A stretch of 32,000 nt of DNA from Candidatus Harpocratesius repetitus. Its GTDB lineage: Archaea > Asgardarchaeota > Lokiarchaeia > Sigyniarchaeales > Promethearchaeaceae. How positions within the stretch are numbered: position 1 is the first letter of the stretch; every line of letters begins with the position of its first letter. The notes beneath the pieces were generated by a model. That model was given only the letters and a program-made list of their open reading frames with translations. It was not told the origin of the DNA and did not search any database. The position numbers were made by a program, and so were the translations under genes. The stretch covers positions 2,640,001-2,672,000 of the forward strand of contig JAIZWK010000001.1 in NCBI GenBank assembly GCA_021498095.1, written 5' to 3'. This document shows positions 1-32,000 of this stretch, piece after piece.

Positions 1-2
1 AT

Positions 3-164
3 TCCGCTTGGCAGCATCCTTTCAAAATGGGTGCTTTTAATATGCCAGTTAATGTCAAATACGCTGTTTGTGCAATTGCCTATCTTAATAACTCCAGTCA
101 ACAGGAGATTGCCAAGCAAATTTTAAGAAATGCATCTATATTTTTTGATCTTGATTTTGATTAA
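3..164 (+). CDS. 3' end of a gene entering from the left edge (hypothetical protein, partial)
   Basis: Frame 3 is open from the window start to TAA at 162-164 and reads SAWQHPFKMGAFNMPVNVKYAVCAIAYLNNSSQQEIAKQILRNASIFFDLDFD*. It converges on the TPR gene. Not in the ORF track. Confidence 0.55.
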   Translation, partial: SAWQHPFKMGAFNMPVNVKYAVCAIAYLNNSSQQEIAKQILRNASIFFDLDFD

Positions 165-174
165 AAATAATTCT

Positions 175-2388
175 TTATTTTTTTGTTTCTGTAGCTTTTT
201 CTGTAGCTTTTTCTGTAGCTTTTTTTATTATTTTATCAAAAGTTTTTTCTGGTATATTTTTAAAGATAAATTCATGTAAAATGTGCCTACGCAGATTAAA
301 AAGAAAATTGGAGTTAATTTCAGCCATTTCATGAACGTTTCTAAGATGTTCTTTAAAAATTGCTTCTAATCGTTTTTGATCGAAGAATACAGGTAGCAAT
401 TGAGCAGGAAAAATTAAGCAAATTATTGTGTAAATCGATCCTTTATTTCGTAAATCTTCCTGTTCTGAATCCATTACATTAACACTGTAAACTAATGCAC
501 GTTGATCTTCCGATCCGAAAGGAAAAGGCCCAAATAATCCTTCATTATATTGCTGTCCTTGCCCTAAACTTGCTGTATAAAGACTTCCAACTAAATATAA
601 ATTACTTTTATATTCTTCACTTTCTTCTATTACATTTTCAATTGCCTGCAGTTTTGGACCGAAAATCTCATCCATTTTATATGCAATCATAAAAATAGAA
701 TTGATTTCTTGTTCTGAAACCATATATCCAGAATACTGCATAGTAATTCGTTGAATTTCTTCTGAAATTAAACTTAGAAGCATTTTTTCCCGTTTTTTTT
801 GATCATTTAAGGTTTCCATTTTGCTGATTAGCACCAAATGGGTTTGCATTATTCGTTTAGTCTGCAAGACCATTCCTTTTCTAGCAGTTAAATCTTTCAA
901 ATCTTGTAGTAATGCTTGTGCTTTGGAGTATTCTTGATTAAAAGCATAAAGCAATGCTCGAATAATTCCAGCTTCTGCGTAATCGAGAAAAAGACCTTTC
1001 TCTTCAGCAAGGAAGAATGCATCTCCAATTAAGGAACAAGAACGCTCTATAAATTCCTGTTTTTTAATTTCATTTTGATTTTTATTTGATTGCTCTAATT
1101 TGTTTACATTTTCGATATTTTTTATTGAATTCTTCTCTAATTTTGCTTGATATTGTAATATCGATATTCTAGTTAAGAGAAGTTTAACTTTGAAGAAATA
1201 TTCGTAAAATTTATGTTCTTCAATTAAATGAAGAGCATCTAGTAGAACTAATTCTGCTTCGTTCAAGTTCATTCTATCGATATTGATCATTCCTCTTGCA
1301 ATTAGACAGATGATTTTTCCTTCATCATTTTTCAACTGTCCTGCAATTTCATCCAACTCTCTTAAATATTGATAAGCTTGCTTGTAATCACCAAGACTTT
1401 GATAAATTTCAACTAAAGAATTCAAAATATCCAATTTTTCTTCTAGTAGTCCCGTTTTTTGCAGAATATCGTAGGCTTTAAGCAGTTGTGTAAGTGCTTT
1501 TTGATAATTTCCTTTACTCATCCAAAATTTTGCATCAGAGTCTAAAGAATAGATATAACCTATCTTATTTTCAAATTTCTCAAAAAGCTTAAAGGAATTC
1601 CTTAATATTTTTTCTGCTTCAATGATCGCACCTTTTCTTACCAATAATTTTGCATAGCTTGCATAAATTTTGGCAAGATTCCTAAAATCTTTAATACTCT
1701 TTGTAAAATCTATTGCTTCTTTGAAAGTTTCAATTGAACGGTTAAATTCCCCGAGTTTTCTAAGTATTTCTGCATAGTTCCTTAAGAGAATAGATCGACC
1801 GTAAGGAAAATTAATCTCTTTAGATATTCTTATGCATTCTTCTAATTCCTTAGTACTTTCTTGAAGTTTTCCTTCTTTTAATAAAATTGTAACGTAATTA
1901 TTCCGAGCTTGGATAGCCATTAAAGGTGCAATATCCTTAGAAAGAGCAATTGTTCGGTCTAACAAGCGTTTTGACTCTTCAACTTCTCCTATATTAAGTC
2001 GATTTATTGCTAATCGATTTGTTGCTTGAGCTTCCTTACGCTGTAAGTTTAATAATTGATAGATTTGAATCGCTTTAAGAATTTTTTGATAAGCTTGTTC
2101 ATAGTTTCCTTCTTCATTATCTATAGTTCCCAATCCACTAAGTGCATCCGCTTTTTCTTCCAACGAATTAAGTCTTTCAGCTTCATTCAACACATCAAGA
2201 TATTGCTCTTTTGCTTCGTGAATTTGATTATTTGCCCAATTACAATAAGCTAATAATACTTTCAATTTCAAACGTTGAAGTTCAGACCATGGATATGTTA
2301 ATAATTGTTGAATACGTTCTTTTGCTGCGTTTGTATCTGTGAATTTTAATTTATCAAGCTCATCAAATTCTTTCTTAAAATTTAACAT
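175..2388 (-). CDS. TPR-repeat protein (737 aa) with a C-terminal uDENN/longin-like alpha/beta domain
   Basis: About 520 aa of TPR-like helical repeats (e.g. ADALSGLGTIDNEEGNYEQAYQKILKAI). The C-terminal domain has FMIAYKMDEIFGPK (resembles the FDxxxGP hairpin of uDENN/longin folds) and GLFGPFP. The C-terminal fold is inference. Confidence 0.8.
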   Translation of the reverse strand: MLNFKKEFDELDKLKFTDTNAAKERIQQLLTYPWSELQRLKLKVLLAYCNWANNQIHEAKEQYLDVLNEAERLNSLEEKADALSGLGTIDNEEGNYEQAYQKILKAIQIYQLLNLQRKEAQATNRLAINRLNIGEVEESKRLLDRTIALSKDIAPLMAIQARNNYVTILLKEGKLQESTKELEECIRISKEINFPYGRSILLRNYAEILRKLGEFNRSIETFKEAIDFTKSIKDFRNLAKIYASYAKLLVRKGAIIEAEKILRNSFKLFEKFENKIGYIYSLDSDAKFWMSKGNYQKALTQLLKAYDILQKTGLLEEKLDILNSLVEIYQSLGDYKQAYQYLRELDEIAGQLKNDEGKIICLIARGMINIDRMNLNEAELVLLDALHLIEEHKFYEYFFKVKLLLTRISILQYQAKLEKNSIKNIENVNKLEQSNKNQNEIKKQEFIERSCSLIGDAFFLAEEKGLFLDYAEAGIIRALLYAFNQEYSKAQALLQDLKDLTARKGMVLQTKRIMQTHLVLISKMETLNDQKKREKMLLSLISEEIQRITMQYSGYMVSEQEINSIFMIAYKMDEIFGPKLQAIENVIEESEEYKSNLYLVGSLYTASLGQGQQYNEGLFGPFPFGSEDQRALVYSVNVMDSEQEDLRNKGSIYTIICLIFPAQLLPVFFDQKRLEAIFKEHLRNVHEMAEINSNFLFNLRRHILHEFIFKNIPEKTFDKIIKKATEKATEKATETKK
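187..222. repeat. 12-bp tandem repeat x3 encoding the KATE-KATE-KATE C-terminal tail
   Basis: (ttctgtagcttt) x3 read directly from the sequence. Confidence 0.9.
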
Positions 2389-2505
2389 AAATTATCAACT
2401 ATTTAGCCGAAATACTCTCATCCATATTATACTTCTTATTCTTAAAAAATTTGCTCGATGAGAAATTTTCTTTTTCTTATATCTTTTTTTTTATTAATTA
2501 CTATT

Positions 2506-2550
2506 TGAATTGAATTGAAGTGAAGTGAAGTGAATTGAAGTGAAGTGAAG
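2506..2550. repeat. Intergenic 5-bp microsatellite TGAA(T/G) x9
   Basis: tgaat tgaat tgaag tgaag tgaag tgaat tgaag tgaag tgaag, between the divergent TPR and vapB genes. Confidence 0.95.
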
Positions 2551-2574
2551 TTCTTAAAAAAATAGACATACATA

Positions 2575-2600
2575 AATAGATCTGTTTATATTAATCTATT
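2575..2600 (+). promoter_or_regulatory. Inverted repeat directly upstream of vapB (candidate autorepression operator)
   Basis: aatagat-N12-atctatt abuts the ATG at 2601. TA operons are typically autoregulated at such palindromes, but function here is inference. Confidence 0.35.
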
Positions 2601-2843
2601 ATGACCCAGAAAACTATATCACTTTCAGAAAAAGCATATAAAGAATTAAAAAAAGCAAAAAAAAAAGGGGAATCTTTTTCAAAAACAATATTAAGGATTC
2701 TTGGAATTTCTGATAACGCAGATATTATGTCCCTAGCAGGTACTTTCACTGAAAATTCAGATGAATGGGAACAAATTGAACAAATTCTGTATAAAAATCG
2801 AATAGATGATAATGATTTGGATATTGAAGAAATTGAGGAATAA
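2601..2843 (+). CDS. vapB: VapB-type antitoxin (archaeal UPF0330/COG1753-like)
   Basis: MTQKTISLSEKAYKELKKAKKKGESFSKTILRIL matches the KTIsls.eaY..L...K..gESFS.vi.rl signature. It has an acidic tail and ends 2 nt before a PIN gene. Confidence 0.85.
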   Translation: MTQKTISLSEKAYKELKKAKKKGESFSKTILRILGISDNADIMSLAGTFTENSDEWEQIEQILYKNRIDDNDLDIEEIEE

Positions 2844-2845
2844 TT

Positions 2846-3250
2846 ATGCCGATACTAGATACAGATATTTTAATAAGCTTTTTGAGAAATAAAAAAAAGG
2901 CAGTACAAGAAATTAAAAAACTAATCGAATCAGAGTCAAATCTTAAAACAACTATAATTAATGTGGGTGAATTATATACAGGTGCGTATTTATCTTCTCA
3001 AATAGCAAAAGATATAAATGCGATTGAAAAATTATTAAGAAAATTTGATATTATCGAATTCTCAAATGAAGATGCTCGTATATTTGGCCAAATTCAAGCA
3101 AATTTAATAAATACAGGAAACAAAATAGGAAAAATGGATATGTTGATTGGTTCAATTGCATTAAATCATAGTGAAACATTATATACCAGAAATGTCAAAC
3201 ATTTTTCAAAAATTCCATTATTAAAAATTAAAAATTGGTTCCTCGATTAA
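2846..3250 (+). CDS. vapC: VapC PIN-domain toxin (ribonuclease)
   Basis: PIN motifs ILDTDILI, INVGELYTG, DMLIGSIA and LYTRNVKHF; 134 aa. Confidence 0.93.
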   Translation: MPILDTDILISFLRNKKKAVQEIKKLIESESNLKTTIINVGELYTGAYLSSQIAKDINAIEKLLRKFDIIEFSNEDARIFGQIQANLINTGNKIGKMDMLIGSIALNHSETLYTRNVKHFSKIPLLKIKNWFLD

Positions 3251-3889
3251 TTATGTGAAAAAGTATCGAATTAAATTCACAAATTGTGAAAAATATGAAT
3301 TGAGAAAATGCTATATTATATTAATTTTTCTTATTTCTATCTTCAATTATTTTTTATTTTAAGAGCCTTTATCAACATTTGATAGATTAATAAAAAAATA
3401 AAAATCCTGCATAATTTACGCATTTACCAATATTCCATCCAAATTTGAAATTTGTCGATCAAAAATTTAGAACTTTTTTTATCATTTTCAACTATAATTT
3501 GATTAAAAATAGTCAAAAATCAACCCATAATTATATTTTTTAAAGTTCATCTTTGCCGACTGAAATAATTCTTGGATAAGTTTGATTATTGTCGGAAAAT
3601 GAAAGAATAAAATGAAAATTCTGTCAAAAATAAAGAAGTTGCTAGAACCTCTTAAAAAAGACACTCAATTTTTCTATTTAATTTGGATAACTTTTATTAA
3701 GATGCTGTCTTTTTATATCTTGTTTGGAAAATAATGTTTACTTCAAGATAATAGGAATGTGTTTCAATTTTTTCTTACTTCTCGCAAGAAAGCCCAATTG
3801 AATTTCATCTCCACCAAATTTTGTGTTGACTGTTTTTCAAGCCTCTTGTTCGTTTATGAACAAGAATTTAATAAAGTAAGTGAAATAAT

Positions 3890-4153
3890 ATGGCTACTGG
3901 AACTGTTAAGTGGTTCAATTCCCGCAAGGGATTTGGTTTTATTACTCCTTCTGAAGGAGAAAAAGATGTTTTTGTGCATTATTCCGCAATTGTTACGGAT
4001 GCAAACGAATTTGCAACCTTATACGAGAATGATGAAGTTGAATATGAATCTGTTCAGGGTGAAAAAGGTATGGAAGCTCGAAATGTGAAAGTCACAAAGA
4101 AAGCTCCCCGCCAAGAACGACGCAGTCGTAATTATAACAATAATTATTATTAA
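3890..4153 (+). CDS. cspA: Cold-shock domain protein with a basic/Asn-Tyr C-terminal tail
   Basis: [19 protein letters not shown] (RNP1) and DVFVHYSAI (RNP2); tail [18 protein letters not shown]. Confidence 0.95.
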
Positions 4154-4167
4154 GCGCGGAAATAAGC

Positions 4168-4226
4168 ACGGCGATCCGGGAATATCGACCGTACCGAATG
4201 TTAGAAATGGTGAAATTTTATCCCGG
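4168..4226 (+). other. GC-rich structured element in the csp 3' region (hairpin whose loop can pair downstream: candidate pseudoknot)
   Basis: ACGGCGAT (4168-4175) pairs with ATCG-A-CCGT (4184-4192). The loop CCGGGA (4176-4181) is the exact reverse complement of TCCCGG (4221-4226). A T-rich tract follows. Confidence 0.45.
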
Positions 4227-4252
4227 TTTTATTTTTGTTTTTTGTTTTCTTT
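4227..4252 (+). terminator. Oligo-T tract, probable archaeal terminator of csp
   Basis: ttttatttttgttttttgttttcttt directly after the structured element. Confidence 0.45.
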
Positions 4253-4416
4253 ACACATTAATTAACCTGAGCAATAATATTAACGGTTAATAAATGAAAG
4301 AGTTTATTTTTCTTCTTTAATGGTTATCTTTCATTATATGAATTTATTTTTATATTGTAAGAGAAAATTATACTTTGTTCTTTAGCATAATGACAGAATT
4401 TTGGTGTTGATAAGTT

Positions 4417-4752
4417 TTAACTGGGGAAATCATCTGGAAGAATGAAATTAATAATAAATTTTTTTGCTGTAGTGCGATAGAATTTCATTAGAATATTATA
4501 CGTATTACGCTCTATTCGTTCGACATATACTAAATCATGATGCATGAGTTCATCCAAGTGTCGTTTAATTGTTCCTGGATTCATCCCTGTTTTTTTCTTT
4601 AAGTCTTGGATGGTCAAAGCGCGGGAAAAAATTTGTTTTAAAATCAATTGTTTTTTAGCATGCATTACCTGAACCACTAACTTTGGATCTTTTATGGTGC
4701 GCTCTTCTACTGGAGTTGGACCGTGATAATATTCAGAGTTTGGTTCAGTCAT
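4417..4752 (-). CDS. Winged helix-turn-helix (ArsR-like) transcriptional regulator
   Basis: LTIQDLKKKTGMNPGTIKRHLDELMHHDLV followed by a wing ending KFYRTTAKKF. Confidence 0.85.
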   Translation of the reverse strand: MTEPNSEYYHGPTPVEERTIKDPKLVVQVMHAKKQLILKQIFSRALTIQDLKKKTGMNPGTIKRHLDELMHHDLVYVERIERNTYNILMKFYRTTAKKFIINFILPDDFPS

Positions 4753-4882
4753 TTTTATTCCTCATATATATTCTTTATTTTTGGTTTGATTTTTTGGTTT
4801 GATTTTTCTGTTTTCTTTTAAATTTGAATTATTTCTTTTAATTTTGCATATTATTCTGCATATTTGAAGAAGAATCTATATT

Positions 4883-5809
4883 TTATTTTAATGAATCATG
4901 AGAATCATAATTATTTTGAAAAATCTCAGAGTTCTTGGAATTGATTCTTATATAACTGTTATTGTAAATTCCAGTTGCTAAAAGCGTCAAAAGCGGAAAT
5001 CCAATTAATAATAATAAAAGCATGAAACCTAAAGCCAATATTAGCACAAATATATTTTCTTGATGAGCAGATGGGAAAATAATAATAAATAGATTCAACA
5101 ATAATATGGGTAGAAAAAAAACTGTGAAGAAAATACCCCATGCTTTTACTATTCTACGAAATTCTGTTTTAAAAATGATATAACTTTCTTTTAAAGCCTT
5201 CCATAGATTATTCTGATATACTACACTTGGAAATGAGTGAATCCATAGCAGGAACCAGAAAAATTGAAAGATAATACGTAATCCAAGTACAAACCAATGA
5301 CCTAAAGTAAATTCACCAATAACAGGTTCTGAATTCTTAAAACCGATAAAGGGTCCTGAAAAAATCCACGATAAGGCTAACTGTAATATCGTAAGTAAAT
5401 AAAATTTTGCCCAATGAGATCGGAAATAGTGAAAAGAACCTTTGAATTGAGCAAACATATCGCCAGAATTAATTATATCATTAGCTAAACCAAATTGACA
5501 ATTCATGAATCCCATTAGGATTATGCCAAAAATAAGAGAGATGCCTAACCTAAAAAGTAATGAAATGGCAAACTTATCACGTAAATCATAGAAAAAGTTA
5601 ATAAATGTATAGTTCGGTATGATTGAAATAATTGAAAATAAAAGAGTTAAGCTTCCAAAAAACAGAATTAGAAAAGCAGCAATTGCGAAAAATTCTGTAA
5701 ATAGGAAAGCTTTATAATTTTCTCGTAGCATTTGCCAACTTTGCTTCAGACTCATTAGAGTCGAGGGAGGCGTGCGAGAATTAGGGTTCACCGACATCTT
5801 AAGTTTCAT
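4883..5809 (-). CDS. Multi-pass membrane protein (about 6-7 TM), co-oriented with the ABC exporter
   Basis: Several hydrophobic segments over 308 aa; no family recognised. Confidence 0.75.
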   Translation of the reverse strand: MKLKMSVNPNSRTPPSTLMSLKQSWQMLRENYKAFLFTEFFAIAAFLILFFGSLTLLFSIISIIPNYTFINFFYDLRDKFAISLLFRLGISLIFGIILMGFMNCQFGLANDIINSGDMFAQFKGSFHYFRSHWAKFYLLTILQLALSWIFSGPFIGFKNSEPVIGEFTLGHWFVLGLRIIFQFFWFLLWIHSFPSVVYQNNLWKALKESYIIFKTEFRRIVKAWGIFFTVFFLPILLLNLFIIIFPSAHQENIFVLILALGFMLLLLLIGFPLLTLLATGIYNNSYIRINSKNSEIFQNNYDSHDSLK

Positions 5810-5840
5810 ACAAGACCGATTCTCTTATATTTTTTTGGTT

Positions 5841-5888
5841 GATAAAAAAGGAATTTGATAAAAAAGGAATTTGATAAAAAAGGAATTT
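5841..5888. repeat. Intergenic 16-bp tandem repeat x3
   Basis: (gataaaaaaggaattt) x3, perfect copies. Confidence 0.95.
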
Positions 5889-5946
5889 TGTAAGAATTTA
5901 TTAAAAGAAAAAATGACAAATCAAAGATAAATTTATAATAAATATT

Positions 5947-6885
5947 CTATACTTGTTTTCTCTTATATACGAAATATGCTATCGCAAGACAAATTACTGC
6001 GTAAATTAACAAACCAACAATTGCACCTGTAGCACTTGGAGTAATCCATTGATAATAGGTGTTTCCATCAGATGCTTCTACTCCTGGCCCTCGTTTAAAT
6101 GCAATTTCCCGAAATCGATTGTCATCAGCTGGCATATTGAACCATTCTATGATAATATTTGAATAATATGTTAAAAAATACAGAGGTTCTGCAGTGATTC
6201 CTGTGAACATAAATATCATAGAAAGTAAATTGAAAATAATCAGTAATAATAATAAACCACTAATCATTGCTGTTGCAGATCGTTTGAACATGCTACTTAA
6301 CATGGTAATGAATGCAGAAACACCGAATAAATACCATTCTGCCCACAACATTGAGCCCCAAACGATTTTGGGAACCCCATTATATTCAATAAATGTGGTT
6401 ATTCCAACTAATAAATAAAAGAAAGCCACGCTTAAAGCCGCATAAACATATCGTGCGAAGAATCTTCCAATTAGCAGTCTTTCTTTAGGTATCTTTGGAA
6501 ACAGTAAATTCCCAGTTTGTTTTTCGAAATCTTCTGCAATAATTGAACCGAAAAATGTAGTTCCAATTATTAAAATTAATAGATCAATCATTCCAAGATA
6601 AGATTGAAAATAATCTACAGCTTCAGTAGGCATTTCCGCACCTTGATTTTCTTGAATAAGTTGAATTATTAAGAAAAGTAAATATATTCCAAGCGCGGTA
6701 ATTAGCATTGCCATAAATTTCTTTGCATTTCTAAGGAATTCAAAGGACACTGTTTTTTTTATTTGAATCCAACCTCGTCGCATTCCTACACCGATCTTTT
6801 CTGTTTGTTCTAATTGAGAAATTTCTATTAAAGGAATTTTAGGTGTGGATTTTACATTATTTGAATGTTCGATTTGTGTGCTCAT
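5947..6885 (-). CDS. ABC-2 type transporter permease
   Basis: FFGSIIAEDFEKQTGNLLFPKIPKERLLIGRF matches the i..E.e.gT...ll..P..r..l..gKf ABC-2 motif; about 6 TM; adjacent to the ATPase. Confidence 0.9.
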   Translation of the reverse strand: MSTQIEHSNNVKSTPKIPLIEISQLEQTEKIGVGMRRGWIQIKKTVSFEFLRNAKKFMAMLITALGIYLLFLIIQLIQENQGAEMPTEAVDYFQSYLGMIDLLILIIGTTFFGSIIAEDFEKQTGNLLFPKIPKERLLIGRFFARYVYAALSVAFFYLLVGITTFIEYNGVPKIVWGSMLWAEWYLFGVSAFITMLSSMFKRSATAMISGLLLLLIIFNLLSMIFMFTGITAEPLYFLTYYSNIIIEWFNMPADDNRFREIAFKRGPGVEASDGNTYYQWITPSATGAIVGLLIYAVICLAIAYFVYKRKQV

Positions 6886-6897
6886 TTTTAATCTCCT

Positions 6898-8058
6898 CTA
6901 TACCTTTACTCCGGGTGTTTTTGTTTTTGTTTTTGTTTTTGCTTTTGTTTTTGTTTTTGATTTCGAATTAGAAGCTATATTTTGATTTGCTTGTATAAGC
7001 GCTTTTTGATTTGAATCTTCTTCATCCATGAATTTTAGATAAAGATCTTCTAATAACCCAGCTTTAGGAACTGAAAATTCCAAAACTTGAAAATTAGCTT
7101 TGAACAAAGCTTGAAATATCTTTAATTGATTCTCTGGGTTACCATTAAATAATATCTCAATCTGCTTAGAATTGGGATTAAATCTGATTGAATTTTCCTC
7201 TGGTGCTAGACCGGTTAATGGTTCTACTATTTGATTCAGTTGTGCAATTCGATTTGCAATTTCATCATCAGAGTATGAATTCAATTTATAAAGTTCTAAC
7301 TCAATAATACTTCCTTGAGCCCTTTGTTCTAAGTTTTCTAGTGTATCTAAAGCAATTATTTTTCCATTTGAGATTATAGCAACACGATCAGCTACTTCAC
7401 TAACCTCATAAAGTAGATGACTACTTAGAAAGATGGTTTTTCCCATTTCTTTAAGTTTCAAAATTAGTGTTCGTATTTCAGCGCGAGCTCTTGGATCTAA
7501 TCCTGTATGTGGTTCATCCAATATAACTATATCTGGATCATGCACAATTGCGCTCATTATTCCAATTTTTTGGCGCATTCCTTTTGAAAATCCCTTCATT
7601 TTTACATCAATCCAATCAGATAATTCAACCATTTCAACAACTTCTTCAACACGTTTTTTGACTTTGTTATGAGGATATCCCTTTAATTCAGCAAAATAGC
7701 TTAAAATCTCTCTTGGAGTCATGTTTCCATAGAATGTAGGGTTTTCAATCAGAAATCCAACATTGTTAAGTAAGATATCTTTAGACTGATTTGTTAATGG
7801 TGCCAAATGATCATTTGCTCTTATAAATATCGTTCCTTCTGTAGGTCGTAGTAATCTCGCCAACATTTTCATAGTCGTTGATTTTCCTGCTCCGTTTGGT
7901 CCTAAAAATCCAAGTACTTCACCACGAAAGATTTCAAAAGAAATATTAGACACAGCAGTAAAATTACCAAATTTCTTGGTGACATGTTCAAAGCGAACAA
8001 ACGGTTCTTTATTTTTATTCAAATCATCTTGTAATGTCATATTTTGATCACAGTTCAT
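6898..8058 (-). CDS. ABC transporter ATP-binding protein
   Basis: Walker A GPNGAGKST, signature FSKGMRQK, Walker B VILDEP, H-loop SSH. The start may be the ATG of MTLQDD. Confidence 0.96.
   Translation of the reverse strand: MNCDQNMTLQDDLNKNKEPFVRFEHVTKKFGNFTAVSNISFEIFRGEVLGFLGPNGAGKSTTMKMLARLLRPTEGTIFIRANDHLAPLTNQSKDILLNNVGFLIENPTFYGNMTPREILSYFAELKGYPHNKVKKRVEEVVEMVELSDWIDVKMKGFSKGMRQKIGIMSAIVHDPDIVILDEPHTGLDPRARAEIRTLILKLKEMGKTIFLSSHLLYEVSEVADRVAIISNGKIIALDTLENLEQRAQGSIIELELYKLNSYSDDEIANRIAQLNQIVEPLTGLAPEENSIRFNPNSKQIEILFNGNPENQLKIFQALFKANFQVLEFSVPKAGLLEDLYLKFMDEEDSNQKALIQANQNIASNSKSKTKTKAKTKTKTKTPGVKV
6916..6963. repeat. 6-bp (tgtttt)n array encoding the KTKTKAKTKTKTKT tail of the ABC ATPase
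   Basis: Read directly from the sequence. Confidence 0.85.
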
Positions 8059-8096
8059 TTAGTAATAAGATAATTGCAGTTGCAATATTACAAACG

Positions 8097-8170
8097 TTTG
8101 CATAAATGCAAAACATTACCTTATAGAATTAATAGAATTATTAGTATTTAAATTTTGCATATTTGCAAAA
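8097..8170. promoter_or_regulatory. Two palindromes TTTGCA-N4-TGCAAA upstream of the ABC operon (candidate operators)
   Basis: tttgca-taaa-tgcaaa (8097-8112) and ttttgca-tatt-tgcaaaa (8153-8170). A related attgca-gt-tgcaat lies at 8073-8086. Confidence 0.55.
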
Positions 8171-8314
8171 TATATTAATTTGAATTTTTAGTTGGTTATT
8201 TTGAGTTACAGAAATCACATTTAGAAAATTTTTTTTTCTATTTTCTTAAAAGAAAAAGCTTCAACATTGGTGATAAAAAACCTTTTTTGGAGTTACAGCT
8301 GATTTTTCTTACTA

Positions 8315-8941
8315 ATGGAAAATTTACCCACACTTCGAACTTATTATTGTTTAATTGTTGAACAGTATTTGAAAGAAAAATTTCCAGGTAAAGCACAAGT
8401 TTATAGTGACAAATTCAAGAAAATTTTTGAAGAATTAATTGATTCTCCTAAAAATAGTCAATTTTTTGGGAATAAAACTGCAAATTTACATGCAATCAAC
8501 CCAATTTTTGTGATTGCGTTTTCTAAAGCAATAGAAGCAGAAAACTATCAAAAGAATCAAATTCAATCCATGATCATGGAGATTTATAAAATAATGGTTA
8601 AACCATTATTGGATAAACAGTTGCAATCTATGAAAAATGCAAAGATTCCATGGAAACATTTTATCGAAATTACAAAAAACGGAAATCACAAATTATATGA
8701 AAATGAATACTTTCAAGTTGAATATGTTGTAGAAGACAGATTACGGTTTGGATTTAATATTAACAGATGCTACTATTTTGATATTTTTAAAGCAAATAAT
8801 CAAGAAAGACTTGCATCAATACTTTGTCAATATGATAACCTTTTAGCTGAAAACCTGAATAAATGGGTTCGATTTCAGCGTAATTCTACGATTGCTGAAG
8901 GAAATTCCAAATGTGAATTTCGATATTTTCGGAATATTTGA
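8315..8941 (+). CDS. L-2-amino-thiazoline-4-carboxylic acid hydrolase (ATC_hydrolase)-like protein
   Basis: FNINRCYYFDIF...LCQYD...RFQRNSTIAEGNSKCEFRY matches the C...C..D...R..Tia.G...CdF pattern of this family. Confidence 0.8.
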   Translation: MENLPTLRTYYCLIVEQYLKEKFPGKAQVYSDKFKKIFEELIDSPKNSQFFGNKTANLHAINPIFVIAFSKAIEAENYQKNQIQSMIMEIYKIMVKPLLDKQLQSMKNAKIPWKHFIEITKNGNHKLYENEYFQVEYVVEDRLRFGFNINRCYYFDIFKANNQERLASILCQYDNLLAENLNKWVRFQRNSTIAEGNSKCEFRYFRNI

Positions 8942-8970
8942 AAAAATCGAGATTTTAAAAATATTGGCTG

Positions 8971-8992
8971 ACTTCTCACACTTCTCACACTT
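8971..8992. repeat. 9-bp tandem duplication (acttctcac x2.4)
   Basis: Read directly from the sequence. Confidence 0.7.
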
Positions 8993-9525
8993 GATAAATT
9001 TTTTTACTAATTGTTCAGTATGGCTTAATAAGAAAGAAAAATTTAATTTTTAATTTAAAGAGGATCTAACAATTTTTATTATTGTAAAGATTTTTAATTT
9101 TACGGCTCAATATTGCTCTGATTTTATATTTTTATCCTGTTTTTATTTAGTCGGTTTTTTTGGAATAATATTTAGTGAAATACTAAACATCATAAAGGAT
9201 AGCAAGGATTTTATCTGTATTCTAATTATTAGTGACAAATTGATAAAAACCAGACTTTGGTGAAATGGGCAAATATTTATTGTTTAATTACTAGCAGATT
9301 GAAAAAGACCAAATTTAACCTAATCACCAAATGATATTGCAAGAATATCGAGATTGGCTTGTGGATCTATTTTTTCAAACTTTTGATTTATAACGAAATT
9401 AACATTTACCAGAACCAGATGGTGGATGAGAATAATGTAATAAAATTTATTTCAATGGGGACCTTAAAAAAAGATTTTTTGTGAATTCCGGAAGGCTTAT
9501 AACAAGAAAATCAAAAGCTGTAATA

Positions 9526-10854
9526 ATGAAAATAGTTTTTGTAATCACTTCCCGGGGAACTGTTGCTATTACAGTTAATTCAGGTGATTCGGTTAATGAT
9601 TTAATTAAACGAGTGAGGGAAGCTTCTGGAGTGAATTATCAATCTTTTGATCTTTATACCCCACTTGGTATAATTAGTAATGATAATTCAGATATTTATA
9701 ATTTGATTAATGATCAATCAAAAGTAAAATTTTTTGAGAAGGATTTTATTATAAATTTAGAAATTGATAAAAGAATTAAAGGGTCTAATTATGGAATTTT
9801 GTATCTCGATAATATAAAATTAACAAAAGTACCAATGGACAAAATCCAAATTCTAAATAATAAAGAAAATATACGTGTACTCAATTTATCTTATAATCGA
9901 CTTGGAATTTTACCAGAGAGCATAGGTAATCTTAAGTACCTTCAACAACTGAGAATAAACGATAATGAATTAAGTTCTCTCCCTGAGAGTATAGCTAAGC
10001 TCACCAACCTACAGATATTAGGAATTAATTATAATCTATTGTCTTTTCTCCCAGGAAGTATAGGAAATCTAGTTAACCTTACATACCTTAGTCTAGAAGG
10101 TAATTTATTAACTACTCTTCCAGAGAGTATAGGTAAGCTTGTCAACCTTAAAGAATTGAATTTAGAAGGTAATAAAATAACTACTCTCCCAGAGAGTATT
10201 GGTGACTTAACTAACCTCCAAAAATTGTATATTAATAGAAATCAATTAAATTCTATACCTGAGAGTATAAGTAAGCTTGTCAATCTTAAAGAATTGTATT
10301 TAGAATATAATGAATTAACTACTCTCCCAGAGAGTATAGGTAAGCTTGTCAACCTTAAAGAATTGTATTTAGAATATAATGAATTAACTACTCTCCCAGA
10401 GAGTATAGGTGACTTAACTAACCTCCAAAAATTGTATATTCATAGTAATCAATTAAATTCTATACCTGAAAATATCGGAGATTTAACTAACCTTCAAGAA
10501 TTTCAAATTAATAATAATCAGCTAAAGTCTCTTCCCGAAAGTATAGGAAAGTTAACTAATCTCCAAAAATTGTATATTCATGGTAATCAATTAAATTCTA
10601 TACCAGAGAATATAGATAATCTGAGGTCCCTCAAAAGTTTATATATTACGAATAACAAATTAACATCTCTTCCAGAGACCCTGGGTAATTTGGCTAAGTT
10701 GACTTATCTTGATATTGAGGATAATAAAATAGTTAAATTGCCGGATAGTATAACTAAATTGAAGCTAAAAACCTTAAATATACAAAGAAATCCACTTAAA
10801 TTATCAAGAAAGATCAAAAAATGGATTAAATCAATAGATAATGTGCATCGATAA
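9526..10854 (+). CDS. Leucine-rich-repeat protein with an N-terminal ubiquitin-like domain
   Basis: About 14 LRRs of 23 aa (LxxLPESIGxLxNLxxLxLxxN). The N-terminus from ATG 9526 aligns without gaps to ubiquitin residues 1-36. The ATG start is preferred over the track's GTG at 9481. LRR certain; UBL probable. Confidence 0.85.
   Translation: MKIVFVITSRGTVAITVNSGDSVNDLIKRVREASGVNYQSFDLYTPLGIISNDNSDIYNLINDQSKVKFFEKDFIINLEIDKRIKGSNYGILYLDNIKLTKVPMDKIQILNNKENIRVLNLSYNRLGILPESIGNLKYLQQLRINDNELSSLPESIAKLTNLQILGINYNLLSFLPGSIGNLVNLTYLSLEGNLLTTLPESIGKLVNLKELNLEGNKITTLPESIGDLTNLQKLYINRNQLNSIPESISKLVNLKELYLEYNELTTLPESIGKLVNLKELYLEYNELTTLPESIGDLTNLQKLYIHSNQLNSIPENIGDLTNLQEFQINNNQLKSLPESIGKLTNLQKLYIHGNQLNSIPENIDNLRSLKSLYITNNKLTSLPETLGNLAKLTYLDIEDNKIVKLPDSITKLKLKTLNIQRNPLKLSRKIKKWIKSIDNVHR
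10123..10467 (+). repeat. Near-identical 69-bp LRR-encoding units
   Basis: 10261-10329 vs 10330-10398 are 67/69 identical; 10192-10260 vs 10399-10467 are 66/69 identical. Confidence 0.9.
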
Positions 10855-10906
10855 AAATACCTCTGCTTCCATGTTCAACAACTGAAATAAAAAGGAAAAA
10901 GGTTAT

Positions 10907-12652
10907 ATGAAGATAAAAAAAGCGACCATTGTCAAAAATGCAATAATATATACTCTTGATCAGAGCAACTCAATTTTTGAATCAATGCTGATTATCGATG
11001 GATTTATAGAAAAATTAGGAACAATAGAAGAAATTGATGAATTTTGGAGAGATTATTATAAGAAAAATAATTCTTTAAAATTCAATGTTGAACTAAATGA
11101 AATTGATTTACAAAAGAAATTCGTCTATCCAGGCTTTATTGATGCGCATCTTCATCCTATTACTTGTATTGTAAATAATACATGCTTTAATTGTGAAAAT
11201 CTCCGTTCATTTGAAGAATTTGCACAAGGATTAAAGAATTTTGCTAGAAAACTTTTCACAATAAATACACCTGTATCATCAGGTGAAAATCAAAAATATT
11301 CTTCAGATCAGTGGATAGTCGCGATTAAGTTCAATGAACAAAATTTCACCGATCCTAATCAACGAATTCTACCAAATCGCTGGAATTTAGATGATGTTAT
11401 TTCTTCACATCCTATAGTGGTTTATCGCTACGATTTACATATTGTTTGTTTGAACTCAAGAGCTTTAGAAATTCTTGGAATAGATAATTCACCTTATTCT
11501 TTAGATTCAAGACATAAAATTCAATATGGAGAAATTAGAGTGGATAAAAATGGCATTCCAAATGGGCTCTTAACCGAAGATGCGATGAAACTACTCGATC
11601 CTATGATTCCCATACCAACTAAATCTGAATTAATAGATGCGATGAATAGATTTTCTTTTGAATTAGGATCTCATGGGATAACTGCTATAGGTGCAGTAGT
11701 TTCAGAGCAATATCTCCCAATATTAGAAAAGTTGGATTTTTTTAAATCTTTTCCCCAAGATGTCGCTTTTTATTTCAATGTTAAAGAAATCTCTAATGTA
11801 ATTTCGTTACGAAAGAAAATCCAAGTAATTTCATCAAAAAAAGATCACATTTCTGTAAATGGATTAAAAAGATTTATGGATGGCTCGTTTGGAGCAAAAA
11901 CCGCTTGGTTATATCAACCTTACAATAATTTAGGAGAAACGGATACAAAAACAAACGATACTTTTTTATCGGGAATGTGTGCTACAAATTTGGAACAATT
12001 AGCAAGGGATCTTAAAGAAGCTTCTAAACAAGAATTAGATGTAATGGTGCATGCGATAGGAGATCGCGCTAATAAAGAACTTGTTGCATTGATTTCTAAT
12101 CATTGGAAAAAATTTAATCTAAAATCTAATAAACATAATTTTCCTCGTATTAGAATTGAACATGCATCAATGTTGTCAATCGAAGTTATTAGAGAAATGG
12201 CCAAGTTAAATATAATTCCTGTATCGCAACCGGAATTTATCCGAAGTGAATCTTCTTGGTTGATTGATTATATTGGAGACGAGAGAATAAAGATAACATA
12301 TCCTTTTCGAGATTTAATTAAACATGGATTACCTTTAGCAGGAGCATCAGATGCGCCAGTTGAATCTTTAAGTGTTTTGCGTGCTTTACAAGATTGCATT
12401 TTACGTTTTGGATTAAATCCCAGTCAATCAATTTCTATACAAGATGCACTTAAATTATATACTCAAAATGCAGCTTATGCAATTCATCAAGAACATATAA
12501 GAGGAACGTTAGAAAAGGGAAAAATCGCAGATTTTATTGTTTTCAAAGATGATCTTTTAAAAATAAACCCAAAAGAAATAGATAAAATAAAAATTTATCA
12601 AACATACCATAGAGGTATTTGTATTTTTGATAATAATATAAAAAGAGCTTAG
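10907..12652 (+). CDS. Amidohydrolase family 3 (YtcJ-like) metal-dependent hydrolase
   Basis: PGFIDAHLH, KRFMDGSFGAKTA, VHAIGDRA, RIEHAS, ASDAP and GTLEKGKIADF. Confidence 0.92.
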   Translation: MKIKKATIVKNAIIYTLDQSNSIFESMLIIDGFIEKLGTIEEIDEFWRDYYKKNNSLKFNVELNEIDLQKKFVYPGFIDAHLHPITCIVNNTCFNCENLRSFEEFAQGLKNFARKLFTINTPVSSGENQKYSSDQWIVAIKFNEQNFTDPNQRILPNRWNLDDVISSHPIVVYRYDLHIVCLNSRALEILGIDNSPYSLDSRHKIQYGEIRVDKNGIPNGLLTEDAMKLLDPMIPIPTKSELIDAMNRFSFELGSHGITAIGAVVSEQYLPILEKLDFFKSFPQDVAFYFNVKEISNVISLRKKIQVISSKKDHISVNGLKRFMDGSFGAKTAWLYQPYNNLGETDTKTNDTFLSGMCATNLEQLARDLKEASKQELDVMVHAIGDRANKELVALISNHWKKFNLKSNKHNFPRIRIEHASMLSIEVIREMAKLNIIPVSQPEFIRSESSWLIDYIGDERIKITYPFRDLIKHGLPLAGASDAPVESLSVLRALQDCILRFGLNPSQSISIQDALKLYTQNAAYAIHQEHIRGTLEKGKIADFIVFKDDLLKINPKEIDKIKIYQTYHRGICIFDNNIKRA

Positions 12653-12661
12653 AGATCCTTA

Positions 12662-12853
12662 TTATTTTTGAGATTGTTCATGACACCATTGCTCTTTGCA
12701 TTGGCGGGAGCAAAATTTGTGCTCAGGTGGATCTTGGCTGATATTTTTATGTACAACATGTCGTTTTGGAAGAGGTTTTCCGCAATAATTGCATTTTTCG
12801 GGCTGTTTAATTGATTTTGGTAATATGATATCAGAAAAATTTGATACTCCCAT
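12662..12853 (-). CDS. Small TRASH/MYM(FCS)-type zinc-finger protein
   Basis: CNYCGK...HKFCSRQCK (CxxC...FCSxxC). Confidence 0.75.
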   Translation of the reverse strand: MGVSNFSDIILPKSIKQPEKCNYCGKPLPKRHVVHKNISQDPPEHKFCSRQCKEQWCHEQSQK

Positions 12854-12985
12854 AAAAAATTTAATATGAAATTATTCTTTAAATTATCGAAAAAACTTCA
12901 AGTGTGCTTCAACAGCAAAAAAATTTTTGATCAAACTTAATCATTGATCGCTTAATTTATATAGATCTTTCCTAAATTTAATTCT

Positions 12986-13711
12986 ATGGTGACCATCTCC
13001 GAAATATCACGCCTTCTTGGAGTTACTCCCGCAACTCTGCGCAGATGGGATAGAAACGGATACCTCGTTCCAAAAAGAACTTTTGGAAATCACCGCCGAT
13101 ACTCATGGGAACAGTTGGCGGATTTTCTGCTCGAATCGGTTAATCTACCCTGCTAACAAGCGGAGGAAACTGTAAAATCGACCTATATCTATGCAAGAGT
13201 TTCATCGTTCAAGCAGAAAAAGGATGGAAATCTTGACAGACAGGTCGAACGATTGAAAAAATATCACAAAGAGCATTTTACTGATGAATCACCTGCCAAA
13301 GTAATTAAAGAATACGGCTCTGGACTGAATCCGATGCGTCGAGGGTTGTGGCGGCTGCTGAAGCAAAATGAGCAGAGGAAGATGGCACGGGTGCTGATTG
13401 CTTATAAAGATCAGCTCACAAGATTCGGATTTCCGTTTTTAGAATATGTTTGCAGAATTTACGATGTGCCGATAATCGAGGTGGAGCGTGGATTGAATAC
13501 TTCTTTAGAGGAACAGCTGGTGACGGATTTGATGGCGCTGATTGCGTCGTTTTCGGGCAAATTGTATCAGTTGCGGGCGCTTCAGGCAAAAGGCTACGAT
13601 AGAGAGGAGAAAGAGCGGGAAAGAATTGATGCCATTATCGAGAGGTATGTTAGGAGGGATTCGGAAAGAAAACTGAGCAAGTTGACAAGTTATGGAGTCT
13701 ACGAGAAGTAA
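12986..13711 (+). pseudogene. tnpA: IS607-family serine recombinase TnpA with an in-frame TAA at 13154-13156
   Basis: ATG 12986 begins a MerR-like HTH (ISEISRLLGVTPATLRRWDRNG...GNHRRY), then TAA, then in the same frame YARVSS, LDRQVERL, GSGLN, YKDQLTRFGF and LVTDLMALIASFSGKLY. The catalytic YARVS segment has no start codon of its own. Confidence 0.9.
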
Positions 13712-13845
13712 AAGAGATTCCGATTGAATTTACCCATAACCCAAGGCTGTGGATTAACATTTCAAATCTTCCTCACATCCCTCATATTTCCTTTCTACCG
13801 ATTGAGCTTTGGGACTGCACCCAGTTTGAAAACAGCGAATCATTC

Positions 13846-14100
13846 ATGTATGATTTTGATTCTTTCATCCATCCCCGAAAGCAAGAGAATATCGAGCGTT
13901 ATAAGGAGTGGGAGAAGCTATTTTTTGAAGAATACGGGTTTGAAACAGTTTGGACCGCTGAGCGGATTAAATTTATGGATTATGCGTTAATTGCTGCGGA
14001 GCAAATTCCAGAAAAAGAACTGCGTGAAGAATTTATAAGGTGGGCAAAAAAGTTCAGACCCAGATTTAAATTGAAAAGCGGTTATGAATTGATAATGTAA
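13846..14100 (+). CDS. Hypothetical protein; frame is open from 13654
   Basis: 84-aa ORF with the same GC-rich composition as tnpA and 64 more sense codons upstream without an ATG. Confidence 0.55.
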   Translation: MYDFDSFIHPRKQENIERYKEWEKLFFEEYGFETVWTAERIKFMDYALIAAEQIPEKELREEFIRWAKKFRPRFKLKSGYELIM

Positions 14101-14112
14101 ATCTTCTGATAA

Positions 14113-15679
14113 ATGAGAACAACACATTTAGAAAAGTCAACAAGTAAAATTAAAATAAAAACCTCGGATACTAATCAAATATCTTTATCAGAATATACAG
14201 CCAGAAAGAATTTTGAGCAGAGAAAATTGATAAAACATTCAAACAGTACTGTAAAAGCGGTTGCTCTACTTCAGCAGAAAAAAAACCAGATAGAAAATTA
14301 ATTTAAAATTGAGGGTATTTTAAATTTCAAAGATTCGAATTTTTTCATTTCATCATCTTAATTCTTCCGACTCAAATCTAAAATATCCTTCCTTATTTTT
14401 TGTCGATTTTACCAAGGTGCTAAATTTAAGATATGTAATTCAAAAATTATAATAAAATAGACATTAGATTGAAGAATTTATAAACAGGATGGTAAATTTT
14501 TAATAAATTTTTTGAAAAAATCGAGTTCGACAAAAAAAGAATTGCGATATTTCAGATATAAGTCGGATATATATGAATGATATTCAAAAAAGCGTTTAAA
14601 TTAAAAAAGATAAAATATCCTCAATTAAAAATATTAAAGAATGTACTCGAGCTTCCTAATACTTACTCAAAAAATCATATATGAAGCGCGTCATCAATAA
14701 TAAATCAACCAGATTAAACCGAAACATTGCCCATAATTTATTCCGTGCTGTTTTCCGTTCATCTGAAGCGTCAATTAATCACTGTCTGCAAAATGAAGAT
14801 CTAAAGCAATCGGTAATATCGTATATACAGAATCTTTGGCCTTCTGTTGGATCTCAATTTTTCATACACGAAAACAATCCTAATTCATCATTTATCAAAA
14901 ATATTTTCAAAATGCATTCCCGAATCAATTTTGAAAGCTTATGGAAGTATAAAGCGACCAAAGGTGAATCATTTGCTCTTGAAAAAGTCCGATGGCTTCG
15001 CGGCTTACTACCTGATTACACCCAAGAAATGGGAAGCATGAAGGGAATAAATGTGAAATATGTTCCTGCAGCCTATACTTCAAAACTGAGCATAAACGGA
15101 ACCGAAGGCAAAAAAGGATTTCTCATGGCTTTTCATAATAATAGAATATTTCCTGTAAAAGGACCGGGATATACTGTCAATTTTAATGAATTTGCTGCTT
15201 TTATTTTGAAAAATCCTGATAAATACGAGTATAATTTTACGGCTCCTACAAAAATAATTGAATCATGTAAAAATTACTTCAATTCTAAAAAAAATAAAAC
15301 TAATATCGTCTTTGTTTCAGCTTCTCAAGGAAATACGTTTTTTTATGAAAATACAGTTAAATCTGAAAATGATGAAAAACCAAAAGCAGAAAAATTTATC
15401 GTCGATCGAGATGTTAACGGCGCTTAAAACATTGCCAGATATAATAAATTGAAATATTTTGAAGAAACGGTAAATTTGCAGATTGATCGATACAAAAATA
15501 CAGGAAAAAGAAATTCAAAATCCATGAAAAGTGGACAAATAAACTTTTCAGCGGTTTGCTTAAGGTTTTGGATACATCCTTCGGCAGTTATCATCCATAC
15601 GGTTCGTTATAATGGTTCGATTGGCGTGAATTATCAAATCAAATCAAACCTAAAATTTTATCAACTTAGAAACGAATAA
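14113..15679 (+). pseudogene. tnpB: Decayed TnpB/Cas12-like RuvC nuclease
   Basis: GINVKYVPAAYTSK (15044-15085) and DRDVNGA*NIAR (15404 onward), with the frame continuing past TAA 15425-15427 to 15679. Further in-frame stops and probable frameshifts lie upstream of 14681. The 5' limit is uncertain. Confidence 0.72.
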
Positions 15680-15699
15680 TTTTACTACTTGGTGAAATT

Positions 15700-16347
15700 A
15701 TGAATTTAAAAAAATTTATTCGGTTTCTTTTAAAATCTAGCATCAAAATTATTTCTTTATCTATAACACTTACGTTATTAATTGGAAGTATTTCAATTTT
15801 TACAGTTCTCTCTGATCCTGCGAACATCACGGCAGATTGGGAGAATATGGATATAAATATTGGTCCTACTGGAAATCGATTTGCTTTAAACATGACCTTC
15901 GAAAATTCAGGTTATTTTGATTTCGATAATTTCACAATATTTGTACAATTCACTCTTGAGAATAAAACATCTCATGAAAATTTCACAATTTTAAACGAAA
16001 TATTATTCCAAGACACACTAACATCCAAAAATCAACATGTTCTTCATCTTCTTGCTTTAGAAAGTGATTTCCAAACATTGCATTTGTTAAGTGATAATGG
16101 AAATTCTTGGAATGATCCAGACGTTCAAGTTTATATAGATAATGGAACAATATCTGAAGAAAATGCGTCAATTTTTGTTTACCCATATCTTCTTTGGCAT
16201 TATGATATTCACTTTTCACTAGGTATTCAATCTACGTATTTCTTAAACCTAATTACAATTGGTTTGCAAATTCAGTATCTTTATACCTATGATGATGCAG
16301 GTTTTACTTCAGATTATCCTACTTACAAAGATTCATTATTACCCTAA
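15700..16347 (+). CDS. Membrane-anchored exported protein (possibly LEA_2/Ig-like beta fold)
   Basis: N-terminal TM helix followed by a beta-rich region (ALNMTFENSGYFDFDNFTIFVQF). The fold is a guess. Confidence 0.7.
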   Translation: MNLKKFIRFLLKSSIKIISLSITLTLLIGSISIFTVLSDPANITADWENMDINIGPTGNRFALNMTFENSGYFDFDNFTIFVQFTLENKTSHENFTILNEILFQDTLTSKNQHVLHLLALESDFQTLHLLSDNGNSWNDPDVQVYIDNGTISEENASIFVYPYLLWHYDIHFSLGIQSTYFLNLITIGLQIQYLYTYDDAGFTSDYPTYKDSLLP

Positions 16348-16457
16348 AAAAAAGCAGAGTGTAATTAAAAAAACTAAGAATTATAAATAAAATTTAACAA
16401 CAAATCAAAAGGGATATAATTATCGGATACAGAAAGGAAAAGGATGAGAGCTAAAAT

Positions 16458-17102
16458 ATGAATAAGGTTGTAGGAAATATTATCAAGGGATTTTTTGCAG
16501 CAGTAATGAATTGGTTCGTAAAAGTTACTATTCCAATTGCTATTTTTACCTACCTCTCGGGATACGACGTTTTAGGAATTGAAATTTTTTCTGAAGAAAA
16601 GGTAGCAATAATCACTTATTGGATCTGGGGTGTTGGAATTATAACTACTGCGATTCGATTTTGGGTTGCCAGTAGTCCGAAGTATTCAGTTAGAAAAGCT
16701 ATTGCAGAGATTTTTCTCTTAGCTGCAAATCTCTTTTATATGTATGTGTACCGTTTTTCGGGGATAATGGAATTTGAGAATATATCAATTTCACTTACTG
16801 AAAAACTTAGTACTTCCATATCTTTGAATTTAAACAATTTAATTTATGCATCTATGGGACTTATGGGTTTAAATATCATTATCTATTTGTATGATTTAAT
16901 TTTGGCGATTTTTAGCCCAATTGAACCAAATTCTAATAAAAATGAGAAAGAAATCAAGAAATCACAAAAAAAATCTAAAAAAAGAAATACAAATAGAAAC
17001 GTGTCCAAGAGTAAAAAGAAAAATACTATGAATTACGAACATGAATCTAAAAGTCATAAAAAATTAGAATATAAATCAGTATTTGGTGATGATATAAAAT
17101 GA
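16458..17102 (+). CDS. Hypothetical membrane protein (about 4 TM) with a Lys-rich tail
   Basis: Hydrophobic segments and a KKSQKKSKKR tail. Confidence 0.75.
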   Translation: MNKVVGNIIKGFFAAVMNWFVKVTIPIAIFTYLSGYDVLGIEIFSEEKVAIITYWIWGVGIITTAIRFWVASSPKYSVRKAIAEIFLLAANLFYMYVYRFSGIMEFENISISLTEKLSTSISLNLNNLIYASMGLMGLNIIIYLYDLILAIFSPIEPNSNKNEKEIKKSQKKSKKRNTNRNVSKSKKKNTMNYEHESKSHKKLEYKSVFGDDIK

Positions 17103-17431
17103 GATTATTAAAAATATTAAAAATGATATGGTTTCTTCAAGTTCCAGACTTTACTGAAATATTAGAGAAGATTTATACTGCTATTGAAATAATTTTACCG
17201 TATTTAGTTCCATTTATGAATTTTGTACAACCTTTGGTCTCTAGTTTTGGAAATTTCTTACGGAATTTAATTGCACCGTTTTATAGTAGCTTAAATTTAC
17301 CTGCAGATTATTATATTACAAGGAATTTTATTCCATATTACATAATTGGTGGAGTTATTTTGTTATTTGCAATATTTGCTGCAATTAAATGGCCAAAACA
17401 AATGAATATAAAGAAAAAAGATGAAAGTTAG
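17099..17431 (+). CDS. Small hypothetical membrane protein
   Basis: 4-nt overlap with the upstream gene; C-terminal TM helix. Confidence 0.65.
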   Translation: MRLLKILKMIWFLQVPDFTEILEKIYTAIEIILPYLVPFMNFVQPLVSSFGNFLRNLIAPFYSSLNLPADYYITRNFIPYYIIGGVILLFAIFAAIKWPKQMNIKKKDES

Positions 17432-17472
17432 AAAGAAAAATTCTTTTTTGGTGTGAACTTAAATAATTTATA

Positions 17473-17967
17473 ATGCGTGTAATTGTAAAATTTCGTTCGA
17501 TGTTTAATCTTGTATGGGGTTCTAACGTTTCTGGTTATAAAGCCTTTGCTTTTGTGAAAGGTTTTCCTGCGACTTTTTTTTTAACAGAACGTCGAGCGAT
17601 AATTGTTGGTAATTTTATGGAAAAAATGGGATGGTTTCATAAAAAGAAAGTTCATAGAGTTATTTTTGAAGCCAGTTTGCAATATTTAAAAGAATTTAAA
17701 ATGAAAATTGATCCTCCAAGACGAATTTTTACTGCATTTTTATCTTTTCATGCTCATGGGCAATTACAAGAAGATAGTGTTATTCAATTTATGAAAATAA
17801 AACCTGAAATTGGTAAGATAATCGAAGAATATGTGAAGGATCTTAAGATTAAAAATCCTATAGAAGACTCAGGTATTATTTTAGTTGATGAGAATGCACC
17901 TCCAATTCAACAATGGTTGAATAAAAGATTTGGAAGTAAAAAAGGAACACCAAATTTGACTTTTTAA
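17473..17967 (+). CDS. Hypothetical protein, possibly PH-like fold
   Basis: 164 aa; FFLTERRAIIV resembles the L.LT..Rli motif of PH-like (GRAM/GLUE/bacterial PH) domains. Confidence 0.7.
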   Translation: MRVIVKFRSMFNLVWGSNVSGYKAFAFVKGFPATFFLTERRAIIVGNFMEKMGWFHKKKVHRVIFEASLQYLKEFKMKIDPPRRIFTAFLSFHAHGQLQEDSVIQFMKIKPEIGKIIEEYVKDLKIKNPIEDSGIILVDENAPPIQQWLNKRFGSKKGTPNLTF

Positions 17968-18031
17968 TCAATATTTTTGCCTTTTTTATTTAGATGAGAT
18001 TATTCCTTTTTTATTTTAAAAAATTTTTTTC

Positions 18032-21022
18032 TTAATTATTCACAAGTACTTCATCATTTTCTAATGGCAATTTACATACAACCAGAATTGTTTTGATTTG
18101 CATTGGTTTAAGTTGAAAATGCAGTTTTTGCCCTACTATTCTAATTTCGCCGGGTTGAATATTTTGGTTAACAATTTTTTCAATAGGATCAATTTCAGTT
18201 ACTTCTTTTATCACTATATTCTTATGAAGTATTATTTTTGCTTTAGTTATAGGTTTAGATTTATCTAAGTTAACACAGCGAATGATGAAAGGTAGTTCAC
18301 TCATGGAAGGACGGTAAAACCATTCAGGTGCTTCACGCATGTAAGGTTCCATTTCCTTTACACTCATAATTTCAACGGTTTTCGGAAAAACATCAATTAA
18401 TGAAAATGAAGGATGAACTGCATTTGTTGGAACAGCAATTAGTGGTGTATTATACTCTTGATATTGATGATATATTTCTAAATCATTAACTTTTTCAGTA
18501 ACAGGTTCTAAAGCCCATAATATGCGGTGAAAACCCATTTCTTGAACATGAATTTGTTGAGAGTAATCAGAATCTAATGAAATTGGGTTTGTTTTTGGTA
18601 TGATTGTTGCTTTAGAACCAATAAGCTTGATGATAGTTTTACTTGAATTAACATGAATATAATGCTTATTCTGGGCAAAAAAAGCAATTCCCTCACCAGA
18701 AGATAAATTAGATTGCTTATTTTTAGTTCGTCTGATAATAAAATCTTGACTTTTAAGATCGATCATTAATTCTCTATTATATTCATTTCTTTTTCTATCT
18801 TTTCCAATATTATCCAGTGGTAATTCCGAAATATTTGAAATCTCAAATGATTCTAATCCAATAATAGATTTTGTAGTTATTTTTGGAGTCGTTTTTGATG
18901 TTTCAAAATTAAAAAGTAATTCAGAATGAGGTTCCTGCCAATTGATTAAAATTTCAACTTCAATTCGGCTAGATTTATGGTAAAAATAATAATTAACATG
19001 AAGTTCTGTTCCTGTGTGTAGCTTTTGATAGTGACATCTAAGTGAATAGCGAATTGGTCCTTTTTCTTCAAATTGGATTGATTTAATCTTAAATTCTTTT
19101 AGATTTTGATAGATTTTTTTAATAGGTTGCATAATTGAAGATTTAGAATTTAAAATATGTGAAGAAGATTGAATATTGAAATAATATCCATCTGGTTTTA
19201 AAAGATTTAATTCAGAATTTGTAGATGTTTTTTCGCTTAACCATTTAATATAACCTGTATCTTTAGCAATTTTTACCTTGATAAACGCATTTTCAAAAAT
19301 AAAATCATTTCCATATTCTACTAATAATTTTTTTCGATTTTGTATTTCTATCGATGATTTAATTCCATAAATATTACTTATTCCAAAAGGATCAATTTCT
19401 GCATGTGGAGGGAGATAAATCAATAAATTTTCCTTTTCTGCTCTTTCGAAGGTATAAAGTTTATCCCTGGCTGTTTTTCTATCGAAATCTTCATCATTAT
19501 AATCAATTTGTACATTCAGATCTTGGAGTTCACAAATATCTTCTAATTCTTGTTCAATGTTTTTTAGATAGTTTATTCCCTCCACAAATGTTAATCCCAA
19601 TTGAATTTCACGGTTAAAAGTAAAGGGTGAATATGCAATATTTTGAGTTATTAATGGTTGATTATTGGCATCTAAGACATGAGCAAAGGAGCGTGCAGGA
19701 AGTATTAAATATCCCGACCTTTTCCAAGAAAGAGAATTAAATACACTGTAAACATCGTGATTTAAAGTCGATTTCATAGAATGTGCAATATGCATCATAG
19801 AATTTTCTTGAGTACTAAATAAGGCTGAGAAAATCGAATTAAATTCTTTTGCACTATCTCGAAGAACCTCTGTAATGACCTTTCCTGAAATAAGACTTTG
19901 ATTATGTTGTTTTAAAAAAAGTTCCCATAGATTCGTCAATTCATCTTGAAAATGCGGCCCACCAAAAATACCAGAAAAAAGGGAAAGAAATTCGGTTTGA
20001 AAAAACAACTGCTCACAAGATTTAATATGAGAATTTATAAATGAAATTTGATGCTGAGCGGGGAAATTTTCTGAATACTTAATATTCGTGGATAAAACAG
20101 GTAAATCATCTCTATTTTGATCAACAAAAGACCAATAATTTTGAAGTGAGACTATTTTTCCTAATTTCATTGATTCTAATGCTTGTGCAGTTATTATTTT
20201 TCTTAATGGAAGCATTCTTGTTAGGCGATTTGGAAATGAATTATAGAGAATGAGAGGAAAACTTATATTAGCATTATTTTTTATCCATTTTTTCTGAAAT
20301 TTAATAGTTTTATTAATACTTGATAAAATAGATGTGAAAGTCGTAGTTAACTCATAAATATCTTCATCGGTTTGTTGAACATCATTTACATTGACTTGGT
20401 TTTTGTTCTGCCAAATAAAATTTAAAGGAAAATTCAAATAATTTGGCTTTTTTTGAGTTGAAACTATAAGAAGTTGTGAAATTCCCATTTGTGAAAGAAT
20501 TGGTATTATTTGAGAATCTAAATGTTTAGGATTTGTCAAGACTAAAGTAGAACAATCTGTATGAAACCATTTCAAGAGAAAACGTTGACCCATTAGTAAA
20601 TTTCGAATAATAAGTTCTCCAGATAACATTTCAGGTAAAAAATCAACCCATCCTGCATTCACTATTTCCCATTTTTTTGTTTGAATCATATTTTGAATGT
20701 CCCGGAAATTTTCATTATAGTTTTTCCGAGTCCACTCAAGAAAAATAAGGGGACTTATACTCATTGATAAATCTATAAAAGGATCCTTTTCTCGAATAAT
20801 AAGATAATCTTGAAAAAATTGGCTTATTTTATTATCAATCATATCGGAAAGACGGTTTTGTTTTGTAAAAGGCCAAATTTTCATCAAATTAAAGAAAAAA
20901 TAATTTCTTTTTTCCTCATTTAAGTCGTTTGATTTTCTTTTGATTGATTTTTGAATTAAATCATAATATTTTATACGATAGATCCATCTTTTCCCTTTAA
21001 ATAACAGATCTGCGAATATCAT
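18032..21022 (-). CDS. GH38 alpha-mannosidase-like protein with degenerate catalytic motifs
   Basis: WEIVNAGWVDFLPEMLSGELIIRNLLMGQRF, QHNQSLISG (QfHD.l.G region) and VFNSLSWKRS follow the GH38 layout. The W.pD.FG nucleophile position reads VLTNPKH. The start codon is uncertain. Confidence 0.8.
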   Translation of the reverse strand: MIFADLLFKGKRWIYRIKYYDLIQKSIKRKSNDLNEEKRNYFFFNLMKIWPFTKQNRLSDMIDNKISQFFQDYLIIREKDPFIDLSMSISPLIFLEWTRKNYNENFRDIQNMIQTKKWEIVNAGWVDFLPEMLSGELIIRNLLMGQRFLLKWFHTDCSTLVLTNPKHLDSQIIPILSQMGISQLLIVSTQKKPNYLNFPLNFIWQNKNQVNVNDVQQTDEDIYELTTTFTSILSSINKTIKFQKKWIKNNANISFPLILYNSFPNRLTRMLPLRKIITAQALESMKLGKIVSLQNYWSFVDQNRDDLPVLSTNIKYSENFPAQHQISFINSHIKSCEQLFFQTEFLSLFSGIFGGPHFQDELTNLWELFLKQHNQSLISGKVITEVLRDSAKEFNSIFSALFSTQENSMMHIAHSMKSTLNHDVYSVFNSLSWKRSGYLILPARSFAHVLDANNQPLITQNIAYSPFTFNREIQLGLTFVEGINYLKNIEQELEDICELQDLNVQIDYNDEDFDRKTARDKLYTFERAEKENLLIYLPPHAEIDPFGISNIYGIKSSIEIQNRKKLLVEYGNDFIFENAFIKVKIAKDTGYIKWLSEKTSTNSELNLLKPDGYYFNIQSSSHILNSKSSIMQPIKKIYQNLKEFKIKSIQFEEKGPIRYSLRCHYQKLHTGTELHVNYYFYHKSSRIEVEILINWQEPHSELLFNFETSKTTPKITTKSIIGLESFEISNISELPLDNIGKDRKRNEYNRELMIDLKSQDFIIRRTKNKQSNLSSGEGIAFFAQNKHYIHVNSSKTIIKLIGSKATIIPKTNPISLDSDYSQQIHVQEMGFHRILWALEPVTEKVNDLEIYHQYQEYNTPLIAVPTNAVHPSFSLIDVFPKTVEIMSVKEMEPYMREAPEWFYRPSMSELPFIIRCVNLDKSKPITKAKIILHKNIVIKEVTEIDPIEKIVNQNIQPGEIRIVGQKLHFQLKPMQIKTILVVCKLPLENDEVLVNN

Positions 21023-21179
21023 ATAATAGCTAGAGTGGAATTCATCTCCTTAATAAGTTTTTGTCGGAAATCATAAGAGATCTGATATGAATAATTTAAT
21101 AATCTACAAAATTAATAATGTATCCGAATTATAATAGTTCTACAACAGATTTTTACTCATTCTTTGAGAAATAAAATTC

Positions 21180-21716
21180 GTGCAAATTAAAATGGAAACA
21201 CAGATCTGCGAATTAACTTGTCTTTTACGTGAATACTACGGGGATTATTATATTCCTGAAAATTGGGAAGAATCTCCAAAGTCGGTTAATTACATTGCTA
21301 AAATTACTCGAGGAGAGAAATTTATTTTTGATAGGAATTTTCTTCGAACTTATACACTTGATGGAAAAATTGTTTTCAAGAAATCTAATTTTAATGAAGG
21401 GGATATAATCGAGCAAAAATGTGTTTTTAAGCGGGGAAGCAAAGAAGAAGTGCTTTTCCATGGTTTCTTTGTTGTTCATTTTCATGAAAAAAAAATTTAT
21501 GGAGAAGAAATTTCGCAAAAAGATGCATTAGAATATTTTGATTTAAAAGAAAAACTTCCCGACCTTGATAATTCACAACATAATAAGTTAAAGATGAAAA
21601 TTGGTTCAGTTTTGCGTAAACTTGCCATAAAATATGGTGAAGAGACAGTTGTTAATATTCTTGCTGAAATTATTGATGAATATTTTCCCTCTCCCCAGAA
21701 TTCCATAATTGATTGA
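21180..21716 (+). CDS. Hypothetical protein (start possibly ATG 21192)
   Basis: 178-aa ORF with host-like composition; no motif recognised. Confidence 0.7.
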   Translation: MQIKMETQICELTCLLREYYGDYYIPENWEESPKSVNYIAKITRGEKFIFDRNFLRTYTLDGKIVFKKSNFNEGDIIEQKCVFKRGSKEEVLFHGFFVVHFHEKKIYGEEISQKDALEYFDLKEKLPDLDNSQHNKLKMKIGSVLRKLAIKYGEETVVNILAEIIDEYFPSPQNSIID

Positions 21717-21768
21717 TATTTTTTTTCAGCGAAGCTTTCTTTTTTGAAGAGATATTATTGCTCTTGGA

Positions 21769-22458
21769 ATGAAGAAAGAAAAGTACTATACATTACAAGA
21801 TGGCAATATGAAGGTTTCTGAATGGAAAAGCATAATTTTCAATATTAAACCTTATCGTCCTTTTTCATTCACATTGAAAAATACTGCACTTCTTGTATTA
21901 GATATGCAAAATATATTTCTCCAGGAAAAATCACATGCATTTATTCCTTCTGGTCTAGAAATCATTTCAAATATTCAAAAATTAATTTCCCTATTTGATA
22001 GATTGAATTTACCAATTATTGCCACTCAACATTATAATGTTCCTGAAAATAATAATGAAAAAAATTTAATGAATAAATGGTGGAAACATCCGATTGAAAA
22101 AAAATCCAAAGATTTTCAGCTTAATTCGGCTTTAATTTTTCCTTCAATAACCATATTTCTTAAAAAAAAACATTACAGCGCCTTCTATCAAACAAAATTA
22201 TCTTCAATTTTAAGAGCTCAAGAAATCACTTCTGTTGTAATTACAGGACTAATGACTCATCTTTGCTGCGAAACGACAGCCAGGGATGCTTTCATGCATG
22301 GTTTCCAAACTTTCTTTGTAATTGATGCAACTGCTACTTATTCTGAAGATCTTCATATTGGAAGTTTACGCGCTCTTGCTCATGGATTTAGTGTTTGTTT
22401 AAGTTATTTAGAAATCTTAGATTTTAGTAATAGCATAACCAAACAACCAAATGATTAA
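21769..22458 (+). CDS. Isochorismatase-family cysteine hydrolase
   Basis: ALLVLDMQN (Asp), KKHYSAF (Lys) and GLMTHLCCETTARDAF (Cys) give the full triad. Confidence 0.93.
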   Translation: MKKEKYYTLQDGNMKVSEWKSIIFNIKPYRPFSFTLKNTALLVLDMQNIFLQEKSHAFIPSGLEIISNIQKLISLFDRLNLPIIATQHYNVPENNNEKNLMNKWWKHPIEKKSKDFQLNSALIFPSITIFLKKKHYSAFYQTKLSSILRAQEITSVVITGLMTHLCCETTARDAFMHGFQTFFVIDATATYSEDLHIGSLRALAHGFSVCLSYLEILDFSNSITKQPND

Positions 22459-22469
22459 ATGATTAAGTA

Positions 22470-23405
22470 TTGGAGAGAATAATGTGCGATAATTACGTAC
22501 CTATTGTGATAATTGGTGCTGGACCTGCTGGGATTGCTGCAGCTCTGCAATTGCAAAGGGAGGAAATACCCTTTATCATATTATCTAATGATGTTGGTGG
22601 ATGTGTTAAAAACGCATTTCTGATTGAAAATTTAATTACATATCCTTTAGGAGTTTCAGGGGTCAACTTATCTGAAACTTTAGAGAAAGTAATTTCTCAA
22701 CATAACATTCCAATTATCTTTTGTCAAGTTAAAAGTATTGATTATGAAGATGAGCGATTTTTAATTAAAACAGATGAAAAAAAATATACTTCTTCATATT
22801 TAATCTTGGCAATTGGTTCCATTCCTTCTAAACTGAATATTTCTGGAGAAAAAATTGCTTATGAGGATCATTTGCTTAATTACGAAATAAAAAATACTAA
22901 CATTCAAAATAAAACAATAGCTATAATTGGAGGGGGAGATGTAGCTTTTGATTACGCTTTGAACCTCGTTAATAAAAATAATAAAATATTCATACTAGTT
23001 AGGTCATCCAATATAAAAGCGTTGCCTCGATTACAAGCGCTCGTAAGATCTCATAAATTAATTAAAGTTATTACCAATTTTCCAGTTGATAAAATCTCTG
23101 TAATAGATAAATCAGTTCGTTTATGGTCAACTTCTTCTTCATCAAATGAAAAACGCTCTATTAATGTTGATCATATTTTTGTTGCAATTGGGCGCCATCC
23201 AAATCAATTACTAATAGAATCGAAAATTAGAGAAATAAAAGATAAATTAATTTTTAAAAAACGACTTTATATAATAGGTGATTTTGCTCATTCTAAATTT
23301 CGACAAATTAGTATCGCCATGGGAGATGGAATTCAAGCTGCCATGAAATTGAGCAAAATTTGGGTAAGAAATAGACAGAATAAGAGAGAAAATTTAAAAT
23401 TATAG
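22470..23405 (+). CDS. Thioredoxin-reductase-like FAD/NAD(P) oxidoreductase lacking CxxC
   Basis: IIGAGPAG, LAIGS, IIGGGDVA and IIGD...QISIAMGDG; no CxxC before the NADPH-binding motif. Confidence 0.88.
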   Translation: MERIMCDNYVPIVIIGAGPAGIAAALQLQREEIPFIILSNDVGGCVKNAFLIENLITYPLGVSGVNLSETLEKVISQHNIPIIFCQVKSIDYEDERFLIKTDEKKYTSSYLILAIGSIPSKLNISGEKIAYEDHLLNYEIKNTNIQNKTIAIIGGGDVAFDYALNLVNKNNKIFILVRSSNIKALPRLQALVRSHKLIKVITNFPVDKISVIDKSVRLWSTSSSSNEKRSINVDHIFVAIGRHPNQLLIESKIREIKDKLIFKKRLYIIGDFAHSKFRQISIAMGDGIQAAMKLSKIWVRNRQNKRENLKL

Positions 23406-23489
23406 AGAACTTTTTTTATTTTCATTACTCTAATTTATTTTGTATACTTGTTCACATAAAATTAAGTGAATACTGATTTGGTGAAATAA

Positions 23490-24440
23490 TTGGAATTAGA
23501 AATTTTAAGAAAATTTGGTAAACCCGAATTAGCTACTTTATATATTGGCCGTTACAATAATGAAATTGTTGAATTTGTTGAGAGTGTACAACCTCCCTTT
23601 ACCCAAAAAGAAAAATGGGTCTTGATTCTATCTACTTTATATGGTTGTCCTATAGGTTGTTTAATGTGCGATGCTGGAGAGTATTATCATGGAAAAATTT
23701 CGAAAAAGGGAATGTGGCAACAATTACATTATATGATTTCTGCTAAATATCCAGATTTAAATGTTCCTGTAAAGAAATTTAAAATTCAATTTGCTCGTAT
23801 GGGAGAACCCAGTTTAAATGAAGCAGTTTTAGAATTATTAGCTGATCTTCCTCATTTATTAAATGCTCCTGGATTAATTCCTTGCATAAGTACTGTTGCT
23901 CCAGTTAAGGCTTCGAATTTTTTTAAAGAATTATTAAAAATAAAGCAGGAATATTATCGAAATGGGCATTTTCAACTTCAATTTTCTATTCATTCGACAA
24001 ATCAAAAAGAAAGACGCTCAATAATTCCTATTCCAATCTGGACTTTCGATGAAATTTCTCATTATGGAAATATATGGCATGAAGCGGGAGATCGGAAAAT
24101 AACCTTGAATTTTGCAGTAGGAGAAGGTGTTGAATTAAATCCTGAAAACCTTATTCCATATTTTGATCCTGAGAAATTTTTAATTAAAATAACACCTATC
24201 AATCCAACTAACCAAGCTAAACAGAATAAACTCAACAGTAAAATTACATCAGATATGTTAAACAACCAAATAATATGTGATTCTTTTCGAAAACTTGGTT
24301 ATGAAACAATACTAAGTATAGGTGAATGGGAAGAAAATCAGATAGGTTCTAATTGTGGTCAATACGCCACCAAAATTATACACGGAGAAGTAAAATTAAA
24401 AGAAAATTATACTTGCAGTGAATATGAAATTCCATTATAA
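23490..24440 (+). CDS. RlmN/Cfr-like radical SAM protein (divergent)
   Basis: CPIGCLMC cluster motif, ARMGEP, LQFSIHS and a C-terminal IGSNCGQY. TTG start. Confidence 0.88.
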   Translation: MELEILRKFGKPELATLYIGRYNNEIVEFVESVQPPFTQKEKWVLILSTLYGCPIGCLMCDAGEYYHGKISKKGMWQQLHYMISAKYPDLNVPVKKFKIQFARMGEPSLNEAVLELLADLPHLLNAPGLIPCISTVAPVKASNFFKELLKIKQEYYRNGHFQLQFSIHSTNQKERRSIIPIPIWTFDEISHYGNIWHEAGDRKITLNFAVGEGVELNPENLIPYFDPEKFLIKITPINPTNQAKQNKLNSKITSDMLNNQIICDSFRKLGYETILSIGEWEENQIGSNCGQYATKIIHGEVKLKENYTCSEYEIPL

Positions 24441-24508
24441 GTGTACGCTTGTTAAACATTTTTTATTTCTGTGAATTTTTATATGGCATGTGAAATTTTA
24501 AAACGATA

Positions 24509-26341
24509 ATGGCGGATTTAAAACGTATCTTACTTTCAAATGTGTTTTGGAAATTTAGATTCGGACTCTCACAAGATGATGATGGAGAGGATCTTGGTAT
24601 TACTGAAAAATGGTATGAAACAGGAATTCCTTATGATTCTCGACGTTTGAAAGTATATGTGCCATCTACTTGGTCCTATTATCAAAATCGCAAAAATTTT
24701 TACCATTTTGGTACCGGTTGGTATGAAACTTCCTTTTTTTTACCCCTAAAATGGGGTTCAGGAAACGGCAAAAAAATAACTTTAGTTTTTAATGGATCTA
24801 ATTACAAAACTACTGTATGGTTAAATGGACAAAAAGTTGGTTTCCATGAAGGTGGTTATACCAAATTTTGGTTTGAAATTAATAATTTTGTTAATTTTGG
24901 AAAAGAGAATTTATTAATTGTCCAAGTAGATAATCGTTATGTTCCAAATAGAATACCATGGGGAAAAAGCCCCCCATGGATGAATTACGGCGGCATTTAC
25001 CGACAAGTTTATTTGAAACAAACTTCCAAAATTTGTATTGATGATATCAAAATTACTAATAAAATAGAGTTTGATCGACCTGTAGGACAAGGATATCAAA
25101 AATGCCAAGTAAATCTTAATATTCGTTTTTCTATCAAAGATTATCGAGAATACTCTAAACCATTCAAAGGTAGTGTATTGGTTACTGTTAAAGACAATTT
25201 CAATCAAATCACCCATGAAGTTCCAATTCGAATGGGTCAAAAAGAAATTCAATTCATTAATACAACTATTCCTTTACAAACACCCACTTTATGGTCTCCA
25301 GAAAATCCTTATTTATATGATATTACATTTCAGTTAATTGAAGAAAAAAATCGAATGGAAATCGATAGAGAAAATATTCGCTGGGGTATCCGAGATTTTT
25401 ATGTTAATGAACATAATTTTTATTTGAATAATTCTAAAATTGTGCTCCGTGGAATAAATAGATTTGATGATCATCCAGATGTTGGTTCTTCACTTAACCC
25501 ACGTTTAATTTATAATGATCTTAATATTCTGAAAGATGCAAACATTAACTGTATTCGCACAACTTATTTTCCTCCCCATGAATCATTACTAGAATTAGCA
25601 GATGAGATGGGATTTTTAGTTTTAGAGCAAATTCCAGTTTGGGGATTTTCAAAAGATGATTATACTAAAGAGTATCTTACCAATGCACAGAAACAATTAT
25701 GGGAAATGATTCATCGAGATAAGAATCATTGTTCTATTATTACATGGTTAGTTTCAAGTGATTGTGAAACTCATACAGAAGAAGGAAGAAAATTCATGCA
25801 AGAATTATTATCATTATCTCGTGAATTAGATCCTTTTCGAACACATTCCTTAGTATCTAAAAATCCATTAGAAGATAAAACATTTGATTTAGTAGATTTT
25901 ATTTGCACACGAACTGATTCTGGATGGTATAGCCATTATAATACTTCACCTAATGAATCTGCTAAATTTATTGATCAAGTTTGGGAATCAATTAAGCAAC
26001 AACATCAAGAAGGAAAATTAAAACCATTAGTTCTATTAGAATTTGGTGCTGAAGCTATTGTTGGTAATAAATCATTTGCAAACGCACATTGGAGTGAAAA
26101 TTTCCAATATGATCTTTTGCGCGCTTACATTTCAGAAATAATTAGTAAAAAATACATTGCAGGAGCTTGCATTGGTCATTTTCAAGATTTTCGACTTAGT
26201 CCTTACAACGGTTTTCGAGATAAACCACAAGAATTGAATAATAAGGGGATTGTAGATGTGCATCGTCAACCGAAAATTAGTTTTTATATAGTTCAACGAT
26301 TATATCAAAAATGGGCAGATACTATAAAGAATAATCAATAA
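24509..26341 (+). CDS. GH2 beta-glucuronidase-like glycoside hydrolase
   Basis: GTGWYET, FHEGGYTKF, NYGGIYRQV, WSPENPYLY, LRGINRFDD, LLEFGAE and NNKGIVDVHRQPK. The acid/base motif is altered (WLVSSDC). Confidence 0.9.
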   Translation: MADLKRILLSNVFWKFRFGLSQDDDGEDLGITEKWYETGIPYDSRRLKVYVPSTWSYYQNRKNFYHFGTGWYETSFFLPLKWGSGNGKKITLVFNGSNYKTTVWLNGQKVGFHEGGYTKFWFEINNFVNFGKENLLIVQVDNRYVPNRIPWGKSPPWMNYGGIYRQVYLKQTSKICIDDIKITNKIEFDRPVGQGYQKCQVNLNIRFSIKDYREYSKPFKGSVLVTVKDNFNQITHEVPIRMGQKEIQFINTTIPLQTPTLWSPENPYLYDITFQLIEEKNRMEIDRENIRWGIRDFYVNEHNFYLNNSKIVLRGINRFDDHPDVGSSLNPRLIYNDLNILKDANINCIRTTYFPPHESLLELADEMGFLVLEQIPVWGFSKDDYTKEYLTNAQKQLWEMIHRDKNHCSIITWLVSSDCETHTEEGRKFMQELLSLSRELDPFRTHSLVSKNPLEDKTFDLVDFICTRTDSGWYSHYNTSPNESAKFIDQVWESIKQQHQEGKLKPLVLLEFGAEAIVGNKSFANAHWSENFQYDLLRAYISEIISKKYIAGACIGHFQDFRLSPYNGFRDKPQELNNKGIVDVHRQPKISFYIVQRLYQKWADTIKNNQ

Positions 26342-26404
26342 AAGCGAATAAGAACTGAAAATTTTTCTTTTTCATTTCTATTTTCTGATATTTTTTTATA
26401 TTTT

Positions 26405-27100
26405 TCATTCAATTATTGGAACTTGGAATAAATCCCATATTTGATTACTCTCGTTATTTATTTTTTCGATAATCTTAGCGAAAGTAATATGCTTTTCTTT
26501 AAATTCAATTATTTTTTGGCGAATTGAATCAAGATTATCTTGAATTTCTTGATAATTTAAAGGAAGATCACTAAACATACGGTTAATTGAAATTAATAAA
26601 TCTCGAGATTGCTTTTTCTTCACATTTTGGTTAATCGCACTCGCTAAAATTTGAATAAGATAACTGCTATACATATGAGCCTTCATTTTTTGCACTTCTT
26701 TCATTATAAATTCTTTAATGCCTTGAAATTCATATCTTCCTGTATCCATAAATAATCTGATTTCTTGAAGGTAATGTGTTTCAAATTCATGAATTATACT
26801 CCGTGTCAAAACATCTAATTCATAATATGTCTTTAAATCGAGATTCGTGAGATTCTTTAACAATAAAGTCCCATGAACATGTTCTCCTAAACACATTCGA
26901 ATTTCGCAATTTCCTCGCAAAACACGAAATAAATTATCTGAAGATAGACCCAATTCATCAAAAAATAAATTTGAAGCAGATAAGAATCCAGACATTAGCT
27001 GAATATCAATAGTGGGCTCTTCTTCTGGGGCAGAAAGATTGATATAGAAAAAAGTAAAGCTATCATAATGAATGAATATTTCGATCTCTCCATTTAGCAT
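26405..27100 (-). CDS. Longin-like domain protein with a helical C-terminus
   Basis: DIQLMSGFLSASNLFFDEL matches the D..LisGfLsAl..F..E helix typical of Asgard longin/roadblock-type proteins. Confidence 0.72.
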   Translation of the reverse strand: MLNGEIEIFIHYDSFTFFYINLSAPEEEPTIDIQLMSGFLSASNLFFDELGLSSDNLFRVLRGNCEIRMCLGEHVHGTLLLKNLTNLDLKTYYELDVLTRSIIHEFETHYLQEIRLFMDTGRYEFQGIKEFIMKEVQKMKAHMYSSYLIQILASAINQNVKKKQSRDLLISINRMFSDLPLNYQEIQDNLDSIRQKIIEFKEKHITFAKIIEKINNESNQIWDLFQVPIIE

Positions 27101-27282
27101 CTTATAGCAATAATGGAAAAGTATTCCTTTAAATCTATTTTCTCTTTTTCTTTTTTGTTTCCCAAACCAAAATTTTTTTAAATATGCTTAACTTACCTAC
27201 GTGAATCATAGGTTATTTTATCTAACTTTTACCTTATAGTTATTAACGAGTTTCACAAATAACGGTTAATTATAATTGCGAG

Positions 27283-27591
27283 ATGGTCGTAATGCCACGA
27301 AAATCAAAAAACGAAAAGATTGCTGAAAATGAGGAAAATTTTGAACAAGTTAAATATTTGTTAAATATGATAAATGAAGATAATGGAGTTCCAAGGAATA
27401 TTCGTAAAATTGCTCAAGAGTCCTTGGATTTAATTGATACAATTGATGATAAAGATAATACTGCAATAGTTTGTGCCAGTAATTGCATTTCTTTATTAGA
27501 AGACATTGCTCAAGATTTAAATTGTCCACTTCATAGCCGGACTCAAATATATCAAATTTTAAGTTTATTAGAACAAATCCATGATGTATAA
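27283..27591 (+). CDS. UPF0147 family archaeal protein (start possibly ATG 27292)
   Basis: INEDNGVPRNIRKIAQES...ISLLEDIAQDLNCPLHSRTQIYQILSLLE matches D..vPrNIR...D.N.P.h.RT.iw...s.LE. Confidence 0.9.
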   Translation: MVVMPRKSKNEKIAENEENFEQVKYLLNMINEDNGVPRNIRKIAQESLDLIDTIDDKDNTAIVCASNCISLLEDIAQDLNCPLHSRTQIYQILSLLEQIHDV

Positions 27592-27630
27592 AGTTATTCA
27601 CAACAAAATAATAAGTAGTCCTTTTTTTAA

Positions 27631-27740
27631 TCTTGATTTCTCTTGATTTCTCTTAAATTCTCTTAAATTCTCTTAAATTCTCTTAAATTCTCTTGATTTC
27701 TCTTGATTTCTCTTGATTTCTCTTGATTTCTCTTAAATTC
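27631..27740. repeat. Intergenic 10-bp minisatellite x11 with two unit variants
   Basis: X=tcttgatttc, Y=tcttaaattc; order XXYYYYXXXXY; between convergent genes. Confidence 0.97.
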
Positions 27741-27748
27741 TTTCCTTC

Positions 27749-28471
27749 CTAATATTCATATCCTGGTGAATGGAAAAATCCTTCATCTGGTCTTTTCTTA
27801 TCATCTTCATCTAATAACTCATTACGTCGTGCAGCAGCAGGATCATTTCCAACATCAGCTTCAATATATGAAGCTTTCATTATCTTCTTGTAATATTTTC
27901 GTCCTTGATGTAGGTAATAAATATTTTTCAAGTCTCGAAGGGAAATATAACCCCAAAAAGAGAATGGAAGTAAGAAAAAGAGGAAACCAAGCCATTGAAA
28001 GTTAAAAAGTGAAAAAAGATAAGTTGTGAGAAAATAAATTGAAGTAATTAAACTTATAATAAAAAGTATCAATCGTCGTTTTGAATTTCGTTCATATGTA
28101 TTATTTTCTAATGAATTATAACATGAGCAACAAATAACAGGCATAGTTACTCCAAATTTCTCCTTATAGTAAAGACTCATTAAAATTGAAAAGATACGAT
28201 CGATTTTCGCGCCGCAAAGTTGGCACCTTATTCGTAGAGAATTGCGATCTTGTTCTATTTTATCAATTTCTGATTTAGGAAAATAACAATCATCATTATG
28301 ATAATGCTCACAGTGATTGCAATGAAGCATTTTCTCAAATTCATGCGGAAATCGTTTTTTAAGATTTGATTCAATTATTTTATTATAATCGGTTTGTTGG
28401 GTACAATATGGAATTCCATCATCATCAATCGTCCATTCAGGATAAATAATGGAATCATTAGCATCTTTCAT
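27749..28471 (-). CDS. Cys/His-rich putative zinc-binding protein with two C-terminal TM helices
   Basis: CNHCEHYHNDDC, CQLCG and CCSC, then two hydrophobic helices and an acidic tail. Confidence 0.78.
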   Translation of the reverse strand: MKDANDSIIYPEWTIDDDGIPYCTQQTDYNKIIESNLKKRFPHEFEKMLHCNHCEHYHNDDCYFPKSEIDKIEQDRNSLRIRCQLCGAKIDRIFSILMSLYYKEKFGVTMPVICCSCYNSLENNTYERNSKRRLILFIISLITSIYFLTTYLFSLFNFQWLGFLFFLLPFSFWGYISLRDLKNIYYLHQGRKYYKKIMKASYIEADVGNDPAAARRNELLDEDDKKRPDEGFFHSPGYEY

Positions 28472-28665
28472 AGATATATCGATTTCATTTTCTAAATCTT
28501 CCTTTCTTAAAATATTATCCTTGTAATGGACTATTTTTTTCCCCCCAACTTATAATATTTATAAAATTGCGAATTTTTCTAACTAAATTAAAGAATTCTT
28601 TTATAAATAAACTTCTCCTTATATTTTTAAAAAAGGATGAAAAATATTAAAAAAAAGATAAAATA

Positions 28666-28755
28666 CTGCACAGATAATTCAACCAGATTTTACAATCCAT
28701 CCGATGCATCCCATACTTTTTGATGCACCATCATCTTTTGGTTAAAGTAGTGCAT
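28666..28755 (-). promoter_or_regulatory. Eukaryote-like SECIS element in the 3' UTR (core 28698-28734)
   Basis: Minus strand reads AUGAU-GGUGCAUC-AAAAAGUAUGG-GAUGCAUC-GGAUG: a UGAU/GGAU quartet with tandem G.A/A.G pairs, an 8-bp helix and an A-rich apical loop. Lower helices are UUUAACCA/UGGUUGAA and UGCAC/GUGCA. A U8 tract follows at 28649-28656. Confidence 0.85.
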
Positions 28756-28765
28756 TGATGAGATT

Positions 28766-29080
28766 TTAGTAAGTCAAAGAGAGAAATTTATACATTCCCC
28801 TTTTCTCCATATCTATGGTGGCTTTTTCTACCAAAGTTTTCATTTCTTTATCCAAATAGATTGGAAATGGAGCATCTGAAAGAGGATATGGAATAAAATC
28901 CGCTTTCCCCCAATGAAGTTCCGTATTTGAATGAAAGGGATATTCTTGAATTTTCACTTTGACGTCTCTTTGAATACCTCATCAACCTTTAGAACGCGCA
29001 TAGTAAACCAACAATGTAGGATTATCATAGTTTTTTTTGCGACGTTCAAGAAATTCCTTTGCTTGATCAGATATCTTCAT
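28766..29080 (-). CDS. HesB/IscA-like selenoprotein with two adjacent in-frame UGA codons (predicted G-U-U-G), 104 aa
   Basis: GGAGG RBS, ATG at 29080, then MKISDQAKEFLERRKKNYDNPTLLVYYARSKG-TGA-TGA-GIQRDVKVKIQ...PIYLDKEMKTLVEKATID...TY-TAA. The UGAs are at 28984-28982 and 28981-28979. Both halves resemble the HesB/IscA fold, and a SECIS lies downstream. Confidence 0.85.
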
Positions 29081-29547
29081 ATTAATCCTCCATTTTAATT
29101 TTAAGATGCGATCGTATTTGAAGATTTAGGTCTAAAACGCTTGAATTATTGTAGTTTTAATCAGAATTTGAAATTCTCGTCATTAACGCTCATTATGATG
29201 AAAAATCTATGATAATTTGCAATACTTGCAACTTAATTTCTTCCTATAACGAGATGAGAAAACTGGTTCTCATTTTGAAAGATTTCAAAATAATATGAAT
29301 GAAGGTAAAATAAAAAAAAAAAGTTAATTTAATTGAACAAAATCTTGATAATGATAATGATAATTTTTTACTGATCAAATTTGATCAACCACTATCATTG
29401 GTGGTTAAATTAATAATAGATTGAAAGTTTATAATGTTTTGGAAAATATTTGAAGAGATTACGATTGAAACAAGCCAAATATTCACTGATTTGGCTATTT
29501 CAAAGAAATGGAATGAAAAAAAATATTAAAATTTCGGAAATATTATG

Positions 29548-29691
29548 CTATCCATCAAATCCTTCTTCATTTTCTTCGTCCTGCTGCGTAGTAATCAGAA
29601 TAACTTCAGATTTTTTGGTATTCTCAGTATTTATTTCGCCAGAAACAGTTAGTTCTTTTTTTTGGATTGTGCATCCCCCATGATAATCAAA
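29548..29691 (-). CDS. Possible small acidic protein (MFDYHGGCTIQ...DEENEEGFDG)
   Basis: Composition is protein-like, but there is no RBS or recognised motif. Confidence 0.25.
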   Translation of the reverse strand, partial: FDYHGGCTIQKKELTVSGEINTENTKKSEVILITTQQDEENEEGFDG

Positions 29692-29890
29692 CATTTGATA
29701 GAGAAGGGGATATTTAAGGGTTGCATGGTTTTGATTTGATCGATTATTGATCTTCCTATAAATTACATTTTGAAAAATCAACAAAACATAAAAAAAGGAA
29801 AAATTTACTTAACTGCAATAAGTAACTAAATCTCTTGTAAAATTGCTTAATATTCAAAAATTTTTTGCTGTTGATAAGTTTTTAATATAT

Positions 29891-31969
29891 CTATCTAATC
29901 AATGAACCATTAGGAATTCCATTCTCAGGACGAACTAACGTAGTTCCTTTCTTTTTAAGATCTACAGCTAATAACATTCCATGAGAAGTGATTCCTCTAA
30001 TTTTTTTAGGTGCTAAATTGGAAAGAACAACAATTTGGGTGCCAATTAATTCTTCAGCTTTATAGGTTTTTCCAATACCTGCAACTATTGTTCGAAGGGA
30101 TTCTTCACCTAAATCGACTTGAAGTTTTATTAAATGAGATGTATCAGGAACTTTTTCAGCATCAACAATCGTGCCTGTTCGAAGATCTAATTTGGAAAAA
30201 TCTTTATAATCAATTACAGGTTTTGCTGAAGATGATGCCTTATTTTCCGAAGAGGATTGAACTCCATGAATTGTATCTAATTTAGTTTGTAGTTCTTTAA
30301 TATCCAATTTTTGAAATAATGGTTTTGCTGGTGGAATTTTCCTACCTGCTTCAACTTTTAATTCTGAGGCTGAATCCCAAGAAATTGATTTAATTGATTC
30401 CTTACTTCCCAAAGCTTGAAGGATTTTTTCTCCAATATTAGGAATAAATGGAGAAAGAAGAATTGATAGAGTTCGAACCATTTGTGCAGCTAAATAAAAG
30501 GTGTGTCCTGCTTTTGTTTTATCTGTCTTGATTATTTTCCAAGGTGCTTTATTGTTAATATAGACATTTCCTACGCGCGCAATCTTAATTATTTCGTTCA
30601 GTGCTTCCTTCAAGTGAAAATGTTCTAAAAGATCTCCAACCTTACTTGGTGCAGATTTGATAGTATCAATTAAAATCTGATCTTCTTCATCAATATCTTC
30701 TGAATTGGGGCCATCTGGGATTTGTGAATCATATCGTTTGGTAATAAAGGATAAAGTGCGGTGTATGAAGTTTCCTATAATATCGTTAAGTTCAAGAACA
30801 TCATTTCCAAATTGACTCCATAAAAAGTTAGAATCTTGTTTTTCAGGACGATTTCTGAGTAGAGAATAACGCCAATATTCGACTGGGGCAATTTCTAGCG
30901 CTTCATTTATCCAAATTCCAACCTTACGTGATTTTGAAAACTTCTGATTTTCATAATTCAAAAATTCAGTGGAAGAGACATTAAATGGCATTGTAAACTG
31001 CTCTTCTGGAGGTAAATCTTTGTTATATGCTACTAACAAACCTGGAAAGATAATTAAATGGAAAATGATATTGTCTTTTCCAATAAAATAAACAGAACGA
31101 GTGTCTGGATCATGCCAAAATTTATCGAACAAGGTGGAATCTTTTTTAATTTCTTCCGCCCATTCTTTTACTGCTGATATATAACCAAGTACTGCCTCAA
31201 ACCAAACATAGATGCTTTTATCTTTAGCATCTTTAAAGGGTGCAGGAATTCCCCATTCTAAATCGCGTGTAATTGCTCGGCTTGGTAACCCTTCTTTTAG
31301 AAAGTTTAAAGACATTGTACGCGCATTAGCAGGAATATATTTGTTATTTTCAACAAAATTACGGATTCCATCTTCACATTTATTAAAATCTAAATACCAA
31401 TGAGTAGTTTCACGTTTTATTGGTGTCTTATGGCAATGTTTGCATTTGGGATCAATTAAATCTTCAGGTTCCAGAAGTTTTCCACAAGCATCGCATTGAT
31501 CACCTCGAGCATATTCAGAACCACAGTGTGGGCATATTCCAACGACGAATCTATCAGGCAAATAAAGTTTATCATGTTCGCAATAAAATACCTCTTGCGT
31601 CTTTGTCGAGACGAATCCATTCTTTTCTACTTGTCGATAAAAATCTTGAGTAAACTTAATATGGATAGGGTTATGTGTCTGAGTGTAATTATCATATGAA
31701 ATTTGCCATTTTTCAAAAAGATCTTTGATGATTTGGTGATTTTTTTGTGCAAGTTTTTCTGGCGTAGTGTTTTGTTCAATTGCAGAAACAGCTACTGGTG
31801 TTCCATGCACATCAGAACCAGACACAAAAACCACATCATCTCCTTTTAAGCGACAATAACGGGCAAAAACATCACTGGAAAGAACCGAACCAATCAAATT
31901 GCCAAGATGAGGGATTGCATTTACGTAAGGCCAGGCTGATGTGATCACCCATTTGCGTTTTTTACTCAT
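29891..31969 (-). CDS. metG: Methionine--tRNA ligase (archaeal type, with C-terminal tRNA-binding domain)
   Basis: PYVNAIPHLGN (HIGH), GSDVHG, zinc knuckle CPHC/CDAC/CKHC, YVWFEA, KFSKS (KMSKS) and a C-terminal OB domain DLRTGTIV...SHGMLLA. Confidence 0.98.
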   Translation of the reverse strand: MSKKRKWVITSAWPYVNAIPHLGNLIGSVLSSDVFARYCRLKGDDVVFVSGSDVHGTPVAVSAIEQNTTPEKLAQKNHQIIKDLFEKWQISYDNYTQTHNPIHIKFTQDFYRQVEKNGFVSTKTQEVFYCEHDKLYLPDRFVVGICPHCGSEYARGDQCDACGKLLEPEDLIDPKCKHCHKTPIKRETTHWYLDFNKCEDGIRNFVENNKYIPANARTMSLNFLKEGLPSRAITRDLEWGIPAPFKDAKDKSIYVWFEAVLGYISAVKEWAEEIKKDSTLFDKFWHDPDTRSVYFIGKDNIIFHLIIFPGLLVAYNKDLPPEEQFTMPFNVSSTEFLNYENQKFSKSRKVGIWINEALEIAPVEYWRYSLLRNRPEKQDSNFLWSQFGNDVLELNDIIGNFIHRTLSFITKRYDSQIPDGPNSEDIDEEDQILIDTIKSAPSKVGDLLEHFHLKEALNEIIKIARVGNVYINNKAPWKIIKTDKTKAGHTFYLAAQMVRTLSILLSPFIPNIGEKILQALGSKESIKSISWDSASELKVEAGRKIPPAKPLFQKLDIKELQTKLDTIHGVQSSSENKASSSAKPVIDYKDFSKLDLRTGTIVDAEKVPDTSHLIKLQVDLGEESLRTIVAGIGKTYKAEELIGTQIVVLSNLAPKKIRGITSHGMLLAVDLKKKGTTLVRPENGIPNGSLIR

Positions 31970-32000
31970 ATCACTAAATATTGAAGCGCTATTTTCAAAT

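Follow-up and report, generated by a model that had tools for sequence, protein, structure and literature searches.

An orphan, possibly ubiquitin-like head on a leucine-rich repeat protein of the Asgard archaeon Candidatus Harpocratesius repetitus

Integral ubiquitin-like domains (UBLs) are a hallmark of eukaryotic adaptor proteins. Modifiers of the ubiquitin type, such as ubiquitin, SUMO, SAMP, and Asgard ubiquitin, expose a C-terminal Gly-Gly, and all the Asgard ubiquitins collected in this work end in GG. That Asgard archaea encode ubiquitin, as was taken to be established when the protein described here was singled out, is borne out by the Pfam profile PF00240, which scores above its cut-off in 105 of 151 sampled Asgard genomes. 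Integral UBL fusions that are significant by Pfam also occur in other Asgard genomes, namely UBL-TopoVI-A, HEAT-UBL (a solenoid), and UBL-LuxR. They pass the PF00240 cut-off with 26–39 bits, unlike the domain under study here, and among the eight looked at none is joined to leucine-rich repeats (LRRs).

Members of the UN_NPL4 and OTU1_UBXL families bind p97/Cdc48, and UBX domains carry an FPR motif in the loop between strands S3 and S4. In TBCE and TBCEL the UBL lies C-terminal to the LRRs, and TBCE carries a CAP-Gly domain as well, giving the order (CAP-Gly)-LRR-UBL. Both of these proteins combine an LRR domain with a UBL that is integral and not conjugated (PMC3789837), and in this respect they resemble the LRR protein with a candidate UBL that is our subject. 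In fungal Cyr1 and animal PHLPP, it is an RA domain, of the beta-grasp fold, that stands N-terminal to the LRRs, and the RA domain of Cyr1 binds RAS (PMC12002173). In Cyr1 and PHLPP, PP2C and further output domains follow, and the RA domain was gained in opisthokonts; the protein described here has no output domain.

LRR proteins are abundant in Asgard genomes, where their function is unknown (bioRxiv 10.64898/2026.10.28.762692). Asgard proteins of the SHOC2/Ras-group type share with the present protein a 23-residue repeat of the form LPxxIGxLxxLxxLxLxxNxL and are 40–53% identical to it over the solenoid; a ubiquitin-type Pfam domain is absent from all those listed.

The protein is encoded in a closed genome of 4.36 Mb and 31% G+C, whose genome relatives and protein matches belong to the Promethearchaeota/Lokiarchaeia (Asgard archaea). 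Positions refer to the window, that is, the whole stretch of 32,000 nucleotides that was analysed. An uninterrupted open reading frame (ORF) at 9526–10854 (+), 442 codons and a stop, yields a protein of 442 amino acids, and the translation of 9526–10851 (+) begins with the same 36 residues that the original prediction quoted. Codon usage favours this frame throughout. The N-terminal part, called the head below, has a log-odds of 0.32 per codon in frame versus −1.4 and −2.1 in the other two frames, a value that stands at the 64th percentile among real in-frame windows and that none of 3,000 out-of-frame windows reached; the LRR part, at 0.19 per codon in frame, is typical of the genome's genes. 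The gene is genuine, given this in-frame coding signature typical of the genome together with LRR Pfam matches of about 1e-52 and a solenoid modelled at pLDDT 95–99, and the head is true coding sequence of native composition. No sequencing run containing this DNA is listed, RNA runs included. The features of the locus are collected in Table 1.

Table 1. Features of the LRR gene and of the DNA upstream of it (positions within the window; residues of the 442-residue protein).
Feature	Positions	Strand	Basis or remark
Second dispersed repeat	9039..9249	+	77–78% identical to two other genome loci
3′ end remnant of a multi-copy DDE (IS4/IS5-like) insertion sequence	9255..9477	+	76–84% identical to at least six other genome loci
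Alternative in-frame GTG start	9481..9483	+	ORF list; would add 15 basic residues
Whole gene	9526..10854	+	ORF list, translation, codon usage
N-terminal orphan module, residues 1–72, candidate integral beta-grasp	9526..9741	+	No homologues, not degenerate LRR, AlphaFold
Only stretch with ubiquitin-type similarity, residues 1–43	9526..9654	+	Gapless match, Pfam, UBL profile, hhalign
Predicted capping helix / decayed first LRR unit, residues 73–88	9742..9789	+	AlphaFold, DNA repeat
LRR solenoid, residues 89–425, 15 strands	9790..10800	+	Pfam, 69-nt DNA period, repeat table, AlphaFold
Thirteen perfect 23-residue LRR units, residues 116–414	9871..10767	+	Repeat table
Basic C-terminal tail with short helix, residues 426–442	10801..10851	+	pI, charge, AlphaFold

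The LRR part is certain from its profile matches. From about residue 90 on, Pfam finds LRR families only, with LRR_14 at 5.8e-52 (177 bits against a cut-off of 40), LRR_8 at 3.6e-49 (165 against 27), and LRR_4 at 145 bits against 27. The repeat has a period of 69 nt in the DNA; one longer unit precedes the perfect units and one partial unit follows them, and the unit motif LPESIGxLxNL conforms to the SHOC2/Ras-group type. Two adjoining units, residues 254–276 and 277–299, are nearly identical, which suggests that repeat duplication has been recent. With an alignment of 47 LRR rows, AlphaFold returns 15 strand-helix units at pLDDT 95–99 (pTM 0.81), so that the part as modelled is a curved alpha/beta solenoid. 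In front of it the model places a helix at residues 72–86 with pLDDT of about 60–71. The DNA beneath this helix already belongs to the repeat, for positions 9754–9778 are 80% identical to the LRR unit at 10159–10183, so that, judged by the DNA, residues 77–84 already form a degenerate LRR unit. The head accordingly ends at about residue 72 (nucleotide 9741) and not at residue 75, since residues 77–84 are already a decayed repeat. The head itself is no decayed LRR; an HMM of the LRR unit gives residues 1–76 less than 0 bits. Behind the solenoid, the 17-residue tail has a pI of 11.2 and a charge of +4.8, and a helix is predicted at residues 428–435. The overall layout that had been proposed for the protein, a separate N-terminal module fused to an LRR solenoid, is therefore supported.

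The proposed kinship of the head with ubiquitin calls for a more guarded reading. The gapless alignment to ubiquitin on which it was founded is exact: against residues 1–36 of ubiquitin, six of 36 positions are identical (M1, I3, T12, V17, D21, and G35) and the BLOSUM62 score is 37. This score was reached by none of 100,000 shuffles and by a single one of 3,356 protein N-termini, the head alone, and by six of 1,089,319 natural 36-residue windows of the genome's ORFs, the head included. The match is thus unusual, yet the genome holds about five chance matches that are equally good. Beyond it the likeness fades, ending near residue 43; residues 37–72 set against ubiquitin 37–72, a string checked against the PDB, give a gapless p of 0.22, and a Smith-Waterman alignment is at chance. 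The length of the head, about 72 residues, equals that of ubiquitin, and the match begins at M1. That the head is no modifier, as the original prediction likewise held, agrees with what was found, for no GG occurs in residues 1–95 (residues 1–72 and 60–95 were scanned) and the head does not lie at the C-terminus, the chain running on into the LRRs; hence it is not conjugatable.

Profile searches point in the same direction at low scores. In Pfam scans of fragments from 1–50 to 1–120, the best match is UN_NPL4 (E 0.003–0.01, residues 3–45, 17–18.5 bits against a cut-off of 21.9); the others are OTU1_UBXL (E 0.04–0.24, residues 9–37, 12–15 bits against 22.7), RBD (E 0.17–0.27, residues 12–45, about 12 bits against 25.7), and DUF7054 (E 0.12–0.2). 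UN_NPL4, OTU1_UBXL, and RBD we take to be families of the ubiquitin fold, and for each of the four weak matches to residues 1–50 model and protein positions are in register. All four lie under their curated cut-offs, so the head has no profile match that would place it in the ubiquitin clan, and PF00240 gives no match in the Pfam scans even at E up to 10. PADLOC and NCBIfam return nothing for the head. A profile of 19 Asgard ubiquitins scores it at 5.7 bits; one of 27 sequences, the same 19 and eight integral UBLs, gives the isolated head 10.2 bits, a value matched by three of 5,000 shuffles, and aligns residues 2–43 to model positions 4–44. With hhalign the head reaches P = 0.0019 and a probability of 14%; a global, if crude, alignment of profiles with Asgard ubiquitin is not significant. 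In the ESM Atlas, five of the ten listed named cluster sets carry ubiquitin or Rad60-SLD, at weak scores of 0.77–0.83, and the unfiltered search gives one unnamed cluster at 0.75.

When the whole genome is searched, the signal sinks into the background. UN_NPL4 then gives the head an E-value of 0.08, with another locus scoring higher, and under the 27-sequence profile the full protein comes 12th among 4,317 ORFs (E = 1.4). At genome scale the ubiquitin-type signal in the head is at chance level, and no single signal is significant alone. Nor are the lines of evidence for the fold independent, for every one of them reads the same 43 residues or so. A selection effect is present as well: the head sequence was originally picked for its ubiquitin look.

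Structure prediction adds an order of elements to this picture. In the model made with the LRR alignment, the head consists of strands at residues 2–8 and 11–17, a helix at 23–34, strands at 43–45 and 48–50, and a helix at 54–62. Ubiquitin has its elements at residues 1–7, 10–17, 23–34, 40–45, 48–49, and 56–59, and the predicted order, strand-strand-helix-strand-strand-helix, agrees with these in its boundaries. The original prediction had made a beta-grasp fold of the model the deciding point. The order through the helix at 54–62 is indeed like that of a beta-grasp, but pLDDT over the head is 38–68 with the LRR alignment and the fifth strand is absent from both AlphaFold models, of which the second, on residues 1–90 alone, has a pLDDT of 42.5; both stay below 70 over the head and below 50 for residues 38–71. 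Foldseek against the PDB gives a best E of 0.44 and none below 0.4. The compact matches to the model of residues 1–90 (35–38 columns from the N-terminus, rmsd about 2 Å) are nearly all ubiquitin chains. Of the claim that the head is ubiquitin-like, what survives is that the first 43 residues or so point to ubiquitin-type families in Pfam fragments, UBL profile, ESM Atlas, and AlphaFold alike, while the Pfam matches all lie below cut-off and the structure models are of low confidence. On the sequence and the models together, the head is probably, if only just so, a diverged, integral ubiquitin-like domain of the beta-grasp fold.

None of the collections searched contains a relative of the head. 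Residues 1–100 yielded none in a word-indexed search of 5.8 billion proteins, and phmmer with residues 1–85 against 1.84 billion cluster representatives found no credible one; its sole match, a tandem-repeat protein of 2306 amino acids, is spurious, the score being summed over four stretches. In 40 relatives, tblastn of the head reached a best E of 0.0096 without revealing a relative, and its two best matches lie in a histidine kinase and in an unrelated 658-residue protein. Collections of genome, metagenome, and viral contigs likewise gave nothing related to the head. Homologues of the LRR part, by contrast, number in the thousands at 40–53% identity, many of them from Asgard archaea, and their fusion partners, among those listed, are TIR, Roc-COR, GNAT, HEAT, RING, NEL, or none. 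Alignments of such homologues that seem to enter the head are extension noise, and neither phmmer with the head nor the list of LRR homologues yielded an Asgard LRR protein with the same N-terminus. Among the 40 relatives no LRR orthologue, and hence no head-less version of the protein, exceeds 51% identity. A recent duplication within the genome is ruled out, the best paralogue being 47% identical.

The surroundings of the gene are those of an accessory locus. In a genome of the same genus, the ATC-hydrolase-like gene and the Amidohydro_3 gene (the latter 55% identical to its counterpart here) are adjacent, with 258 bp between them and no LRR gene; here the flanking genes lie 1,965 bp apart. 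The extra DNA holds, in order, the dispersed repeat, the 3′ remnant of the DDE element (about 225 bp), and the LRR gene, the remnant ending about 50 nt before the ATG at 9526. Other copies of the element continue upstream of the part present here, and a full copy encodes a DDE_Tnp_1 transposase of 439 amino acids. Beyond the amidohydrolase gene lies an IS607-like element with a MerR-type helix-turn-helix and resolvase protein and a decayed TnpB. Alignment of the spacer here with the 258-bp spacer of the congener is uninformative in this AT-rich DNA, and with one informative congener a gain here and a loss there are formally indistinguishable. Recent origin or capture is favoured by the insertion-sequence debris and by the lack of relatives anywhere. 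The gene is thus accessory and lineage-specific, in a spot rearranged by mobile elements; it is known from one genome and is a lineage-specific novelty, not an inherited Asgard or eukaryotic architecture. The suggestion of a eukaryotic-signature architecture fails on these grounds, namely that the head has no relatives and that the congener lacks the gene at the syntenic site.

What such a protein might do can be approached from its architecture. An LRR solenoid and a separate head make an adaptor the most economical mechanism: the 442-residue protein would be two-handed, the concave face of the LRRs holding a protein ligand and the head docking on some machine by which beta-grasp domains are recognised. 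The head would have the order strand-strand-helix-strand-strand-short helix-strand and be integral, not conjugatable; its weak matches lean first to the UBX-like kind that binds Cdc48/p97 (UN_NPL4, OTU1_UBXL) and next to the Ras-binding kind (RBD). As the best explanation taken as a whole, we give this adaptor an even chance. The fuller version, in which the head is a true UBX/UBL-type beta-grasp that arose or was captured recently and the protein is a substrate adaptor passing what its LRRs bind to a Cdc48-type unfoldase or a small GTPase, is unlikely. When the head was modelled in complex with the N-domain of the best Cdc48 paralogue, the score was 0.00; this prediction was made without controls and is no evidence either way.

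The strongest competitor to a ubiquitin-like head is that the likeness is coincidental, the head being an orphan module that arose in this lineage, or diverged there past recognition, and that has a different small alpha/beta fold or is a cap in partial disorder, and the protein an LRR binder with a private extension. This is possible, though clearly less probable than a diverged UBL. It draws on the five or so other windows of the genome that match ubiquitin 1–36 equally well, on the chance-level rank of the head under ubiquitin-family profiles genome-wide, on a second half that lacks similarity to ubiquitin, on the low AlphaFold confidence and the missing strand, and on the want of any homologue. 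Against coincidence speaks the agreement of the weak signals on ubiquitin-type families, seen in three of the four Pfam matches, the Atlas neighbours, and the compact Foldseek matches, as do a match that starts at M1 in a module as long as ubiquitin and a predicted element order that follows the beta-grasp until the last strand. If the fold is a beta-grasp, it could also be of the Ras-binding (RBD/RA-type) kind and the protein an effector or scaffold of one of the many Asgard small GTPases, like the RA-LRR core of Cyr1/PHLPP. The in-register RBD match, an LRR type that is the one named SHOC2 or plant Ras-group LRR in database sources, the frequency of Roc/COR GTPase fusions among the closest LRR homologues, and the known eukaryotic layout of RA followed by LRR, with RA binding RAS (PMC12002173), are consistent with such a role. 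We nevertheless regard it as improbable: the RBD score falls far under its cut-off and is weaker than that of UN_NPL4, no GTPase is found among the Pfam-annotated ORFs near the gene, and the protein lacks PP2C or any other output domain, Pfam giving no match to PP2C or RA and the chain ending 17 residues past the solenoid.

Slightly less probable again is the reading first put forward, in which the head is an integral UBL, substrates bound by the LRRs are brought to the proteasome or Cdc48, and the protein is an Asgard forerunner of eukaryotic UBL-LRR proteins. The UBX-like domains that bind p97/Cdc48 (NPL4 UBD, OTU1 UBXL) do supply the best-scoring Pfam families, all of them below cut-off, and the genome has one ubiquitin and three Cdc48 paralogues. 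However, a gene that occurs in one genome and that a congener lacks at the syntenic site cannot be an ancestral signature; Pfam UBX (PF00789), searched at E up to 10, finds no match in the genome, and the head's loop between predicted strands 3 and 4 reads Y-T-P-L-G, unlike the FPR of UBX domains. The likeness to TBCE/TBCEL does not extend to domain order, which is opposite, for the head is N-terminal here and the C-terminus is a basic tail, and no sequence relation to those proteins was detected. A role as proteasome shuttle or substrate receptor finds no echo in the neighbourhood either, where neither proteasome, Cdc48, nor other partner hints were found; Pfam annotates genes nearby as an ABC transporter, hydrolases, glycosidases, a PIN protein, and a TPR protein, and matches nothing in several other ORFs of the neighbourhood. 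Least probable of all, and very much so, is that translation starts at the GTG at 9481 and that the 15-residue basic extension and the hydrophobic first strand form a signal peptide or anchor of a secreted or surface LRR protein. The choice of start codon matters here, since with the GTG the Kyte-Doolittle mean reaches 1.78 over 19 residues and 2.55 over 11 residues after an R/K run, whereas with the ATG at 9526 the maximum is 1.09; reading of the sequence finds no Shine-Dalgarno motif before either start. A signal peptide is unlikely because charges break the hydrophobic run, at Lys and at Ser-Arg-Gly. The protein contains neither Cys nor a C-terminal anchor and ends in a basic tail, and in the AlphaFold models the stretch becomes a hairpin with an amphipathic helix after it. 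The LRR protein is probably cytoplasmic.

The protein is thus probably a lineage-specific LRR adaptor with an orphan, possibly ubiquitin-like head, rather than an instance of an Asgard-wide or eukaryote-signature architecture, and it is not to be counted as a eukaryotic signature protein. The present value of the case is mostly cautionary, in that it rests a weak likeness of 40 residues on a single-genome gene beside insertion-sequence debris. Should the protein indeed hand LRR-bound proteins to an unfoldase or a small GTPase, it would be a young and independent re-invention, in an Asgard archaeon, of the eukaryotic logic by which a docking UBL and a repeat scaffold make an adaptor. If the head is a working beta-grasp docking module, it would offer a small, testable case of adaptor assembly in a close relative of eukaryotes.

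Between positions 8315 and 21022 of the window, gene order is the same as at the syntenic locus of the same-genus genome (L016, G002:C43), apart from two insertions in the window. One, lying between the ATC-hydrolase-like and amidohydrolase genes, comprises the repeats and the LRR gene; the other, after the amidohydrolase gene, is an IS607-like element. The small zinc-finger gene between the amidohydrolase gene and this element is possibly part of the second insertion as well.

Coordinates of repeats, LRR units and ubiquitin-like (UBL) proteins
Feature	Position	Strand	Remarks
Second dispersed repeat, ~210 bp	window 9039-9249		two other genome copies
Truncated 3′ end of multi-copy IS (DDE_Tnp_1 transposase)	window 9255-9477		copies elsewhere in genome
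Neighbouring LRR units, residues 254-299	window 10285-10422	+	
Identical 40-nt stretches in these units	window 10298-10337, 10367-10406	+	
Zinc-finger protein, 63 aa	window 12662-12853	-	zf-FCS / DUF7576 matches near their cut-offs
Weak UBL-profile ORFs, own genome	near 146.1-147.2 kb and 149.4-150.5 kb	-	~3 kb apart, C-terminal matches
UBL-Topoisomerase VI subunit A / Spo11 fusions	L091:922-2310, L092:865-2253	both -	genomes G092 and G077
Further integral UBL fusion	L095:816-1574	+	
Further integral UBL fusion	L097:1062-1715	-	

Elsewhere in the source genome, the next-best matches to the Asgard UBL profile are weak (8-9 bits) and fall at the C-termini of a pair of ORFs (348 and 369 aa); they may reflect either diverged UBL tails or chance. 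In other Asgard genomes, a ubiquitin / Rad60-SLD domain that scores higher than the Pfam cut-off is present at the N-terminus of Topoisomerase VI subunit A / Spo11 proteins. More integral UBL fusions occur at six Asgard loci (L093-L098): in one architecture HEAT repeats are followed by a UBL at the C-terminus, in another the UBL is N-terminal and joined to a LuxR-type helix-turn-helix, and in four proteins a C-terminal UBL is the only Pfam domain.

Within the LRR gene, the two tabulated neighbouring units are nearly identical in protein sequence, which, together with the identical nucleotide stretches that they share, indicates a very recent unit duplication. Upstream, the second dispersed repeat has its other copies near positions 3,490,016 and 2,233,260 of the same genome (77-78% identity), and the IS remnant is 76-84% identical to at least six further copies there; full copies encode a 439-aa DDE_Tnp_1 transposase (e.g., L081:2972-4291). 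Since ~50 nt separates the end of this remnant from the start of the LRR gene, that end may provide the promoter of the gene.

Follow-up and report, generated by a model that had tools for sequence, protein, structure and literature searches.

The question raised by this locus is what gene left the broken, motif-bearing reading frame that lies directly behind an IS607-type tnpA gene in the stretch of 32,000 nucleotides analysed here (referred to below as the window), taken from the genome of Candidatus Harpocratesius repetitus. According to the original prediction, it was a decayed TnpB/Cas12-like nuclease gene of roughly 500 codons. Comparison with the rest of the genome and with related proteins gives an answer that is very probably correct as a whole: positions 14137-15638 of the window hold the dead remnant of the 3' quarter of a giant TnpB/Cas12-type gene, the relic most likely has a chimeric IS607-type transposon history, and its parent is most likely a transposon-borne nuclease. 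The features on which this reading is built are as follows.

12909-13689, plus strand: IS607-type left end and tnpA, with a MerR-type HTH and a serine-recombinase domain
13690-14134, plus strand: tail of the cargo ORF of a "family-A" IS607-type element, comprising the last ~137 codons (to 14100) and a 34-nt common tail
14137-14310, plus strand: relic part 1, codons 2419-2476 by alignment to the intact CDS, a variable helical stretch past RuvC-I
14299-14301, plus strand: TAA at codon 2473, in relic part 1
14311-14626, no strand assigned: MITE of ~316 bp and 23% GC with terminal inverted repeats, splitting the relic
14627-15638, plus strand: relic part 2, codons 2477-2814, with a weak PF07282 match
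14657-14659, plus strand: TAA replacing Lys2487
14732-14734, plus strand: conserved His, in relic part 2
14933-14935, plus strand: RuvC-II Glu (INFESL), in relic part 2
14990, plus strand: RWLRG, in relic part 2
15068-15085, plus strand: AAYTSK, in relic part 2
15086-15403, plus strand: 106-aa insert with one Cys, in relic part 2
15410-15412, plus strand: RuvC-III Asp, in relic part 2
15425-15427, plus strand: TAA replacing Tyr2743
15526/15527, plus strand: 1-bp deletion at codon 2777
15610, plus strand: TAA replacing Glu2805

As seen in the list, the relic consists of two parts. Pairwise alignment to the CDS of an intact paralogue places 14137-14310 at codons 2419-2476, with 82% DNA identity, and 14627-15638 at codons 2477-2814, with 94%. 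The paralogue is an open frame of 2,944 codons located at 3.16 Mb in the same genome, and its C-terminal part shows 91% identity to the window fragment (P0001). The motifs first reported for the frame from 14681, namely RWLRGLL (14990), GINVKYVPAAYTSK with its YTSK ending at 15085, 106 residues with one Cys, and DRDVNGA-TAA-NIARY, agree with the translation. Their match is not due to chance, because the DNA is 94% identical to an intact gene whose family matches PF07282. The window fragment itself reaches this Pfam model (Cas12f1-like TNB, the former OrfB zinc ribbon) with an E-value of 9.8e-5 and 22.9 bits, below the cut-off of 26.3 bits. The GC content of the relic, 27-32%, can be compared to 31.4% for the giant CDS and 31% for the genome. 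An extension of the homology to 15711, obtained by tblastn, was rejected as a low-complexity run-on, since the DNA homology stops at 15638. No match was found in the window with Rfam at gathering thresholds, and the 248-aa window ORF, used as a query, retrieved no homologous protein of greater length. Among sequencing runs, the relic sequence was found in two DNA runs of a single sample, from which the assembly was probably made, and in no RNA run.

The lesions of the relic are numerous. The stop at 14657-14659 proved to be real, occupying the place of Lys2487 of the intact paralogue. A second stop that had been ascribed to the gene, at 14597-14599, and a "WED-like strand" (RIYKQDGKFLINF) near 14473 belong to the MITE and are not gene sequence. 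This MITE is bounded by the terminal inverted repeats AATTGAGGGTA and TATCCTCAATT. More than 60 copies of it occur in the genome at 88-97% identity (blastn), and the intact gene runs through the insertion site without a break. The frame had also been thought to continue to 15679, where it is in fact out of register: the loss of 1 bp at 15526/15527 shifts the true frame, which then runs into the TAA at 15610. The 3' truncation lies at codon 2814, so that the last 128 codons are missing together with the transposon right end. The only catalytic residues left are the Glu at 14933 and the third Asp at 15410, while the RuvC-I Asp (D2398) is absent, lying 21 codons before homology in the window sets in. 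The copy is dead, as had been predicted, owing to its four TAA codons, frameshift, MITE and truncations, and it is unable to cut DNA or to move. It is ordinary genomic debris, and only its parent gene is unusual.

The identity of the relic to the intact gene is a mosaic, with values of 77-83% before ~14700 and 91-99% beyond. Simple decay does not explain such a pattern, which points to an exchange with the intact copy by gene conversion or recombination. Relic part 1 shows 81-83% identity to the intact gene and 93-96% to another relic at 2.511 Mb.

The intact parent gene (P0002), of the kind of relative that had been sought, lies in the same genome, ~0.5 Mb from the window. It encodes 2,942 aa without stops. 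The protein carries GVDLGL (D2398), NRNIAHN, INFESL (E2579), RWLRG, AAYTSK, the 106-residue insert with one Cys, and DRDVNGAYNIARY (D2738, DRDVNGA). Its last ~550 residues constitute a TnpB-like RuvC domain; in the ~2,350 residues before this TnpB-like core, nothing was recognised by Pfam. The other relatives are unusual as well. A metagenomic protein of 2,981 aa (P0003) is colinear with the intact protein over residues 30-2941 at 42% identity, which shows the giant ORF to be a genuine gene under conservation. Another relative, P0007, has an N-terminal module in common with the intact protein (residues 233-952).

The intact gene is part of a 12.6-kb element with both ends present, and its left and right ends are common to other elements. 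The order on the strand of the element is given below.

Intact element, 12.6 kb: left end, 200-aa tnpA, 340-aa zinc-ribbon protein (opposite strand), 406-aa AAA ATPase, giant gene, right end

The tnpA of this element is unbroken, its 200-aa product containing MerR and Resolvase domains, and the giant gene stands in the tnpB position directly behind the AAA ATPase gene. In the contigs of P0003 (48% identity) and P0007, too, the giant gene is immediately preceded by an AAA gene, and the 340-aa protein is conserved in the P0003 contig at 38% identity. No tnpA was found near the conserved module of the P0003 contig within the 10 kb available upstream. In both contigs the AAA-giant pair lies beside a conserved cluster (281, 108 and 320 aa and a large repeat protein), which is absent from the genome of the window. 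Comparison of the P0003 neighbours to PHROGs gave only a weak tape-measure-like match, for one 110-aa protein.

Behind the giant genes of this genome, P0003 and P0007, a right-end module of ~190 nt is found, which is conserved far better than the proteins (24-47% identity). The module terminates in a hairpin of the form AACCAN-loop-N'TGGTT, followed by TGATCAAGTTTGATCAG and then by TAAAAAAT. The hairpin covaries, with the pair types C-G, A-U and G-C occurring at one position. The same module also closes other IS607-type elements of the genome: 13 cores were found, one of them in the window, where the sole core is at 29363-29390 on the minus strand. These features are compatible with the module being a putative source of guide RNA. 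This candidate region is missing from the window relic. By analogy to TnpB, the intact giant protein is most likely a transposon-borne nuclease, which would be guided by an RNA derived from this 3' end.

The link to IS607 that had been proposed stands for the lineage, since the intact copy lies between an IS607 tnpA and a right end, and fails for the tnpA of the window, which belongs to another element with unrelated cargo. The window tnpA is represented by an ORF pair at ~12986-13711 (Pfam MerR 2.9e-13, Resolvase 8.2e-13), interrupted by a TAA in frame at 13154-13156. For the segment 12909-13689, blastn found 17 other copies in the genome, some partial and some full, most of them 84-94% identical. 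The GC content is 43% in the tnpA segment and 37% in the cargo tail, compared to the genome average of 31%. The cargo ORF of family A has 314-318 aa when full, and full ORFs end in ...KLKSGYELIM; the 34-nt tail common to the copies runs ATCTTCTGATAAATGAG...TTTAGAAAAG. In fuller copies (e.g. 340066-333838, with 340057-339277 and 334257-333838 lying 5 kb apart), the 3' part is 2-5 kb further from tnpA, past a membrane-protein gene and a ~490-aa cargo. According to blastn, 13689/13690 is an internal deletion junction at which this 2-5 kb of cargo was removed. The family-A cargo was also considered as a hidden TnpB, which was ruled out: its proteins have no similarity to the giant family. From the unrelated cargo and the internal deletion it follows that the window tnpA and the nuclease fragment do not belong together, and that their adjacency is secondary.

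The history of the whole block can be read from its borders and junctions. In the congener G136, the window flanks 11861-12891 and 15708-16994 are only 174 bp apart, an empty site, which indicates that the entire block of ~12892-15650 (2.7 kb) is an insertion. The block has a left end at ~12909-12950 and no right-end core downstream of the relic. The junction at which the TTTAGAAAAG tail passes into codon 2419 is also present in relics at 1.334, 1.573 and 2.511 Mb, and the 3' truncation point differs in each. None of the four relics with this junction keeps a right end, so that the chimeric-transposon history is drawn from the shared junctions only. The block probably reached this site in the form of a chimeric transposon. 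Such an IS607-type element would have consisted of a left end, tnpA, unrelated cargo, a truncated 3' part of the giant gene, and a right end. Already carrying only the 3' part, it would have spread to several sites, and each copy would then have followed its own course of decay.

Another history was weighed, in which a complete 12.6-kb giant element once occupied the site, codon 2419 was hit by the insertion of a family-A IS607 element, and the 5' 7 kb and the 3' end were later lost through deletions. That this genome did see the decay of full copies is indicated by relics of other giant-gene parts elsewhere: one at 3.888 Mb with a different junction (codons ~1896-1963), an older 3' relic at 4.026 Mb (codons 2781-2930, 61% aa identity), and a derivative of 565 bp at 3.2866 Mb consisting only of left and right ends. 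The insertion of the block relative to G136 fits both histories. The same junction of IS tail and codon 2419 at four unlinked loci argues against decay in place, as the junction must be older than its arrival in the window. No giant-gene sequence was found by tblastn upstream of 12909 in the window, and the left boundary of the inserted block is the left end of a family-A-type element. Decay in place is thus considered unlikely, and arrival as a chimeric transposon is the preferred history.

The assignment of the parent to the nucleases depends on its family, which is very rare. A phmmer search of 1.84 billion representative sequences with the last 613 residues of the intact protein retrieved only 15 proteins. 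These include a relic ORF of 62 aa from the window itself (P0008) and no canonical TnpB. The ~15 relatives range from 1,100 to 3,700 aa. The family occurs in 6 of the 400 genomes of the phylum that were searched, mostly within the same taxonomic family, and the same query did not find it in two congeners. A search with the family alignment for proteins of near length yielded only P0011, and a query with P0002:2560-2800 found no related loci in the genome contigs. Canonical TnpB of PF07282 is present in 28 of 61 genomes of the class and was not found in the genome of the window.

Membership of the family in the TnpB/Cas12 RuvC superfamily is well supported by sequence comparison. In an alignment of 12 members, an invariant Glu, the RuvC-III R-D-x-N...N, Y-T, a conserved His and K...W..G can be recognised; those members whose sequence covers RuvC-I retain the Asp of its DLG motif. 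RuvC homology was found by profile searches: all 12 aligned members match PF07282 (best E-value 3.2e-13), and two match C2c1_RuvC-like (PF22126). Compared to the PDB, the family profile matched only chains of Cas12b, TnpB, Cas12m, Cas12g and Cas12f, the best being 9kln, a large Cas12b (E-value 6e-4). When aligned by hhalign to six canonical archaeal TnpBs from related genomes, the family gave a probability of 88% and an E-value of 2.9e-6 over the region of the His helix, RuvC-II and YTS. The language-model neighbours were the C2c1_RuvC, TnpB and Cpf1 RuvC/NUC clusters. All sequence matches of the family to canonical TnpB and Cas12 are weak, too weak to assign it a position in the tree. Structure prediction by AlphaFold2 gave poor models, with a mean pLDDT of 53.3 for P0002:2340-2800 (12 sequences) and 52.9 for P0002:2560-2800 (6 sequences). 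With a poor model, the best Foldseek E-value in the PDB was 0.07 (none at or below 0.001), with Cas12b, Cas12h, Cas12f and Cas12g in the top rows, and VIA-align gave long-helix matches with Z of 9.2 or less.

The long segment poor in Cys between YTSK and DRD, noticed in the window, is a trait of the lineage, being present in the intact copy and in relatives. The relic and the intact copy both have one Cys in the 106 residues, and both lack the C4 zinc ribbon (CxxC...CxxC) that is typical of TnpB/Cas12 without being universal. Across the family, the segment from YTS(K) to (D)RD has 95-330 residues; a conserved E-G-x-K-G-F marks the beginning of the insert, and G-N its end. It had been proposed that the insert stands in place of the zinc finger. 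In P0012 and P0017, Cys pairs are found right after YTSK and right before DRD, and the insert therefore sits inside the ancestral zinc ribbon. To judge from the sequences, most family members would later have lost the cysteines of the ribbon.

With these results, the gene model of the original prediction can be assessed. It describes a stand-alone gene of ~500 codons from near 14113, acting as the TnpB of the adjacent tnpA, with a Nuc-like insert for the zinc finger and a position intermediate between TnpB and large Cas12. Agreement with this model is seen in the TnpB-type motifs and the weak PF07282 match, in the tnpA immediately upstream, and in the Cas12a RuvC/NUC clusters among the language-model neighbours. 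As a whole it is nevertheless highly improbable, and in gene size and start it is refuted. The intact homologue has 2,942 codons, of which the window holds only 2419-2814, and RuvC-I falls 21 codons before the homology in the window. The ATG at 14113 taken as the start belongs to the tail of the adjoining IS element, nuclease homology beginning at 14137 (codon 2419), and 14311-14626 is a MITE. The tnpA comes from an element with other cargo, and Cys pairs flank the insert in relatives. No relative is shown to be complete near 500 aa: the two with ample flanks have 1,118 aa (P0011, on a 155-kb contig) and 2,942 aa, and short family matches were possibly cut by contig ends.

More improbable still is that the ORF 14681-15427 is a live shortened gene, such as a domesticated RuvC-II/TNB fragment, or that its TAAs are read through under a variant code: its 248 open codons do start at a Met native to the intact protein and its in-frame stops are all TAA, but TAA is the mutational stop expected in a genome of 31% GC, RuvC-I is absent, the crude pN/pS of 0.49 between relic and intact copy (~0.5) fits one constrained and one neutral lineage, and recoding was rejected since the TAAs replace four different residues (R, K, Y and E) and the frameshift, MITE and two truncations are beyond rescue by it.

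The reading as a relic of a giant nuclease gene leads from a piece of debris to a very rare family, in which a TnpB core of ~400 residues ends proteins of up to 3,700 residues in IS607-type elements of Asgard-type archaea. It is tentatively suggested, as a possibility with the balance somewhat against it, that these proteins of 1,100-3,700 aa constitute an undescribed lineage of giant TnpB-type nucleases with a dedicated AAA ATPase and RNA from an IS607-type right-end module. Full-text literature searches found no description of such giant proteins. Were this so, they would greatly exceed in size every RNA-guided RuvC nuclease known, and the enlargement of TnpB would have occurred independently of, and parallel to, that of Cas12. 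The relics of the 3' part beside foreign cargo would then show that the 3' part and the right end form a unit that other IS607 elements borrow for their own movement. Intact members, if RNA-guided, bear on the growth of small transposon nucleases into large effectors, and on the role of an AAA ATPase beside such a nuclease. The relics are direct evidence of the mobility of the element, of its recombination with other IS607 elements, and of its erosion by MITEs. The anatomy of the relic is also useful for the correct annotation of this genome.

As a pseudogene, the window copy resembles ordinary pseudogenes riddled with IS and MITE sequences, which have the same lesions: truncations, stops, a frameshift, MITE insertion and an IS junction. 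The intact protein is best compared to TnpB of IS607 and IS200/IS605, of which the OMEGA RNA-guided ISDra2 protein has ~400 aa. The order of the RuvC-I Asp, His helix, RuvC-II Glu, YTS, zinc-ribbon/TNB and D-x-N-A-A RuvC-III is the same in both. The position of the intact giant gene, downstream of a serine-recombinase tnpA and immediately upstream of the right end, is likewise that of TnpB in IS607. In contrast to TnpB, the giant protein is ~7 times longer, with ~2,350 residues in front; the zinc ribbon of its family is split by an insert of 95-330 residues and its cysteines are usually lost; and the gene is immediately preceded by a conserved AAA ATPase gene.

Similarities to the large Cas12 effectors can also be seen. 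The Nuc domain of Cas12a (Cpf1) is likewise long and zinc-free, and lies between RuvC-II and RuvC-III, and the best PDB match of the giant-family profile is a large Cas12b (C2c1). In a survey of TnpB/Cas12 diversity from 2023, the largest Cas12b has 1,888 aa, and no greater length is reported (PMC10691335). Unlike Cas12a and Cas12b, the giant gene stands in a transposon setting without cas genes, its neighbours being tnpA, the zinc-ribbon protein and the AAA ATPase. Spaced-repeat searches found no CRISPR array in the 32-kb window, as originally stated, or in 18 kb surrounding the intact copy. Some large branches of TnpB are already known to have lost the zinc-binding cysteines between RuvC-II and RuvC-III, e.g. 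RIIIr-4 (Altae-Tran et al. 2023, PMC10691335), which has a His at the position of the catalytic RuvC-III Asp (PMC10691335). Compared to RIIIr-4, the loss of cysteines in the giant family accompanies a large insertion, and the RuvC-III Asp is kept.

The relic at 14137-15638, a dead copy of part of the intact giant gene (a 2,942-codon TnpB/Cas12-like gene of the same genome), is a mosaic in its identity to that gene. When aligned with positions 3159770-3160956 of the genome, 77-83% identity is seen before about position 14700 and 91-99% after it. In the relic at 2.511 Mb, the preference is reversed in the first part. Taken together, the mosaic identity and this reversal suggest, from the alignments, that gene conversion took place between relic and live gene.

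Repeats and an IS607-type right-end module with its neighbouring gene are also present in the window, as follows.

3315-3682: second MITE-like repeat family, about 38 genome copies, 79-98% identity
9913-10676: imperfect tandem repeat, 69 bp (23-codon) unit, about 8 to 11 units
14311-14626: AT-rich MITE of about 320 bp, with terminal inverted repeats AATTGAGGGTA.../...TATCCTCAATT, found at more than 60 other genome sites
27631-27734: 10-bp tandem repeat TCTTGATTTC, 10.4 copies, 95% matches
29355-29540, minus strand: solo IS607-type right-end module, adjoining the methionyl-tRNA synthetase gene
29891-31969, minus strand: methionyl-tRNA synthetase gene

The solo module, with its core GGTTGATCAAATTTGATCAGTAAAAAAT at 29363-29390, is the same segment of about 190 nt that was found 3' of the intact giant gene and of the giant genes of other metagenomes. 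Its hairpin has the form AACCAN...N'TGGTT, in which pair 4 covaries. An IS607-type derivative of about 1 kb lies at 2615091-2616103 of the window's own genome, with a 129-aa ORF adjoining the right end. The terminus of this ORF (GWLPKSFWNEKE...) resembles that of the giant protein at its C-terminal tail (GWLKKWNQ...), a hint that the 3' end of the gene and the right end travel as one. Copies of the 320-bp MITE also stand directly beside IS607 tails, for example at 2076122-2076445, and the family is carried by the congener G136 at 91% identity. The 69-bp repeat is situated just upstream of an amidohydrolase-like ORF (10907-12652); judged by eye, its translation reads like leucine-rich repeats.

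In two metagenomic contigs, L016 (1-8169) and L048 (1-6717), a conserved cluster of unannotated genes adjoins the pair of AAA ATPase gene and giant gene. It comprises genes of about 281, 108 and 320 aa and one for a large protein that has internal repeats and shows weak C1q/tail-like hints. The window's own genome lacks the cluster, which possibly represents a virus or a mobile element of larger size.

A 314-318-aa ORF forms the last gene in IS607-type elements of 4-6 kb (for example, 333838-340066 and 3262510-3267390 of the same genome), and the "orphan" open frame 3' of tnpA (13654-14100) corresponds to its C-terminal part. Besides this ORF, the cargo of the elements includes a membrane protein and a protein of about 490 aa, and no TnpB similarity was found in it. 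These elements are IS607-type transposons carrying non-TnpB cargo.

Follow-up and report, generated by a model that had tools for sequence, protein, structure and literature searches.

On the minus strand, a gene in which two in-frame UGA codons stand side by side is followed by a hairpin that is very probably (about 0.92, as judged from sequence comparison) an Asgard eukaryote-like SECIS of type I (lokiSECIS), located in the 3' UTR of the mRNA of a small CC/Se-motif HesB/IscA-like selenoprotein. The first-pass annotation had called it a eukaryote-type SECIS of the Lokiarchaeota kind, and this assignment is borne out by its agreement with the published features of the class, by a leave-one-out match to the covariance model R1, by covariation, by co-occurrence with UGA and by the presence of the Sec machinery in the genome. 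The class itself is not new, being known since 2016, and the candidate is a well-supported fresh example of it. Judged by the accessible text of the papers cited below, what goes beyond the published literature is the gene family served, the two adjacent UGAs and a recurrent third helix. The window, as the term is used here, is the whole stretch of 32,000 nt that was analysed, and all features of the gene and of the element lie on its minus strand.

The gene is made up of the following features:

28766 to 29080, minus strand: coding sequence of the candidate selenoprotein, 104 aa with a G-U-U-G motif, based on its translation, on orthologues and on Cys-Cys homologues
28979 to 28984, minus strand: adjacent in-frame UGA pair, codons 33-34, with 250 nt from the first UGA to the SECIS AUGA
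28768 to 28766, minus strand: UAA stop codon of the gene

The SECIS AUGA begins 31 nt past this stop codon. The parts of the element and of the 3' UTR around it are, in the direction of transcription:

28748 to 28754, minus strand: 5' strand of the outermost helix, UGCAC plus UA, from MFE folds, pairing with 28667-28676
28740 to 28746, minus strand: 5' strand of helix I, UUUAACC, from the fold and a pooled geometry-constrained test
28735 to 28739, minus strand: 5' side of the internal loop, AAAAG, read in the sequence; a loop of 4-5 nt is typical of related elements
28731 to 28734, minus strand: AUGA of the SECIS core, invariant in 18/18 aligned elements
28722 to 28730, minus strand: 5' strand of helix II, UGGUGCAUC, from the sequence, the descriptor, R1 and covariation
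28711 to 28721, minus strand: apical loop AAAAAGUAUGG, 11 nt, starting with AAAAA and ending with G, from the sequence and in keeping with section 11 of PMC4989117
28702 to 28710, minus strand: 3' strand of helix II, GAUGCAUCG, from the sequence, the descriptor and covariation
28700 to 28701, minus strand: GA of the SECIS core, GA in 17/18 aligned elements and AA in one
28685 to 28698, minus strand: mini-hairpin (helix III) GGAUU-GUAA-AAUCU, which separates the core from the 3' strand of helix I, seen in the fold and recurrent in related elements
28678 to 28684, minus strand: 3' strand of helix I, GGUUGAA, from the fold and the pooled geometry-constrained test
28667 to 28676, minus strand: 3' strand of the outermost helix, UA ... 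GUGCA, from MFE folds
28649 to 28656, minus strand: U8 tract, 10 nt past the structure and probably an archaeal oligo-U termination signal

The AUGA...GA core (28734-28731 and 28701-28700) and the terminal U8 tract (28656-28649) were thus found as first described. A sheared G.A/A.G quartet is assigned to the AUGA with the GA, and U28733 stands opposite U28699. Helix II contains the eight Watson-Crick or G-U pairs, one of them G-U, that had been counted before, and it becomes a helix of 9 bp with no mismatch once the closing U.G is included. The AAAAA that had been given as the apical loop is present, but it is just the start of an 11-nt loop, in which the AAA at positions 3-5 is invariant in the alignment of related elements and the penultimate base is G. 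Both lower helices that had been reported, helix I and the outer helix, were found, whereas the mini-hairpin at 28698-28685 had been overlooked; inserted between the GA and the 3' half of helix I, it turns the element into a three-way junction. The outer helix pairs UGCAC (28754-28750) with GUGCA (28671-28667) and is matched only in the orthologue from the same genus, the helix I of which is 14 bp. In 16/18 related elements helix I is followed by five or more consecutive U, which fits an element that is transcribed together with the gene and precedes an oligo-U terminator of the archaeal kind. A scan for sigma-70 promoters and intrinsic terminators, which models no archaeal signals, had no relevant result on the minus strand.

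The Lokiarchaeota SECIS as described by Mariotti et al. 2016 (PMC4989117, section 11) has an AUGA ahead of a 9-bp stem and a GA after it, an 11-nt loop in which the first five bases are mostly A and the last is an ultraconserved G, and a location near the stop codon. Huang et al. 2024 (PMC11227280, section 7) give a looser type I model, which allows an upper stem of 7-15 bp with at most two mismatches. The candidate agrees with all published sequence and geometry features of lokiSECIS and also with the type I model: it has the AUGA, the 9-bp stem, the 11-nt loop with five A and a final G, and the GA, it lies tens of nucleotides from the stop codon, and the Sec machinery of its host is of the archaeal/eukaryotic type without SBP2. 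It differs in the penultimate loop base, which is G while that of the published set is usually A, in serving two adjacent UGAs, and in carrying the mini-hairpin in the 3' internal loop, a third helix of which the main text of either paper makes no mention. It also differs in its host gene, which is of the CC/Se-motif HesB/IscA-like kind (U-U or U-C) and falls outside the seven Asgard families of PMC11227280.

With the form 1 eukaryotic SECIS (RF00031, SECIS_1) the candidate shares the 3'-UTR site, the AUGA/GA non-Watson-Crick quartet between the lower and upper helices, and an unpaired A-run that opens the apical loop. Unlike it, the candidate has no match to RF00031 at E <= 10, and its host has no SBP2 homologue. 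Helix II is, as the first-pass annotation had pointed out, shorter than the eukaryotic one (9 bp versus about 12-14 bp), which is a published hallmark of the Asgard class. Moreover, the candidate has an extra hairpin at a position where the eukaryotic SECIS has an internal loop only.

Bacterial SECIS elements are in-ORF hairpins located directly 3' of the UGA (~11-40 nt) and bound by SelB. The candidate would have in common with them the direction of UGA recoding, and the protein family of its gene (NF041239, CC/Se motif) was first defined in bacteria; the signal of the candidate, unlike theirs, lies 250 nt downstream of the UGA, in the 3' UTR. An in-ORF element of the bacterial kind was looked for in the 66 nt after the UGAs, which fold no better than shuffled sequences (-7.8 versus -7.0 +/- 2.4 kcal/mol). 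The euryarchaeal SECIS of Methanococcales and Methanopyrus shares the archaeal 3'-UTR location, but the candidate is without the GAA_A bulge between two short GC-rich stems: neither the sequence nor the fold of the 3' UTR shows such a bulge with consecutive upper-stem G-C pairs, and there was no Rfam match. The earlier view that the element is unlike both the methanogen and the bacterial SECIS agrees with these results. The SECIS of methanogen VhuD and HdrA also carry AUGA_[G/A]A (PMC4989117, PMC11227280).

The covariance model R1 was trained on seven elements of other genes, with the candidate left out. With filters off, its top match in the window was 28696-28740 on the minus strand (28.8 bits, E ~1e-4), followed by a runner-up of 16.2 bits, and the candidate stem aligns to the model only via compensatory pairs. 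Of 20 selenoprotein loci, 18 were matched by R1, among them the VhuD gene of the host genome, which is unrelated. Because the training elements belong to homologous genes, part of the score could reflect shared ancestry, but this explanation is disfavoured by the differing stem sequences and by the VhuD match. A search of 28400-29200 with Rfam cmscan at E <= 10 gave no SECIS family, only weak snoRNA and CRISPR-DR noise. This result was to be expected and is uninformative, since lokiSECIS escapes every archaeal, bacterial and eukaryotic SECIS tool (PMC4989117). Recognition by a covariance model, as proposed in the first-pass annotation, was therefore obtained with a model built from Lokiarchaeial elements and not with those of Rfam, which miss the published lokiSECIS as well.

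Among the homologues, nearly every gene copy is followed within ~1-40 nt of its stop codon by an AUGA, a hairpin of 28-29 nt and a GA, and the stem sequences vary from copy to copy. An R1 search of the genomes of the family revealed more U-C paralogues and a VhuU-like gene, with the element just past each stop. The element is present after unrelated UGA-containing genes, namely VhuD, VhuU, SelD and those of the UU/UC family. True Cys-Cys homologues were obtained by a profile search of 1.8 billion proteins, which yielded four distinct loci with TGY-TGY under table 11. At these four loci no R1 match was found 3' of the gene; the best score, 11.6 bits (E 0.34), belongs to a site that spans the start codon of the gene. 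Three of the four have no room for the element, since a convergent gene overlaps the stop or begins no more than ~30 nt from it. Within the sampled loci, the element tracks the UGA and not the protein family.

The 3' UTR of SelD (C1:3802287, minus strand, locus L006) has ACGA where AUGA or GUGA would be expected. The hairpin is otherwise SECIS-like, with an 8-bp stem, a loop starting with GUAAAC and then CGA, and gave no R1 match. The ACGA may be a core variant that is absent from the list in PMC11227280, or the true core may be located elsewhere.

The genome encodes a tRNA-Sec (59.8 bits, above the Rfam threshold), SepSecS, SelD with one in-frame TGA, VhuD with two TGA, and a SelB-like factor (247 bits, above the NCBIfam cut-off; in the region 672882-673940 of the genome). 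SBP2, which recognises the eukaryotic SECIS, is a large L7Ae-domain protein. Only two L7Ae-domain ORFs, both small (131 and 126 aa), were found in the genome, indicating that SBP2 is absent from it, in agreement with section 12 of PMC4989117.

The three rival explanations that were considered together take up only a minor share of the probability. The one that survives best, although improbable, is that the hairpin is an L7Ae-bound kink-turn or some other 3'-UTR element of stability or translation, the UGA being decoded by another route. The core does resemble a kink-turn, the genome has the two small L7Ae-domain proteins and no SBP2, and an archaeal SECIS-binding protein is not known, according to the discussion in PMC4989117. 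Against it, the element stands behind UGA genes of unrelated families (VhuD, VhuU, SelD and UU/UC), and none was found behind the four Cys-form loci. Furthermore, no other conserved structure was seen and no significant hairpin follows directly after the UGAs, and binding of L7Ae would in any case be compatible with the function of a SECIS.

A slightly weaker rival is a chance or terminator-associated AT-rich hairpin, in which the AUGA and GA are fortuitous and have no role in recoding. Such a reading could accommodate the unremarkable folding energy of the 119-nt region (thermodynamic z-score -1.27), the U8 tract behind the structure and the abundance of loosely defined hairpins, as loose descriptors gave 196 matches in the 31%-GC genome versus 118 in the control. 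It is at odds with the strict published descriptor (AUGA, 9 bp, an 11-nt loop AAA..G, and GA), which, with both strands of the 4.36-Mb genome scanned, had only two matches, the candidate and one other, and none in six control genomes (one reversed, five block-shuffled). The second match (genome position 2588935) is taken as chance because it lies inside a CDS without UGA. The chance reading is also at odds with the occurrence of equivalents with differing stems after nearly every UGA homologue, with none found after the four Cys homologues, and with the retention of the core AUGA and GA while the stem varies.

The hairpin stem is a conserved, covarying AUGA/GA element. In the alignment of 18 elements, 93% of cells are paired and all eight stem pairs (8/8) have changed on both sides by compensatory substitution, the covariation score being 0.92 versus 0.29 for shuffled alignments (0/500) and 0.08-0.27 for slid partners. 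RNAalifold independently predicts the same helix II stem. The covariation among orthologous UTRs that the first-pass annotation had named as a check is thus present, and it speaks against a chance hairpin.

The gene was found by a six-frame search in 10 of 161 genomes of the class, all within the window's own family. The TGA-TGA is kept in eight of these genomes at protein identities of 35-70%, and the protein sequence of the orthologues is conserved downstream of the pair too. A paralogous subfamily has TGA-TGC instead (the U-C form), with one copy in the host genome. The single-Sec paralogue of the host genome, with G-U-C-G, is located at C1:1470523-1470807 on the minus strand (L032); its SECIS lies 16 nt past the stop and is the strongest genomic match to R1 (48.6 bits). 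In a search for homologous proteins, the database record of the gene in the host genome was a 63-aa C-terminal fragment alone. Public gene calls of the UU/UC family (P0003-P0009) often read G-W-C-G or G-W-W-G, the UGA evidently having been read as Trp under an alternative code, so that selenoproteins are hidden in the databases. Several U-C paralogues and one U-U orthologue (L077-L080, L020) have a UGA stop 1-17 nt ahead of the SECIS AUGA; in the same mRNA, UGA would then mean Sec far from the SECIS and apparently stop next to it.

That the gene is simply broken or split by two stops, or that UGA is reassigned genome-wide, with the downstream structure irrelevant, is hardly credible: gene callers do split the gene, leaving the C-terminal fragment on record, but the TGA-TGA stands at the same position in the eight genomes, down to 35% identity and with both sides of the protein conserved, and the neighbouring MetRS and a 610-aa ORF are intact under table 11, which shows UGA to be a normal stop elsewhere. 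The closest relatives of this MetRS are Promethearchaeia/Promethearchaeota (Lokiarchaeial) MAGs, and the Asgard assignment made in the first-pass annotation therefore holds.

If the element is a lokiSECIS, as preferred here, the mRNA would extend from the gene through the SECIS to the U8 tract, and helix II, of 9 bp, would rest on a kink-turn-like non-Watson-Crick quartet formed by the AUGA and GA. Recognition of the core and of the A-rich 11-nt loop may fall to the Sec-specific elongation factor, whether by direct contact or via an adaptor, both routes being proposed because no SBP2-like protein is encoded. With Sec-tRNA(Sec) delivered by this factor, the ribosome would decode as Sec the two UGAs that lie 250 nt upstream of the element, and the outcome would be a G-Sec-Sec-G product instead of a 32-residue fragment.

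The lower part of the element was compared with its relatives under a fixed geometry for helix I, in which the 5' strand ends 2-6 nt before the AUGA and the 3' strand starts 12-24 nt after the GA. Summed over 13 non-redundant elements, the length of helix I was 100, versus 57-59 +/- 5 for shuffled or swapped flanks (0/1000), whereas an unconstrained test, sequence by sequence, was not significant in the AT-rich flanks. The suggestion that a long lower stem might support the decoding of consecutive UGAs did not hold, as helix I is 3-14 bp in the UGA-UGA orthologues and not longer than in the single-UGA (U-C) paralogues.

The recurrent third helix is a secondary observation with moderate support. 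A small hairpin can form at this place in most of the elements, and its summed stem length was 83, versus 58 +/- 7.5 in shuffled sequences (0/1000) and 64 in windows 150 nt further downstream. A GCA motif between the GA and helix I occurs in 11/19 windows, versus 5.2 in shuffles and 2/19 far windows. The loop of the mini-hairpin is often GNRA-like or GCA-bearing, being GUAA in the candidate and GCAA or UGCAA in many others. The mini-hairpin can form in all four SECIS found in the host genome (U-U, U-C, VhuD and SelD), and it recurs across gene families in the Lokiarchaeial family (L015, L022, L027, L081, L083 and others). A tentative possibility, rather doubtful at present, is that the working SECIS in this family is a three-way junction, the third helix of which could dock an archaeal SECIS-binding factor and so replace recognition by SBP2. 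As a structural detail, the third helix is testable.

The U-U/U-C gene family is absent from the seven Asgard selenoprotein families of PMC11227280 and from the 2026 review PMC13188914, as far as their accessible text extends. The Asgard repertoire would thus gain a selenoprotein family, in U-U and U-C forms, beyond the seven of the 2024 survey, and the SECIS would make a gene that pipelines split a bona fide selenoprotein gene. The candidate also enlarges the sample of Asgard SECIS, which have been proposed to stand, in evolution, between the Sec decoding of archaea and that of eukaryotes, and offers a natural instance of a single SECIS for two adjacent UGAs. With the gene and its 3' UTR together measuring ~430 nt, it is a compact case for the study of SECIS action without SBP2.

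The next gene downstream (27749-28471, minus strand) encodes a Cys-rich protein of 240 aa with several CxxC and predicted membrane segments. Ahead of the start of this gene, after the U8 tract, lie TATA-like boxes, which suggest that it is probably transcribed from a promoter of its own and not together with the selenoprotein gene. It is separated from a convergent gene (27283-27591, plus strand) by a tandem repeat at 27631-27734 of the window, composed of 10.4 copies of a 10-nt unit, TCTTGATTTC, and its variant TCTTAAATTC. A different tandem repeat, of 20 nt, lies behind the SelD SECIS elsewhere in the genome.

Follow-up and report, generated by a model that had tools for sequence, protein, structure and literature searches.

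The question raised by this locus is whether a short reading frame broken by two consecutive TGA codons is one gene, in which both codons are read as selenocysteine (Sec, U) with the help of one SECIS element, or something less unusual. The window (the whole 32,000-nt stretch of Candidatus Harpocratesius repetitus DNA that was analyzed) contains this frame on its (-) strand. We consider it very probable that the frame is a real monocistronic Lokiarchaeial selenoprotein gene, with Sec33-Sec34 and an IscA/HesB fold, that is decoded via one lokiSECIS. A sequence-only reading had proposed one gene with two adjacent Sec codons served by one SECIS, and this proposal was supported by the conserved TGA-TGA, by purifying selection on both sides of it, by homologues with Sec-Cys (U-C) and Cys-Cys (C-C) at the same positions, by a lokiSECIS, and by the Sec machinery of the genome.

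Gene structure

The full coding sequence (28766..29080; this and all following coordinates of the gene and its SECIS are window positions on the (-) strand) comprises 104 codons and a TAA stop (28766-28768). The ATG start, read from the sequence, lies at 29078-29080, and a putative Shine-Dalgarno-like motif, GGAGG, precedes it at 29087..29091 with a 6-nt spacer. The two in-frame UGA codons, both predicted to encode Sec, are codon 33 (28982..28984) and codon 34 (28979..28981). They stand in the context K-G-TGA-TGA-G-I, and the frame has no other interruption. Sec aside, the translation contains no Cys and ends in ...LSLTY, so that a C-terminal CxC is absent. In all of these respects, from the ATG and its ribosome-binding site to the missing Cys and CxC, the sequence-only reading was accurate.

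It was also right that the mechanical list of open reading frames gives only the last 63 codons, from a GTG (28766-28957). In the family alignment this GTG was not conserved as a start. The truncation that had been expected of standard gene callers was found in the databases, which hold C-terminal fragments only (for example, P0021), and a 55-residue "hypothetical protein" of Candidatus Lokiarchaeum ossiferum proved to be the tail of a U-C paralogue.

Conservation of the tandem TGA

Orthologues were sought by six-frame searches of 61 related genomes. Apart from the target genome, seven members of its Lokiarchaeial family had the gene with two in-frame TGA codons, making eight genomes in all. 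These U-U orthologues represented four genera and were 70% to 35% identical to the target. TGA-TGA was invariant (8/8), and the start was 32 codons before the first TGA in all eight genomes, a start position shared by the paralogues. The motif common to the orthologues was [K/H]-G-U-U-G-I, and the Gly codons on either side of the TGAs varied synonymously (GGT/GGA/GGG). Where computable, pairwise dN/dS was 0.07-0.39 over the 31 codons upstream of the UGAs and 0.05-0.20 downstream of them. The low upstream values indicate that the short N-terminal part is translated in frame with the remainder.

Profile searches of protein databases also recovered forms with G-W-W-G at the motif. On the contigs of three of these forms W was encoded by TGA, because the gene callers had applied a code with TGA = Trp to short contigs. 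A contig from an independent sample (depth 58) carried a copy approximately 93% identical to the target, with TGATGA intact and both neighboring GGT codons changed synonymously to GGC. Thus, an assembly error was excluded. The sequence-only reading had suggested comparing codon conservation across the UGAs, and had raised the possibilities that the upstream part is not conserved or that the TGA-TGA is an error in the reads; the part upstream was constrained, as was the part downstream, and the TGA-TGA recurred in every orthologue and in the independent contig. Judged from these alignments, conservation of the tandem TGA is far beyond chance.

Sec/Cys exchange and phylogeny

Three paralogues in the same genome (C1:1470523, 2400903, and 3231793) have a single in-frame TGA and the motif Y-R-G-U-C-G, and the genome also encodes a divergent Cys-only relative. 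Such U-C paralogues were found in 12 of the 13 other genomes of the family. True G-C-C-G homologues with an uninterrupted frame are present in the databases (P0003, P0031, P0039-42, and others). At the first of the two columns, the U-C paralogues therefore have U and the Cys-Cys homologues have C; the second column is Cys in both groups of relatives, and the pair as a whole is C-C, U-C, or U-U. Cys/Sec combinations at columns 33-34 were what the sequence-only reading had predicted.

In the maximum-likelihood tree, the 13 U-U forms constituted one clade (support 92/90; recovered in 94% of bootstrap trees) whose internal branches are long, and we conclude that the U-U state is old and has been kept. 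Cys forms were nested among U-C forms, the usual pattern of Sec/Cys exchange. A further, very divergent U-U paralogue, with the motif S-Q-U-U-G-L and its own SECIS, was found in a congeneric genome. Most U-U orthologues have a C-P-C-P motif near the pair, in place of which the target has A-P-F-P; thus, the active site may differ between species.

Several loci showed features of their own. One U-C paralogue from the same genus (L017, genome G001) has a C-terminal extension of approximately 20 residues that is overlapped by its best SECIS-like match, which may reflect a lost stop codon or a sequencing problem. Two others (L026 and L029, genomes G012 and G013) end in a TGA stop, and the AUGA of the SECIS starts 1 nt later. 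This arrangement is consistent with the idea that UGAs too near the SECIS escape recoding (PMC4989117). Elsewhere in the target genome, at G000:C1 about 479160-479750 (+), another open frame contains adjacent in-frame UGAs (…D-A-Q-C-U-U-N-A-V-E-E…) in unrelated sequence.

SECIS element in the 3′ UTR

The lokiSECIS has been defined by an AUGA, a 9-bp stem, an 11-nt loop that starts with A and ends with G, and a following GA (Mariotti et al., PMC4989117). The element downstream of the target gene matches this definition exactly. Its core (28700..28734) consists of the AUGA (28731-28734), a 9-bp helix (28722-28730 with 28702-28710), an 11-nt apical loop (28711-28721; AAAAAGUAUGG) that starts with AAAAA and ends with G, and the GA (28700-28701). 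In the minimum free energy (MFE) fold, the whole structure extends over 28678..28746, with a lower helix (28740-28746 with 28678-28684), the kink-turn core, the upper helix, and the loop. The core lies 31 nt past the stop codon and 250 nt past the first UGA. Just 3′ of the element, a run of eight T (28649..28656) is a likely archaeal transcription stop, as judged from its sequence.

Among 22 family members, the SECIS was located 1-35 nt past the stop, with the AUGA and the loop AAA invariant. Compensatory changes occurred at all seven inner pairs across these 22 3′ UTRs. The covariation score was 0.703, compared with 0.259 in shuffled alignments (none of 500 shuffles scored as high), and was well above that of slid controls.

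A covariance model (R1) built from the family SECIS elements matched the elements of two metagenomic U-U genes. It also matched an element outside the training set, namely the SECIS that follows a two-UGA VhuD homologue of the same genome (27.4 bits, E = 5.7e-4); this positive control succeeded only with filters off and on the locus itself. In the fast scan of the whole genome, R1 returned only two training elements at good E-values. In a strict regular-expression scan of the genome, a single internal mismatch caused the VhuD SECIS to be overlooked; a loose scan, with 167 mostly spurious matches in this 31% GC genome, was discarded. No Rfam family matched the window at gathering thresholds; the Loki type of SECIS lies outside the scope of the Rfam models. 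R1 found a single SECIS element downstream of the target gene. Thus, one SECIS must serve both UGAs, 250 nt upstream.

The three-way layout of the element recurred in the MFE folds of most family members and behind SelD and VhuD in the same genome. It includes a small extra hairpin on the 3′ side, between the GA and the 3′ strand of the lower helix, at 28685-28698 in the target, in the VhuD 3′ UTR (L044), and in the SelD 3′ UTR near C1:3802400. We found no such hairpin in the published lokiSECIS description. In the selD 3′ UTR (G000:C1 about 3802300-3802490, (-) strand), the SECIS-like element has ACGA replacing the expected AUGA. A loop motif, GUAAACUUUG, is common to the selD element, the VhuD element, and several elements of the family.

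Sec machinery and genetic code

The sequence-only reading had asked whether the genome encodes a Sec machinery, and its components were found. They comprised a tRNA-Sec (59.8 bits; anticodon tca according to aragorn), SepSecS (443 bits) and SelB/EFsec (247 bits), both above cut-off, and SelD, also above cut-off and with an in-frame UGA of its own. A PSTK-like gene scored 94.8 bits, below the curated cut-off. TGA terminated 291 of 1735 long open reading frames. Thus, TGA is not a general sense codon in this genome, and is a normal stop elsewhere.

Fold and family placement

The AlphaFold model built from the family alignment (pLDDT 93.2, pTM 0.83) is one compact domain across both halves of the protein, with a helix followed by a long β-hairpin that carries residues 33-34 at its tip. 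The nine best Foldseek matches in the PDB were all of the IscA/SufA/HesB type (1r94, 2d2a, 1s98, and 1x0g among them), with E = 3.9e-5 for 1r94_A and TM scores of 0.60-0.63. A search of PDB sequences with the family profile gave no match, so the link to this fold comes from structure comparison only. The target scored below threshold for PF01521 (Fe-S_biosyn; 21.3 bits against a gathering threshold of 26.3, E = 3e-4), which was matched by 8 of 24 family members. Some relatives have precomputed Pfam matches to PF28096. With the query used, no PF01521 member above cut-off was found in the target genome.

In a weak hhalign alignment to Escherichia coli IscA (E = 0.13), G-U-U-G fell on G-C35-S-G, so that codon 33 aligned with Cys35. 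Distant Asgard relatives with G-U-S-G or G-U-G-G and a C-terminal Cys bridge to the IscA pattern. The placement of the UGAs at the G-C-x-G position of IscA, another claim of the sequence-only reading, was thereby supported. The C-terminal CxC ligands are missing, and the protein is therefore not a canonical A-type Fe-S carrier.

With regard to family, the target scored 20.3 bits against NF041239, below the cut-off of 40, and this model was matched by all 24 aligned relatives (best E = 5.7e-8). TIGR01911, the family of HesB-like selenoproteins, had no match to the target at E ≤ 10 and matched only one of the 24 relatives (E = 0.12); the target motif is U-U-G-I, not UxGP. Thus, the earlier description as a HesB/IscA-like fold was borne out, and the description as a HesB-like selenoprotein was correct for the fold but not for the family, because the nearest family is NF041239 and not TIGR01911. 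By these profile scores, the target is a distant subfamily of NF041239 and not a formal member.

Other Asgard families of the same class were also seen (L062-L065). They are IscA-like, with one UGA in G-U-G-G, G-U-S-G, or T-U-S-G, a C-terminal Cys, and then an AUGA-type hairpin. Their sequences suggest HesB-like selenoproteins, which published Asgard lists lack as well.

Genomic neighborhood

Synteny gave no conserved functional partner for the U-U gene: MetRS, a Cys-rich membrane protein, and UPF0147 flanked it in three genomes only. With no conserved neighbor, the chemistry proposed for the pair rests on analogy. The Cys-rich protein, directly downstream of the U-U gene in those three genomes, has 240 residues in the window (27749-28471, (-) strand), with several CxxC-like pairs, predicted membrane segments, and no Pfam family. 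Further away in the window, a 610-residue open reading frame (24509-26341, (+) strand) is glycoside hydrolase-like, with motifs of the β-galactosidase/glucuronidase kind.

The U-C paralogues fell into two groups by neighborhood. One adjoined a thioredoxin in seven loci (L019, L026, L029, L030, L059, L068, and L069), plus a TPR protein. The other (L007, L016, L020-L022, L024, L025, and L028) adjoined a PP-loop ATPase (NAD_synthase/ATP_bind_3/QueC-like) in eight loci and a ferritin in three. These neighbors of the paralogues, combined with the location of the pair at the ligand site of IscA, point to a redox site or one that handles sulfur, selenium, or metal. By this analogy, and held loosely, the U-U pair may be a vicinal chalcogen site of one of these kinds.

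Discussion

According to the mechanism that we propose, the mRNA would carry one eukaryote-like lokiSECIS in its 3′ UTR. This element, with tRNA-Sec and the Sec-specific elongation factor, would recode two neighboring UGAs 250 nt upstream. The predicted product would have 104 residues and the IscA/HesB fold, with Sec-Sec at the tip of the β-hairpin that in IscA bears the first cluster-ligand Cys. It would belong to a wider "CC/Se motif" group whose members are Cys-Cys, Sec-Cys, or, in the subfamily of the target, Sec-Sec. The two selenols might form a redox-active vicinal diselenide/diselenol, or a site for the binding and transfer of soft metals or chalcogens (S/Se, Fe-S), and, as in IscA, this site may be shared between the subunits of a dimer. 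Possible roles would be thiol/selenol redox reactions or sulfur/selenium trafficking. Judged from the sequences compared, decoding of UGA-UGA as Sec-Sec is well supported, and termination at the tandem UGAs could be frequent.

How much room does this leave for other explanations? Standard gene calling, which reports only the 63-codon open reading frame, and the databases, which hold the C-terminal fragment (P0021), suit a pseudogene, two unrelated frames (a 32-codon peptide and the 63-codon GTG frame), or a TGA-TGA created by a sequencing or assembly error. However, eight genomes and a number of metagenomes retain the interrupted frame, dN/dS is low both before and after the UGAs, the GTG start lacks conservation, a single compact domain is modeled over both halves, uninterrupted Cys-Cys homologues exist, and an independent assembly at depth 58 has the same TGATGA. 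Conservation, dN/dS, the single-domain model, and the independent contig thus refute these readings, to which we assign next to no probability.

Other doubts accept the gene and concern what is inserted. Sec might be inserted at only one UGA, with a near-cognate tRNA (Cys, Trp, or Arg) decoding the other, or both might be read through without Sec, so that a U-C- or C-C-like protein would result. The sister paralogues do work with U-C and C-C, and our literature searches, of incomplete coverage, found no demonstrated back-to-back Sec insertion. This explanation is nevertheless unlikely: TGT or TGC would suffice for Cys, whereas both codons stay TGA in 13 of 13 U-U forms separated by long branches; the genome has both the SECIS and the Sec machinery; and in Lokiarchaeota a single SECIS is believed to act on as many as six UGAs (PMC4989117). 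We think it more improbable still that the tandem UGA is mainly a selenium-dependent gate, at which translation stops after 32 residues unless Sec-tRNA is plentiful, so that its point would be regulation and not Sec-Sec chemistry. Two consecutive recodings should multiply any inefficiency, as such a gate would need, but across the whole family the two columns serve as functional Cys/Sec positions (C-C, U-C, and U-U), the pair sits at the IscA ligand position, and the 70 codons downstream are under purifying selection. Moreover, gating is compatible with decoding as Sec-Sec and is no substitute for it.

Given Sec-Sec decoding, a stronger statement can be made, which we hold at about even odds: that this is the first conserved natural Sec-Sec dipeptide found in literature searches, that one 3′ UTR SECIS delivers Sec-tRNA to two consecutive A-site codons, and that the cell makes use of chemistry available only from a vicinal diselenol/diselenide. 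Full-text searches yielded no natural adjacent Sec-Sec pair, although their coverage was incomplete and absence is not proven. If the statement is true, the pair could provide a very low-potential eight-membered Se-Se ring or, in a dimer, a four-selenolate site for a metal, a cluster, or a selenium carrier. The invariant Sec-Sec offers a natural system in which to ask how one eukaryote-like SECIS recodes consecutive UGAs, a question relevant to the evolution of processive Sec insertion such as that of selenoprotein P. For selenium chemistry and protein engineering, a vicinal diselenide that is genetically encoded, as predicted here, in a small and well-folded domain would also be of interest. 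The target genome has four family members (one U-U and three U-C), of a kind that the published Asgard surveys do not list; archaeal selenoproteomes are therefore undercounted, and their genes truncated in annotations. One orthologue lies in a genome that also encodes a protein named Candidatus Lokiarchaeum ossiferum in the databases, so that the prediction is probably testable in a cultivated Asgard archaeon.

Comparison with known systems

Vicinal chalcogen pairs occur in mammalian thioredoxin reductase (G-C-U-G) and at the C-terminus of mercuric reductase (Cys-Cys). A diselenide is formed by the UxxU of SelL (PMC4989117). The target resembles these proteins in having a close S/Se pair flanked by Gly, suited to a strained ring or to chelation of soft metals. 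Their motifs are set either in a flavoenzyme, on its flexible C-terminal tail, or in a thioredoxin fold. They have no homology to the target, and the likeness is one of analogy only. To our knowledge, none of the three contains Sec-Sec.

The Lokiarchaeota selenoproteins VhuD, HdrA, VhuU, PrxL, and SelD (PMC4989117, PMC11227280) share with the target the design and position of the SECIS, and in them, too, several UGAs depend on one SECIS. Five Asgard selenoprotein families were reported in 2016 (PMC4989117) and seven in 2024 (PMC11227280), and no IscA/HesB or CC/Se type was among them. PrxL.1 carries a Sec pair spaced as UxxU (PMC4989117, PMC11227280). In the known Lokiarchaeota proteins with several Sec residues these are at least two residues apart, whereas those of the target are adjacent.

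The carriers IscA, SufA, and ErpA (PF01521) share the fold of the target, and the Cys35 ligand of E. coli IscA aligns, weakly, with its first Sec. In contrast to them, the target lacks the C-terminal C-x-C, that is, two of the three cluster ligands, and has a vicinal pair where the carriers have a single ligand. The HesB-like selenoproteins of Methanococcales and bacteria (TIGR01911; UxGP) belong to the same superfamily and have Sec at the first ligand position, but they have one Sec, another motif, and a SECIS of the euryarchaeal or bacterial type.

The closest known relatives belong to NF041239 (Moor_selen_rel), the CC/Se motif family, whose original prediction came from Moorella thermoacetica. 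This family has a single Sec in a 2026 review that covers 119 families of prokaryotic selenoproteins and shows no U-U motif. Like the target, members of NF041239 have approximately 100 residues, an N-terminal helix and a β-hairpin, and an adjacent Cys/Sec pair at the tip of the hairpin, and profile searches recover their Cys-Cys and Sec-Cys forms. Unlike them, the target has Sec at both positions and belongs to Asgard hosts with a eukaryote-like SECIS in the 3′ UTR, not a bacterial in-frame SECIS. Within the IscA/HesB superfamily, we place the target on the CC/Se-motif branch, as a new archaeal form with a predicted Sec-Sec pair.
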